DNA of 64,000 nt from Laetmonice hystrix (lineage: Eukaryota), in assembly GCA_965235115.1 (NCBI GenBank), contig OZ249449.1, forward strand, positions 11,408,001-11,472,000, given 5' to 3'. Shown here piece after piece: positions 1-64,000 of the stretch. The number at the start of each line of letters is the position of its first letter. Positions within the stretch are counted from its first letter, which is position 1. Both the position numbers and the translations under genes were made by a program. The notes under the pieces were generated by a model. The model made no database searches, had not been told where the DNA came from, and saw only the letters and a list, made by a program, of their open reading frames with translations.

Positions 1-89
1 GTAGTCCATAGCTAATGAATATTCTGATTTTTGTTTGGATGTGTTTGATAAGTTTCTAATAAACTTTTCTCTTTTCTTGGGACTTTCAG

Positions 90-145
90 TGGAGCTGTAC
101 TGTCTTTGGCCATGAGCTGGAAGGATGAGATATAAAGCACTGCCG
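90..145 (+). other. Candidate 56-bp exon of a gene entering from upstream of the window
   Basis: Long pyrimidine tract ending TTTCAG at 89; donor CCG|GTACGT at 146. All three frames contain a stop (TGA 126-128, TAA 133-135, TGA 113-115), so it is a last coding exon, a UTR exon, or degenerate. Confidence 0.4.
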
Positions 146-865
146 GTACGTGTCTTAAGAGTGTAGTGATGTACTATACTTTCCACTATAAATACTATAC
201 TAAAATATTATGACTTACTGTAGTCATGTCAGAAGGGGGCTCTCGGTCTCGTCTCGATTCCGCATTTGAAAGTTCTATCAATATCTCAGGTAGTTTACCC
301 GGTTATCCTACAAACCACACTTAAAGTGATTTGTATTTAACTAGTTGTAATCAGTTGTAATACGCAGATTCGCATAAGTTATGACAAATTTTCCACGGCC
401 CCACTATAGTCTAATGAGATGGATATGAACAACCCTAATATTGCCATTTTCAGGAATAGTGCAGTTTGACAATGCAATGCTTTTGCAGTGTTTGAATATT
501 ATTATTGTATTTCCTTGAACATATCCAAGTATTTTGGTTTAGGAAAATTGATTAGATCTGCAAAGGTGGAAGATCCAGTGGTACTAATAAACTATGTAGA
601 ATTGCAATGGCCAATCATTAGAATTGTCCAGAGGTTGCCGACCTGAGCCATACATAAAGGCATTAATATACAAAACTCTGGAAATTGCCACTGTGCAGTG
701 TTGTAATAATAACAAATATCAAAAGTTTTTCAATATCAACTCTAATGGCTGCACTACAATGTTTATTTCTATACATTTTCAGATTTCAGCATGCTGATCT
801 TACAGAAAGTCTGGAGCAAAATCACGCAGCCATCATGAGGGATGTGGCAAAGCTCAAAGCAGTAA

Positions 866-1272
866 AGCCGGCCTCAGGTCGCCCTTGCGCCGCGCCGGAT
901 CAGTCGGCGACTGCCTATTTGGCGACAACCCACGACTGAGCCACGACGAATCAGTCGTCGACCAAGGGTAACATGAGTGTGGTTGCGCCGGCGCGTCGAC
1001 CGTCGTCGACCGTCGTCGACCGAGAAGATCAGCCGTCGTAGAAGTAGAAATTGTTCAACTTCTACGCCGCGACGGAACAAGATTATAGGCCTACCAGTCG
1101 GCGATCGAGCGCAGTCGACCTGAGCGTGGTTGTAATTGATCGGCGACAAGATGCTGACAGTCGCAGGAAGGTGTACCCGATCTCCTCACAGGCGACATGA
1201 GCATGAACCTCACGTCAATTGCCGACGGTTCCGTCGCAGCGCAAGGAATCGCAGGGCGACCTGAGGCCGGCT
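866..1272. mobile_element. PIF/Harbinger-like (Tourist-type) MITE, 407 bp
   Basis: Perfect 20-bp TIRs AGCCGGCCTCAGGTCGCCCT (866-885; 1253-1272); TAA on both sides (863-865; 1273-1275), the typical Harbinger TSD; no recognisable transposase. Confidence 0.85.
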
Positions 1273-1307
1273 TAAAGCGCATCCCAGACGAACAAGATCG
1301 GAATGAA

Positions 1308-1568
1308 CAAACTGAGCTCTCTGGTCTAAGAAACTGAGCTCTATGGATGGTCTGCCAAACTGAGCTCTATGGACGGTCTGACAAACTGAGCTCTATGGAC
1401 AGTCTGACAAACTGAGCTCTATGGTCTGACAAACTGAGCTCTATGGACGGTCTGACAAACTGAGCTCTATGGGCTGACAAACTGAGCTCTATGGGCTGAC
1501 AAACTGAGCTCTCTGGTCTGACAAACTGAGCACTAGATCTAGGCCTATGGTCTGACGAACTGAGCTCC
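1308..1568. repeat. Minisatellite, 22-26 bp unit (TCTGACAAACTGAGCTCTATGG[ACGG]), ~11 copies
   Basis: Eleven ACTGAGC cores counted directly. Confidence 0.95.
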
Positions 1569-1699
1569 ATCTTCTTCCCTTCCAGTGTGGACATGGACCT
1601 TTTTGTACTAATTATGATGTAATAAACATTTAAACCATAATAACTGTGTTTTTGATAAGATCTAAAAATACACAATATAAACTCGCAAATATATCATAG

Positions 1700-2204
1700 T
1701 TAGCTCACCTGGTGAGTTTGTCTTGCAAACTCACAAACAGCTCACAGGAAGCTCATTCTGTGAGTTGTGCAAACTCACAGAGAAGTCACAGCTAGCTCAC
1801 ATATTGAGTTCAAACTCACAAAAAGCTCACAGAAAGCTCATAGTGTGAGATTTGCAAACTCATAGAAAGGTCACACTTAGCTCACCTGGTGAGTTTGTAG
1901 TACAAACTCACAAACAACTCACAGGAAGCTCATTCTGTGAGTTGTGCAAACTCACAGAGGGGTCACAGCTAGTTCACATGGTGAGTTCAAACTCACAAAA
2001 AGCTCACAGAAAGCTCACAGTGTGAGATTTGCAAACTCATAGAAAGGTCACAGCTAGCTCACATGGTGACCTCACCATGTGACTTTATAGTGAGGTAACC
2101 TACTTGCTTCAAAATGAGTCTGCTGTGACCTAACCATGTGATCTTTCCATACCTTTAATGTGAGGTCACAGTAAGCTCACTGTGAAGTTAGATTCTTCAC
2201 TGGG
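1700..2204. mobile_element. CTCAC/GTGAG-rich non-autonomous element fragment with an internal ~177-bp tandem duplication
   Basis: Unit starting TTAGCTCACCTGGTGAG recurs at 1700 and 1877; right end ...TTCTTCACTGGG resembles CCCAG/CTGGG MITE termini; no matching left end found. Confidence 0.55.
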
Positions 2205-2539
2205 TTGGTCTAGAATTAATAGGCCTAATGAATGCTCCCAGGGCTGCTGGTCGCCAGTGTGCATGTTTTGAACATGCGCAGTAGAACAAACAGTATGGCG
2301 GCTAACGGCAGTGAACCAGCGCGATTCGGAATTTCGGAAGTCTGATTTATTAAAACTTTGGGCAAAAATCCTCGGAAAAGTGCGCAGCAGAGGAACAGAA
2401 GATGGGCTGCGTTAGAATTGACACCTCAACTGGCAGTAGAACGATGGATTTTGCACAGCGAGTGATTGACATCGGAGGTAGGGTTTTTCGCGTTAACGCT
2501 GTCCGTCCCTACACTGGGGACGATACTCCGTCTAATTAT

Positions 2540-2785
2540 GGCCTAGGCCCTAACTATACCCCACCTGACTGTGGTGATTACGTCCATAGGCCCTACTATA
2601 TCCCACCTGACTGTAGTGATCAGGCCGCTATTATAGTACCGTACCCCATCTGACTCTGTACTAGGCCTAGTGTAGTGATTAGGTCCCTATACCCCACCTG
2701 ACTGTAGAGATGAGGCCGCTATACCCCACCTGACTGTAGTAGGCCTAATGAAGCCGCTATATTTTCTATTCCACCTGACTGTATT
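2540..2785. repeat. ~30-bp minisatellite (TATACCCCACCTGACTGTAGTGATTAGGCCGC-like)
   Basis: Repeated CCCACCTGACTGT cores; further units at ~2940-2995, ~3105-3135 and ~4070-4095 are interleaved with the tRNA-derived array. Confidence 0.85.
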
Positions 2786-4068
2786 TTTCTTTTGAAATGC
2801 ACGGGCATCAGGGGTAACCCAATTACTTTGACAATGTCCCTAAAGAGAAAAGTTGTATAGTCCTCTACAGGAATCGAACCCAGGCCCTAAGATTACTGCA
2901 CCCATTCGCATAGCATAAGGTGTCGAAGTGATTAGGGTCATATATACCCCACCTGACTGTAGTGATTAGGCCGCGCTATATACCCCACCTGCACTGTATT
3001 TTTCTTTTTAAATGCACGGGCATCAGGGGTAACCCAATTACTTTGACAATGTCCCTGAAGAGAAAAGTTGTATAGTCCTCTACAGGAATCGAACCCAGGC
3101 CCTAGTGATTAGGCCGCTATATACCCCACCTGCACTGTATTTTTTTCTTTTGAAATGCACGGGCATCAGGGGTAACCCAATTACTTTGACAATGTCCCTA
3201 AAGAGAAAAGTTGTATAGTCCTCTACAGGAATCGAACCCCGGCCCCAAGATTACTGCACCCATTCGCATAGCATAAGGTGTCGACACCCATGCCAACTCG
3301 GCCACCGCCACTCCCCTAAAAAAGGAGCTTTGGTGGTCGAGCAGGACAATGGACCCTCCCCCCTACACACATCTTCCGAAATGAGACGGAATCCATATTT
3401 TCCTAGATAGAGATACACATGATTTCTACCGAACATTGACTGTTAAGGTAATCCTGGCACTGGCGTAGACTGTATTTTTTTCTTTTAAAATGCACGGCCA
3501 TCAGGGGTAACCCAATTACTTTGACAATGTCCCTAAAGAGAAAAGTTGTATAGTCCTCTACTGGAATCGAACCCCGGCCCCAAGATTACTGCACCCATTC
3601 GCATAGCATAAGGTGTCGACACCCATGCCAACTCGGCCACCGCCACTCCCCTAAAAAAGGAGCTTTGGTGGTCGAGCAGGACAATGGACCCTCCCCCCTA
3701 CACACATCTTCCGAAATGAGACGGAATCCATATTTTCCTAGATAGAGCTACACATGATTTCTACCGAACATTGACTGTTAAGGTAATCCTGGCACTGGCG
3801 TAGACTGTATTTTTTTCTTTTGAAATGCACGGGCATCAGGGGTAACCCAATTACTTTGACAATGTCCCTAAAGAGAAAAGTTGTATAGTCCTCTACAGGA
3901 ATCGAACCCCGGCCCCAAGATTACTGCACCCATTCGCATAGCATAAGGTGTCGACACCCATGCCAACTCGGCCACCGCCACTCCCCTAAAAAAAGGAGCT
4001 TTGGTGGTCGAGCAGGACAATGGACCCTCCCCCTACACACATCTTCCGAAATGAGACGGAATCCATAT
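2786..4068 (-). repeat. Tandem array of 335-bp units containing a tRNA-derived (SINE-like) Pol III head
   Basis: Minus-strand A box TGGCCGAGTTGG (3293-3304, 3628-3639, 3963-3974) and B box GGTTCGATTCC (3228-3238, 3563-3573, 3898-3908), exact period 335. Two truncated units keep only the B box (2870-2880, 3085-3095). A TTTT run follows each head. Acceptor and anticodon stems do not pair. Confidence 0.75.
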
Positions 4069-4908
4069 TGTGATTAGGTCCCTATGTACTCCACCTGGGT
4101 GAAACTGTCGTCAGGTCTTCGTGTCGTAAGTGCACAATATCGGCAACCACCAAAAACACCCCCCCCCCCCCACCCCACCCTTCCAAAACGGTCCTTGATT
4201 GACTGGGCCTATTAAGGCGTAATGTTTCCATTTTACCGCTACAGCATACGGTAATATTTCATGTAAGAAATCCCATCCCACAATTCTCTCCGCGGGATCA
4301 CGTGACCTTTAATTTCCCAGACGTCACATGCCAACCAACGGGTCTGAGCTACGCAATACGGTGCAGTCGGAGCACAACGCGCGCCTCTCTCCTGCTGGCT
4401 AGAGACGTCTATAGACCACGGTCACAACGCCACCAGATCAGACCATACACGCTAGCTAGAAGCTGTCGCTGGATATTTAGCCCACCTATCTCGACTTTCT
4501 TCGCTTCAGACAAAATAGCTTTTATTCCCGTTTTGAAATCCACGATTTCGAAACTGAGGAACCTGGAACAGGCGATGGATTATAGGGTCGGTTGAAATCG
4601 AGGAATATTTTTGAATCCTGTATAGCTTTCCGTGGTCCAGGCAGAAGAAAAAGGTTTAGACCCTACGCGTATGATCCAGCCACTGTACACTGTGTCTTCT
4701 TGTGATCTTAACCGGCATATCACGGGTGTTTGACCACACGAAGTACTAACTGACTGAAAACTTCGCGTTCTGAGGTGTGGTGTCGGGATTATTTTTGGAG
4801 CAACTGTTTTGTTAAACAACTAAAAGCAGCAAGAAAACCAAACTGTGATCTAACTGGAAAAAAATTAACAGGGCGAATTTGGTTGGCGGTCTTTAACCCT
4901 TGACGAGT

Positions 4909-6726
4909 ATGACAAATACCATGCCTTTTCTTGACATCGGAAATATATCAACGGATTTAGCAAGTTGCAATCACACCATGACCAACACAACATTTTGTGG
5001 GACGGAATCGCCTGGGGATACAGATGGACCCACTCCAAGCGCGTTTGCCCAGAGTTTTCGCTACGTCATCAATCGAATGGAAGTCTATTGGAACCCTATT
5101 GTCATCTTGCTTGGTATCGTTGGAAACACGACGTCGTTGGTGGTGTTTGTGCTGAGCCCTCTCCGGCGCATGTCCTGGTCTGTCTACCTGGCAGCGCTGG
5201 CCGTCTCCGATAGTGGCTTCCTGCTGGTGCTTCTGGCTTCCTGGGCCAACCACGTGGGTGTCAATATTTATCACACATGGGGTTGGTGCCAGTCACTGAC
5301 CTACGTCACCTACGTCTCCGCCTTCCTTTCCGTGTGGTACGTAATATTTCTGGTTGTCCATGGGGCCTTGTGGTTCAGTGGGGTTTTAAGCTCATTGCCC
5401 ACTAGGCGAGTGTTGCGAGCGCTTGAGACCACTTGCGGTACTCGAAGGGATTTTAAACATGTTGAAAACTTGGCGATCACCTGCGAGTCCCGGATCGCAA
5501 GTTTGTCATTGCGAGCACAATAGGTCGTTTGTCGTTTGTCACACACTAGGCGAGTGCTCGCAGCTGTGAAGGACTCGCATCGCTTACGAGTTTACTCGCA
5601 GGCGTTTACTGGCCTAGTGGACAATCAGCTTCCGTCATATGACAATGGCTGTTACAAAGGTGCCAAATCGTAATAGCACCCCTAAACGATAGGCCTACCT
5701 GGGTCCGTACCTGGGCTATTCGTCAAGCAACGCAAGAAACCTGCAATTGTCATTTTGTAAGTGGTTGTTTCCATCATAAAAACAAAATTGATGCCCTTCA
5801 ATCAGGGCCTAGTTCTACTCCAATATAATGCACTGCGTTCTTTTTCATAAGATCTTGTGTTATGACGTTGCAGGTACGTCGTAGCATTTACAACGGAACG
5901 CTACATCGTCGTCTGCTTTCCCCTACGCCGCATACACGTGACGTCATTAACGCGTTCTAAATTAGTCGTGGCGGGACTGACGGCGTTTGCTGTGATCGCA
6001 TACAGCTTCGCGCTGTGGACGTCTGGACTCCAACACATGCATGGGTCTGCTCATTTCTGCTCTCACCTAATGAAGTACAACTCGCTGCTTTATGTTCTGA
6101 CATACATTGACACCATCGCGACCCTTGTTGTTCCATTCATTGCAATTGTCCTCCTGAACAGTAGCATAATGTACACCGTCGTCTGCTATCATACCTGGTG
6201 GCAGTCGACGGTTATTGGCCAAGTCGACGACCGTCTTTCCGTCACTAACATGTCTGACACGACGTTATCAGAGCCAGTGACGTCTGTAAACATAAGGGGT
6301 CACAGACGCGCGCGTCTTAAAGGAACGCGGGATTCCGTGATGCGCATGACTAAAACTCTTGTCGTTGTGTCGAGTGTCTTCATCTTGCTGAACTTTCCGA
6401 GCCATGCCATCAAATCGTACATGTTTGTTGCTGAGCTGGCTGACCCGCTGTACATGCCATCTCATGTGCTGCAGACGTGCTTGAAGTTAGCACAACTAGT
6501 ATACAATGTCAATTTCGCCATCAACTTCCTACTCTACAGTGCATGTGGAAGCACCTTCCGACAAGCATTGCGTAGCCTCAGCATCCAAATGAACAATAAG
6601 ATAAGAGGATCTAAAGAGGCATACCTGAACAACAAAGAAACGGATGTGTTGCCGACAATGAGAGCAACTCGACTACAAAGTCAAACAATGACAACTGAGG
6701 TTCCCTTAAGAGTTATTGCGATTTAG
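4909..6726 (+). CDS. Class A (rhodopsin-like) orphan peptide-receptor-type GPCR, 426 aa, 2 exons
   Basis: Exons 4909-5336 and 5874-6726 (phase-2 intron GTACGT...TTGCAG). Joined protein has TM1 GN, TM2 LAVSD, TM3 C...TERY, TM6 FILLNFP, TM7 NFAINFLLY and N-glycosylation sites in the N-terminus. The NFxLY TM7 is typical of FMRFamide/sex-peptide/GPR139-like receptors. Alternative ATG at 4921. Confidence 0.92.
5388..5631. mobile_element. MITE-like element inside the GPCR intron
   Basis: ~24-bp imperfect TIRs (AAGCTCATTGCCCACTAGGCGAGT vs reverse complement of the right end AAGCTGATTGTCCACTAGGCCAGT, 3 mismatches); internal CACTAGGCGAGTG copy at 5544; no clear TSD. Confidence 0.6.
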
Positions 6727-7010
6727 ATTCCATGGCTGCCATGCTTCACCATGGACGGGAATCTTTGTTGCGATTATAGTGCAATACCTGGTTTAGTTAT
6801 AGAGACTGGCAACCTCCTACCCTAGAATGCAGTGTTAGTATTTTACTTATACTAGATCTGTTCCCAGTTGCCCGATACTAGGGGGTAAAATAGATGCCTT
6901 GGCTGAATTTATACTTTGTTTCTTGCATTTAATGTTCGGTATGGCTTTATGAAGCTGTAAGTGGATTCATCAGACTGTAACGACGGTAGTAAAGAATGCT
7001 ACCTATGCCT

Positions 7011-7075
7011 AGAGAGAGACAGAGATAAGAGACAGAGAGAGAGGAGGGAGGGAGACAGACAAAGAGAGACAGAGG
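7011..7075. repeat. Imperfect GA/GACA microsatellite
   Basis: Purine-rich run AGAGAGAGACAGAGATAAGAGACAGAGAGAGAGG... Confidence 0.85.
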
Positions 7076-7095
7076 AAATCCTTGAAAAAAATTGT

Positions 7096-7903
7096 CATCG
7101 GACATGTCTCGTATTAAGGTTATGTAAAAAGAATAGTTTGAAAACGTTCTGGTCCCAATCTCAAGTTTGGGATATCATCGACAAAACGCATTTCCCAAAA
7201 CGTGACCGAAAATAATCAATTCAGGTGGTGGAATCAGACTATACAAACATAAAATCCACCCAGTCAGTTTGTCTGCGAAATGGATCAGCTTGCTTTATAG
7301 TCGCTTTTCTGTTTTAATTTTTCGGGATTCGTACGTGTGTGCGGACCATGTCGTAAAGCTCTACATACACGTGCGACTGTTTAGTTGGCCGACTGCTCAC
7401 GACTCAATAGCCGCCCAGCATACACGCATCAACTATTTAGTCGTGTAAAGGGCAAATCTTAGTGAGATCAAGATAATCAACAGCTCCTTGTTGTATTATA
7501 CGTGTCAACAATGTACGATAATATTTCATTATATATAATACAAATAAATGTCTATGGTTTGTTGAATGATGTAAATTTTAATTAATCAAATTCTCGTTAG
7601 CAGTAGGGTATAATAAAGTAAACGATGTTAAAGAAAACCATTTTTTTCTGATTCTTTGCTGAATAAGATTTGCAGTTTCAGCGAAGGAGGATATTTAAAT
7701 ATTGAGTCAATTAGCACAAAATAATGTAAGATGTTTTTCTTCGAAAAGTGATAGGAACCACCATATGACCTCGCCTCAGGCCGGGCCAAATCCCTCTTGA
7801 TTGATCTCACATATCTGATTCTAGGAAAACTCCCATCGGAGATGTCTCGTATCAGGATTATGTAAAAATGTGATGGTTTTAAAACGTCCTGGTCCCACTC
7901 TCA
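7096..7903. repeat. Diverged ~68-bp direct repeat pair (7096-7163 and 7834-7903)
   Basis: CATCGGA(C/G)ATGTCTCGTAT...TATGTAAAAA...AAAACGT(T/C)CTGGTCCCA(A/C)TCTCA occurs twice about 740 bp apart. Confidence 0.7.
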
Positions 7904-8373
7904 GAGAGAGGAAGAGATAGAAAGAAATCAGCCCAATCAACAACAACAGCAAAGTTAAACAGAAAATAAGCGAGAATAAAAATAACACTTTTAAAAAGGA
8001 CGCTAACGATGTCTTTAAACTTGCCGAATCAAGGCTCTGAGTATACCTTTAAGTACTGTCCAGTAACCGGATTTGAGGGCGCCTATCCCACTTCAGGCTG
8101 CTTTGGTCAACTCCTACTGCTGGCTAATAGGGCCCCTAATGATGGCTCATCCGACCCCAGTGTGTAAAGGTGATAATAAACTTTTACCTGCTATAGATGT
8201 TCACATTTTTTCTGTAATCATTGCAAAGTTAAGAACAGCTTATGAATCTATCGTATGAATCTATTTGTGTTATTAGCTAATTCATTTAAGTAAAATAATC
8301 GGTCCCTGTTTGCAAGAAAAGGTTTAAAAGCAGGTTGTTTTTTTAAATCGTCATTTTGCTTCACGCACGTCCA

Positions 8374-11300
8374 CTATGGTTGTGATGATGGCGATGATGA
8401 TCTAACAGTGTTTTTTCTGAGCGGTACTGAGACGCCTCCTCCCCTGTTAAATACTGAAGAAGATTGGACAGGACTAGGTTGGATGTCAGTGATTGGCAAC
8501 ACGTGTGACATCAAACCATTAGACACATCGTCCTTGTCCTTGGCGCGGACTGACAATGACACAGGCCCCCAACCGGTAGTCTGTATCTCCTCTGTAGGAG
8601 ACACCGACATGTCAGACGCTATCCCAACCATTGTGCTCACACCAACGTCGATCCCAAATAGAAACGACGTCATCCGACTCAATCTGATGGTTTGGGTTGA
8701 CATTGAGTCTCTGGCTTTAAGAGGCGCATGCGTAGTAATTACTTTGCTCCTTTCGCGGGTCTGAACGGCCCCTGACAGTGGGTGGGACGGCGAAAGGTCA
8801 AGTGACGTAGAAACCTCGATGTCAAAGTAATTGGGGGAGAGAAGACTGATTAATTGCTCCGGAGTAAATGGAGATAGGTTTGTACGTCGGGGTTGGTCTT
8901 GTAAAACGAGCGTTCCAGTTGGTGAGATGGGGGTAATTAACTGGTTACCCTCAAAAGGGTGCAATATGTACCCTGATGATAAACCTGTATTTATCTGGGT
9001 TCTTTCAGTCTTTATATGTCCTCCTGGTGGCAAAGGAGCACACTGTGTTTGAACGGGTTGCCCGTCTTCACAAAGCGGGCATGGAGTTAGGGATAACGTG
9101 AATGGTTGCTTGGGATATCCCGAGGAATAGCAACGATTCGGCCAATCAGAGGTGATGGCCTTCGGGAGCTGTGCTCCCTCGGGAGTATCCAGACTTTTCG
9201 TTCCGCCCAATTCCAAATCTGTACCATTAGCTGAGAACGTGTCATTAAAGGTGGCAGATACTGTTGAATGAAGGAACTGGGAAGATATTGATATAGCGTC
9301 ACTAAAACCAGGCGACTGCTCTGTCAACCCCAATGTTCGGGATGAGGTATCCAAATTATTTTTGAAATGACTCATATGTTCAGTTTGAGTGCATGTGTGT
9401 CCGTGCCTACGACTCGAAGATCCCGTCCAGTCTTTATTAGCAGGGGTGTCATTTTGTTCTAATGGAACACTAGCGTCTAATACTGGAAGAACGGTCATTA
9501 GAGTAGGCGGCTGCGTAAAACCTGTAGAATGGCTGAAAGAAGCCTCTAGACTATTTGACGGGATGTGATGGCCAATGACGGGACGTGATGGCAGAGATGC
9601 CAGGAACGGGGACGTCTGTAGCGCAGTTAATCCATAAAACTCTCGCGACGTAACGGGGTTCTCGTTGTGTAGACCACGTGACGTGTGATCACGAGGCGGG
9701 CTGCTGAAAGTAGAGGGGTCCACGGTATCGGACGCCTCTCTCGTGAAGTAACTCGTAGACAATTCTATGGATGGATTCAACAGGAGCTCGGGTATCGCGT
9801 GGGGAGACCAAGGAGACTGTATTGAGTCAGGAACGTTCTGTCTTGGCGCATGGATGGTCTGTTGGGAAAAGTATAGTTTGTCATTCAACGATCGAGTGGC
9901 CATGCCCTGTAGGAGGCTAGGAGTATGACTTACGGTCGTTTGAGCGGCTTTGAATAAGTTTGAGACACCGTTACTTCCAAAGTTTTCACGCGTAGCCCCT
10001 AAGGACCATCCGTTGAAAATGTTTTTGTCGAAATGGACACCTTCATTGACCTGGCCAGAAGACGTTGGCCTTGACTTTGGCAGGGTCGAACGTAAATCTA
10101 TAAATTGCACCAGGGGGACAGTCTTATAATCATCCATGTCCTTCGTGGTAAACACAGCTTGACCATTGGAAAAACCATCAGCGTTTGATAAGTCAGCTCT
10201 ATTGTTTATTTCATGTCCCCATGATGCCGAATGTCCCGTTTTTATCGTGTCATCAATCAAAGGAACCAATGTCGTCTCAGGTAATTGGGACATAATAAAT
10301 AATGGCCCTTGTTTCGAGTCACTAATTGCACTTGTAAAATCATTTGTTGTCTGCATCTCGGTGTATTTACGTCTAATCACTCCTGATGACGTAGAAAAAG
10401 ACAGGTCTTTATCTTGGAATGGTAGAAGTTTTTCAGTGATCTTTGTCTGATCTGAATATTCATGATCAACAATGGACAGAAGACGCCTCCGTGGTGGAGC
10501 TGGGGTTTCAGCTATGAAGGGAGCGATTCCGCTCGGGGGTGGAGGCGGCCGTGCGGGTGGTACAGCAGCTGTTACTGTGGGTTTTACCACTGACGGAGGC
10601 TGGGCGATAATATGAGAAGTCGAGTGGGACAGGTCGTCTGACGTCATGGTGTCGTAGGCGTTCTGCCGCGCGGTGTGTTCGTATGACGTAAATGAGATTG
10701 ACGGTTGGATGACTGGTGAATAAACCGTAGACTGTGAATACATTAGGGATAGGTTTTCGCTCTGGGATATTTCAGTCTGGATAGAACTACCCAGAATTTG
10801 TGTTTGACTGGGAAATACAGAAGATCCTTCAGTTACTAATTGTGATGTGAGAGTAGATAATGCATCAGTCGGCGTCCTGAAATAAGAGACATCTCCGCTA
10901 GGAGCTCGAGACGCCATAATGTCACCATGCTCTACTTTATAGCTAGTTTGGAGTGCGCCAAGGTCATTCATGTTTGTGATATAGCTAGTTTGGAGTGCGC
11001 CAAGGTCATACGTGTTTGTGATATAGCTAGTTTGGAGTGCGTCAAGGTCATTCATGTTTGTGATATAGCTAGTTTGGAGTGCGTCAAGGTCATTCATGTT
11101 CGTGATATAGCTAGTTTGGAGTGCGTCAAGGTCATTCATGTTTGTGATATAGCTAGTTTGGAGTGCGTCGAGGTCATTCGTGTTTGTGATATAGCTAGTT
11201 TGGAGTGCGTCAAGGTCATTCATCTTTGTGATATAGCTAGTTTGGAGTGCGTCAAGGTCATTCATCTTTGTGATAAGAGGTTCCTGGTAAATAGGCCTAG

Positions 11301-14300
11301 TTGGTGATACCATTGTCGGATAAATGTCATTTCTGTGCGATTCAATATCTTCTTTACCAACACTTTGGAGTGTGTCATACTCGGGCGTCTTCGTCGTGAG
11401 AAACGGCAGATGACCAGTGGAACCCTGGCCTGGTGAGTTGTCCGGTGTGACCGTGAGAAATGGCAGATGACCAGTGGAACCCTGGCCTGGTGAGTTGTCC
11501 GGTGTGATCTTGACCTCTGAGCGACTTACTTCCGGTGGTGACGTGACTTCTCTCACAAGTTTGTCAGGTGGTGGTGTGGTCTGTTGATACGTGAGGGCGC
11601 CACTGGGCGTACCTAATGCAGCCTCATTTGGAGACTTACCGTTGCTGTTTTCCGAGAGTGAAGCTGTAAAAGAAAAAAAAACCAAAGTGCTAATTTGAGC
11701 CATTCTGCGAAATTCCTCGAAACCCCATTACAACAATGAGACGGCAAACAGGCCTCACTGTTCCGACATGCGAAGTGACAGTTTGGGATGATAGCACCAC
11801 CTCTGGGGATTGTATGAAGCCGGACAAGCGGTGTCATATCAGACAGGCTGGGTTAATTATTAATACAGCCGGCCGACAGTGCCTCGGCACGTCTAGATTG
11901 GAGTCGCCTAGGATTGAGTATGACAGACGGTGGATAATTCCCCCTTATCTGTATTCACAATTGGCTTATCAAAAGTATAACGTTAAGGCGACAAGAAAAG
12001 TTTTTTTTTCTTTATCATTATGCTTTTCGTCATCACCTGGACTGAGTAAGCATGTATAAAAACGATCTGTTTTCGACCTGATGATGGTCAAACCGTATCC
12101 GACATCATGACGTAAGACTTTCAAACCACCAGCAAAAGTAACTTCTCTAAATGTTCTGGTTCTGGGTTCCTAACTGGAAACATTCCGACACTTAACATGA
12201 CATATCCATGACGTCATTACGTTAGATGTAACAACACTTACGTCACGTACCGTTGACGGTTAAGAACGCGGTATGACGTTGGTTACTCATTAGTAATTCA
12301 CAGACGTAGGCGCCAGCGTCCTGCAGTTGCACGTCGCGGACCACCAAATTGAAGCGCCCCCGAACGGCGAATTTTGACGCGTTGGTTAAATTCCGCGGGA
12401 AACTTTGAAAAATAATCTCTCCGGAGAGTGGTCCGCCAGGGCACCTCCGAGTCCATCTGATTAGATCCTGGTGCTGGATGCTGAGGTCTGTCCCACAGGT
12501 GAAGTAGGCGTCATCACCTTGTGAAACGCTGGCGTCGAGAGGGGGTGTGTGTATAACAGGTAGACCTGGCAACAGATTATAGGCGTATGTGAAAGGATTA
12601 GGTGTATGGTAAGGAGCAGTATTTCTGAATATAATTTCAGTCACTTATTATGACGAAATTTCCTAAATTATTTTATTTTGAGGAAATATATCAATGTATT
12701 GATATGGACAACACAACGCAGATTATCAAGTATTAGTAATCTAGGCCTACTTGTAATTATGAATTTTAAGAATGAGTAATTAAAATAAAAAGTATAAGGA
12801 TATAAAAGAAAACTTATGGACGGCGTCCCATGAACCCTAGCTTATCGTGGTTTGCCTTTTGTGAAAGGTTTTAATTTTACTACATTTTATTTCTTTAAAT
12901 TATAACGGCATAGTGACTTACCTATTACCTTAAGTGTGGCGTTGTAACGTGTCATACTTAGCAACAACTCACACACATAGACGCCTTCGTCCTCTCGTGT
13001 CACATAATTTATCAGTAAGTTATGATGACCCCTCACTTCATATTTTCCGCGGACTGGGAGACTTTCTGGAGATTGTGAGGATTGATATAAAACCTGAACG
13101 CCGCCTCTGACGTATCTACTCCACCGGAGTACGTCACCAACACCAGGGGGCGTGACGTCATCGGGAACAGTGTTTTCGCACGTTAAAATCACGCTTTTAT
13201 TCAAGAGAACCGTCATTGCCCGGGGAGGTGATGTTATTCTTGCACTGAGATTTACTGAATTAAAGAAATTAACAGATACATACAATAAGGCGATACCAAA
13301 TATTTTGTAAATTTCAAAAGATACTAAAATAATATTGAATTCTTACATCGAACCACTCTGATGGTGTGACGTGCCGTTCCGCTTCTTGCCGTATCTACTC
13401 CGTGTTTTACAGTACATTCTATGTCATGAGTGTTAAAGTTACGAAACGGAGTCAGCCGCAATGTTTCCGCCACTAGATACGTCCCATCCCCGACCGCAAA
13501 CTCGGTTCGTTTCCTTGGGCTCCGCTCGGGGGCGCTCCGACCTACGAATCGCCAATGAAATGTGACATTGCCAGGGCTGACTCGGTTAGCGACACAAGTG
13601 ATGTTGGTCAAGGTGCCTTCAATGATGGGGTCCTGGAGGCCATGGATTTCAAGATGAGCGGGAGGTGGATCTGGAACATTCGAGGCCTTTGACATTAAAT
13701 AACCTTTTCTTGCCATAATCAAGATTATGGCAGGTGTACTTCTCCGGGCTGCTTTACTTTGTAGGGACCTATACGTCAGAAATGGCTGATTCTCTAGTAG
13801 CCTTGGAGTGATCACATTTTGGTACCCCGTACCATCTCATAAGTAGGTAGACTGGAGAAACTAGGGTAAGAAAAGTATCATTCCCTCTGTCTATCACATG
13901 TCAGCACTTTCTAGAACCGCTGATGTGCAATTTTGAGAAATCATTAAGTCCTATCGACCGTGGCTGTCGCACTCTTGGACCGTACATCAGTAATCCTCGC
14001 AGCTCTATGACATGCACACATAGTCGGCCTAAAATGACTTAGGTTTCCCATCAGGGGCGTCAGACGATGAACAAGCTAGTCGATTTAAGTCAATTTGAAG
14101 GTGCTCTGGCCCCCCGCATTATTACTCGGTAGTCATACCCCCCCCCCCCTGTCCCCCACCCCCGTGTAAGAAAATCTTGGGATACTTATAACATATTTAT
14201 GGTGGCCCTGTACAAGAAACCTACAGAAAACACGAAGCCTGACGTGTGTGAAGCGTGGCAGGCCTCCGTTCAGTAGAAAACACGTGTAGACCGAGTCCAT

Positions 14301-17105
14301 GTCTGCCTGGATTCTCTCCACCACGAGATCTCCAGTATGAGGATCGAGAGAGAACCCTCCGTACATCCCGGGTGGATGGCTGTCAGTTCTCCAAGTGAGG
14401 AAGGCCGGCCAGGGATAGCTGTAGGCGGAGACTGTCCCTCTCAACCACTCCAACATCCGGGTCGTTTCATCCAGACCGCCTCCACATGGTAGTCGAGCTG
14501 ACTCCCTGATGAATCCAGTCACCTCCACGTCAACTGTTACCATGGCAACGTAAAGGTAAAGAGACATTTATTGTTTTATTTTTGAAGATGTGTAATATTA
14601 GGCAAAAAAAAAATTCTTGTCCCCGCGCGCGTTACCTAAAAAACCCTGCGTCATGTATTTTTTTCCTGAAAAATCCAACTGATCCATATTTGTGGTGGCC
14701 AGTGCTGTGTCAGAACGTTGCAGAACGTTCTAAATTTTTATCTGAACGTTCGAAGATGACAAAGGTCGATGAATTTGCGAACGGCCGATATCTCTTTTCT
14801 TCTCTTTTACTGTTAAAGTTTCGATCAGCAGCCTGTCTTGTTCCACTGAACACCTTCCCGGTTATCTCTGCCAGCACGCGACATCAGTAAAAACCATGTA
14901 TTGGAACACATTCTGTTGTCAACATCGAGATATTGCAAATAACATGATAATAACACTATCGCGTTATTTATCATTCGACAACCAACACTCAATCTCACTA
15001 TAAAAATGTGGTATTCAGATGATGCAGTGACACTACGAATTTTCTGAAACATAACAATCAAATTCTATAATAATGGCACGCCTTTCTTTTCTACAAAATG
15101 GAGTTGGTCGCTAGTACCTGCAGTAGGTGTCTCAGTAAAAGGTCGTCCCTGATTGGTTCTCCCGGGTAGCACGTGCGGCGTGGTCGACACCGTGATACTG
15201 ACGTTGATGATTTCACCCCTATTGTTGTCCACTGCAGTCACGAGAGTCTCCCCGTCGTTTTGAGAAATGAAAACACTAACAATATCCTTCACTGCGAAGC
15301 AAAGCACAAATAAATACAAACACCTTGATTAAACATGTGCGTTCTTTTCATTACTCATTTTTAAATGAACGAAACAGACGGTTTCTACACAAATTGCGTA
15401 CTGATTAATGGGGATCCCAAACGACTGTTATAAAATCCAAATAAATTCGATTAGTCCGAATGACACTTAACACTAAGTAATATAAAACCTGGATAAGATT
15501 TCCAGTCTCCCCTTCATAAACTTCCATTGTCTCATCAAGTTTCTTTTTTTATCCGGAATAGCTTTATTAATTTTCTAAGGCATTCTTAGGAAGTATCTCT
15601 TCCGCGATTTCTTTCATTCATAGCGCTTTAATGTCTCAACTCCTCTACAACGCCCCCCCCCTACTCGATAACAAAAGCGAAATTTTCTGTTCTTTTTTTT
15701 TCTCAGTAAATATTAATATTTCTTAACACGCGATACATGCGGACTATACTCGCTGCATGCCAACGATCTGTCACAGTGCTTATAAATCAAGTTCGTTAAT
15801 TGTTTAGATGAAGAAAGGAAAGTCGTGTACGATTTACTCTTCCAAGAAATATTAAACAATAAACATTTCGTATTAATATTAATCAGAAATGTGAGCCTAC
15901 CAGAATGAAGCATGTGCACTAACCCAGTAGGTTGGTCATTATATATGATGACAGCCGTGGCTCCAGATTGGATTGCATGGACTACTTTTGTCTGCGAATA
16001 AATACCAAGAAAGCTGATTAAGTCATATATACTCACTGGACTTGGCCGATTCCATTAAGGAACAACCGAATTCTGCAGTTCAGTTGTATCATAATAACCT
16101 TTGTTACCATAGCAACTCCAGATGGGCAATGCCTTTATTGGAGACGACTTCTTACTTTGCTTGAAGAGAAACACTCTAATGACATGTGAGTCAATAATTA
16201 CAGTGACGTCGCCGTCTAATTGCTCTTGGTCTTCAGCAACATTAATAGAGTAGAGTAAAGTAGAAAGCAGTAGATAATTCGATAGTTTTGTTGCTATAAC
16301 TCTTAAGTAGAATAGCTAAAATACAACTCTGAAAGTGATGTGTTATAGAGTAGACTCTATTGAGAGCTCACTACTCTATCTAGTGTAGAATTAATACATG
16401 GACAGAACATTTGATAATATGATCTTAGATTACTTGGGTGTAGATCCTGAGAAAGGGGAGGGGTACATCCACATTACAGAAGATGGAGGATGGCCTATAT
16501 AATCACCCCCCCCCCTTCGCATTTAATTAAATTAGTGACAGTAGAGACCAGTTAGACCAGTTTAGAGGGCGCAAAGGAGAGGGAAGACAGTCTAGTATTA
16601 AGTCTATATTCAGATGTTTAAAAAAATATATAATATCCCTTCACTTTATGACAGCATTGGGATTTCTGTTTCAATTAGTATATCATTTTTCAGAAAGAAA
16701 ATATTTCGGTGGGTTTAGCCATTCCCATCCAGACTACACTGGCAACAAATTTACGCCACTGTTACATGAAATATGTCCTACCTGGAATGTACACCCACCA
16801 CGCTGCAGTAGCGCCACCCAGCGGAGTTGGGTGGCCGGAGCGTTTGTAATGGTCCCGCAGCCAGGCTGGATTCCGGGGTCAGACTGCACATGGTAAAGCA
16901 CACCCGAGTCTTCCTTTGGCTCGTTCCCATTGTCAAATGCCCCAAATATCGTCCTGGTTTGGTTCTGTAACGTGTACGTTATCGCTGCGATTTGCGTGTC
17001 GTAATCCTGACCACCAACACTAAACAGAGTTAGGCCAAAAAACGCCAGACACAGTCGGAAAATCCGTGAGCTACTGCCACGTAGGCCGATCGTTGCAATT
17101 TCCAT
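8374..17105 (-). CDS. Predicted secreted PA-domain / 4x immunoglobulin / mucin-like protein, 1719 aa, 8 exons
   Basis: Exons 17105-16782, 15991-15901, 15291-15118, 14533-14225, 13670-13347, 13254-12922, 12565-12251, 11663-8374; all GT-AG; phases 0,1,1,1,1,1,1 give one open frame (5160 nt). Signal peptide IFRLCLAFFGLTLFSVGG. PA motifs WVALLQRGGCTF / KVVHAIQSGATAVIIYND / KDIVSVFISQNDG. Ig motifs ARLPC-LEW-DSVYTC, TNITC-FHW-DIEC, VILTC-LRW-DEGVYVC, AYFTC-IRW-DAGAYVC. Ser/Thr/Pro-rich last exon. Confidence 0.8.
10939..11274 (-). repeat. Coding VNTR, 42-bp unit x8 (ITNMNDLDALQTSY)
   Basis: Eight in-frame 14-aa units read directly in the large exon. Confidence 0.97.
11392..11505 (-). repeat. Coding tandem duplication, 57 bp x2 (TPDNSPGQGSTGHLPFLT[V/T])
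   Basis: Two near-identical 19-aa units in the large exon. Confidence 0.95.
14536..14549. promoter_or_regulatory. RFX X-box-like palindrome GTTACCATGGCAAC at the Ig1 exon acceptor
   Basis: Matches the X-box consensus GTTNCCATGGNAAC; adjacent to the acceptor AG (14534-14535). Function not shown. Confidence 0.35.
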
Positions 17106-19219
17106 TGCGCTGTCATGGGGTCACGAACAAAAACTTTAGATTGACATTGCTCTCTTTAGTTGGTTAAATAGTACTTGGTAAAGTCTACAGCACGAAAAGG
17201 AGTGACTTCCCTTGCACCCTCTCAAAAAAAACGATGTGCCAACAGGTGATTCCGACCACATTGTGAGTCCAGCGCAACCCTTGCCTGCCGTCGTTTTCCC
17301 TCAAGTACACATATTGGACAGAGAAACCAGGGAAAGCCTGCTAAATCCATTCCTTTACATGTGAATTATCTGATTCTCTAGGGTGATACTCAAATACAGG
17401 TTTTCCGGCGGACTAAAGATCACACAACTTACGACCCCGAGCCAGTTAAAAATAGTAATTCTATTTTTTTTTTTTTTCATTTTGACTAAGATTTGCTTAC
17501 CTGAAAAAAAATTAACAGGCCCTTTTTTTTCATTAAAATTTTTTTTTGTTATTTCTAGAGATACATAAACACATTAAAAGGTTGTGGAAGTGTTATATAT
17601 TCATTGACGGTATTACCTGGTGAGATCAACGTGACGCCAAGCGGACCTCCACATTGGCAACCTTTATGTGAGAGTCCTATTTAAACAGGTGTCGACCCAC
17701 TGTGGATAACAAACATAAGGTGTTTACCCATGGTGAGGGTCGGAACATTGACGTATTTATGCTACATACAGGCGGTTGCCATTATGTACTGAAGAGTTCT
17801 TCTCCGGGCGTCTCCTCCAGCGTTCTTGCTTGTGCTGAACTCATTGACCAATTTAAATGGGTGGTCTCACACGCCGAATCGACTGGAATCATCAAAATCC
17901 TCATCGTTGACGTACTTTATGGCATTGATGGCTGATCATCTTGATTCTGTTAACACATACTATGAGTAGACAGTAAGTGATAATATTCCTGATGGTAAAG
18001 GAAGCAGTACAGAAACTTAGAGGTGTGAAGGACAACAAGATGAACGTCGCCATTTATAATTTTATATACTATTCATCAAATTAGTATAAAAAAGTAAGGG
18101 AGTTATGGATACTGGCTGAGAAAAAATGGACTGCAGACATTTTCTTGGTGAAACAGCACGGAGTACTTGAAATTCGTGAGACGCCCCCTTTAAGAGAACA
18201 CAAACCTCACATACTACCATGCTTATCTTATCCCAAGATGCTTATCTTGGACAAATTGGTTCTCTGGCGTGTAAATGAACAATGTATGTATAGGTATCAT
18301 GTAAGATGATGGTGGATGAATTGTAGGATATTCTTCCTGAACGTTATGTTATCTGGGCAGGTAGGTCCTCGTGACTGACTGATTTGTAGGGGTTTAAGCC
18401 CTGCTGGCAATATTTTAGCCCGATTCAAGGTGGGAACAAAAGGGTCAGCCTTGGGTCCCATTCCCACGAGGTGACGGTGAACGGGGAGAAAGTGAAAAAG
18501 AAACCTGCCATCGAGAGAAAGTCCCTACTCTTTTCGAAAAATTGCAAGGGTTATTTAAATATCTAGTTGTACAGACACGACTGAACATATCAAAAGTAAG
18601 AGAAATAGTACTCAATGAGGCAAGCCATGTCGACCATGCAGATGATTTCAACTCAATCACTTCCCCAAACCAACCCTCGTCCTATTAATCTCCTCTCGTA
18701 CAGAACCATTAGAGGGGCTGAGGACCATTCTTTACCCCTGGTCCTCAATAGGGAATCAACACAGGACAAAGTTTGATAAAGCTATATCAAAATGAGGAGT
18801 TTATTGCAATTGTATTCCAGATAAGCTACGTAGGATTCGCCAAATAATCTCTGGCCCGTTTTCTTGGAGTGCGATTATTCTTTTGAAGTCATCACTGTTT
18901 ATTAAAACTCATCAAACTTATCTTAAAGAAATTAATTGAGAAACGTAGAGGTTCATTTTAAATTCTGGCTCACTCATTTTATATAATCGAACCTGTCAGT
19001 TTGTATGTTTGTATATTGAACCTTATTCACATTGACAATGGGACAACCACACATCAAATTAAACCTACACTGAAAAGTCTAAAGTTAAACCTTTAGTGCA
19101 ATCATATAGCATTGCATAAACGTTCTGATTTCCTTCTTTTCCAAATAATTCCACAATGGACTGTGCTCCCGGGAAGAAATTTCAGGTGGCAGACATTATA
19201 TTACCCAAATAAGCTAACG

Positions 19220-19225
19220 TTTATT
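19220..19225 (-). promoter_or_regulatory. Probable polyadenylation signal of the PhyH-family gene
   Basis: AATAAA on the minus strand about 135 nt after the stop at 19359. Confidence 0.45.
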
Positions 19226-19358
19226 AGCCAAAGTGGCTGCAGATTACCACAGAAAAACAGTCTAGAAGTCGATCTGTTTGATGATTACCTCTAATCCCAC
19301 CATTTGTTTCATTCTTGGTGTCCTTAAATGACAACCTCAGGTTCCTGCAGAACTGCTT

Positions 19359-22300
19359 TTAAACAGGACCTTTTGCGCATGCGGGTTCGTACACCAGCGG
19401 ATAAAACTGTCCTGACATTTTCTGCCCCTAGAAGAGAAGCAGAGTCACATTATTTAATAAATTAACGAAATATAACATAACATTTTTTATACTTTGTTGT
19501 ATTGTTCTTTTACTTTGTTGTACTGTTCTTTTCGGTTCTGTCACTGGGGTAACGAGGACGCAAGTAAAAGGCAATGACCTATGAAACATTGAAGACATAA
19601 ATAGTGTTTAGATGAGTCTTATAGTATAGTCTACTATCATTCAAAGGCGGATCTAGGATTTTGTCAAGAGCGGGTTGCACCACTGTGAAATGTGTGGCAG
19701 GAAATCACCTTGGAAATGTTTGTAGCCTTGAACAGCTCAAGGTCAACACCGGGTTCCTCTGCCTTTAACATGGGGCTGTCCGTGTGCGACATGACACCAT
19801 CAGCAAAGTAGTTTAGAACTGTCGCTCTCCGAGGTGTGTCTGATCTGCAACAAGAGAAACAAAGGGCGCACCGTTTGTATGCTTACGGTGGCCCATTGCA
19901 ACAGGAGAAACAAAGGGCGCACCCTTTTTATGCTTCCGGTAACCCATTGCAACAGGAGAAACAAAGGGCGCATCCTTTTTATCCTTACGGTGGCCCATTG
20001 CAACAGGAGAAACAAAGGGCGCACCCTTTTTATGCTTACGGTGGCCCATAAGAGACATCCATGCCTTTGTTGCTTTTCTAAGAGATCACAATAACTATAT
20101 TTGTTGGGGTTTTTAATCGATGATTTCGGATTCACGTATGGAGAAGTTGGAATAATAATTTAGAAGGCTGAACAGCTTGCGATGAAAATGATCAAAATTT
20201 ACCTTGTGAATCATGAAAAATTGTATGAAAGGCAATAGAAACAAATAGAAAACGCAACGAATATTTCACTGCGGTGGAAATATTACTGTGACTTTCTCCA
20301 AAATCGCAAATAATATTCAATGCATTTTACCTGTCGACCACCGGAGATGTTCGAGAGGAAAAATGAGTTAATCCTCCCACTCCCTTATAGTAAGTTTTCC
20401 TAACATTGCAGAGCGAAAACTCTATTCCATTAATTTGCCCTGGATTTGTATGGATGCCATTTCGCGAAATCTGACGCACAGATAAGCTAAGGTTAATTAA
20501 GTTATTAGTTTCATTATCGGCCAGCGCGGTGTAGCATCCAGTCCTATATCCGGATTGAATTTACAGGTAGTTTTGAGAGGAGAGAATGGGGATTATAAAG
20601 AGTAGTCCAAGAGTATCCATTCTCTCACCCAGAAACCGTTATGAAGAATGTCGCTGGCGGAAAGCAAGAATAGGTGCAAAATTGATGTTTTGAGAACTGG
20701 CATTATTGCTCAAAACAAATTCCATTTTCTGGAGATACAATACTCTGCTACACATTATGCCACCTTAACTGTTTTGTACATGTAGATTCAATATAGCTGC
20801 ACAGCTTATTAAAATGTTCCATTAAACCAATTTTCAGATACAATATTCTTGTTCTCAGCCAGCGATGTGATCATGTACTGATTGTAATACTCACCTGTTC
20901 GGGTAGGACCCATGAACCGTCAGGGGATGATGGAAGCTTGCCTCGCCTTTCTTTAATAACGACGGCTGGGGACTGAACTCCGACAGCTCCTCAGGCGTCA
21001 GGATGGTCTGAAAGTAACACGCGCCATTCCCTCGGCTTTATCAGTCTTGGACTAAACTGAGCGGGGTAAATTAAGCTGGGTTGAGGGTAAGGTTAAGATT
21101 GGATACCTAGGCAAGGGTGTAGCCGGGGAGGGGGGGGGGGGGTTCCCGCGTTGCTTGGACCCCCCCCCCCCCCCAAAAAAAAAAAGATAAATGACTAATA
21201 TTATGGTTGGACCCCCCCCCCCTCATCTCAGGTCTAAAATAAATGAAATACTATTCCCCCGATCTCAGTTAGCCCCCCCCCCGTCATCTCAATTCTGCTA
21301 CACCCCTGCTAGGGGTGTCTTGACTGAGCAGAGCTGAATTAATTCCACCAGAATTACAGGTGACCTACGACATAGATTCATATCTTTTGGCATTCGGAGG
21401 GGAAAGAACAAGACAATGCCATCATTAATGTCGAGATTTCCGAAGAAGACCGTATAAGTAAAAGAAAACACGTTGCATTGTCAAGTGTGAGACAGGCAAA
21501 ACCGTGTGGATGTCAATGTCAGCGAAACGAAAGCCACATCACGTGACGAATCACGTGATAATCAGCGTACGATACGCAAGATGACGTCTGATTCTGAGAA
21601 GACGGAAAAGTTCTTACAGATGTCGAAAATAAATGAACGTTTCGTATTTCTGTTATTATATCTCAGCATCAGTGGTAGTAGTGGCAGGGATCGAAGTAAA
21701 ATCCGCGGTAGTAATAAGGCAGATACACCGGCCTCTTTATCATAGTTTCAGTAATTATTCTACCTTCTGATTGGTCCACTCGTACCCCATGATAAGAGAT
21801 TGTCCCCGTAATACCACTGGCTCAGACTGACGCGCCCCCTGGCGGACATGTGGCTCCAGTCATAAGCCTGCTTAGTGTCGGCATAATATTGTGCTCATTA
21901 GTGGCATAATGACGCTTCGAAAGGACGGATTTCTCAGCAGTTATTTCGTCAAGTCAGTCGCTGGAACTGTGATAAAATCGCCCCGTATGCGTTTACGTAC
22001 TATGGCTTTATACCGGCGTAGGGGTATCAGGTCACTACCCCGTATAAAATCACTCTAGAGTACTCTGAACCTAGGACAAAATCACTCTAGAGTGCTCTGA
22101 ACCTAGGACAAAATCACTCTAGAGTACTCTGAACCTAGGACAAAATCACTCTAGAGTGCTCTGAACCAAGGACAAAATCACTCTAGAGTGCTCTGAACCT
22201 AGGACGAAATCACTCTAGAGTGCTCTGAACCAAGGACAAAATCACTCTAGAGTGCTCTGAACCTAGGACAAAATCACTCTAGAGTACTCTGAACCTAGGA

Positions 22301-24791
22301 TGAAATCACTCTAGAGTACTCTGAACCTAGGACGAAATCACTCTAGAGTGCTCTGAACCTAGGACGAAATCACTCTAGAGTGCTCTGAACCTAGGACAAA
22401 ATCACTCTAGAGTGCTCTGAACCTAGGCAAAATCACTCTAGAGTACTCTGAACCTAGGACAAAATCACTCTAGAGTGCTCTGAACCTAGGACAAAATCAC
22501 TCTAGAATACTATCAATCATTACACCAGTGTTAAATATTTTAATGTTGATGTTCTGTAGAGAATATTTAAAGATAAAGTTCTGCGTAAATGGTTTAATTC
22601 AAATAGGTCTCAAATTTTATTGTTACTAATTATGTTTTGTTTTGTGATCATTTTAGCTTTGAAACAGTTTAAACGTTTGTGCTTCTTCATCGTTTGTGAA
22701 AATAAACATTGATAACGTAAACGTGCTAATAGAATGATAATATCCTCCTGATGGAACCTGCTATCTCAAATATTTATATATATTTAATAATAGAATAAGA
22801 GGGTTTTTTTTCTAAACCATCCTCTATTTGTACATCTCTGACCTTGATTCCTTCCATGTCCTTGAAGTTGAAGTCGAGGACCGGAAGTGGCTTTCCGCCG
22901 TCCCGGGTCCAGCGGTGCGAACCGGGGATGTACTGGAGACAGCCGTTCTCTACGGTTTGGTCCTCCAGGGCTATGTGAACCTGTAAATAGAATATATTTA
23001 GTCTTCCAATGCTGTGTAAACCTGTAAATAGGGCACTAGGAATTGCCTTAACGACATTGTTTACATATAGTTAAATACGTTTATTGCAATGCCAGATTGC
23101 CAAGGCTTATATAAAAGATCTCAATAATTATAAACTCTCAAAGCATATCATTTGGTATAATGTTTTTCCAACTTCAAATAAAAAAAATCCATGGTTTTAT
23201 CGCTATAGACCAACAGACCAGCCCGGTAAAATGGATTGCCGTAGAGACTATCGGTCCTTACAGTCAGGTGCATCATGGGATGTGTGCGCGTCCAGTACGA
23301 ATAGTCCTGGTGCCTGAAAGAATTAAATGGTTTCCAGCACACAGCCTGGCGAAGCTATCAAAAAGGGTTTTGTTATAAAATAATGAAACGATTTTTAAGT
23401 AGTCTGAGCACTGCTATATATCTGTAGCATCTTACCAAGCAACAACCCCGCCATGTCGGGCTGGTTTCGCGAAGAATTGGTCATGCCAGAACCTCACGCT
23501 GCGTTCCTCGTTCTTCACGAGAAGTTGCGAGGCTGCCACCTAAAAACAAACATCACGTGACAAATCCCATGGCGGTCTACGTTAGAAATCAAAGGGGCCT
23601 TACAATTAACCTCGATATGCCCCATAACTCTTCCAACACTAGGCCCTGGGCGTAACCAACAGTTACGTATTTTAGCCGTTGCTATAGCAACTTACGACAA
23701 CGTTGGGGTGGAAGACGAGATCATGGAAGAGTTTCGTCATCCGCCAGTGTCCGAGAGCGTGCACTAGAACGTTTTGGGGGTCAGCGCTCTGGTTGCTATG
23801 GTACTCATACAGGAGGCAGTGTGCTGGGTGCCGTCTGCTATTGTCCTGGAATCGGGTAATAGAGAAGGGTAACCTTAAGGTGGTAAAATTGCTCAATTGT
23901 AAGACTCATAATAATATCTTTAGGCTTCCAAATCAATATCTCATTTGTGCTACTCAGCCAATCTAGGAAAATGAGGATCAAAATGTAACGCTCAGCGTTA
24001 TTGCTTATCCGCTTCCTGTTCAGCCTAGAGCTTATGACAATAAAAACTGTTTCACACCATGAGATAGCCGCAGTCAGACAGTAATTTGTCACATTGTTCC
24101 CGGGTTAGGATGGGAATGTTGGTGATGACTCCATTCCGCCAGAATTCTTCCACCTGAGCTGGACTCAGTCTGTGCTGGTCATAGTTGTACCCCGCCTGAA
24201 GTCGACATATGTAACGGTCAATACTTCCTTCTGTTAAACAGGGTGTCTAAAAACACTCCAGTTTTAATTGACTGCAAAATATATTATATTCGAGACTGTC
24301 TGGTAAGCTGTGATTTATCCAGGGAAGTTCCCGACTCCCTCCCCCCTTGAAGAAATACTATATTAAGGATATTTTTGTTTTTGTATAAAAAAGGGGGCGT
24401 ATAAAATGCATTATTTTAACCATTTGAAGGAAACCTTCATATTTCCACACAAGATGTCCCGAGATTGCATTATTTGATGTCCCAGGCCATGTCCCAGAGG
24501 AGCATGGCCTAGTGGCCATCTCTGAAATACGTAAACTTCGGAAACTCCCCTTACAAAATTTCTGGATACGCCACTGGTAAGTGTATTTTTTCAGATCTTT
24601 GTGATCTTTGTATGTCATTAAAAACAGAAAATGGAGTGTATTTCTAGAAAACATTATGCAAGGGTAAGGGTTTGGGTCAGTGTTAAACTGTATACACCTA
24701 CATGAATTGGGCCGTAAAGTTCAGTCGTCAGTGGAGCGTGGACAGTACTGAGGTCAAATACCCCCGGCCTGACCTCTAACGGCGACGGCAT
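19359..24791 (-). CDS. Phytanoyl-CoA dioxygenase (PhyH) family Fe(II)/2-oxoglutarate dioxygenase, 329 aa, 9 coding exons
   Basis: Exons 24791-24702, 24195-24058, 23845-23696, 23539-23436, 23313-23262, 22980-22843, 21007-20895, 19844-19709, 19427-19359 (990 nt, phases consistent). Motifs [19 protein letters not shown] (HxD), [25 protein letters not shown] (distal His), PRRA (2OG-binding Arg), GQFYPL. Confidence 0.92.
19845..20048. repeat. 51-bp minisatellite x4 built from the PhyH exon-8 acceptor region
   Basis: Units start at 19845, 19896, 19947 and 19998. On the transcribed strand three end ...TTTGTTTCTCCTGTTGCAA and the exon-proximal one ends ...TTTGTTTCTCTTGTTGCAG. Confidence 0.95.
21111..21309. 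mobile_element. Short MITE with CAGGGGTGTAGC-type TIRs and poly-G/poly-C interior
   Basis: GCAAGGGTGTAGC ... GCTACACCCCTGC (1 mismatch); flanked by TAG/TAG (or CTAGG/CTAGG if the ends are set at 21112-21308). Confidence 0.7.
21832..21845 (-). promoter_or_regulatory. CTCF-like motif CCGCCAGGGGGCGC in a PhyH intron
   Basis: Near-consensus match to the bilaterian CTCF core; binding not shown. Confidence 0.5.
22046..22506. repeat. 32-bp satellite x~14.5 (AAAATCACTCTAGAGT[G/A]CTCTGAACCTAGGAC)
   Basis: Head-to-tail period 32 with no spacers; each unit holds the palindrome ACTCTAGAGT and most hold CCTAGG. Confidence 0.97.
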
Positions 24792-25377
24792 GATGTTCCA
24801 AACGTTTGTACCTGCAAGACATTCAAGTGTGTCTACATTAAAATCGTATAATCATGCAGATCTTGGAAAGAAGAGGTAGTAAGCACGAGTAGCTAGATCA
24901 AGGGATCAGCCCTGAAGACTGGACACGCAAGCCCTCCGTGGTCGCCGCAAGGTGGCGTTAGTGCAGCTGGACCGTCGGCGTCCACGCCACCTGGTAAGCA
25001 AATATAAGCATTGACCATCATCATAGACCTATAAAAGCTGGGCTCTAAAAGGCCCGCTATTGCTTTAAATCTACAAGATTCCAGGTGCAAACTTGGAAGC
25101 AAGGACTTAAATCCGTAGAAACCCGAACCAAAATAACCAGAAACACGAGTTTTTCGGACTTTGGAAAGCGCCGAAGCTCCATGCACCCCCTCCTGCTTTG
25201 CTCTTGGAGAGATAAAAGTATTAGCCTACATTTAACTTTCGCTCAGACTTATCCTGCACTCGCAATTAATTATTTTTTTAAACGGTTATTGTTGAGGTAA
25301 ATCCTACCGTCTCTGGTTATTGTTAAGACTGGAGATCCTCGAGTGTGGGGCGGCACAGGGATCAGCTGTAGGCTTAC

Positions 25378-25430
25378 CACTCCGCCATGAGATGTGCTAC
25401 TTTGGTGAGCCTAGAGATTGAAACCACTCG
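25378..25430 (-). other. Probable 5' leader exon of the PhyH-family gene
   Basis: Donor TG|GTAAGC at 25377; acceptor TTGCAG at 24812 precedes the ATG-containing exon. The 5' boundary is a guess. Confidence 0.4.
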
Positions 25431-25571
25431 ACCTGATGATGGATTGCCCCGATAAGTTGTCTTTGGCCAAGTGATACGACCCCGTCGATAAACACTATAA
25501 TCATTGGTTTGAAAGTATCATTATTTGCCTACAGGCCTAGGCCTACACATTTAGGCCTATTATAGGCCTAG

Positions 25572-25728
25572 GGCCCGGTTTCTCGAAAATAGTAGTCTGA
25601 GTTTCACTCAAGTCTACTCAACTCAGGAAATGGAGGATTCACATCGGCTAAAAACGTTCTTTTGAGTAGATTAGAGTGAAAATCAGACTTAAGTAGTCTA
25701 TACTTAAGTATGTTCGAGAAATCGGGCC
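25572..25728. mobile_element. PIF/Harbinger-like MITE, 157 bp
   Basis: TIRs GGCCCGGTTTCTCGAA / TTCGAGAAATCGGGCC (1 mismatch); TAG TSD at 25569-25571 and 25729-25731. Confidence 0.85.
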
Positions 25729-27429
25729 TAGATAACAAGAGAAGGAAGACGGCTAGGCCTATAGGCCTACCATAGGCCTATCTAACAGCATGCAAGAACG
25801 TCGTTGCTAGGCCTATCCCAATTTCCACAACATTTCCACACAGTCTAATCTATAGGCCTATATGCGGCGTGCTATGTGAAAGATCTAGTTGGTAGCTTTA
25901 ACAAGAATGGTGTAGGGTATAGGATATGCATCTTATTCTTAGGCTTTTACAACGGCGAAGCAGAATACCTCTATATATGTGCCACTGAGGTGGCCCCGTT
26001 GACAATAGCAGGGTGGCTCGGCGGTAGCTCTGCGGCAATAAATTGTGGGGATTGCGAGCGAAGCTGCCCGTGCATAAGTTTTGTCTCGTTTCCTTGTTTC
26101 TTTAATACCAAATTTGGAATTATTTCGGCAGTTACGTTAATTCGTGTCAACAGCCGCATCAAATCCCGTGTCTTGCCTCTTGGCATTAAATGTCGCGTCG
26201 CTTTGTTTACATCTCCACCTGAGTCGTTCATAGGGGGCCCTAGGGCTATAAGTATTATTAATAACATCACGATAATCAAATGTTTTGTGTCCAGTGATTA
26301 GGCTACAACGTTCTTCGCACACCGTCCGACCGAGTTTCAGCTTTCTCTGACTCACGCTAGGTGGTGTTCCTGTTGCCCCTAGATACCACCTCGAGACGAT
26401 GTGTCTAGACTGAAGCGCGAGGTGGCGCCACTGTTGAACTCCCCTCAACGTACACGCCTGCCACTTACAAATACAAGCATAACTTTTAGAAATCAGAGTA
26501 TATATCAGTCAGAATGTCTAAAGTCAATGTGTAGAAGTTTGTAGGCAAGCTACAACTTAGTGGCCCTGCTCAGGAAACGCTGATATTTGGACGGGAACCT
26601 AGAAAGGTTCTAAAGATATACTTTTAGGCCTATAGGCCTATCTAATTCCGAGGTTGAAAAAGATTAACTGGACACCAGGAATCGCACTGTATCCTAGAAA
26701 GAAAAAAAAAAGAGAAAAAACGGAAATAACATATACCGTACAGAGCAAACTTTGTTCTCCGGCAATTAAGTTATTCAAGATAGAATAAAGGAAACGTTCA
26801 GAGGAGGATGCCGGATTTTCGATGGATTTTTTTTTTTTTGGGGGGGGGGGGCAATTTAGAAAGTTCCATGTGGACAAAAAGTTGCGGGGGAGACTCCCTT
26901 GACCGCACAAGTCTGAAAGGAATCAGCAAGGCCTTTCTTCTACTACTGTATTGAGTCTTGCATGGAGGCCTACCCTCTATTATAGGCCTATACTGCGTTA
27001 GGAAATGTTACGGACTGGTTTATGCTTGGGGTCTCCAGGCCCTATATCATCAACTGACAGTGCACCAAGTTACCCTAGCCTCATTCTGAACGCGCCGAGA
27101 CCGCAGGGCGCAGAGAACAGTTTGTGTAACATTCTGACAAAGACTATTAGAGCCTGCCGACTGTTGTCAACTCGGCAGGCTTCTTGAAACTGGAGCTCCC
27201 CACCATAAATCTTTGGCGGCAGCGGCTGTTCCACAAACCTCCCTCCGCCAAAACTAACAACAATCTATACCCGCTCGCAATAAAAACAACCTTTTAAACA
27301 GCGTGGCACTGGACTAAACAAAATTACAATATATCTGGCTGAATCAAGAGACGTTTCATCGTCTATTGTCCATGAAAGAAACGTGTTTAAACTAATTAGA
27401 AACGGCGCGTTTCAACAAGAGGGGTCGGC

Positions 27430-27663
27430 ACTCGCCTCGGAGGGAGTTAGACGGAACAGCCATTCGAAGCAGTCGCTCCGCGCTTCCATCTTTGACTCGC
27501 GTGCACATACGATGTGCGTGCAGTTTCTTCATATGCCTTAATTCCCGGCCCGTGTGTGAAGGACACACTGAAGTGGAGATTACCTTAGCAAATCAGGAAC
27601 ATACTCCGAGTCTTCAGAGAGATAGCGCGGACGGATACCTCCTTTGAACCCTCAGTGTCACAG
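27430..27663 (+). other. Probable non-coding first exon of Vangl
   Basis: Consensus donor CAG|GTAAGT at 27664 in a CpG-rich, promoter-like segment. The Vangl ATG exon starts at an acceptor (51862-51863), so an upstream exon is required. Start coordinate approximate; linkage inferred. Confidence 0.45.
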
Positions 27664-30600
27664 GTAAGTCTTGTATACTGCTAGTACCAAGTCCACGGGG
27701 TCCAAATGTTTAGGGAGTCGGGCTTGTGTGGGCACACGTCCGAGACAGATTCGACACTAACCTTTTTAGTTCGGCCGTTAGATTCGGAGACATGATGGCG
27801 TCCCGTGCAGGGGGGAGCCAGGGGTCGCTGTCCCAATTTCCAGTGAGGTTCCATCCAACTTCCCAGAGACGGTTTCTAAGTGGTAATTTCCTTTAATATA
27901 TAAATGAAAAACCCAAGGTGGAAATCTCCGTACCAGGGTGAACGCTAAGTGTTATATCGCGCTTACCATCCGGAGGGGTTACTCAGGAGAAGTGGCGCCG
28001 AAACTTGGCCACAGCGTCCCATGCAGCAGTCGCCACGTTCTGCGGCGTTTTTTTCTTCGGACAGTTTCAGGGTGTTTGCTTCGTTTACTTCGCCCGTTAA
28101 ACGTAACAGTCGCGCTGAGGAGGCCGGCTTGTTGCAAATACAGGTAGGAAATAGACGCAACTTTAGTGAGGCTTCCTGCTAACAGGGGAGTTGCATGATG
28201 TATTATGTATTAGCTTCATTGTGCCTGCATGGGAACTGTCATTCATGTGAACAGTCGGTGTTTATTGAACGCTGTTTGGCAGGACGAACAGGTGAATGTA
28301 TTCATCTTGCATAAGAAGATTTTTATGGTTGGTTGGTTTATTTCGAATCATGATGGAACGTTTCCGGGAACTCTTTTTGGTAGTGATAAAAGTTCGCATT
28401 CCAACCATTCGTACATCCTTCAGCACAAGGAGTCAACATATATGGCCGTTGGAGTTTCTAAAATTAGGAAGGGAGGACTGATTCCCCCTAACCAATCTAC
28501 AAACAGTCCTACCTAGGTGTAATACAAACAGTGAGGGTGAAGAAAAGACATGTATTGTTTTTCCTGGATGTGTTTGTAGATAAAAGTAGACCCTGGCCTC
28601 CCCTTGTGTATTCAGTCACCCAAACCCAGAAATAGTTGTGTCAACTTTGTAACAATCTTCAGTCTCTCCAACACAGACCCATTGGCCGTAATATGGGTTC
28701 GGAGATTGGGGAGGGAAGCTTTCACACTTAGCCAGTGAATGGCCGTTTACACCTGACTGTCTGATGCTGGATTTAGACAGGCGTTAGCTGGGAGACAAGG
28801 TGACTGGGTGAGGAAAGAAGCTGTTAAGTCAGAAGGCTTTAATAACAGCTTTTTATTATTATATATATACGGGAACACTTGAGGTCAGTCAGAGACTGGT
28901 ACATCAATGCAATTTGAAGACATGCATGGAGTCAACAGACAGGTTCCAACAGACATAGGCGTTGAAGGGCACCGGGGATATGTGAGTTTCTATAAATTCT
29001 AATAGTATTTCGACCGTAAGAGACTATCTGGAAAGCTTATAGAGACTCTTTAGTGTATTAACCTTGTCAGATATTCATGGCTTCAGAGTTCACATAAATT
29101 TGTAATAGAAGCTTCCTGGCGCGATGTTGAGAAAATAAGATCAGTGGAGACCGGAGAGGATGGGTTTTTTTCAAAAAGGCCTCTTTAAAGAAAAGGAACA
29201 ACTTTCAGAGGTGATGAATGGCACCTTAGATGTAGGTTACAGTTAACCCTTACAGTATGTGTATTTACAGTGACCAGTGTGAGACGCAAGCGAAGCGGTT
29301 GACACACTTACGCTATAGTTGCTGGTGAAATTAGGTGTTTTTCTGTGTCCTCATAACTTGCACAATGCCTGCACATCGAAGAACTTAGCAAAAGGAGAGA
29401 GTTTTTTGTACTCTCTAGGCAAACAGGAGATGTGTGGGTGGAGGGCACGTTTACCCGAGTCTAGCATCCCTTACTATGCATGTATGATATTTTTAAGGAG
29501 GAACAAAAAAACGGGAGAGTAAAGTAGCATTACAATGCAGTCAGTTGACCTATTTGAAGGACTTTGATTCAAACTTGATTAGTCGACCAGGTGAAGGTTT
29601 AGACACATTGGTTCAAGGTAGAATCGGTATCAATGGACTTATCTCGTGGGAGATGAGACTTGACAAGTTTAAACTTGACCTCCTGCCGGCTAGGTGCACC
29701 TTGTAATGTCAGTAACACCACATACCATACCGTATCTTGTCACATGCATGGCAGCATCACTAGAGGTACGGCTTTTGTATTTAAACGGATAATTGCTCAT
29801 GTCATGTGACATGAGGTGTACATTCAGACAAGGCACAATTTGACTGTAAGAACCCAGGCAGCAGCTTTGTTCACAATAAACTTGTGAATTTATCTTTTTG
29901 GGAGTTAATATCTGTGAATTAAGTTACATGATTTTCATGAGGTTTCAGTTGCTTTTAATCCTTGCTCAACTTCCTTTCTCCTAAACTATGTGTTATCAAT
30001 TGCTAAATTGTCCCGGATGTCATTTAACAACATTTTTCGAATTGTTTTGCTTGTCTAAGAAAGGTGCATGCGGCATCCCCCTTGCAAAAAAATCACTGGG
30101 TGCATCCCCCCTAACGTATCCCTGGATCCGCCCCTTCGGATTCCGGATTTTGTTTGGGTGGGAAGAAATGAATGAGTTTGGTTACGTGAGGCGTTGTTAC
30201 CGACTGGTGAGCAGGAAACAGGGATTGGGTGGACTGAGGTAATTGATTGAGGAGGAAACACATGACCCAAGGTCAGAGCCGACCCTGCAATGAAATAACC
30301 ACACCGATTCGTCAACATTGTGGGCCACTCAGGCCTGGGGTGGATGTAATATCTCCGGCTTTATTGGATCTAAACATGAGTGTTGGCTTGGAACAGAACA
30401 GCTTGCTCCATGAGAGCCCGCCATGCAACAAGATTGGGTCTGCGCCATCTGTCGGTGGATGGCGGTACTATTAAACCGCTGATGCCCTGATTTTTCTTTT
30501 AATGGAGATTTACTACTGCAAATAATTAACTTTGGGAAATTTATGTAAGTTGAGCGCGGAGTAGGCCAATCTGTTTTTGTTGAGCCCACTGACTGATTAA

Positions 30601-32525
30601 TGCGTTTAGTGGTTTTCAGAACTTATTTACAGAGAAGTCTCCCCGCCGCCTCTCATCAAGTACGGATAGAAAATGGCGAGAGAAAAAAACGTTTCATCTG
30701 AGCCAGTGTGCTTTGAGTTACTTTTCACGCCCCATTTCTTTTAATATTTTATCTAAATTTACATCTTGCATTATTTGCCAATTAAAAGAGTTAATTACTA
30801 AATTGTGATTCGGTAACCTAATTAGAATTGGAATCAGGGCAGCTAATTATCTCATCCAATTCATCAATGACTTTTAGAAGCATGATCTTTAAAGTGATCC
30901 CACTCTGCGGTTTAACCATAAGACCCCGTTCGCAATGTTGTATGGTGGCAATGAGGTATTTGATGACCTTTGACATGTGCTGTCTAACCTCTGACCTTTG
31001 TCAGAGATAGGGGTTGTTGTCTGTTTCAATGATGGAATGGCGAAAAACTAAAACCCACTGGAGATCAGTTCCTTCCTTCAAGTTTACCCAGACGAGAAAA
31101 GTTGAAAAGTACTCCCGAAAGGAGCCCCCACAAAATGGGTAAAAGGATCGGGTTCGGTCCGGGGGAAATAATAAAAAAGGGCACGTAAAAAACTGGGCGT
31201 GGTGCTTCTAGATCCACTTGTACAAACTAAACAGCTTCAGGAGGAAAATCCAAGTTCTCAGAAGATTTTTTGCTTCAGAAGGTCATGTATTTTATACATG
31301 TTCAAAGTGTTGTCCTAGAAATAGGATATTATATTTGGTGCTTGGGTAATAAAATTGTTATTACCATAATATGTAATTTAAATCCCATTAAATTACACTT
31401 TCAACTCTGCGCGTGGCTGGCCTTATGCGTATGGCCTACTTTCAGAGTCTCGGAGCGTTGGTACTCAGTCTAGTGGTCTGTGTAACAGACTTACGACATA
31501 TTTGCAATCTCCAAAAGTCGTTCCAGAGCTGCCATCATTACTGAACTGGGGCCGCTGGGAGCCGACAGCAGAGGGAGAGAGAACAGGTCACTGCAGAATG
31601 GGGGCACTAAATTTTTAATGTCACGATTAATGCCAGCTTCGCCCCATGTCTCTCGTTCTAACCGACTGTCATTATGAAGTGAATTAGATCCGTAATTCAC
31701 TGGGGAGAAATTTGTAATAAGTTGGTGAGATGGAGAGTGGTTGTTGTGTGTACGGAGCCGGAGGTTTTATGTACATGTTCTTAGAGTGGTTGGTTTATCA
31801 CACAACTCGAGTGTACGCAGTTTGGGTGTGTATTTTTAGATAAAATTCAAGCGTTGCCATTATTTGTGTGTCTTGCCTTTTGTTGAGATTTCTTTCTTGA
31901 TTATGTTGATTCATAGATACTGATATATTGAGTGGGAACTATGCTGTCGTAATGGCTTAGTGATGAATATATATTTCTATGGCAGACTTTTCCAATTTTC
32001 TCAGAGTTAAAATGTAACACTCGAGGCTGCGACTTGCAAGCCACCTTATGATGTACATGTACACCGTAGTGCCCGTTATATGGTTTGAATTACAGAAATG
32101 GTTTCACATCAGGATCTAGGGAACTAAATCTCGTGTAATATGTTGTAACCCAAACTCGTTCCCCGGAAAGAGTAATGTGTGTGGAAGTTTCCCCCTTTGG
32201 TTGGGTTTGGCGGTTAGAGTCTGGTTTACCTCAGCGTCACTCATTCCCTGACTTCAAAACATAACGTCAGGTTGAGAAGGTATCCCAGAAGGCCGATGTG
32301 TTTATTTCCCTCTGCTGCTGGCGTGGTCTGTCCTCACTGATGGTCAACATGAGGCTTGCAGCGGAGACATGAGGCTGGGAGCTGAGGCGAGCAGGAGGCT
32401 TGGGATTCCAAGAGGTGTTTGGATTGGCATGGGGACGTCCATCCGGAGGTGTTGCCATTGGCAGCAGGAGGCCCCAACGTCCCACTCTCTAGGTGGGATC
32501 AGTACCTTGTATATTTCACAGCCCA

Positions 32526-32645
32526 GGTGGGGGTGATGAAGGGGGTGGGGGTGATGAAGGGGGTGGGGGTGATGAAGGGGGTGGGGGTGATGAAGGGGGT
32601 GGGGGTGATGAAGGGGGTGGGGGTGATAAAGGGGGTGGGGATGAA
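32526..32645 (+). repeat. G-rich 18-bp minisatellite x~6.5 (GGTGGGGGTGATGAAGGG)
   Basis: Direct tandem repeat with successive G5 runs. Confidence 0.95.
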
Positions 32646-35600
32646 CCAGATCTCCTGAACTTGACGGATTCAGGGTGAATAGATTGAGTATAGAACTCTT
32701 ATATTTCAAACATTGTTGAACAATGCTTTGGCCAAATTTGGCAGTTAGACTAAAAGGTGCAGTACTAGAGAAATGTTTAATTAAATTTCATTTCACCACC
32801 AGTAAGACTGACTGTCGGTGGGACTCTCGCTGTTACTGAACCACAAATATAACTCCAATCCAACCTAAAAACCGTGATTTAATGCTCCAAGCCATGATGC
32901 AGGTTGATGGTTCGGACTTCTAAAATAAAGCTGTCAGGAGTTGGTCAGCATTTACCAGGCCAGGTGGGACAGGTGGCTTTGGCTTTGATGTGGTCACACC
33001 TGTCGACATCTTTGAACCAAGTGCTGGCAATTCCAGCATGCAACAATAGCCCTTGTCTCCTCTGGCAGTCTTCGCAGTGATAATCCAGTAAATGTAGGAA
33101 CTTGATTGTAATTGGCTTGTATTAGTTCTGGAATGTTGATTGGACTTCAGGCTGGACAAATAAGGGTTTGGTGTCAATGGGTCTGAATCCCACACCCAGT
33201 ATTATGTCTGGGTGTCAAGGGGTCACGCAAGGAGACGTTGGGGGTTCGCTCTTCTCAGATGCCCACTAACGCAAAGTCAACAGTCGAAAAGTGTACTTTA
33301 TTCTAAAAGTACAAGTAAGTAGAGAAGAGCTTGGTTACCACAGACAAAAACATCCAAAGCAGACATGTTGACCTACTCTAGATCATAGCCAGCCAGTGAC
33401 AGACGCATATATATTGTATTTATATTCATAATTGTGGCGTAAAATATCTTCTCGGTAATGCACCAATTTTCCTTCATTTCCCAATAGACCCAATCAAAGC
33501 GAGACATACTAACAACCAATGGAAGCGTGGGCCCTTTGGCCATATCGGAGTTCAAGCATTTGGCGTTGTCAGCCGGGGTGGCTGCGAGTTGTGTAGATGG
33601 GGCTGAAATGAGCGTCTGACATGCGAGGGAGGACCGTTGGATATGCTGGGCACGCAGCAGTGTCGGTGGGGGCAGTCTGTGAACTTGACCAGTGAGTATA
33701 TCCAGAGGCTGGGTAATGTCTCAGGAGTAGTACTCACAGATCGAGCGGTTGGTATCTGGGGAGGCCTGGATTGGTCGGTAAGAAGTGGACATGAGCAGTT
33801 CTAATAGGTCTTGCGATGGGTAATGCCACTGTGAAGTGGACCAGTCTACAGTCAGCCTGGAGTGCCCAGTGTGGGCAATACACACAGCTCACTTTACGAC
33901 TTGTCCACACTGGATTCAGTACTCTTGGGAATTAGGAAGAAGTTTGAAGTAGCAAATACAGATACAAATATAATCACTGAGCAGATGTGATGTATTTGTT
34001 CCTTATTCTTCCAGTCAAATAACGTTTTGCATTTAATTAGAAGAGATACGGACATTTATACGATTAGGGCGGCATAGACTTGAAATGACGAGGTTTACTA
34101 GAAGTAGAACAGAACCGCTGAAAAGGTTACAAATGGGCAATTTTTATATGTTCGGTTATGCATGCCAATGATTCATTGTCAGGAAGGGGATAGCATTGGT
34201 GGAAAAGGGGTGGCGTGTCTGCGAGCTATAGATGTGAATGGATTGCTGAATCATTGAATCGTTAGATGTGCTGTAGTTTACGTCGCGACGTTTGGTGTGT
34301 TCACTGAAGTGGAAACTGTGCATGCGGCTCTCTCTGTGTGGCTTGGTGTGAAATGTTCAAGGGCTCACCCAGAGGCCGTGTGCAATATTGAACAATCAAG
34401 CCTGTAAAAAGAGCAAAATGGTGTTGATGTTTAACTTTATTGCCCAACATTTATTGCCGTGTAAGAAAAGGGTACAAATGCGGATTCCAAGGGGGGTGTG
34501 AGTGTGGGGTGATTTATTGGGGCACTAACTGATACCTTGGGGTGACAGGCAGTAGGGTGGGCATGTTGGGTTCACTGGGTCAGGTGGAAGGAGAGATAGG
34601 AAACAAAGAGGTCTTTGGGAAGAAATCCTCCAAGGATCCTTGTGGAAAGGTTAACGGGGAAGGTCAGCGCCTGATCAGTCAGGAGGTGTGATTTCTTGTC
34701 ATGTTGAGATGAGCTGTCGGTGACGTGTAATTTTGCGCTCTGATGTGCGTGTCAGAGAGGTGGTGTGAAAGCCAAGTGACATCCAGTCCGCTGAACAGGT
34801 GATTAGATGGATTTTCTCTGTCTGAACCGACGGTTTTTACAACCGCTTACATTGCTGATGGTTAGTGTTTGCATCGGTTTATATTTTTCTGCACTTAATG
34901 TCAGAGAGCCTCTCATTCCCCGTATGTTGTAACTGCATGTTGTAGAAAACCAGGCTCAGCTAAACTTGAGCCATTTTTACGCCTGAACGCAACGGATGTG
35001 GCCCCTTCTGGAGTGTGTTTTGTGCATAGACATCGTTCAGGGAGGTTGTTACTGAACTAATTGTTATGTATATGTTGACCTACATAGACATAAAGAGCCG
35101 GCCCATGTTTCTGTCAGCATAGAGAGTCTAGAATTCACTGTGTTAACCTGTGGAAAATAGAAGTTGGGCCTACAAGTATAGTGCTCCCCCTAGTGCTGTG
35201 CAAAGTAAAACATGATATAAATATACCAGATTGAAGCCTAGAAGAAAATGTGACCCCATTTTGACAAGCCTTATACGAGTCTAATACATGTGCTTAAAAT
35301 AGAAGAACGCGCCCCTATCGTCAAATAGAGCGTCCAGTCAGCGTCCCCGAAAAAAAACGCCAAGTCGGACACTTTGTCTGGCGGGCTACCATTACATGCA
35401 AAGTGGACCAGCAACCATCAAAGTGAGGCCAACCGGCCGGGAGGGGAAGGCCACCAAAGGAACAGGCAAGAGGTTGCTAAAGGTGCCAAGTCGGTAAACC
35501 TTCCCTCAGACATGGGACCTAAAGAGTGAGGCGGCGATGGTTGGGGTCTGAATAGCTGGCTCTTTGTGCCAGCAACTCTGCAACCGTCATATTCCAGCAC

Positions 35601-38600
35601 TGTCGGCTTTTGAGGTGAAGGAGTAAAGGACAAAGGAATGCTTTGAGGGGTTCAGTGAAGCAGCACCTGCCCAGCCGGGTGGAAAGGCCTGGGGGGCGAA
35701 CAGATGTCAGGAGGGGGGCGTGGGGTTGGGGTAGTGCAGGAATGTGAGGGGCCTTCATACTCACAGAACCAGGGTGTGATTGCCAACAAGGCAGGGGCCC
35801 GGGTGTGCATCTTGCCGTTGGAGAGCTCATTGAATACAGGGAATAAACACAAAGGAATAGCACTCACTCGTACAAATTATAATGTTTCAGTGCACATCCG
35901 CCTTAAAGATCAAATGGACTTTGTTCGTTTAGGTTCCATTATTTTAAGTGTGAAGCAAATTCGAATGTCCACTGAACTAGTTCTTGCTCATGCTGTGTTG
36001 ATTCTAGAGTGAGCATATTTCCAGCTTACCCCTTAGTTTATTAGTAGAATCCCAGCAGATATTAGAGCTAGAATGTTAAGTTTTCTGATGGAAATTACAT
36101 TTTGTACGTTGTTTTCTTTTAAAAGAAAATACAGAAGAATGTATGATATTCCTACAGCTTCTATCGTGAAAGAATCAATATTATAAGGCATATTATTTGG
36201 ACACTACCAGAAGAGATCAACATGAGACTTTCCCTCCGATGACTGGTGACAGAAGTAGGATTTAGATGTACGACGGTCACAGCTGACCTGCTCCTGTCAT
36301 CCGTATCGATCAACATTTCAAATGTGACGTGAGGGTTAGTGAAAACCGTTATTATATCGCCAGGGAGAAGTCATTATCGGCAGCCAGATGGGGCTGTGTT
36401 AAACATACAAACCTTGGCTCTGACAGGGGATTAAATGACAGGTGATTCGTCATGGATCATGAATTATGTGCCTGGGAATCTTGGCTTTTGGGGCCGTCTA
36501 AATAAAACCCTTGGAGAGACATGTCATGGGCATGTTATAATTTTTAAATGTGGTCACCAAGTTGAAGTATTTCTGGTGACAACCCAAGTGATGTCGTAGA
36601 CATTTCAGAGTTATCATCAGTTGGTTAGCCAATTGAGGTTAGTACGTATGTTTTTACAATCTTTACGTAGCAAAATATTTCGGCAGGACCTTGTGATGCT
36701 TCCGAATAATGTTATATTGATACACGAAGTTCAGTTATAATAGATTGCTTAATTTTCGAGGCAGATGGTCTTTAATTGTGCAGTTTTTTTTCAAATGACA
36801 AGATGTTTGCATTTGGGAGTCGAAAAGGGGAATGTTCAAAGATGGATGAAATACAGTCATCTTTTTGTCCCAATTGTGCAATGTGAGAACAGTTGGGACA
36901 GCGCACCTGCAGGGCCCGGCGCCTGTCAGTATGTTGTCATGGAAACGGTGTAATTTACAACCTCCTCATGTCAGAACCCAAGGAGGATTCAGAGAGCAAA
37001 CATTGCCATGTGCCGAGTTAATTTCACTCGGCACACACTAACACACCCATCGTTAGAAACCGTCCCAGCCCCACTCAAAGTTTGTGTATGATGAAAAAAC
37101 TCTCCATTTGAAGCCAATTGGGACAAAGGTTGCATTGGTGCTCGGAGGCTTTGTTGTCTGGGTCATAGAAGTGGACATGATTTGTGGTTGCTATGGGTGA
37201 CCAGCTTTCCATGTTTGCTTCCTGTGATCGACACTTCGCTTAAATTAGATTTTTTCTCTCACCAGTGGCCATGATTTAAAAAAACATTATGAGTTTGAAA
37301 TTCAGTTTAGGTTTAATGATTCCGGTATTTTGCCTGGGGAATGGAGTTAATTAGCCAGGTTCTGAAACATTCACAGTAGGATAAGGTTACCACAATACAA
37401 TTGCGAGAAAAACACTGGGCAAAGGATACTGATTTCAAAGGTTATTCCCACAATCTAATCTAGAACGGGAACAACATCGGCTGAGGAAGATGTAGATCTA
37501 TATGTCAGAATCTAAAATTCTTGTTCTTAATTTATATTATAGATTCAATCAGGCTCAGAGTAAGAGGATTCCAAATATGTTTCAAGCCTATCGCTACTGA
37601 TTGGCTGGTCTAAGCAGACAAGACAACAATTTACGTTTTGAGAAAACCGGACCCTTGGCCTGCTGTGAGGAAGAAACCCCTTGTTAATGATAAGGACTGT
37701 TTACAGGTGTCAATAAGACTCGTGTTAATTAATTGTTTCCTTCAATCTCTACACAAGAATGTGACAAACAATGCATTCACTGATAATCCTGGTGATGTTC
37801 GGGTTAGAGCTTCATGAAGTGTTTTGCCTTGTCAAACCCAGCCGTCAGTATCCAACCAAGCAGCCCCAGCACAGTAAGCACAATCGGATCAATATTAACA
37901 AAAGGGTACAGGGTATTTGGTCACTTACGTGTTCCTCTCCTAGTACCGTTAATTGAGAACACCAGTGTGATTGCCCCCTTAGCCGTCAACCCCACAGTAT
38001 TCCTCATTTACCGTTAAGTTAGTAAGCCCACCTTTTCTTTGGCGCCTGTTTTTCTGTCAGTCGGTTGTCAATACCAAGGCTCCAATCATCTCACTGAATT
38101 GACGTCGATTCGCTGCTGGGAATTGTAAGTAGGGTACCATTGTCTGAGATGCTATTTCTGGCTGGTTTACTGGGCATTGAAGGAACTGAGCAGGACTTCC
38201 GGCCTAATTAAGTAACCATGGAGACTATTATCGGAAACAAATCCGAGGGAAGATGAGACGGAACTATTGCGTGTTTCCATTGCTGAGGAATGTCACCTAT
38301 TGTATAACAGTTTCAGGTAGACTCAGAGACTGTCGTTGGAATGTCCAAACCTCAGGGTGTAAGGTCCTTAGGATATTGACCGTAATCTCGCCAGGTGTTC
38401 ATGAAGCGGTCATAAGAATGAAGCAGTCAACGTCCCGAATTTGTAGGAAATTCTAAGAGAGAAAAGCAGCTTTTCATAAAGGCCGATAATTAGCCAATTG
38501 GAAAAAATGCATGAATGAATTGAGAAGGAAGAGAATCGGTCCAGTAGATTTTAAGTCGTGCAGTCCAAGCCAGTACTAACAAGGGTCTACACCCGCCCCC

Positions 38601-41600
38601 TTATTGATCAAGGTGGACCCCCGCCTGGGATACTTGTTCATTCATGGGTAATTCGTCAAATGTTTTTCAGGTTGGAAAATTGAACTTTGTAGAAAATGAC
38701 AAAACCTTCATATCTAGGCGAAAGGGCACGCGCCCATTCGAATTGCTATACATTGTATATTTAAGAAGGTAAAATGAATTGAACAAATGTTTTCCACATG
38801 TTTTCATGGAAATGGAGGACAGTTAGTCTGTCCAGCATACCGGTACTCTGTCTCTTGAATGATGTGAAACCCGTGGAGAGAACCCAGATGTTTTTCTGTG
38901 TTTGTGAGGGACCAGATGTTTACCTGATTGTGTACGTAAGAGGCCACTTATGGACCCCAGACGAACTTGAAAAATACAACCAGGAGAATCTCGTAAAAAC
39001 TGCCAGCCCTTCCTGTTTGCCATCCTGGTATACGTGTGTAGAACCATTAGTACCGTGATGTGTTCGACATAAAAACGTTGGATGATAGGAAAAAATGTCA
39101 AAGCCGTATCAGTGTGAAACAGGCTGGTGAGACTGATAAGGGCGCTTAGAATTTGACCTCCATCAAAGGACACTTTTTTACTTTTCCAGAGCCTCATAAT
39201 ATCGACTACTGACAGATGAGTCTGTTTTGGGAATTACCACCAATCCCCTAGACAGAATCTCATTCACCCTCGGCTTCTAAACATGTACGCAATATAAACC
39301 AAACTTGTGATGTTTAGGGTGAGCCTGGACCAAAAAGTGTTCCTCAGTGGTGAAGCTAGGTATTATGATGTATTCTGAAAGTGAGGCAAATTATAGTTGA
39401 TATCAACCAATCACATGAAAGGATACAAAAGGACAGCGGCTCTATCAACTGGTGGCATCCTTCAGGGTTAACACACAGAGTCGCCCTTGGCTCGTTGACA
39501 TTGGCGGTAGAAACAAAAAGGGTTCCGTGCCCTATTAAGGTCTTTGTCCTTACTCCACATCCCCAGCGGGCATTATTTTGATAACATAATGTGAGACCGT
39601 GTCGGACATGTGAAGGATGCCTCAAAGTAGCGGCCACATGGCACTTTGATTAATGGCCTAGTTTGGTCGCGTTCTGCTGAGGGCGACTTGGGGCCTCTGG
39701 GTATGATGGAATGGGACACTTTATGTGTGAGGAATAGTGGACAGCACATTTTTGTTTACACTACAATGTCATCAAACTAACATTAAGAAAAAAGAGCCTT
39801 TGTTCTGGCATTATTCATGTCATGTGGTTTTCAGTTAGGCCTATCCACCACACGACTTTTTAGGGGAGAATTTATGGTAGTATTGTAGCAGAACTCAAGT
39901 GTGTACATCAAATGTTGTTTTATTATTATATGGACCAAAGGTACGGAATGAACGACAGAATTGCTGTCACTAATCTCAACTCCACAATTGTCCTCTTTTA
40001 AAGCTTTCTTTGCAAGCTCTTCAAGATTGGCCAGGCACTTTACTAAAGTTAAGGCTCGCAAGTTAATCCAGTTTACAGAAGACTCTTTGGTGTTAGTGCA
40101 CGGTTTAGAAGTCCTAATCCGTTGAGCTGTTGAAATAACTTAAGGTGCATTTTATACCAAGTACCGGTACGTTCATGAGAGAAAACAGATCGTCTAACAA
40201 GGTCTATATACTCATTTTGTAAAAATAGGTGAAACTCCTGAAAGATTTTGATAATATATTAATAGGTAAAGGTGCTTGCTGATTGTATTTATTTAAAATG
40301 TTACCGCGGAAGGGGGGGGGGGGCTGAAGAAGAAAAAAATCCCCCAAACACGAAAACATCCAACACCAAAGACCACCCAGTAACCCACAAAGAGTTAAAA
40401 AGATCTGGCCTGAAAACGTAGCTCATCAACTGTGACCATGTGCCTAAAACAAATATATCTGACCCCATGTGACCTTAAATGACCTTGAAGAATGCTAGTT
40501 CCAGCTGGCAATCGTAGGTGGCGCTGTTGAAGTCAGCTGGCCAGTGTTATGTTTATAAATATAAGAGGGGTCTGGTTAGCCGTTTGGTCCAGGGCTGTCT
40601 GAAGGCGCCTGTTTGTACCGGTATTCCTCCAAAGTTAAATGGTTGCAAGGAGTCACCATTAAGATCGTAACATCGTGCGAAATCTTGAGTCGGGAAACAT
40701 TCTGGAAGATATCAGGGGTTGAACTGAAGGGACTATGGGAGGGGAGGAACAGTGGTTGGAAGTAGCTATGGTTGGCATTGGTATAGTGGTGGTATACCTT
40801 GCTTGCTTGCAGTGGTTTGACACACACGTACGGGGACGGGAGGGGAGGGGTTACAAGGTGTGTCACAGGGGTCGCCTGAACGCAATTTGCCCACCAAGCG
40901 GTCGTTTAATGTTTCCTATCTGTTTACGTTATTTTTGTGGCGGCCCCAGATGGTTTGTGGTTCAGTACACATGCCGCTCTGTAAACGTCGGGCAGGATCC
41001 AAGCTAAGGGGGAGTGCAGGTTTCCAATTGATGGGAGTTCCCTTCAGGATCTAAATACGAGATCTAGTCCTGAATAGCCGAGCTAAACAAGTGAGAGTAG
41101 CTATACTTTCTCTCGATCTAATATAACAGAAAATCAATCGACTCATGTACAACATAAATGTGTATGTCGAAAATAGTTGAAAGATGCCTATGTACAGTAT
41201 GAACAGATTATTAATGTCCAATCAATAGCACCGAGTCCTCTATGCCCTTCCTAGGTTATTCCCATGGATAGGGATTAGGGTTCTGGGCAGGATTAGGAAT
41301 AGGGATACTTTTTGTTCCAGACCTGAGGACCAGAGGCAAGGGTTATTACGTTCAACGTTTGGGACGTGTTCCCGCTTCATGTGGAGGTAACCATTGAGGA
41401 AGCCAACATTTCTCACTGTCTGGCCATTGCTGAACCTCCTCACGACTTCCATAGGGGTTCATTGGAGCCTCTGACAGCCTTGACCTCCAAGGAAGTGACC
41501 TGTGACCTCTTGGTCATGAAGAATGGGGGAGAAGTAGCAGTATGCATGGAAGGGTTGAGGGGTATGGTTAACAACCAAAGACAACGCTGACCTGGACGGC

Positions 41601-44600
41601 ATAGAGGGCGGCCGAGTTGGTAAAATATTGCCGCCATGTGCGTGACAGAATATTGGTGATTCAGGTTGGTCAGTTCACTATGAAGGTACAATTACAGAGA
41701 CAACAGCTTGAAGGGGGCATGTATGGGTTATTTTGTCACAGAGTGTTTCCACTCTTTGCCTTAAAGGAAGGTCTTAAGTTTGGCCATAGAACATGTGACA
41801 GAATCGTAAATGACGGTTCAGCCGATTGTCTGATCAGTTGTTTTGCTCAGTCGGACAAAAAAACCTATAGAAATTCCACGTCAGCTCCAAGATTTTGCTA
41901 GCTGGGCAATATTGTTCGTCTAAGAAAATTGTAACATTGTTAATATTTATTTTATAGCTTGCACACTTCATCATGTAAAGAATTGTGGATGTAAATTGAG
42001 CTCATGCAGGCCGTGTGCAGCCCAACGCTTTGACGTGGGGTAATTATAATCACATCTCCAATTGTCTGACACGCAAAAACGTCAATGAAGACTAAGGTAT
42101 CGCGATGAGCAATTTGAGACCTAATGAAGTTTCTCTCTTTTTTTTATTTCTGAGGAAATTACGAACATGATCGATGTAATTATCACAGCGTGTTAGATAG
42201 GGCACGGCGTCCATGATGAGATGCAGCGAATCACAAACTTGGGACTTGTCTTCACCTCAAGTGTCAACGTGGGAGGTATTTGTCAGCTGACCAATGTTAA
42301 ACGGGAGGTCTGGATTTGCCCACTCAGAGTGAGCCGAAAACGGTCGCCATGGTGACCAGCCAACGGCGTCCCAAGAGAAAAGACGTGGATTATGACGTGA
42401 TAGTTTTGGGGACGTAAGGGATGACGTGTAGTGGGAATGGTTGACGTGCGCAATACTGACAGTGCCAGTTCACTGGTGGGCTTGTTTCTGGGTGACCAGT
42501 CATACCACCTTGTTGTCAACTCGTTGTGGTAGATCCACACAAAGCCTTTGACAGCCGGCCTGTCAGCAAAGATCTGGTTAATCCTTGCAGCTCTCGCAAA
42601 ATTAGATCTGTCCAGATGATGAAATGAGGAGCGTGGATACGGATCTCCCTCTGGAATGAAGCGGGGAGTTCTCTGGGAGTTCAGGACGGGGAGGGAGAAG
42701 GGAGATTTGGCCTGAGTGAGGGTAGACTGACAACACTTCTCCACAAAATGTGGTGCTAAGAACTGAGATTCTATCACGATCCCTAGCTCTAAACCCAATC
42801 CTAACCCATCATCCTGGTCTTCAGAACTCCCAAACAAACTTACCCCTATCCCTTGCCCTGCCCCTAACCCTGACCCCTACCCCAAATTTCCTGGGAATGT
42901 TAACCATGGTGACCCCAAATTTCCTGGGGTGTTACCATTGGGGAAATACCCCCAGGAGTCACTCACCAATAGGATGATCTGGGCATGTGGCTGGCAGGGA
43001 ATCCCAGATCCGTCAAGGTCACAGACATTCTGACGGACGCTCCCTCCGTGGTATCCAGAGGGTAATGAACCAGATAACCAGGATCTCCATGGGAGACAGG
43101 AACGCTATAGAATCACGAACTGACATGGAGACAGGGCTCAGTGGGCCGGCCAAGCGTCTCCTTGACACAGATTTCCACTCAAGACAGTGTGACCTCGTTT
43201 ACCAGACTTTACCCAGCAAGGTGACTAGGTTAAAGTGGCTGATTATTTACACACTTTGAAAATGTATACCTCTTTTAGGTTGTGGTGCTTAGTAGACATT
43301 TTGATTTAAGAATAAAGAGGTATTGCTTATTCCAAGAGTATTCTAAGATATGAGATTTAGTGAAGTACCACTAGTAAGTGTCTGTGCAATAAGAGTTTTA
43401 TTTGTTGTCCTTTTATTTATTTATCTGTTGATCTATTTATGATGTTATTTACTGTGACGTTTAATACTTTTATTATGGTATATTAAATACTATATATTCA
43501 GTCGGCTGTAATTCTAGTTAGAGACTTTTTAAAATACCATTGTTTAAAATACCATATTAATTCTGTACAACTGAATATGTTTATTTTGGACGGTCAGTAA
43601 GAATTGGAAAAACATTTTATATTTATTATAGGAAATAAAACATCAGAAATCTTGACTGTGGACTTTACACGTAGTGGTTGTCACTTGGTGATCAGACAGT
43701 ATGGAGGGACTCACGGTGAGCGTGCACAGTGCACTGACAGGATTGGGTCAAGTGGGACTCACACTGGCCTTGTTGGCAAGCAGTGCCAAACTTCAATGTC
43801 AGAGGGAAATTTGATCTTTGGGTCCTGCTGTGACTGCCTGGCTAGGGGGTCTGGAGGGGAGGGGAGGGGAGGGGAGGGGGAGGGCAAGAGCCCAACTGTA
43901 TAATGACACCTGCAGTATTCCTGGAATGGCCACTTAAAAACTCCAGCAAGTGAGTTATAATTGGATTAATACGATTGGTTATGTAACATTGATTATGTAA
44001 CATGTAGTGAATCTTGAAGACGGATATCTTGCGTGGTTACCATGGTGCGGAATATGAGACGCGAAAGTTATGAACGTGAAAGATTGTGATGTGATGCGGG
44101 CGGCAGGACGGGGAGAGAAAAACTTGGGAACGATGAAAAACATTGGTGAAAAACAGAACTGAGTGTCAACGTCCATTTATGGAATGTGTCTGAGTATGAT
44201 GGAGAATGTGGGAGTTGGGGGGGGGGGGGGGGGGCAGCGACACCGGCTTGTGTCGGAGTCTGTCAGTGAACATATCAGACGTATGAGGGAATGAATGTGT
44301 TGGTGTAGGAATATAGGCCTGGTTTGTTAGAAATTAGGTTCTCCTAAAGTTTAGGGATTCGGCTTGGCTGGTCTAGTCTGGTTAGAATCCGCCTAGAATT
44401 TAAGTTTAAAAAAACTGGGACCTGAAGCTTGGCTACTGTCCAAGGGGAGGTCAAACATGGAAGAGTTCTCCAGGATCCTCTAGCACCAAGTCCTCCTTAC
44501 TGGTTCTCGATCAATCCTTTAAGGGCTTCCTACTTTATCAAAGTAAGGGTCATCCAATCAAACTCTCTGATGATCCAGTATGGGGCTGTTGCTGACCTTT

Positions 44601-47122
44601 GACCTGTGAAATGAGTGAGGAGAGGTCACCCAGCACAGTTTGAATCAGAGAGAGGCAGTGATTAAATAATCAATGAATCATTAATCCCTGGGTACTTTGT
44701 GATCTCATTTGGAACAGTTTATGACTTTTGGACTTGACATCAATGGGGTTAGAATTGTGTTTAACTGAAGTCCACTCCCCAAATCAAAGGAAATGGCCCC
44801 CAACACAGGTACAGATATAGCTAACATTACCTCAGAGGAAATGTTCTGGCAGAATCCTAGATTTCCATAATGATTATGATGACAGAAGGACCAAAACATC
44901 CATTGATATATCACTGGGTTATATTTATAACCTTTAAAAAATATTATCTTCACATATAGGCAGTTTACACCCTGTGAGTAGGAACTCTGCCTTCCAAGTA
45001 TCGATAGTACAAAATGTACGTAGTTTATGAATGGCCAAGATTTTAGCTTGAACACTCGTCCTTGGTTTATAAACGTCGCTTTGTGCACATATTTTACATT
45101 CGTCATTCAATGATTCATAGGTGATAAGTCATAATTTCTGTAGACACTCGGACATTTCACTTTAATATTTAAACAAAGTTACAGAACAGGAAGGTAAACA
45201 AGAAACATCAGTGATGGATATGATCATCATATTCATTCTTCTGACAATTTTCAACCACTTCCGGTAAAAGAGAAAAAGTCTGACTTAAAGTAAATTTATT
45301 CTTGATTTATTGGTTTTCAATTCATGATAACCAATACAAAGTGTGCAAAGCAGCGAGCCCTGGATCGTGACACAGCGCGGGGGAGGCCAACCAACCCGGC
45401 GGGGCTTCTGAATACAAGAGAATCATGAATTTTCTAGGGTTGGGGGTTCCTACTGGGAAAGGGTACGGAGGGGTTGGGAGGATGAAGGCAGGTGATCCAT
45501 CATCTGTGACAGGTACCCCTCTCCATGGTCGCCATGGGAACCAGCCTCCTCCCAGGTGGTTATCTGAGACTAGGGGTGATCCGTGGTTGAAGGCATGTAT
45601 CCGCTCCCCATGATCTGTCCTCGAGGGTCGGGGTTAAGGACTAACTACCCCTGGGTTTACTGAGACACGAGAAACGTAAGAAGCAATGTTTTCAAATATG
45701 TTATGGCTCCTGGGTGATGAATGAGGTGGATGCTCTTGCAAAATAAGGGTGGCGTTGATCGTCTGTGGTGGACTGAGGAATATTGTTATAACATTACTAT
45801 GTGTTTGTGATCACATTTTGTTAATCCTTCCATGAAAGTGTTGCCATAAACTGCCATTACTTGATACGACAGATCTACAGGTTCCTGAAACTTATCCTGA
45901 ATACTAGAACTGTGTAATTTTACAAAAATAGAGAGTCTGAGCTACTTGAGGATCTATATTTAACCTAAACAAAGGGAACACTAAAAGGAAATTGACATTT
46001 ATTTGTATTCATTGAGGGGGAAAACCGGATTTGCCAGTCATCAAAGTCATCTTGAGCCGGTGAGTGATGCTATGGTAATTGGTCAGTTGGTGCCTTCCCT
46101 GCCACATCACCATGGTGATCGAACGGGTCTTGATTTGTTAGAGCATCAAGTGAAGTGGGCCATGTTGACGACGATATGTGGATTGGTGGGGCAATGGCAG
46201 CGTTTAGTTTGGTCGGATCAGAATAAGGAGGGAATAAGATCCAGACCCCACAAATATCCTGGATCTCATGCTCCACTCAAACTCCACCTTGTCAATGAAT
46301 CACAGCGAGGCTGGAATTGACATGCATGAAATTGGGGGCGGCGGTGTGATGGTGCAAAGATGCACTCTCACTGTCAGCAGTTCGGTGGGAGGGAAGGCAT
46401 GACTCAGAGTTGATTGTCGGGAAGAGAACCCAGGTGATGGGTGATAATAGGGGTGATGGCCACTGGCGCAAGGCTGAAGCTGCTCCGTTGCTATGGTCAC
46501 AGAATGAGAGCTGCCTTCCTTATGTTAGTCTTCCACTTCTGTGGCTCTGAGACCATTTCCGTGATTGTGGATGATATGTGGAGTTCATGGGGCACATGGA
46601 TATTTCAAAACAGATGTGAGGAAGGATGAATTCGTTACCTGGAGGAGGCATGAGTCACAACGAGGCAGGTAGGATATATAAAAGTAGTGCTGGTCAGCCG
46701 ACTATAGGATAGGCTTACATCCATTACAATGGTTCCTCTATGCTTCCATTTGGCCAGGGCTAATCACCGACTTTCCTTAATATAATTAGAAGCCTCCAAA
46801 AAGATTTTTAAAGAGTCAAAAGATATTTAAATGAGCATGAATTCAGTTGTCTAAGGCAGTTGTCTGTGCCCGTACGCTCATTACAGAGACTTGTCCCATT
46901 GGAGTCTACGACGTAACATATGAGGCGTACGTGCCGCCGTTCACATCAGGCCCAGTCTTCCTAATTCCCACGAGAATAAAAATGCCAAAGATGGCGTAGA
47001 ACACTTTGGGCCAAGCGCCTTGCTTTCTTTGGCTCCAACCCGCATTAACCATGTGCGGTTTGTTTCACAGAAGATGTGAAGAAAAAAAGCCAGTGTTGAC
47101 TTAATGCTGTCTTCGGATTTGT

Positions 47123-47136
47123 CCACTAGATGGCAG
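47123..47136 (+). promoter_or_regulatory. CTCF-like motif CCACTAGATGGCAG
   Basis: Consensus-type CTCF core in the putative Vangl intron 1. Confidence 0.45.
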
Positions 47137-50100
47137 TGTATTGTTTGTAAGGGCGTCATGGAGGGCCAGGTCACGTGGGGCAGAAGACATAGGTCACGTG
47201 AGGACTAGCAGAAGGTCTGTTAGGCTGACGTGACGTTGGACAGCTCAACTAGGTTGTAGCTCAGGGGCGTTTCCCATCATCATATAGCTGTCAATAGGTC
47301 TTTTGCCAATGAATAAATGTTATTGTCTGGCGTGATTAACACTAGGAATTATGGCCTGCTGTGGCAGAGAAAATCGGAATGGGTTGTCAGAGTTGACCAA
47401 GGGAGTTTAAAAGGAGGGTGTCGTTGAACCAATCGCACCCTACAGTAAGAAGCCACCAGTCGGAAAGCTCCTATTCGTGGTGAGGAGGGGGAGGCTGGGG
47501 GTGTCGGTCCCCATCCACAGGTCTGCAGACAGACATTAACAGCCCTTGGTTTGTTATTACAGCTCTGCGCCCATGTTTTTGTGCAGTTGGCATCCAGACT
47601 ACTTCCCTGACAAATATTTTTGGAGAATATTTCCCTGGTGTTAACATATCATGCAGGCCCATCTGTGAGTGAAGTGTGCATGAAGTCAGGAAACGACAGC
47701 GTTGTTACTTGATGAGTCTTGGAGTATTTTTTTTTTATGAATACTGGAATAGGCTTTTACCTGTAGGCCAAAATGAGGAATGCATGATGTGCACAGAATG
47801 ACTTTTAGAAATACGTTTTACATTTTACATTTTTTCCACCCTCTGCCCCGACCCCTTCCCACACCCCAGCCCTACTTGAATGCCGACACGAGCCCCAGTC
47901 ATTCCTGTGTCACCAGTGACCTCTGGTGGCATTTGTTAACACTAAGGGCATGTCAGAGGAGCACCATCATCACGTTGTCATGTGTGAGCGAGTGAGAGAG
48001 GGCGAGAACTACTGGTCCCTCATTTAGTCACTGAGAGCTGGAGACCAGTCTATCGGACAGGGGGACAACACATTGGAAGTGGCAGGTTTGATTGGGAACA
48101 TGTGAGTGAGTGTCAGACAGCTCGACTCAGACACCCAGACAAACGTTAGGGATGTCTGTATTGTTGGTGTTAGCGACTAGCACCACTGATATTGAGCGAG
48201 GGTAACAGTGTGGTAGATACCCTGTTTTTATGAATAGACTCTATTTCGGGGTTAAAACAGTAGGCACTAATGTAGATGTGCAATTTCTTCCGGGACATGA
48301 CGTCGATACTCATCTTTTAGAAAATTCATCAGGTGTTTGAGATCAGATCAAAAATGACTGTGTGGTTGAACCAAAGTGAAGTAAATGTCTTTGGAACTAC
48401 ATTTGTAGTATCCAACCAGACTTTTTGATCTTGCCAAGGTTGTAGAACCTATGTTGAGGAAGTACAGGTGATAAGAAGGCGCACCTACGTTACATGTAGG
48501 CATATAATGAGTTTCCTAATTCCTCTATCGCCCAGCCACCCAGTCCTCTTATCTATAATCTATATCTTTATCTGTCATAGCGAGCCATATAACTACCCAC
48601 AGCAGTTTACGTAGCTATGCAGCAAGCTATAGTAGCGACTCCTTAGTCCTGGCTTTGCAGATAGCCACAGATACTAGGATATATCCATAACTCAGCTACC
48701 CCACAAGGCACTGTCTTATGGGGAGCCAGACAGCTAACCATGGCCAGACGTAGTCTCCTCGTCAGTGTCAGGCAGCCCGCACTGCGGTCAGTGGCTTCTT
48801 CCAGTAGTCTGAACACCTCAGAAGATTAAACTTGGCAGGACCTTCCCAGAAATACCAACACTTCCCGAGTTGGGGCCTCTTCAACCCAAACAGTGTCAAG
48901 CTTGTTGTCTGTTCTGTATCCGCCTGAAGCGTTTTCAAGTCACCGGAGGAGGCTTCAAAGGACCTGATCGGCTCAGCCTCGGCCTGTCGCTGTCCAGAGG
49001 AGGCCCAAGAGGACGATGGGAGGTGGTGAAATGATAACATGCTATTGTAGCTACCTTGGTTGCATACCTCCAATGTAACAACCAAATGTGCACCACCAAA
49101 GAAATTGGGGGAAAATGGAAGGTCAGACTCTTTCAACAAGAGATTACTGTAGATATGTTAAGATTATGCCCTTTACTGAAGGTTAGTGCTACGGTGAACC
49201 CTCTCCCTCACTAGAATTGAGACCCATTCATATAGGAATCATAAATGTCTGAAGGAAGTCTGTTTCCAGCCAGAAGGATAGAGGTTTTGGTTAGGCATGT
49301 TTTCCCAAGCTATCCTGCACCCACATATATTTATAAACCTGTACACAGTCGCCCACCTGTGTGGCAAACATGTGCCGCAACATGTGTGGCAATAAAACAC
49401 GTGTGGCCGTTCCACCTACCTTAGTATAGGATCTTGACCGAGGGCAGGTGAAACGGCCCGGTTAAAACCAGCAGTAGACCATGCAGGTGCTCTGAACTTT
49501 GACCTAGTAATCTTACCAATCGACGCTCCTTCCACCTGCTGGTGGGTGAACAGATCGGTTTGAAATACCAAACATTCGTTCGCGGAAATTGTTTTGTTTG
49601 CCGTTAGTGCCATTTTCTAAATAAAGTGGTTATCACTGTAAACAGGTGGGGAATCTCTATTTGCCCGGATGCGAGGATATTCTGCATTGGGTTCTTGGGG
49701 TTGTAGATACAGATTTGGTGATGGCAGTAGATGTCAAATTGAGGCCAATTACCTACTTATGATCAGTATCATGAAGTTGTATTGTCATATTTCTATTTTA
49801 TTCATGATTTGTCAGGTGCGCTGGACGACATCAGTAATGTCATTTATTCGAGTTTTTATGTCTACGTGTGGAGGAAACAGCATAAACTGAAACATAATTG
49901 CGTATGGGTTGTCTGTGTGAAAGATCAAATGATGTTATCATTAAAACCATGGTTAGTTGGCTTTTGAATTGGAATGAGGGGTATTTAAAAGTTCATTTTC
50001 TAAAGTCATTTAATGTAATTATCGAGGAAACAAAAGCATTCTTTTGGCTGAAGTAGTTCAGAGAAGTTTATGGGCAGAAACCAGATCAAACGGTACCAGA

Positions 50101-51895
50101 TTTTTAAACTAAATTTCAAGATCGTCATGACGGTATGGAACGCTGTAAGGGTCGTGGGGTGAAGGGAAAACGCTGGGTGTGAACTCCCTGACTAGGATTA
50201 CACGACACCTCCGCCACACATGGTTGAGAAAGTCGCAGGAATGTTGGGAAGCGTACCATGAGTGTCACGAATTATACAATTAAGTTGAAAATAAATTACA
50301 AATCGTCTTGAGATTAATGACCTGGCAGGAACGCAGGTGGAAACATCAAAGTCAGGAGCAGTTGTTGGGCGGTTTTATAATGTGATAAAATCGTGTGTGT
50401 TACCACGTAAGGTAACACTGGGACAGGCATGCTAAGCAAGGTGTGGCAGTGGTCTGTTCAAGGGCCAGTGTGGAGAAAATAAACAGCATTAGTGCTTGAA
50501 GTACAGGCTGGGTAACATTGGCATGGGTGATCCACACAACGGACATATGTAAGATAAGATAGGTCACTAAGTCCATTTGACAGCTTGGGACAGGATATTT
50601 ACATCTGATGGTATGTACTACCTACATGTTTAGACCTACGTTTTACATATTTAATTGTCTGGAGTAATCTGTTACTCTGTAACTTAGGAATGCATAATTT
50701 TACAGTTGATAGTTTTGAGTCTATAGATATTATGTTAGTACTTGAATGTTTAGGTTAGGTATTGAACTGGGATTTCTTGGTAGCCAGCCGCAGGGAGAAC
50801 TAATGGTTCAATGCTGGTTGTGACTGTGACCCCGTGACCTCGCCCCAACTGACCGGTCGGTAGCACCTGGGAGTTCTCAAGCCCTTGGTGGGTCACCGTA
50901 GTGACCAGAGGTAGGGGAGTTTGAAGGGGTTCTCAGGAGTAGTTTTTATGGTGGGGGCAGGAGGGGGTGGTAACCTCTGACATGGAGGAGGTTACCATGG
51001 GGGTGGACAGTTGAGGGATGGGGTGGAAACTTTAACCCGGTGTGTCTACTCCGTGAAGAATGATTAGGCGGGTCAGGCGAATTACAAGCTAGGATAGGGT
51101 CAGGTTACAGGGTCCGAACGATATGGATACTCTGGTTTCCTGACAGGGACTATTATAGATATACATACCCCTAGGGCTGACACGGGGCGACTCGGAGCCA
51201 ACAAGACAAACTGTCATGTTGGAAAAGACGAGACAAACGACCCTGCTTGCTTATCATGGATTGACATGATCTTTGGGTGCAGGAAGCGGAAGACAAGTAT
51301 ACTGTTCAAGTCTGCGGCAGAATGGTGTAATTCAAAACGTTGGGCTGTGATGATTCTGGATTGGTGTGGAATTCTGGATGTGGAAAGTTGTCTTCTGCTG
51401 ACGGTAAAACTCCTGAATACCAGCCAGCAGTCATGTTTTCCAATTAGATAAAATAAGGATTTAATATGGTATACATGCGGAGAGAACTGTTTAATGGCGC
51501 TTGACCTTGATGCGACCTTCGCCTAATTGTTTGAGATTGACGGCACGGTTGCCTGGCCACCAAACTTGCCCTGGGAGAATTTGGCACAGAGGTGACGGTG
51601 TCAGGACCGCGAGTGCCGTTTTTTTGTGCAGCTTGCATGCAACTGGTGATTTGCTTGACGTGGATGGAAGAAATCTCACCAGTATACACAAGGTCATAGT
51701 TCAGGAGGGAAAACCAAATTGTAGCTCGAAGCAGTGTTTGGTCTGTGATAGTTTAGTCATTGGTCTCTTAAGATCATAACGTGTTTGCTGCCCCTACAAA
51801 TTCAAACTTCCGGTACCAGAAATTTAACGAAATTTAACATTATTGTTTTTTTTGTCATTTCAGATTTGCAACCTACTGGAATGACATGACATATC

Positions 51896-51909
51896 GCGCC
51901 ATCTAGCGG
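51896..51909 (-). promoter_or_regulatory. CTCF-like motif CCGCTAGATGGCGC just before the Vangl ATG
   Basis: Consensus-type CTCF core 15 bp upstream of the start codon. Confidence 0.45.
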
Positions 51910-51924
51910 AGGAACCCTTGCACC

Positions 51925-54900
51925 ATGGATCTAGAGTCTGTCCGTTCGGGGCGGAGTGAGCGCTCAGAGCGATCACAACGCAGCGCTCACAGCTCCCGAC
52001 ACCGCAGTAAGCACGGAAACGGAAGTCGGGATCGTGGAGATAGAGAATCACGCAGTCGTCATGACGACCGAGAACGCGATCCCGAGAGAGAGGAACGGTC
52101 AGTTCGAATAAAAGCACCGCCACAGCAACAAAACTACAACCACAATGGTGGCAACGGAAACGGCCATCCTACGCAGGCCACACAGGAAGTGGTCGGTGAA
52201 AATGGAGAACGCATCGAAGTGCAAATTATATCTCAGGATGACAACTGGGGGGACAATACAACAGCAATCACAGGAAACACAAGCGAAACAGGATTCTCAA
52301 TGGAAGATATGTCACGTATTACTAAAGACATGGAAGAAAGCATTGGATTTAACTGTGCGCGTTATGCAGGCTCCATCATGGCCGCCATCTTGGCTGTGGT
52401 GGCGTTCTTGTCGCCGGTCGTCATGGTGATTCTACCTAAACTCTTGCCTAAGTGGCAGATAGAAAACTGCAATGAAGCCTGTAAGGAGAGGCAGAAATGT
52501 GGACCCGAGTGTGAGGGTCTCTTCATTAGCCTGGCGTTCAAATTGTTGATTCTCTTGATAGGTACATGGGCATTGTTTGTGCGCCGACCAAAAGCAACAA
52601 TGCCGAGAATCTTCATCCTTCGCGCGCTTGTTCTATTTCTAGTGTTTGTTCTCACATTTGCATACTGGCTTTTCTACGGTGTTCGCATCTATGAAAGTGC
52701 AGAGCAAAACTACCACTCCATTGTGCAGTTCGCAGGATCCCTTGTGGATGCGTTGCTGTTCATCCACTATGTGGCTGTTATTCTGTTAGAGTTACGCCAA
52801 GTTGCGCCACAGTATGTGGTACAGATAGTTAGGTCACCGGATGGTGATACCCGCCACTATTCAGTCGGTCAGCTCAGCATACAGAGGTTGGCCGTATGGT
52901 GTTTAGAAAACTATTATCGTGACTTCCAGGTGTATAACCCATACCTTGACAATCTGCCTCGCAGGACGCCCAAACTATCGGGCTTTAAGTTTTATGACGT
53001 AGATGGGGTGACTAATAACACCCCTGCGAGTCGATCCCGGGCGATATTTGCAGCAGCCGCCAGGAGGCGAGATTCGAGTCACAATGACCGATTCTATGAA
53101 GAACAAGAGTATGAGAGGAGGGTACGGAAACGAAAAGCAAGGTTGATAGTTGCTGCGGAGGAGGCGTTCACTCATATCAAACGAATGCAGGAGGAGCAAG
53201 GTAAGTCATGTCAAGACAATATTTTATTTAGTAGTTGAAATATTCACAGATTTTCACCTTGATTAATCGCCAACATTCACAAGGGGTTATTGGATTATTT
53301 GTAATTATCTCATGACACGATATCAATAAGATAACATGACAGAGGGCATTTCTGAGGGAGACCTGTCCCCAGTTTTTTAAAATTTAAAATTTCGAAAAAT
53401 TGAAGCTTAACACGGATTGGCTGGTCTAAAGAGATCAGGGCCCAGTTCGTAAAAACTTAAGATCGTGCTTAAGCTTCAGCTTAACGCTTCTGATTGGCTG
53501 GTCTGACAATCAGGAGCGTTAAGCTTTAGCAAGAACTTAAGTTTTCAAAATAGGGCTCTTGGCCATTACCCACTCTCCATCCATCTGAACTTATCCATCG
53601 ACTGGGGAGGATTAAACGGGCCGTTGTTTGATGAGGCATCATGACGAGCACGGACGCTGAGTGTTGCCATGGTACCTGTGATGGTTACCACGTGCTGCCC
53701 AGAGACTGGGACCGGTGCACAGTGAGCATATGGCGGGTGTCTGGGGAAGTGGGTCTGCCACAAACAATGCTGATGAGGATTGTGATGAATCACCCCGATA
53801 CCTAAGCGTGATGAATGGCGCAATCAGCGACGTTCAGCGCATGCGCAGCTCGAAGTTATCTTCCCGGCAACAACAGCGATCAGTCTATATCATCTTTATG
53901 GATCTATTAATGCCCCAGCGTAGCTTTGATCATGGAGGCAGAGAGGCGGAAAACAGGGTGAATATTCAAGGGAGACGTGATTGAACCGTTTCGATGTCGG
54001 CGATAATAGGGAAGAACTGTTTAGATGAATGTTTACGGAAGTATTAGGAGGGGTGTGTCAGTGCGGAGACGTAATGAGTGGAAAGTTGGCATTGGAAGTC
54101 ATTCTCACAGAAACTCATGCTTGCGTCATCGCGTTTGATTGGTTCGTAAAAATAGATGGCAAAGTCTCGGGACCTTGAAGAAAAGGCCCCTAAAATTGGA
54201 AATGGAGATTTGTCAGTATTGTTAATAAAGCGTTATAGACAAATGATGTATGATGTACGTTCGGTCCCTGGTGAGAATTTACATATAAGTAAAATCAGGA
54301 TTAAGCAATCATCATATTGAAATGAAAGTTCTCAAATTAGATAACATTCCTGAAAACTTGTCTTAATTTGCTAATAGTTTGGATTGTTGGAGTCGCGCAG
54401 CAAAATGCAATGTCCAGCTAACCGAGTTAGTGCATGAAAAAAGGTGAGATTTTTTGAATGGTGGGATGGGAGATGGGGAGGGGGGGTAAAAAGGCAACAG
54501 GTGAGGAAACAACATGGCCATGTGGCCCTACTTTTTCATGCGTGATGACACATTCCATGCCAGCAGGGGCCGAGGTACTGAGGTCCGTAATTACTTGGTG
54601 AACAGCTGTGTGGTGTATTCTGGGGCAACAGTCTGCACTCTGCCATGGCTGAGTAGGAGGGAACAGTCCGTGTTGGAAGGGGGGGCCTCCATCAGGGTTA
54701 GGAGCGACTGGGTGAGTGGGTGTGTGTGTGGGGGGGGGGGGGGAGACAGCTGGTGTGGGTTAAAAACGAATCACGATTCAAGGAGAGATTTACCCCGAAG
54801 CGAGTTGCTCGAAAGTTTCTTGAAACGATGCAGTGTAAAATAGAATTTCAGTGTGGAGGGCATCAGCAAATATACTGAATCTAGATATCTGTATAGATAC

Positions 54901-57652
54901 TATTACAGAATTATATCCAAGTGCAGTTAGAATATCTCCCACCCTCACAGTCAGGGAGGGGTTGGGATGGTGGCGACTCCATAACAAGGTTGAACAGGTC
55001 ATGTGTTACCCAGGTGATTGAGAAGGAGAGATACTGATTGGCGTGCAGTCTGACAAATTACAAGTCATTAAAACCTAAGCGGTACTTCAGAGGAAACCTC
55101 TGTCCCAGCGAGCTCATCTGTCTGCCATTTGACTAACTCCAGACATGACCACTAGAGGGGGTGTCGGTACCGGCCCCAGTATATTAGATAGCGGGTGGAT
55201 TAGATTTACCCAGTACCGAGTGGCCTGGCCCGTGTTTCTGAAGCGAACCGACCCTAGGGCTAGCACCATGTTCAGAGTAACTAACTCACACATAAAGTAT
55301 AGGAACCACTGAGATTGAAAACCCTACACACAGGACAGAGGTTATAGAATATAAATCATGCAAGACCACCGTTTCCTTTATAAACGATGTTTGGCTCCAA
55401 AGTTGAAACCAAGTCAAGCGGGGTATGGAAAATAATCAAAATAAAATCGAGTGGGAATTATTTACATGTGTACGTGTATATTGAAAAAGGTGTTTTGCTG
55501 GATTCGATTTGAAAAATGAGTTGCCTCAAGGCGATACTCATTGACTTTCCTGCCACAAAATGTATTTTGTGTGCCACTATAAAGCTCGCCTATGTTTGTA
55601 ACAGAACTCAAGAGGGTGTTTGGTATCTGGGTGATGACCTGGTGGGGTGGGGCTGGGTTTTAGAAGTGAACTTTGGATCCTTGTTGGGAGACCACTGGAA
55701 GTGATAGGTAGGACGGATTGATTCGTAGTATCACATCCTACCAGCCCATGGACTTCAAAGCGACCGTTGGCGTGATAGTCGTCCGTTAGGGGTCTTGCCC
55801 AGGACACAGTTGAACTCTCCAACTGTGGAGTCATGTTTATATAGGCAGGGGTGGATCCAGGATAGTTTCAAACGTTGGATATTAGTTCCTGAAAACCTTC
55901 ACGTGAGGTTATATTCGTATCTAGGAATGTCTAAAAAAAATACAGAAAACCTATTGTACAGGAAATGTTATAGTGTTTCTCCCTTAGAAATAATTGAAAC
56001 GAAAGACAGCAAAATTCTTTAAAAAAGGATTTCAGGAAGGACGGATCCCTTGAAGTCCCTTCCTTTTGGGTGGAGGAAAAAGTCTTGGTTTGAAGTGTGC
56101 ATAGATATTTTGGAAAGAGCTCTAGAAAGGAAAAGGGTAAATACAAGGTGATTTCTGTTGTAGCCACGATTGTATTTCACCCTCCCACCCCATACAATCC
56201 CCAGAGACCAGTACATCGTTATCAGAGAGCAGGCCCCAGATGATTTAGGGACCCGATCACAGGGGTCAGAACCAGACAACCTCACAGGGCAGATAAGATA
56301 CCACCGCTCCCCACCAGGTGGTGCTAAGTATCTTATCTACTGGGCGGTGTTCAGATTGGTCTCTGTGGCCACCGACGCCTGAGTATGGGCTGAGGGGGCG
56401 GCTGGGGGCAACTAATATAATCATGTAATCTGTGTGTGGGGCTGATACGGGAGATGATATACCAGTGGTCAGATATCAGTTGGCGGTAAGCGGTCAGTGC
56501 TGACGATAGCAACGTCGGTAAGAAGGTTGCTATGCTTTCAGACCTGACTGACGAATCCATGGAAGATCTTGCTGAACAATTCTGTATATATATAACACCC
56601 CTTGAGCTGCTCAGACAGTGTGGCTGAGAGAAACTGCTGCAGCTGATTCTCATGTTGTGTGTCCTAAGATTTTACCGGGTACCTTTTAGATGCTTTTAAA
56701 ACAGTTCCTTTTTACTTTGAAAAGTAAACGGATCTTTTTGAGTAAAAAATACCCAGTAAAGTCAGGCCTGCAGAAGAACTTGCATTTGTCTGGGATTAAG
56801 CCTGACGATTCTGATTGGCAGGTCTACTCAGAGCAGCAAATCAGAAGCAATATTTTTAAGCAAGATCTTAAAGGCCCAATGTATACTTTGAACGCCGTGT
56901 ACAGGAGAGTGGCGCCCCCTGGATATCGGTCTCAAGTCGGTGGGCTGTTCTATTATGTGGGGAACTATGTTCTGTGCGGAGGTACACTCCCGGTGCTAAA
57001 CACGCACACAACACCCCGGGCCGTGCGAGGCTGCATTGAGCAGAGTAGGTTATTTATAGAACAGTCAACCGACATCCAGGGGGCGCCACTCTCTTAGACA
57101 CGGCGTTCAAATTATACAGTGGGCCTTTAAATTTTCAAAAAACCTGGGCCAGGAATCACACTTCATAAACTGTGATGTGTTTTTTACGGAGAGAAATGTA
57201 ATGTATTGTTTGGGTGTGTTTTAGGTCCAGCCATCCCGATGGACCCCACAGAGGCAGCCCAAGCGATCTTCCCTTCCATGGCGCGCACCTTACAGAAGTA
57301 CCTGCGAATCACACGCCAGCAGCCCAAGTACACGATGGAGAACATCCTGGAGCACTTAGCCTGCTGTGTGGCCCACGACATGTCACCCAAGTCGTTCCTC
57401 CAGCGTTACCTGGTGACAGGTCCCATCATCTACAGCGACAAGGACTACCGTGATACACAGACGTGGGTCGTCATCTGTGACCAGCTCCTGTCACGGTCCA
57501 TTGAACACGGCACCATCTTCCAGCTAAGACAGGGCGAGGTGCTGCTTCTAATCTCGGTTCGCAGACTGCCCCACTTTAACTTGACAGAGGAAGTCATCGA
57601 CCCCAAGGTCAACAAGTTTGTCCTCCGTCTCAACTCAGAGACCTCCGTCTGA
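51925..57652 (+). CDS. Vangl: Van Gogh / Strabismus planar cell polarity protein (Vang-like), 567 aa, 2 coding exons
   Basis: Exons 51925-53200 and 57225-57652 (phase-1 intron GTAAGT...TTTTAG). Motifs DDNWGDNTTAITGNTSETGFS, four hydrophobic TM segments, YYRDFQVYNPYL, EYERRVRKRKARLIVAAEEAFTHIKR, MDPTEAAQAIFPSMAR and the C-terminal PDZ-binding ETSV. Confidence 0.97.
53439..53557. mobile_element. Harbinger-like MITE of the CCAAT-palindrome family
   Basis: Degenerate TIRs GGCCCAGTTCGTAAAAACTTAAG / CTTAAGTTTTCAAAATAGGGCT; internal TTAACGCTTCTGATTGGCTGGTC shared with copies at 58301 and 59932. Confidence 0.6.
56311..56324 (+). promoter_or_regulatory. CTCF-like motif CCACCAGGTGGTGC
   Basis: Near-consensus core in the Vangl coding intron. 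Confidence 0.4.
56872..57126. mobile_element. Kolobok-like MITE, 255 bp, nested in an older MITE
   Basis: 59-bp TIRs (56872-56930; 57068-57126; 6 mismatches), AG...CT termini, TTAA TSD at 56868-56871 and 57127-57130. Confidence 0.85.
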
Positions 57653-58037
57653 TCTAGCATGAACACGGTTTCCTGGTGGATATTTTGGTTTGGTGGGAAG
57701 TTTAAGAACTGGAGTGATGGCTTAGGGATTGGCATTACCGAAGCCAGGGAATTTTTGGAGGGAGTAATATTTAGGGGATCCCCAGAAACAGGGCATGCTA
57801 GAAACTCCGATGAAGGTATCTTGTTTGAGGAGAGACATGTGAAAGGTGAATAGAGAACTAGACTTAGTATTTAACTTGTACAGGAAACGCGGATGTTAGG
57901 AAAAGAGCGCAGTTTTCACTGTCAAAGTCTTGAAATGTTTCTGAAGATACGAACTGATGAATGATCAAGTCTGCAATGAAAACCGTGTCAAGTCACAATT
58001 AGTTTGGTTAAACATTCACTTGAAGATCAGTGATTAA

Positions 58038-58043
58038 AATAAA
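58038..58043 (+). promoter_or_regulatory. Candidate Vangl polyadenylation signal
   Basis: AATAAA about 385 nt after the stop; further AATAAA hexamers near 58366 and 58401. Confidence 0.35.
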
Positions 58044-58300
58044 AGTAAATTTTTATTTTTTATTTTGACATTATAAAATGCATTCAGCAAAATTTAAAAT
58101 GCAGATCACTCGATTTAGCACAATTAGCAGTGTGTATCAAAGTTACAAGTACTGGTACTCTCTGGTTGTTTTCTGTTTTCTGGGAATTTTGTCGGGTGGC
58201 AGTGACCCTTGGTAATGAAAGATTTACATTGGTCAACAGCATTTAAGCCGACAGTAGAAATACAACCGTCGTCCAGTTTTTCAAGATTTAAGCTTAAATG

Positions 58301-58352
58301 TTAACGCTTCTGATTGGCTGGTCTTCTTAAACCAGCCAATCAGAAGCGTTAA
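58301..58352. repeat. Perfect 22-bp inverted repeat with 8-nt loop (MITE core)
   Basis: TTAACGCTTCTGATTGGCTGGT-cttcttaa-ACCAGCCAATCAGAAGCGTTAA. Confidence 0.9.
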
Positions 58353-58484
58353 GCCCGAGGAAGAAATAAAATTAAGTTTTGAAATACCTGTGGGCTTTGA
58401 AATAAAATGGAACTGAAGGAGATTGCGTAGTATTAACTCCGACTTCTCCACATTGTAAGACCAGTCATTGGTCAGTCTTGGGAT

Positions 58485-58520
58485 GTTGCCATGGTAACCA
58501 AGGGGTGTTGCCATGGTAAC
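58485..58520. promoter_or_regulatory. Tandem pair of RFX X-box-like motifs
   Basis: GTTGCCATGGTAAC at 58485-58498 and 58507-58520. Confidence 0.45.
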
Positions 58521-59931
58521 CACATCACGTACAACAAACCCTATGAAGTACCGACATATATAACCCTCAGCGTTGTATATTTCTAGCATCATCTGAACAT
58601 AAAATCGACTTGTAGTTATGTCATCGTTATATTCACCTACGGATCCCGATGACTTGAAACTTGTTACGATAGCACGAAGTTGGTCCTGTAGATAATGCTA
58701 TCACTATGACGACAAGAAGCAAATCGTACAGCATTCTAGAGTAGGTTGATCACTGTATCAGGAGAATGGAACTAAAATGTACAGACATAATATGATTGCA
58801 GATGTGCTTCCGAGGCTGATAGACTTCACTAGTTTAGTAGAATTATCTTTCCGGAGGTCAAGAAGTTTTGAATTTGTAGCCTGCCCTCCGCTTTTGTTGG
58901 AAGATTTGTCAGATAATGCGCTCGATATCATAAAGTATTTGATTAAATATTAACTGTTGTGTATAATACATTGTCAACAGATTTTGAAGGAGGTTTGATT
59001 CCTGTTTTTCAGGCTGCAAATACGAGCCACTAGATTGAGAATTTTATACTCTTGACGTTTGATGCAAGTATTTTTACATTTTGTAAGTGACACTAAACAG
59101 ATCTGCTTTTGTGACAATGTTTCTCATTGGTTACTCCCACCGATGCAAAAGATAGGTTGCCTTTGAAGATTTGTGGGTTTTTCTCAGTTTTACCCGATGC
59201 GAAATTAAACATATTGTATGAAGTTCCTTGGCCAAATATTTGCAAGCACAAAAGCTATAAAAGGAAATTGAAGAATATCTATTTTGATATGGTCAGTATT
59301 TAGAAGTGGTGCTTGTGTCCATTGCAGTTTTTGCTTCAATGTACGAAGTCTTTAGTGATACCCTTCAATTTCCAGTTTACATTTTCAGGAACTCGATTCA
59401 CATTCACATTGATACTCAGGTTTTGAAACAAACGAAATAGGTCTACCAGGTGGACACAAAAGTTTATTTTGGATATAAGTAAGGTCGTTTGGGTACAGAC
59501 TATGCTACAGTTATTTTTGCAGTATACCGGTACATTGACCTGATCATGCTATTCATACAAGATATCGGATAGGTCAGCATCATGACATAAGACCAACGAA
59601 GAAAACCTATGGTTTCCGTTCAGCTTTGCAAGGCAAAAAAAGACTATTATATCAGTAAAGAAGTTGGAAAAGATATAAAAATGTCACTATTAATTTAAGT
59701 TCAGCTTGTAAGATTTAGAACGAGAACGCCTTCAATATTTGAGATGTAGCTACCATTATTCGTTCTAGCAAGCAAACGGTTCATGTAGGGAATGTACCCG
59801 ACGCAAATATTCCACTACTGTGCCTTCATACAGTGTGCCATCATGTCTGATTGGAGAACAGCGTCTGCAAGCTTTGTTTACTGATCTGTGCCCGGTTCAA
59901 GACTGGTGTTCGTCTTAAGCTGAAGCTTAAG

Positions 59932-59968
59932 GCTTCTGATTGGGTGGTCTGACCAGCCAATCAGAAGC
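59932..59968. repeat. 18-bp inverted repeat, same CCAAT-palindrome family
   Basis: GCTTCTGATTGGGTGGTC-t-GACCAGCCAATCAGAAGC (1 mismatch). Confidence 0.85.
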
Positions 59969-60580
59969 GTTAACCTTAAGGGCAGGTCAATGAGTTCATA
60001 CCTTGTTTGTCTGTGTACATGGGATATAAACTGTGTGGTATCAAAATGATCAAAATGACTGCCGTTCAAGATGCTTTAAATTTCTACTGTGAGTGACTCA
60101 GATTAAAATATAGGATGGTTATCTACGTAATGACTGCGTTCTCAATTTGCATAAATTATGTGCGTCTTTGTCAGTATACTATGTCTGTCTGTGCCAGGAT
60201 GTACATATTGTAATGATGCAGTGCATTGTGAGTGGTATTATGTATGACCTCAATTTGTGATGACCGCCCGTGTTGAATGTTTTGTGAAAATAGGTCAAGG
60301 TGAAGGTCGTTTTCCTCACGTCATGTGTGCCACGGAGGACTAAGGCAGGTCCCCTAGATGTCTATTGCACCTATGCAAATTTGAAACATATTTGAAATTT
60401 CAGTGTCAGTTGTTAATTCAGTAGCCTAATATTGAAATTATTTTTAAGATAAAAATATAATTGCATTACTTGAAAGTTTGGAAGGATGATTGCCGAATTA
60501 TAACACGTAGATTTATAAGATTTCAAGGAGTATGTAAATTCAAAGAATGTAGTGTTCATCTGTGGTGATGTTTGCTTTGT

Positions 60581-60594
60581 CCAGCAGAGGGCAG
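60581..60594 (+). promoter_or_regulatory. CTCF-like motif CCAGCAGAGGGCAG
   Basis: Consensus-type core downstream of Vangl. Confidence 0.45.
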
Positions 60595-62303
60595 CAGGGG
60601 GCTTTGTGTGTGATTATGTTATTACAATGTCCCGTTAATTAGATTTATAACAACTGCTAACCTTTCACTGTGTCATCGATAAATTGGCGGTTTGTAAATA
60701 CGTGTACTTGGATTGGAGTCTTCCATATATCTGTTTGGTCAACTTCTTCATTTTATAGTTTTTTGTAAAAGTTTGCACATTTTCTCATTTATTACAATAC
60801 ACACAGTGAATATGGCAGTTTGTTTTCTCACCAGTAGAGTCAACCATAATTTATTGCAATGTGTACATTGTATTATAACTCCTATCACTCACGCCCGCCC
60901 AAAATAGAAGGTAAGCTTAGCCTGCATGGATTCAAACATTGACTGAATATGAAAGAGAGCCCCAGTTATCGGCCATGGGACAAGATAGAGAAATATATAC
61001 AGAAATATTAAAAAGAGTTATTTTGATAGCATATGACATAGTAGTTAAACAAGATTGTAAAAGGTCGGAGCCTGCAACCCTACGATGGGACACGTTCTTA
61101 CTGAAGTGTAACGTGAATCGGGACTCTGGTGTCCATTGTTCTGAGAATGTGAACACATGATTCACTTAAATCTTGTTTAAAGTAAGAAAACGTCAAAGGA
61201 TTTCAAAAATAAATGTAATACTTGTAAGGCTAGGTTGTTGATACATGTAGCTGGAAACGAAGCTGTACATATTTACAGCATTAAACTGTTGACGTAACCG
61301 GACGTCAAATCAAAAGTGAACAGAGCGACCCACGAGTGGGACGCTGAAGGTCAAACGCAGCGTGATGACGTAATGACGTGACGTGTTGACGTTTGCTGCG
61401 AGTCTAATCAGATGCGGGCGACCGTATGTTTAAGTGCCGTTCCAGCTCTGTCGATGTTGCGCGTTCCATTCACCCAATGACACGTAATTTATGCGTTATT
61501 ATATCATTTTGTTCTCCTGCTGATGTTGCTAAGTAATTTCATTAAAAGTAGTAAGTGTAGATATGTTTAATTGTAAACGTAGGCTTTTTCAGGGGGGGGG
61601 GGGTTATTTTGCGCACATGACCGAGGGATATTTTGTACAATATTGAAATAAAACCATTTAAATGCAATTCCTGATGCTGTGTGGTTGTTCTATTTCTAAC
61701 TAGAACACTGTAGTTCGGCGTACTAAGCCAAGGGATCCTTTGCCCTTCTACATAAGGCTAGCGTCCCATTTACTGTAAATATTAAGCTCATTTTTTGTTC
61801 ATCTCTGCTGAATAATGAGATACAGGCCAGAATAAATGAAATACAGGGAATGCGAGTCAGCACCCGGTGGAGGCAGTTGAGTACCCATTGAAGTCACATA
61901 TTTGGCCTGTATATGAATCACCGGGTCTTTGTTGTGTGTTTTGGAGATAAAAAAAACTTCTCCGCGGCCGGACGCTGCCTTTGACACAAGACACCGCGGC
62001 TGTCACGGCAACATGTAATCCATCATCTGTTGCCATGACAACACGAGGTGAATGTAAACAGTTCTCGTGGCAGCGAGAGGAAAGGTTGTTGGGGAGTCAA
62101 TTTTGCGTTCCTTATTTCTTATACGAGGAGGGCACTCCGCGAGGCTGTCGTCCGTTAGAGCCACCTAGTGGCATATTTGATAACCAAGACTCGCTGATGT
62201 TGTAGTGTCACTTTCATGACCTGATGTTGATGAGAATTGTACATGAGGTAGACAGATAAATAGATGAGGACCTAGCCTAACTAACTAAACAAAAGAAGGC
62301 TAC

Positions 62304-62391
62304 GTCCGGTTTTTCAACATACAAGTTCCTGCTTGGCTGGCCTGAGGAGACCAGCCAATCAGTTTTAAGCATAGAGCCAGAAAACCCGGGC
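62304..62391. mobile_element. Degenerate MITE of the CCAAT-palindrome family
   Basis: Ends GTCCGGTTTTTCAA / GAAAACCCGGGC; internal TTGGCTGGCC...GACCAGCCAATCAG. Confidence 0.5.
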
Positions 62392-64000
62392 TTTCAACCC
62401 GTAAAGAGCGTCTCGGGATAGATCAGGGCAAGCTCTGTAGCTTTCTGATAGGTCTAATAAGTTTGGAAGCGTTCGTCCCACGGACAGGCAGGCGAAAGGT
62501 TTCACTAAACCAGGGTTCGTAGCCTCTCATGACAATAAAATTCCATGACTTCCAATGACCTTTTCCACGACCTGTCACCTTGTTCCATGACAGGCTGTGC
62601 TACATTTGTATAAGTTTTGGGGGAACAAGCCAGTGTGGCGACTATGCAGTGCATAACCGCTAGGGGGCTAGTTCCTGCTCTACTCACTTGGGGTCGCTTC
62701 GCTCTCTAGCTAAACTCTGGTAGGGTAGAAGACAAAAGAGATTGAGTTTCTTTGCGATTTTATTAGTTATTTATGAAAAAATCTGTAACCAGAATTTCCA
62801 AACAGGCAATGATTCATCTGGTTTAACGTATATCGCACACAGGAATATCACTCTAGAAATTCTTTGAACTTAAATGAAGTACAGCGTCAAATGTGTCCCC
62901 AAGAAAACAGGGGACAATCTGGAAAAGAACGGTTTCTAAACGTTTTAGGAAGCAGCAATGGCTAAATAAACGTTATAAAGATGTATGAGTCCCAGGTATG
63001 TTGAGATATGTAGATGAAAGCAATACAACATGGTTGAAAAATGTGGTTTTACAAAAGGCAAGTACGGACGTGTGTGGGAATGATTCGGCCATTGGTCCTT
63101 ACATAGTTACATTAAATAAAGACGGATACATGTTCAAAATGTAATGCATGCTTAATTTAATATTTTATATAATGTATAATATAGCTATGTACCGGTAAGA
63201 AAATGACTGAGGATAGTCAGGTCCCAGTTTGGGATATTAATAACTATTCATCGGAAAGAATTTTTGGGGAAAATGCATTTCAAATACCGGCGTGCCATCG
63301 CAAGCAGAACACATTTAATCTATAATGCTAAACTGAAATACACAGGCATATACATAGGCTTGCAACACATGCAGAGAACTCATTCAACCTACTACCATGT
63401 ACTGAATTATAACTGCTCCCAATATTGTAAAAATTTAGGGTCAAATGTGTATTATTTAAAGCCGAACAAATCGAGAACTTCACTCACCATATTGTGTTAC
63501 ACAGTTACTGCATCATTTTATAAGTTCATTTCCAAATTAATATACAAAAATTCCTTTTCTATTCAATTGCACTTTTTCACATATTTGTACCATTTCCTAG
63601 TCTCGGTCTTCCCAACCATTCAAGGTGACTTTCTTTGTTGAAACATGATTAAACACTCTGGTATCACAGTTGACACAGTTCGGCGACGGTCGGCAGGAGT
63701 CGTCTGCTCCGCAGTTCTGAACGTTTACACTAGAGGGCGCCTCAGTTTGAGACCTCTAGCCAAACGCCTGTTGTTCTGTTACTATATTTCTGATAACACA
63801 GGAAGTGTTCTTAGATTTCATTCGAGTGAAATCTCGCCAAAAGTTAAACATAATATGAAGCATAAAGGAAGAGATTATTTTTCAAACTGTTTCTTGTTTT
63901 ACTACATGAATTCATCATAAGCCATACCTCTAACAATGTAGAGGCCTATCAAAGATGTGACAAATAAAATATATTCTCTCACATTCCATGCATGTTATTC

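What the first reader, a model, noticed from the sequence alone, without database searches (positions are those of the whole stretch)
8374..17105. Goliath-type PA domain fused to four Ig domains and a mucin tail in place of TM-RING
Seen: exons 1-3 encode a signal peptide and a PA domain with hallmark motifs of the Goliath/RNF130/RNF13 E3-ligase ectodomain (WVALLQRGGCTF, A..GA.AVIIYN, DIVSVFI...G). They join in frame to four Ig exons and a ~1100-aa S/T/P-rich exon. Established: in that family PA is followed by a TM helix and RING-H2 and serves substrate recognition; plant VSR/RMR receptors use PA to bind sorting signals; PRADC1 is PA alone. I do not know a PA-Ig4-mucin architecture. The 584-bp intron between the PA and Ig1 exons shows no TM/RING exon and no separate signal-peptide exon, which supports one gene. 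Inference: a lineage-specific chimera that reuses an E3 recognition module as an extracellular or mucosal binding or decoy protein.
Basis: partly seen in the sequence, partly recalled or inferred. Interest (0 to 1): 0.82.

Follow-up and report, generated by a model that had tools for sequence, protein, structure and literature searches.

The report
Secreted PA–four-Ig protein with orphan tail
An invertebrate gene appears to join the outer "grip" domain of a membrane ubiquitin-ligase family to four antibody-like domains and a long floppy tail. It is an unusual but not revolutionary new domain combination, and it still lacks transcript proof.

Summary
On the minus strand, eight exons (17105→8374) join through canonical GT-AG sites into one 1,719-codon frame with no stop. 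They encode a signal peptide, a PA domain (3 exons), four Ig exons (all phase 1-1) and a 1,096-aa tail.

- **PA domain:** the spliced domain matches Goliath/GRAIL-type PA proteins over its whole length (E=2e-28; family HMM 127 bits). It shares one intron position and phase with the genome's canonical PA-TM(-RING) genes.
- **Break point:** exon 3 stops exactly where the paralogues run on into the TM helix. The 64-kb window holds no TM or RING relic.
- **Selection:** haplotype differences in exons 1-7 are 11 synonymous to 3 non-synonymous (P≤4e-4), so the exons are constrained coding sequence.
- **Tail:** it is a maintained ORF (0 stops against 35-89 in the other frames). It is only 33% S/T/P, has no homologue and is not a classical mucin.

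Corrections: the nearest PA relatives include RING-less PA-TM proteins, and "WVALLQRGGCTF" is a generic PA motif also found in a bacterial subtilase.

Not shown: splicing of PA to Ig (no RNA runs exist), orthologues (none found) and function. My verdict is a probable real, lineage-restricted chimeric gene with a new architecture of known domains. Interest is moderate.

The parts
16782..17105 (-). Exon 1: start codon (G at -3, G at +4), signal peptide (aa 1-32) and N-terminal half of the PA domain up to '...RGGCTFQ'. Ends in phase 0 with donor GTAGGA.
   Evidence: 35-39% identity to three PA exons elsewhere in the genome. 40-45% identity to Goliath-type PA fragments in the 1.84-billion-protein library. 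Atlas neighbours are all PA clusters.
15901..15991 (-). Exon 2: PA core strand/helix ('...AIQSGATAVIIYN...'). Ends in phase 1. The intron before it is absent from the paralogues. The intron after it is shared with them.
   Evidence: Pfam PA 20.6 bits on these 30 aa alone; intron comparison.
15118..15291 (-). Exon 3: C-terminal part of the PA domain ('VKDIVSVFISQNDGE...') plus a linker. Ends in phase 1 at donor CAG|GTACTA, at the point where the paralogues' exon continues into the TM helix.
   Evidence: Single copy in the genome.
14225..14533 (-). Exon 4: Ig1, V-like, phase 1-1, Cys213-Trp226-Cys281.
   Evidence: Pfam Ig_3 16.4 bits, sub-threshold. Hallmark residues present. The single-sequence AF2 model was uninformative, pLDDT 38. 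5 synonymous / 1 non-synonymous haplotype differences.
13347..13670 (-). Exon 5: Ig2, constant-type Ig domain, phase 1-1, with 'C-x-V-x-H' after the second Cys.
   Evidence: Pfam C1-set 28 bits against cut-off 21. AF2 pLDDT 71 with a 7-strand sandwich. Foldseek top hits are SYG-2 D4, MHC-II and CH3 constant domains, RAGE and B7-H3. About 19 related exons in the genome, mostly on the same chromosome.
12922..13254 (-). Exon 6: Ig3, V-set, phase 1-1.
   Evidence: Pfam V-set 36.1 bits against cut-off 26. 43% identical to Ig4.
12251..12565 (-). Exon 7: Ig4, V-set, phase 1-1.
   Evidence: Pfam V-set 29.6 bits against cut-off 26. Best paralogue elsewhere is only 35% identical. No database homologue.
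8374..11663 (-). Exon 8: 1,096-aa Ser/Thr/Pro-rich tail and stop codon. No TM helix, no hydrophobic C-terminus, no Pfam domain.
   Evidence: 0 stops against 35-89 in the other frames, and codon-usage LLR favours this frame. No homologue in 5.8 billion clusters. Unique in its own genome apart from repeat noise. The atlas does not recognise it.
10938..11275 (-). 42-bp x 8 in-frame tandem repeat (14-aa unit 'ITNMNDLDALQTSY') inside the tail. A second 57-bp x 2 repeat lies at 11395-11507.
14605..14731 (.). 127-bp high-copy repeat insertion inside intron 3 (the PA-Ig1 intron), polymorphic in the sequenced sample. The allele without it bridges both sides and confirms contiguity of the assembly.
   Evidence: depth about 7,000-9,700 at 14552-14748, and a joint 14604->14732 in three runs.

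Best explanation
This is one real, single-copy, lineage-restricted gene for a secreted glycoprotein of about 1,719 aa. Its order is signal peptide, PA domain, V-like Ig, constant-type Ig, two V-set Ig domains, then a 1,096-aa disordered Ser/Thr/Pro-rich tail with no membrane anchor. The 5' part descends from a PA-TM(-RING) gene of the Goliath/GRAIL clade by DNA-level partial duplication, because the family's intron is retained. The copy was cut off just before the TM helix by a new phase-1 donor, which splices in frame to phase-1 Ig exons (shown: anatomy; inferred: history). Inferred function: an extracellular binding or adhesion protein. The PA domain, which serves as the luminal/extracellular recognition module in its relatives, would act as a ligand-binding head. 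The Ig domains and a probably O-glycosylated, extended tail would present or tether it in matrix or mucus.
For: Eight exons with GT-AG sites give one open frame, with the Ig exons all phase 1-1. Introns are of uniform size, 92-790 bp. The spliced PA matches a Pfam-verified PA-TM protein across all three exons (38% over 172 aa, E=2e-28) and a PA-TM-RING-H2 protein (E=1e-20). A family HMM built without it scores 126.9 bits. The best named PDB relative is the RNF128/GRAIL PA domain. The intron position and phase are shared with paralogues ('...H x |G-TG = VK...'), whose exon then continues into the TM helix. There is no TM or RING in 64 kb. Haplotype differences are 11 synonymous to 3 non-synonymous in exons 1-7, P=3e-5 to 4e-4. 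That includes three third-position changes spaced 3 nt apart in Ig1, and 4 synonymous to 2 non-synonymous in the PA exons. The tail frame is maintained. There are nine N-x-S/T sites and paired cysteines in the PA and Ig domains. No plausible alternative signal-peptide exon with a good donor was found. Independent contigs confirm the assembly across the PA-Ig intron.
Against: No transcript evidence of any kind: all public runs that hold the locus are DNA contigs of one sample. The exon 3 donor (GTACTA) is the only one in the gene without G at +5. Two AATAAA signals (14580, 14572) and an in-frame ATG (14567, 'MSLYLYVAMVT...') lie just upstream of Ig1, so separate PA-only and Ig-tail transcripts are conceivable. 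No orthologue was found, and in a relative whose neighbouring GPCR is 66% identical no long ORF is called in the syntenic 10 kb. Conservation of the architecture is therefore unshown. The PA copy sits on a very long branch. Function is pure inference.
Confidence: 0.65

Rival explanations
1. There are two transcription units or isoforms. One is a short secreted PA-only protein: exons 1-3, reading 17 codons into intron 3 to a stop and using the AATAAA signals near 14575. The other is an Ig4-tail protein transcribed from a promoter in intron 3 and started at ATG 14567.
For: Weakest donor of the gene at exon 3. AATAAA x2 and an in-frame ATG with a short hydrophobic N-terminus just before Ig1. PA-only secreted proteins exist (PRADC1, established knowledge). 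Selection on both halves is equally compatible with this model.
Against: Only about 460-580 bp would have to hold a terminator, a promoter and a 5'UTR. 'MSLYLYVAMVT' lacks a charged n-region and is a poor signal peptide. The Ig1 exon starts at a proper AG acceptor in phase 1, matching exon 3's phase-1 donor. Intron 3 is the same size as its neighbours.
Confidence: 0.2
2. It is a non-functional relic: a partial duplicate of a PA-TM gene that landed beside an Ig gene. The apparent joint frame is fortuitous and one or both halves are decaying.
For: No homologue for the tail or Ig4. Very long PA branch. The atlas does not recognise the tail. No expression data.
Against: No stop or frameshift in 1,719 codons. 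Strong excess of synonymous polymorphism. The tail has 0 stops against 35-89 in other frames. The start codon, signal peptide, both PA cysteines and all Ig cysteine pairs are intact.
Confidence: 0.07

Closest known systems
Goliath/GRAIL family of PA-TM-RING-H2 E3 ligases (RNF128, RNF130, RNF149, RNF150; Drosophila goliath/godzilla)
   Same: Signal peptide plus a PA domain, collinear from the N-terminal 'A-x-I-T-Y-T' strand to '...DIVSVFI..DGE...I.V'. Both conserved cysteines are present. One intron is shared in position and phase with this genome's members. The best PDB match is the RNF128 PA domain.
   Different: No TM helix and no RING-H2, so it cannot be an E3 ligase. The 'NAS' glycosylation motif before 'AVVIYN' is replaced by 'SGAT'. 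There is an extra intron after 'CTFQ' and a 7-residue loop deletion. Identity is only 31-41%, on a long branch.
RING-less PA-TM proteins (unnamed): P0003 (complete 278-aa ORF on a 1,135-nt contig of a JGI environmental sample, with no introns) and the two-exon paralogue at G000:C1:41.07 Mb
   Same: They are the nearest relatives of this PA domain by identity (41% and 40%) and fall in the same weakly supported tree group.
   Different: They keep the TM helix and a short cytoplasmic tail and have no Ig domains.
PRADC1 (PAP21), a secreted PA-only protein
   Same: A soluble, secreted PA domain without TM or RING.
   Different: The PA here is not of that type. The genome's PRADC1/EDEM3-like PA exon (C5:10.725 Mb) gives no alignment to its PA core. 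PRADC1 has no Ig domains or tail.
Ig-plus-mucin-stalk adhesion molecules (MAdCAM-1, TIM family; from established knowledge, not tested here)
   Same: N-terminal Ig domains followed by a long Ser/Thr/Pro-rich, presumably O-glycosylated segment.
   Different: Those proteins are membrane-anchored and have no PA domain. There is no sequence homology. The tail here is only 25% Ser+Thr.
PA inserts of subtilases and M28 aminopeptidases
   Same: The generic PA core: 40% identity over 85 aa to a bacterial subtilase, including 'LLQRGGCTFQ'.
   Different: Only the core aligns (55 bits against 98-127 bits for Goliath-type). There is no peptidase domain.

Membership tests
PA domain (Pfam PF02225) | Match to the curated HMM above the gathering score (23.9 bits) | tested here: inconclusive
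   Only single exons could be submitted by reference. Exon 2 (30 aa) alone scores 20.6 bits, E=4.8e-4, and exons 1 and 3 alone score nothing. The spliced domain has no reference, so it was not sent to Pfam.
PA domain (Pfam PF02225) | Significant full-length similarity to proteins that pass the Pfam PA threshold | tested here: met
   blastp against P0003 (Pfam PA 42.5 bits) gives E=2e-28 over 172 aa, and against P0009 E=1e-20. Against a bacterial subtilase PA insert E=4e-13, and a family HMM scores 126.9 bits.
Goliath/GRAIL PA-TM-RING E3 ligases | Signal peptide and Goliath-type PA ectodomain | tested here: met
   shared intron position and phase.
Goliath/GRAIL PA-TM-RING E3 ligases | Transmembrane helix after the PA domain | tested here: not met
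   No 19-residue window above Kyte-Doolittle 1.6 anywhere; the two windows above 1.5 are the signal peptide and a 1.52 stretch in the tail that includes charged residues. Exon 3 ends where the paralogues' TM begins.
Goliath/GRAIL PA-TM-RING E3 ligases | Cytoplasmic RING-H2 finger | tested here: not met
   No RING-H2 pattern in six frames of 64 kb. tblastn with TM-RING parts found only exon 3. The same regex finds the RING of the canonical paralogue on C4.
Immunoglobulin superfamily | Ig-domain HMM above threshold and a Cys...Trp...Cys core | tested here: met
   Ig2 (C1-set), Ig3 (V-set) and Ig4 (V-set) are above the Pfam cut-offs. The Ig2 model is a 7-strand sandwich matching constant Ig domains. 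Ig1 is sub-threshold but has the Cys/Trp/Cys spacing, and its fold prediction was uninformative.
Mucins / mucin-like domains | Dense Pro/Thr/Ser region, usually in tandem repeats, serving as an O-glycan scaffold | tested here: inconclusive
   S+T 24.6% and P 8.6% over 1,096 aa. The only sizeable tandem array (14 aa x 8) has 3 S/T per unit. O-glycosylation is not testable here. No vWD, SEA or CysD domains.
PRADC1-type secreted PA proteins | PA domain alone, PRADC1-type sequence | tested here: not met
   Different architecture, and no alignment of its PA core to the genome's PRADC1/EDEM3-like PA exon.

The most novel reading that the evidence does not exclude
The protein is a soluble decoy or adaptor that carries the recognition domain of the PA-TM(-RING) family outside the cell. 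It would compete for, or bridge, the ligands of the membrane-bound relatives, as R-spondin-type extracellular regulators act on ZNRF3/RNF43. That would make it an extracellular regulator of a membrane ubiquitin-ligase/sorting system, built by exon shuffling onto an Ig scaffold.
Probability: 0.08. Interest if true: 0.7.

Novelty: new variant of a known kind. Interest (0 to 1): 0.38.

Why it matters
If the transcript is confirmed, this is a clean natural example of exon shuffling. The breakpoint can be read at nucleotide level: an inherited intron, a new donor at the ectodomain/TM border, and phase-1 compatibility with Ig exons. It would also show that the Goliath-type PA domain can work as a free-standing extracellular module. 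That would give a handle on what this poorly understood domain binds. It opens no long-standing question, and domain shuffling is common in invertebrate genomes.

Tried and rejected
- **RNA evidence:** two run searches, with the gene and with the broadly expressed VANGL neighbour, found only DNA contigs of one sample. Read laying therefore gave assembly and polymorphism data, not splicing.
- **Orthologues by search:**
  - The exon 1 search of 1.84 billion representatives gave only 14 hits, none above 45% identity.
  - The tail search and the Ig4 search of 5.8 billion clusters found nothing.
  - The metagenome scan returned only a bacterial subtilase.
- **Orthologues by synteny:** The called genes there include no long ORF, so the result is inconclusive.
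- **Paralogous Ig-tail gene:** none found. The best Ig4 relative is 35% identical on C21 with no other matching exon, and a V-C pair at C19:12.92 Mb is only weakly similar.
- **TM/RING relic in intron 3 or elsewhere in the window:** none.
- **Alternative signal exon:** only candidates with poor donors.
- **Structure:** the AF2 model of Ig1 from a single sequence was useless, pLDDT 38.
- **Other checks:** the atlas search on the tail gave no usable hit. A literature search for PA plus Ig architectures found nothing relevant. PRADC1-type ancestry was rejected.
- **Tree placement** of the PA copy is unresolved: long branch, supports of 80-87.
Full report
**1. Observation**

The window is eukaryotic DNA: chromosome-scale contig C19 of a 627-Mb genome. 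Reading the minus strand from 17160 to 11560, I placed eight exons:

- 17105-16782
- 15991-15901
- 15291-15118
- 14533-14225
- 13670-13347
- 13254-12922
- 12565-12251
- 11663-8374

Every intron is GT...AG. The joined sequence is 5,160 nt, giving 1,719 codons and a terminal stop with no internal stop. The four Ig exons are all phase 1-1, the usual pattern for Ig-domain exons. Exon 3 ends in phase 1, so the PA-to-Ig1 junction (15118→14533) is in frame. Introns measure 790, 609, 584, 554, 92, 356 and 587 bp.

**2. The PA domain**

Only single exons can be passed to the curated libraries by reference. Exon 2 (30 aa) alone scores 20.6 bits on Pfam PA, just under the 23.9 cut-off.

- Residues 20-178 align to P0003 at 38% identity, E=2e-28, across all three exons. 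P0003 is a 278-aa PA-TM protein with Pfam PA at 42.5 bits.
- Residues 35-173 align to P0009, a PA-TM-RING-H2 protein, at E=1e-20.
- An HMM built from 15 family members, without the query, scores 126.9 bits over residues 17-171.
- The best named solved structure for the family, and the only one hit by exon 1, is the RNF128/GRAIL PA domain 3ICU.
- The PA core also aligns to a bacterial subtilase PA insert (40% over 85 aa, 55 bits). That insert carries 'LLQRGGCTFQ'.

So that motif is generic to PA domains. The Goliath-type assignment rests instead on three things. One is the N-terminal extension ('AAITYT...G.F..G....G.L.HVQ'). Another is the C-terminal 'VKDIVSVFISQNDGE...INVSITV' segment. The third is the higher scores. 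The genome's PRADC1/EDEM3-like PA exon on C5 gives no alignment to its PA core.

**3. How the gene was built**

The genome holds three canonical relatives.

- **C4:14.00 Mb:** exon 1 has the signal peptide and PA up to '...TMKHQ'. Exon 2 starts 'VK...', finishes the PA domain and runs straight into the TM helix. RING-H2 exons follow ('...[32 protein letters not shown]').
- **C4:19.03 Mb and C1:41.07 Mb:** these have the same first intron. On C1 the second exon ends with a TM helix, a short tail and a stop, with no RING. P0003 is likewise a complete RING-less ORF.

In the gene under study, intron 2 lies at exactly that inherited position and phase ('...MLHS' + G | TG = 'VK...'). Intron 1, after 'CTFQ', is an extra. 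Exon 3 stops 57 codons in, at the linker where the relatives continue into the TM helix. The window holds no trace of TM or RING coding sequence.

I read this as a DNA-level partial duplicate of a PA-TM(-RING) gene. It was truncated at the ectodomain/TM border by a new donor and spliced to Ig exons. This history is inferred. The copy is old or fast-evolving: it is 31-41% identical to all relatives, has the second-longest terminal branch in the tree, and groups only weakly (80/85) with the RING-less proteins.

**4. Ig domains and tail**

- **Pfam:** Ig2 is C1-set (28 bits), Ig3 is V-set (36 bits) and Ig4 is V-set (29.6 bits), all above cut-off. Ig1 is sub-threshold.
- **Ig hallmarks:** each exon has the Cys pair 60-69 residues apart, with the core Trp 13-19 residues after the first Cys.
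- **Ig2 fold:** the model (pLDDT 71) is a seven-strand sandwich. Its best structural matches are constant-type domains: SYG-2 D4, MHC class II, CH3, RAGE and B7-H3.
- **Ig1 fold:** the single-sequence model was uninformative.
- **Tail composition:** 1,096 aa with S 13.4%, T 11.2% and P 8.6%. It has five cysteines, no TM and no hydrophobic C-terminus.
- **Tail repeats:** a 42-bp x 8 array and a 57-bp x 2 array.
- **Tail relatives:** no Pfam domain, no homologue in 5.8 billion clusters, no paralogue apart from repeat noise, and no recognition by the protein atlas.
- **Tail coding status:** its frame has 0 stops against 35-89 in the other five frames, and codon usage favours it.

The tail is therefore a maintained coding sequence. 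It is best described as a long, probably disordered and O-glycosylated orphan tail, not a classical mucin.

**5. Is it a working gene, and is it one gene?**

No RNA run exists for this organism. The four runs that hold the locus are DNA contigs of one sample. They confirm the assembly. They also show that intron 3 carries a polymorphic 127-bp high-copy repeat (14605-14731), and the allele without it bridges both sides.

The haplotype differences give a useful test. Within exons 1-7 there are 14 differences, 11 synonymous and 3 non-synonymous. About 25-31% synonymous would be expected under neutrality, so P = 3e-5 to 4e-4. They include three third-position changes spaced 3 nt apart in Ig1. The PA exons alone give 4 to 2, and the Ig exons 7 to 1. 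Both halves are therefore under purifying selection in the modelled frame.

Evidence for a single unit:
- Phase and frame continuity.
- Uniform intron sizes.
- A proper acceptor before Ig1.
- No alternative signal-peptide exon with a credible donor.

Evidence against:
- The exon 3 donor (GTACTA) is the gene's weakest.
- Two AATAAA signals and an in-frame ATG (14567) lie just upstream of Ig1.

A PA-only plus Ig-tail pair of transcripts therefore cannot be excluded. I put the single-gene model at about 0.65.

**6. Distribution**

No orthologue was found by any route. The databases do hold contigs of relatives whose conserved genes are 60-72% identical. The gene thus looks lineage-restricted, although eukaryote coverage in these databases is thin. 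The only named GPCR homologue is from the polychaete Paralvinella palmiformis, which is a weak hint that the animal is an annelid or another lophotrochozoan.

**7. Mechanism and comparison**

Shown: a signal peptide, no membrane anchor, nine N-glycosylation sequons in the PA and Ig part, and paired cysteines. These indicate a secreted glycoprotein.

Inferred from the family: in the PA-TM-RING ligases the PA domain is the luminal/extracellular recognition module. Here it would be a soluble ligand-binding head on an Ig scaffold, with an extended tail that may tether it in matrix or mucus. It is not a member of the E3 family, because the TM and RING features were tested and not met. It is homologous only in the PA domain.

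I know of no PA-Ig architecture and found none in the literature search. A proper architecture search could not be run. I class it as a new variant of known kinds, of moderate interest.

Noticed in passing
G000:C1:41.07 Mb (loci L002, L009) and protein P0003 (locus L018): A group of RING-less relatives of the Goliath family. They are two-exon genes encoding signal peptide, PA, a TM helix and a short cytoplasmic tail ending in a stop. P0003 is a complete 278-aa ORF on a 1,135-nt contig of a JGI environmental sample. They are the nearest relatives of the PA domain studied here, and I do not know them as a named family.
   Followed up: partly
window 14552-14748 (insertion 14605-14731): A high-copy short repeat (contig depth about 7,000-9,700 against about 30-70 around it) sits in the PA-Ig1 intron. 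It is polymorphic: an allele lacking 127 bp is present in three runs of the same sample.
   Followed up: partly
G000:C19, clusters at 2.52-2.56 Mb and 13.07-13.15 Mb, plus 12.92, 16.6 and 24.35 Mb: About 19 exons related to the constant-type Ig2 exon (27-38% identity), mostly on the same chromosome as the gene. This suggests a locally expanded family of C-type Ig domains, or large multi-Ig genes.
   Followed up: no
window 4897-5520 and 5866-6723 (+): A two-exon rhodopsin-type GPCR (Pfam 7tm_1 on its homologues) ends 1.65 kb from the stop codon of the gene, convergent with it. The best database relative is 66% identical, and the only named one is from the polychaete Paralvinella palmiformis.
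   Followed up: partly
window 51907-53235 and 57176-57649 (+): A Vang-like/Strabismus planar-polarity gene with most of its coding sequence in one 443-codon exon and the C-terminal '...ETSV' PDZ-binding end in a later exon. The atlas score to Vang-like clusters is 0.94.
   Followed up: partly
window 14572-14585 (-): Two overlapping-range AATAAA hexamers and an in-frame ATG (14567) lie immediately upstream of the Ig1 acceptor. They could allow a PA-only transcript or an internal start.
   Followed up: partly
locus L021 (metagenome contig Ga0299906_10001503): A 66% GC bacterial subtilase whose PA insert carries 'LLQRGGCTFQ', nearly the same decapeptide as the animal protein. This is a reminder that the motif is generic to PA domains.
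   Followed up: yes
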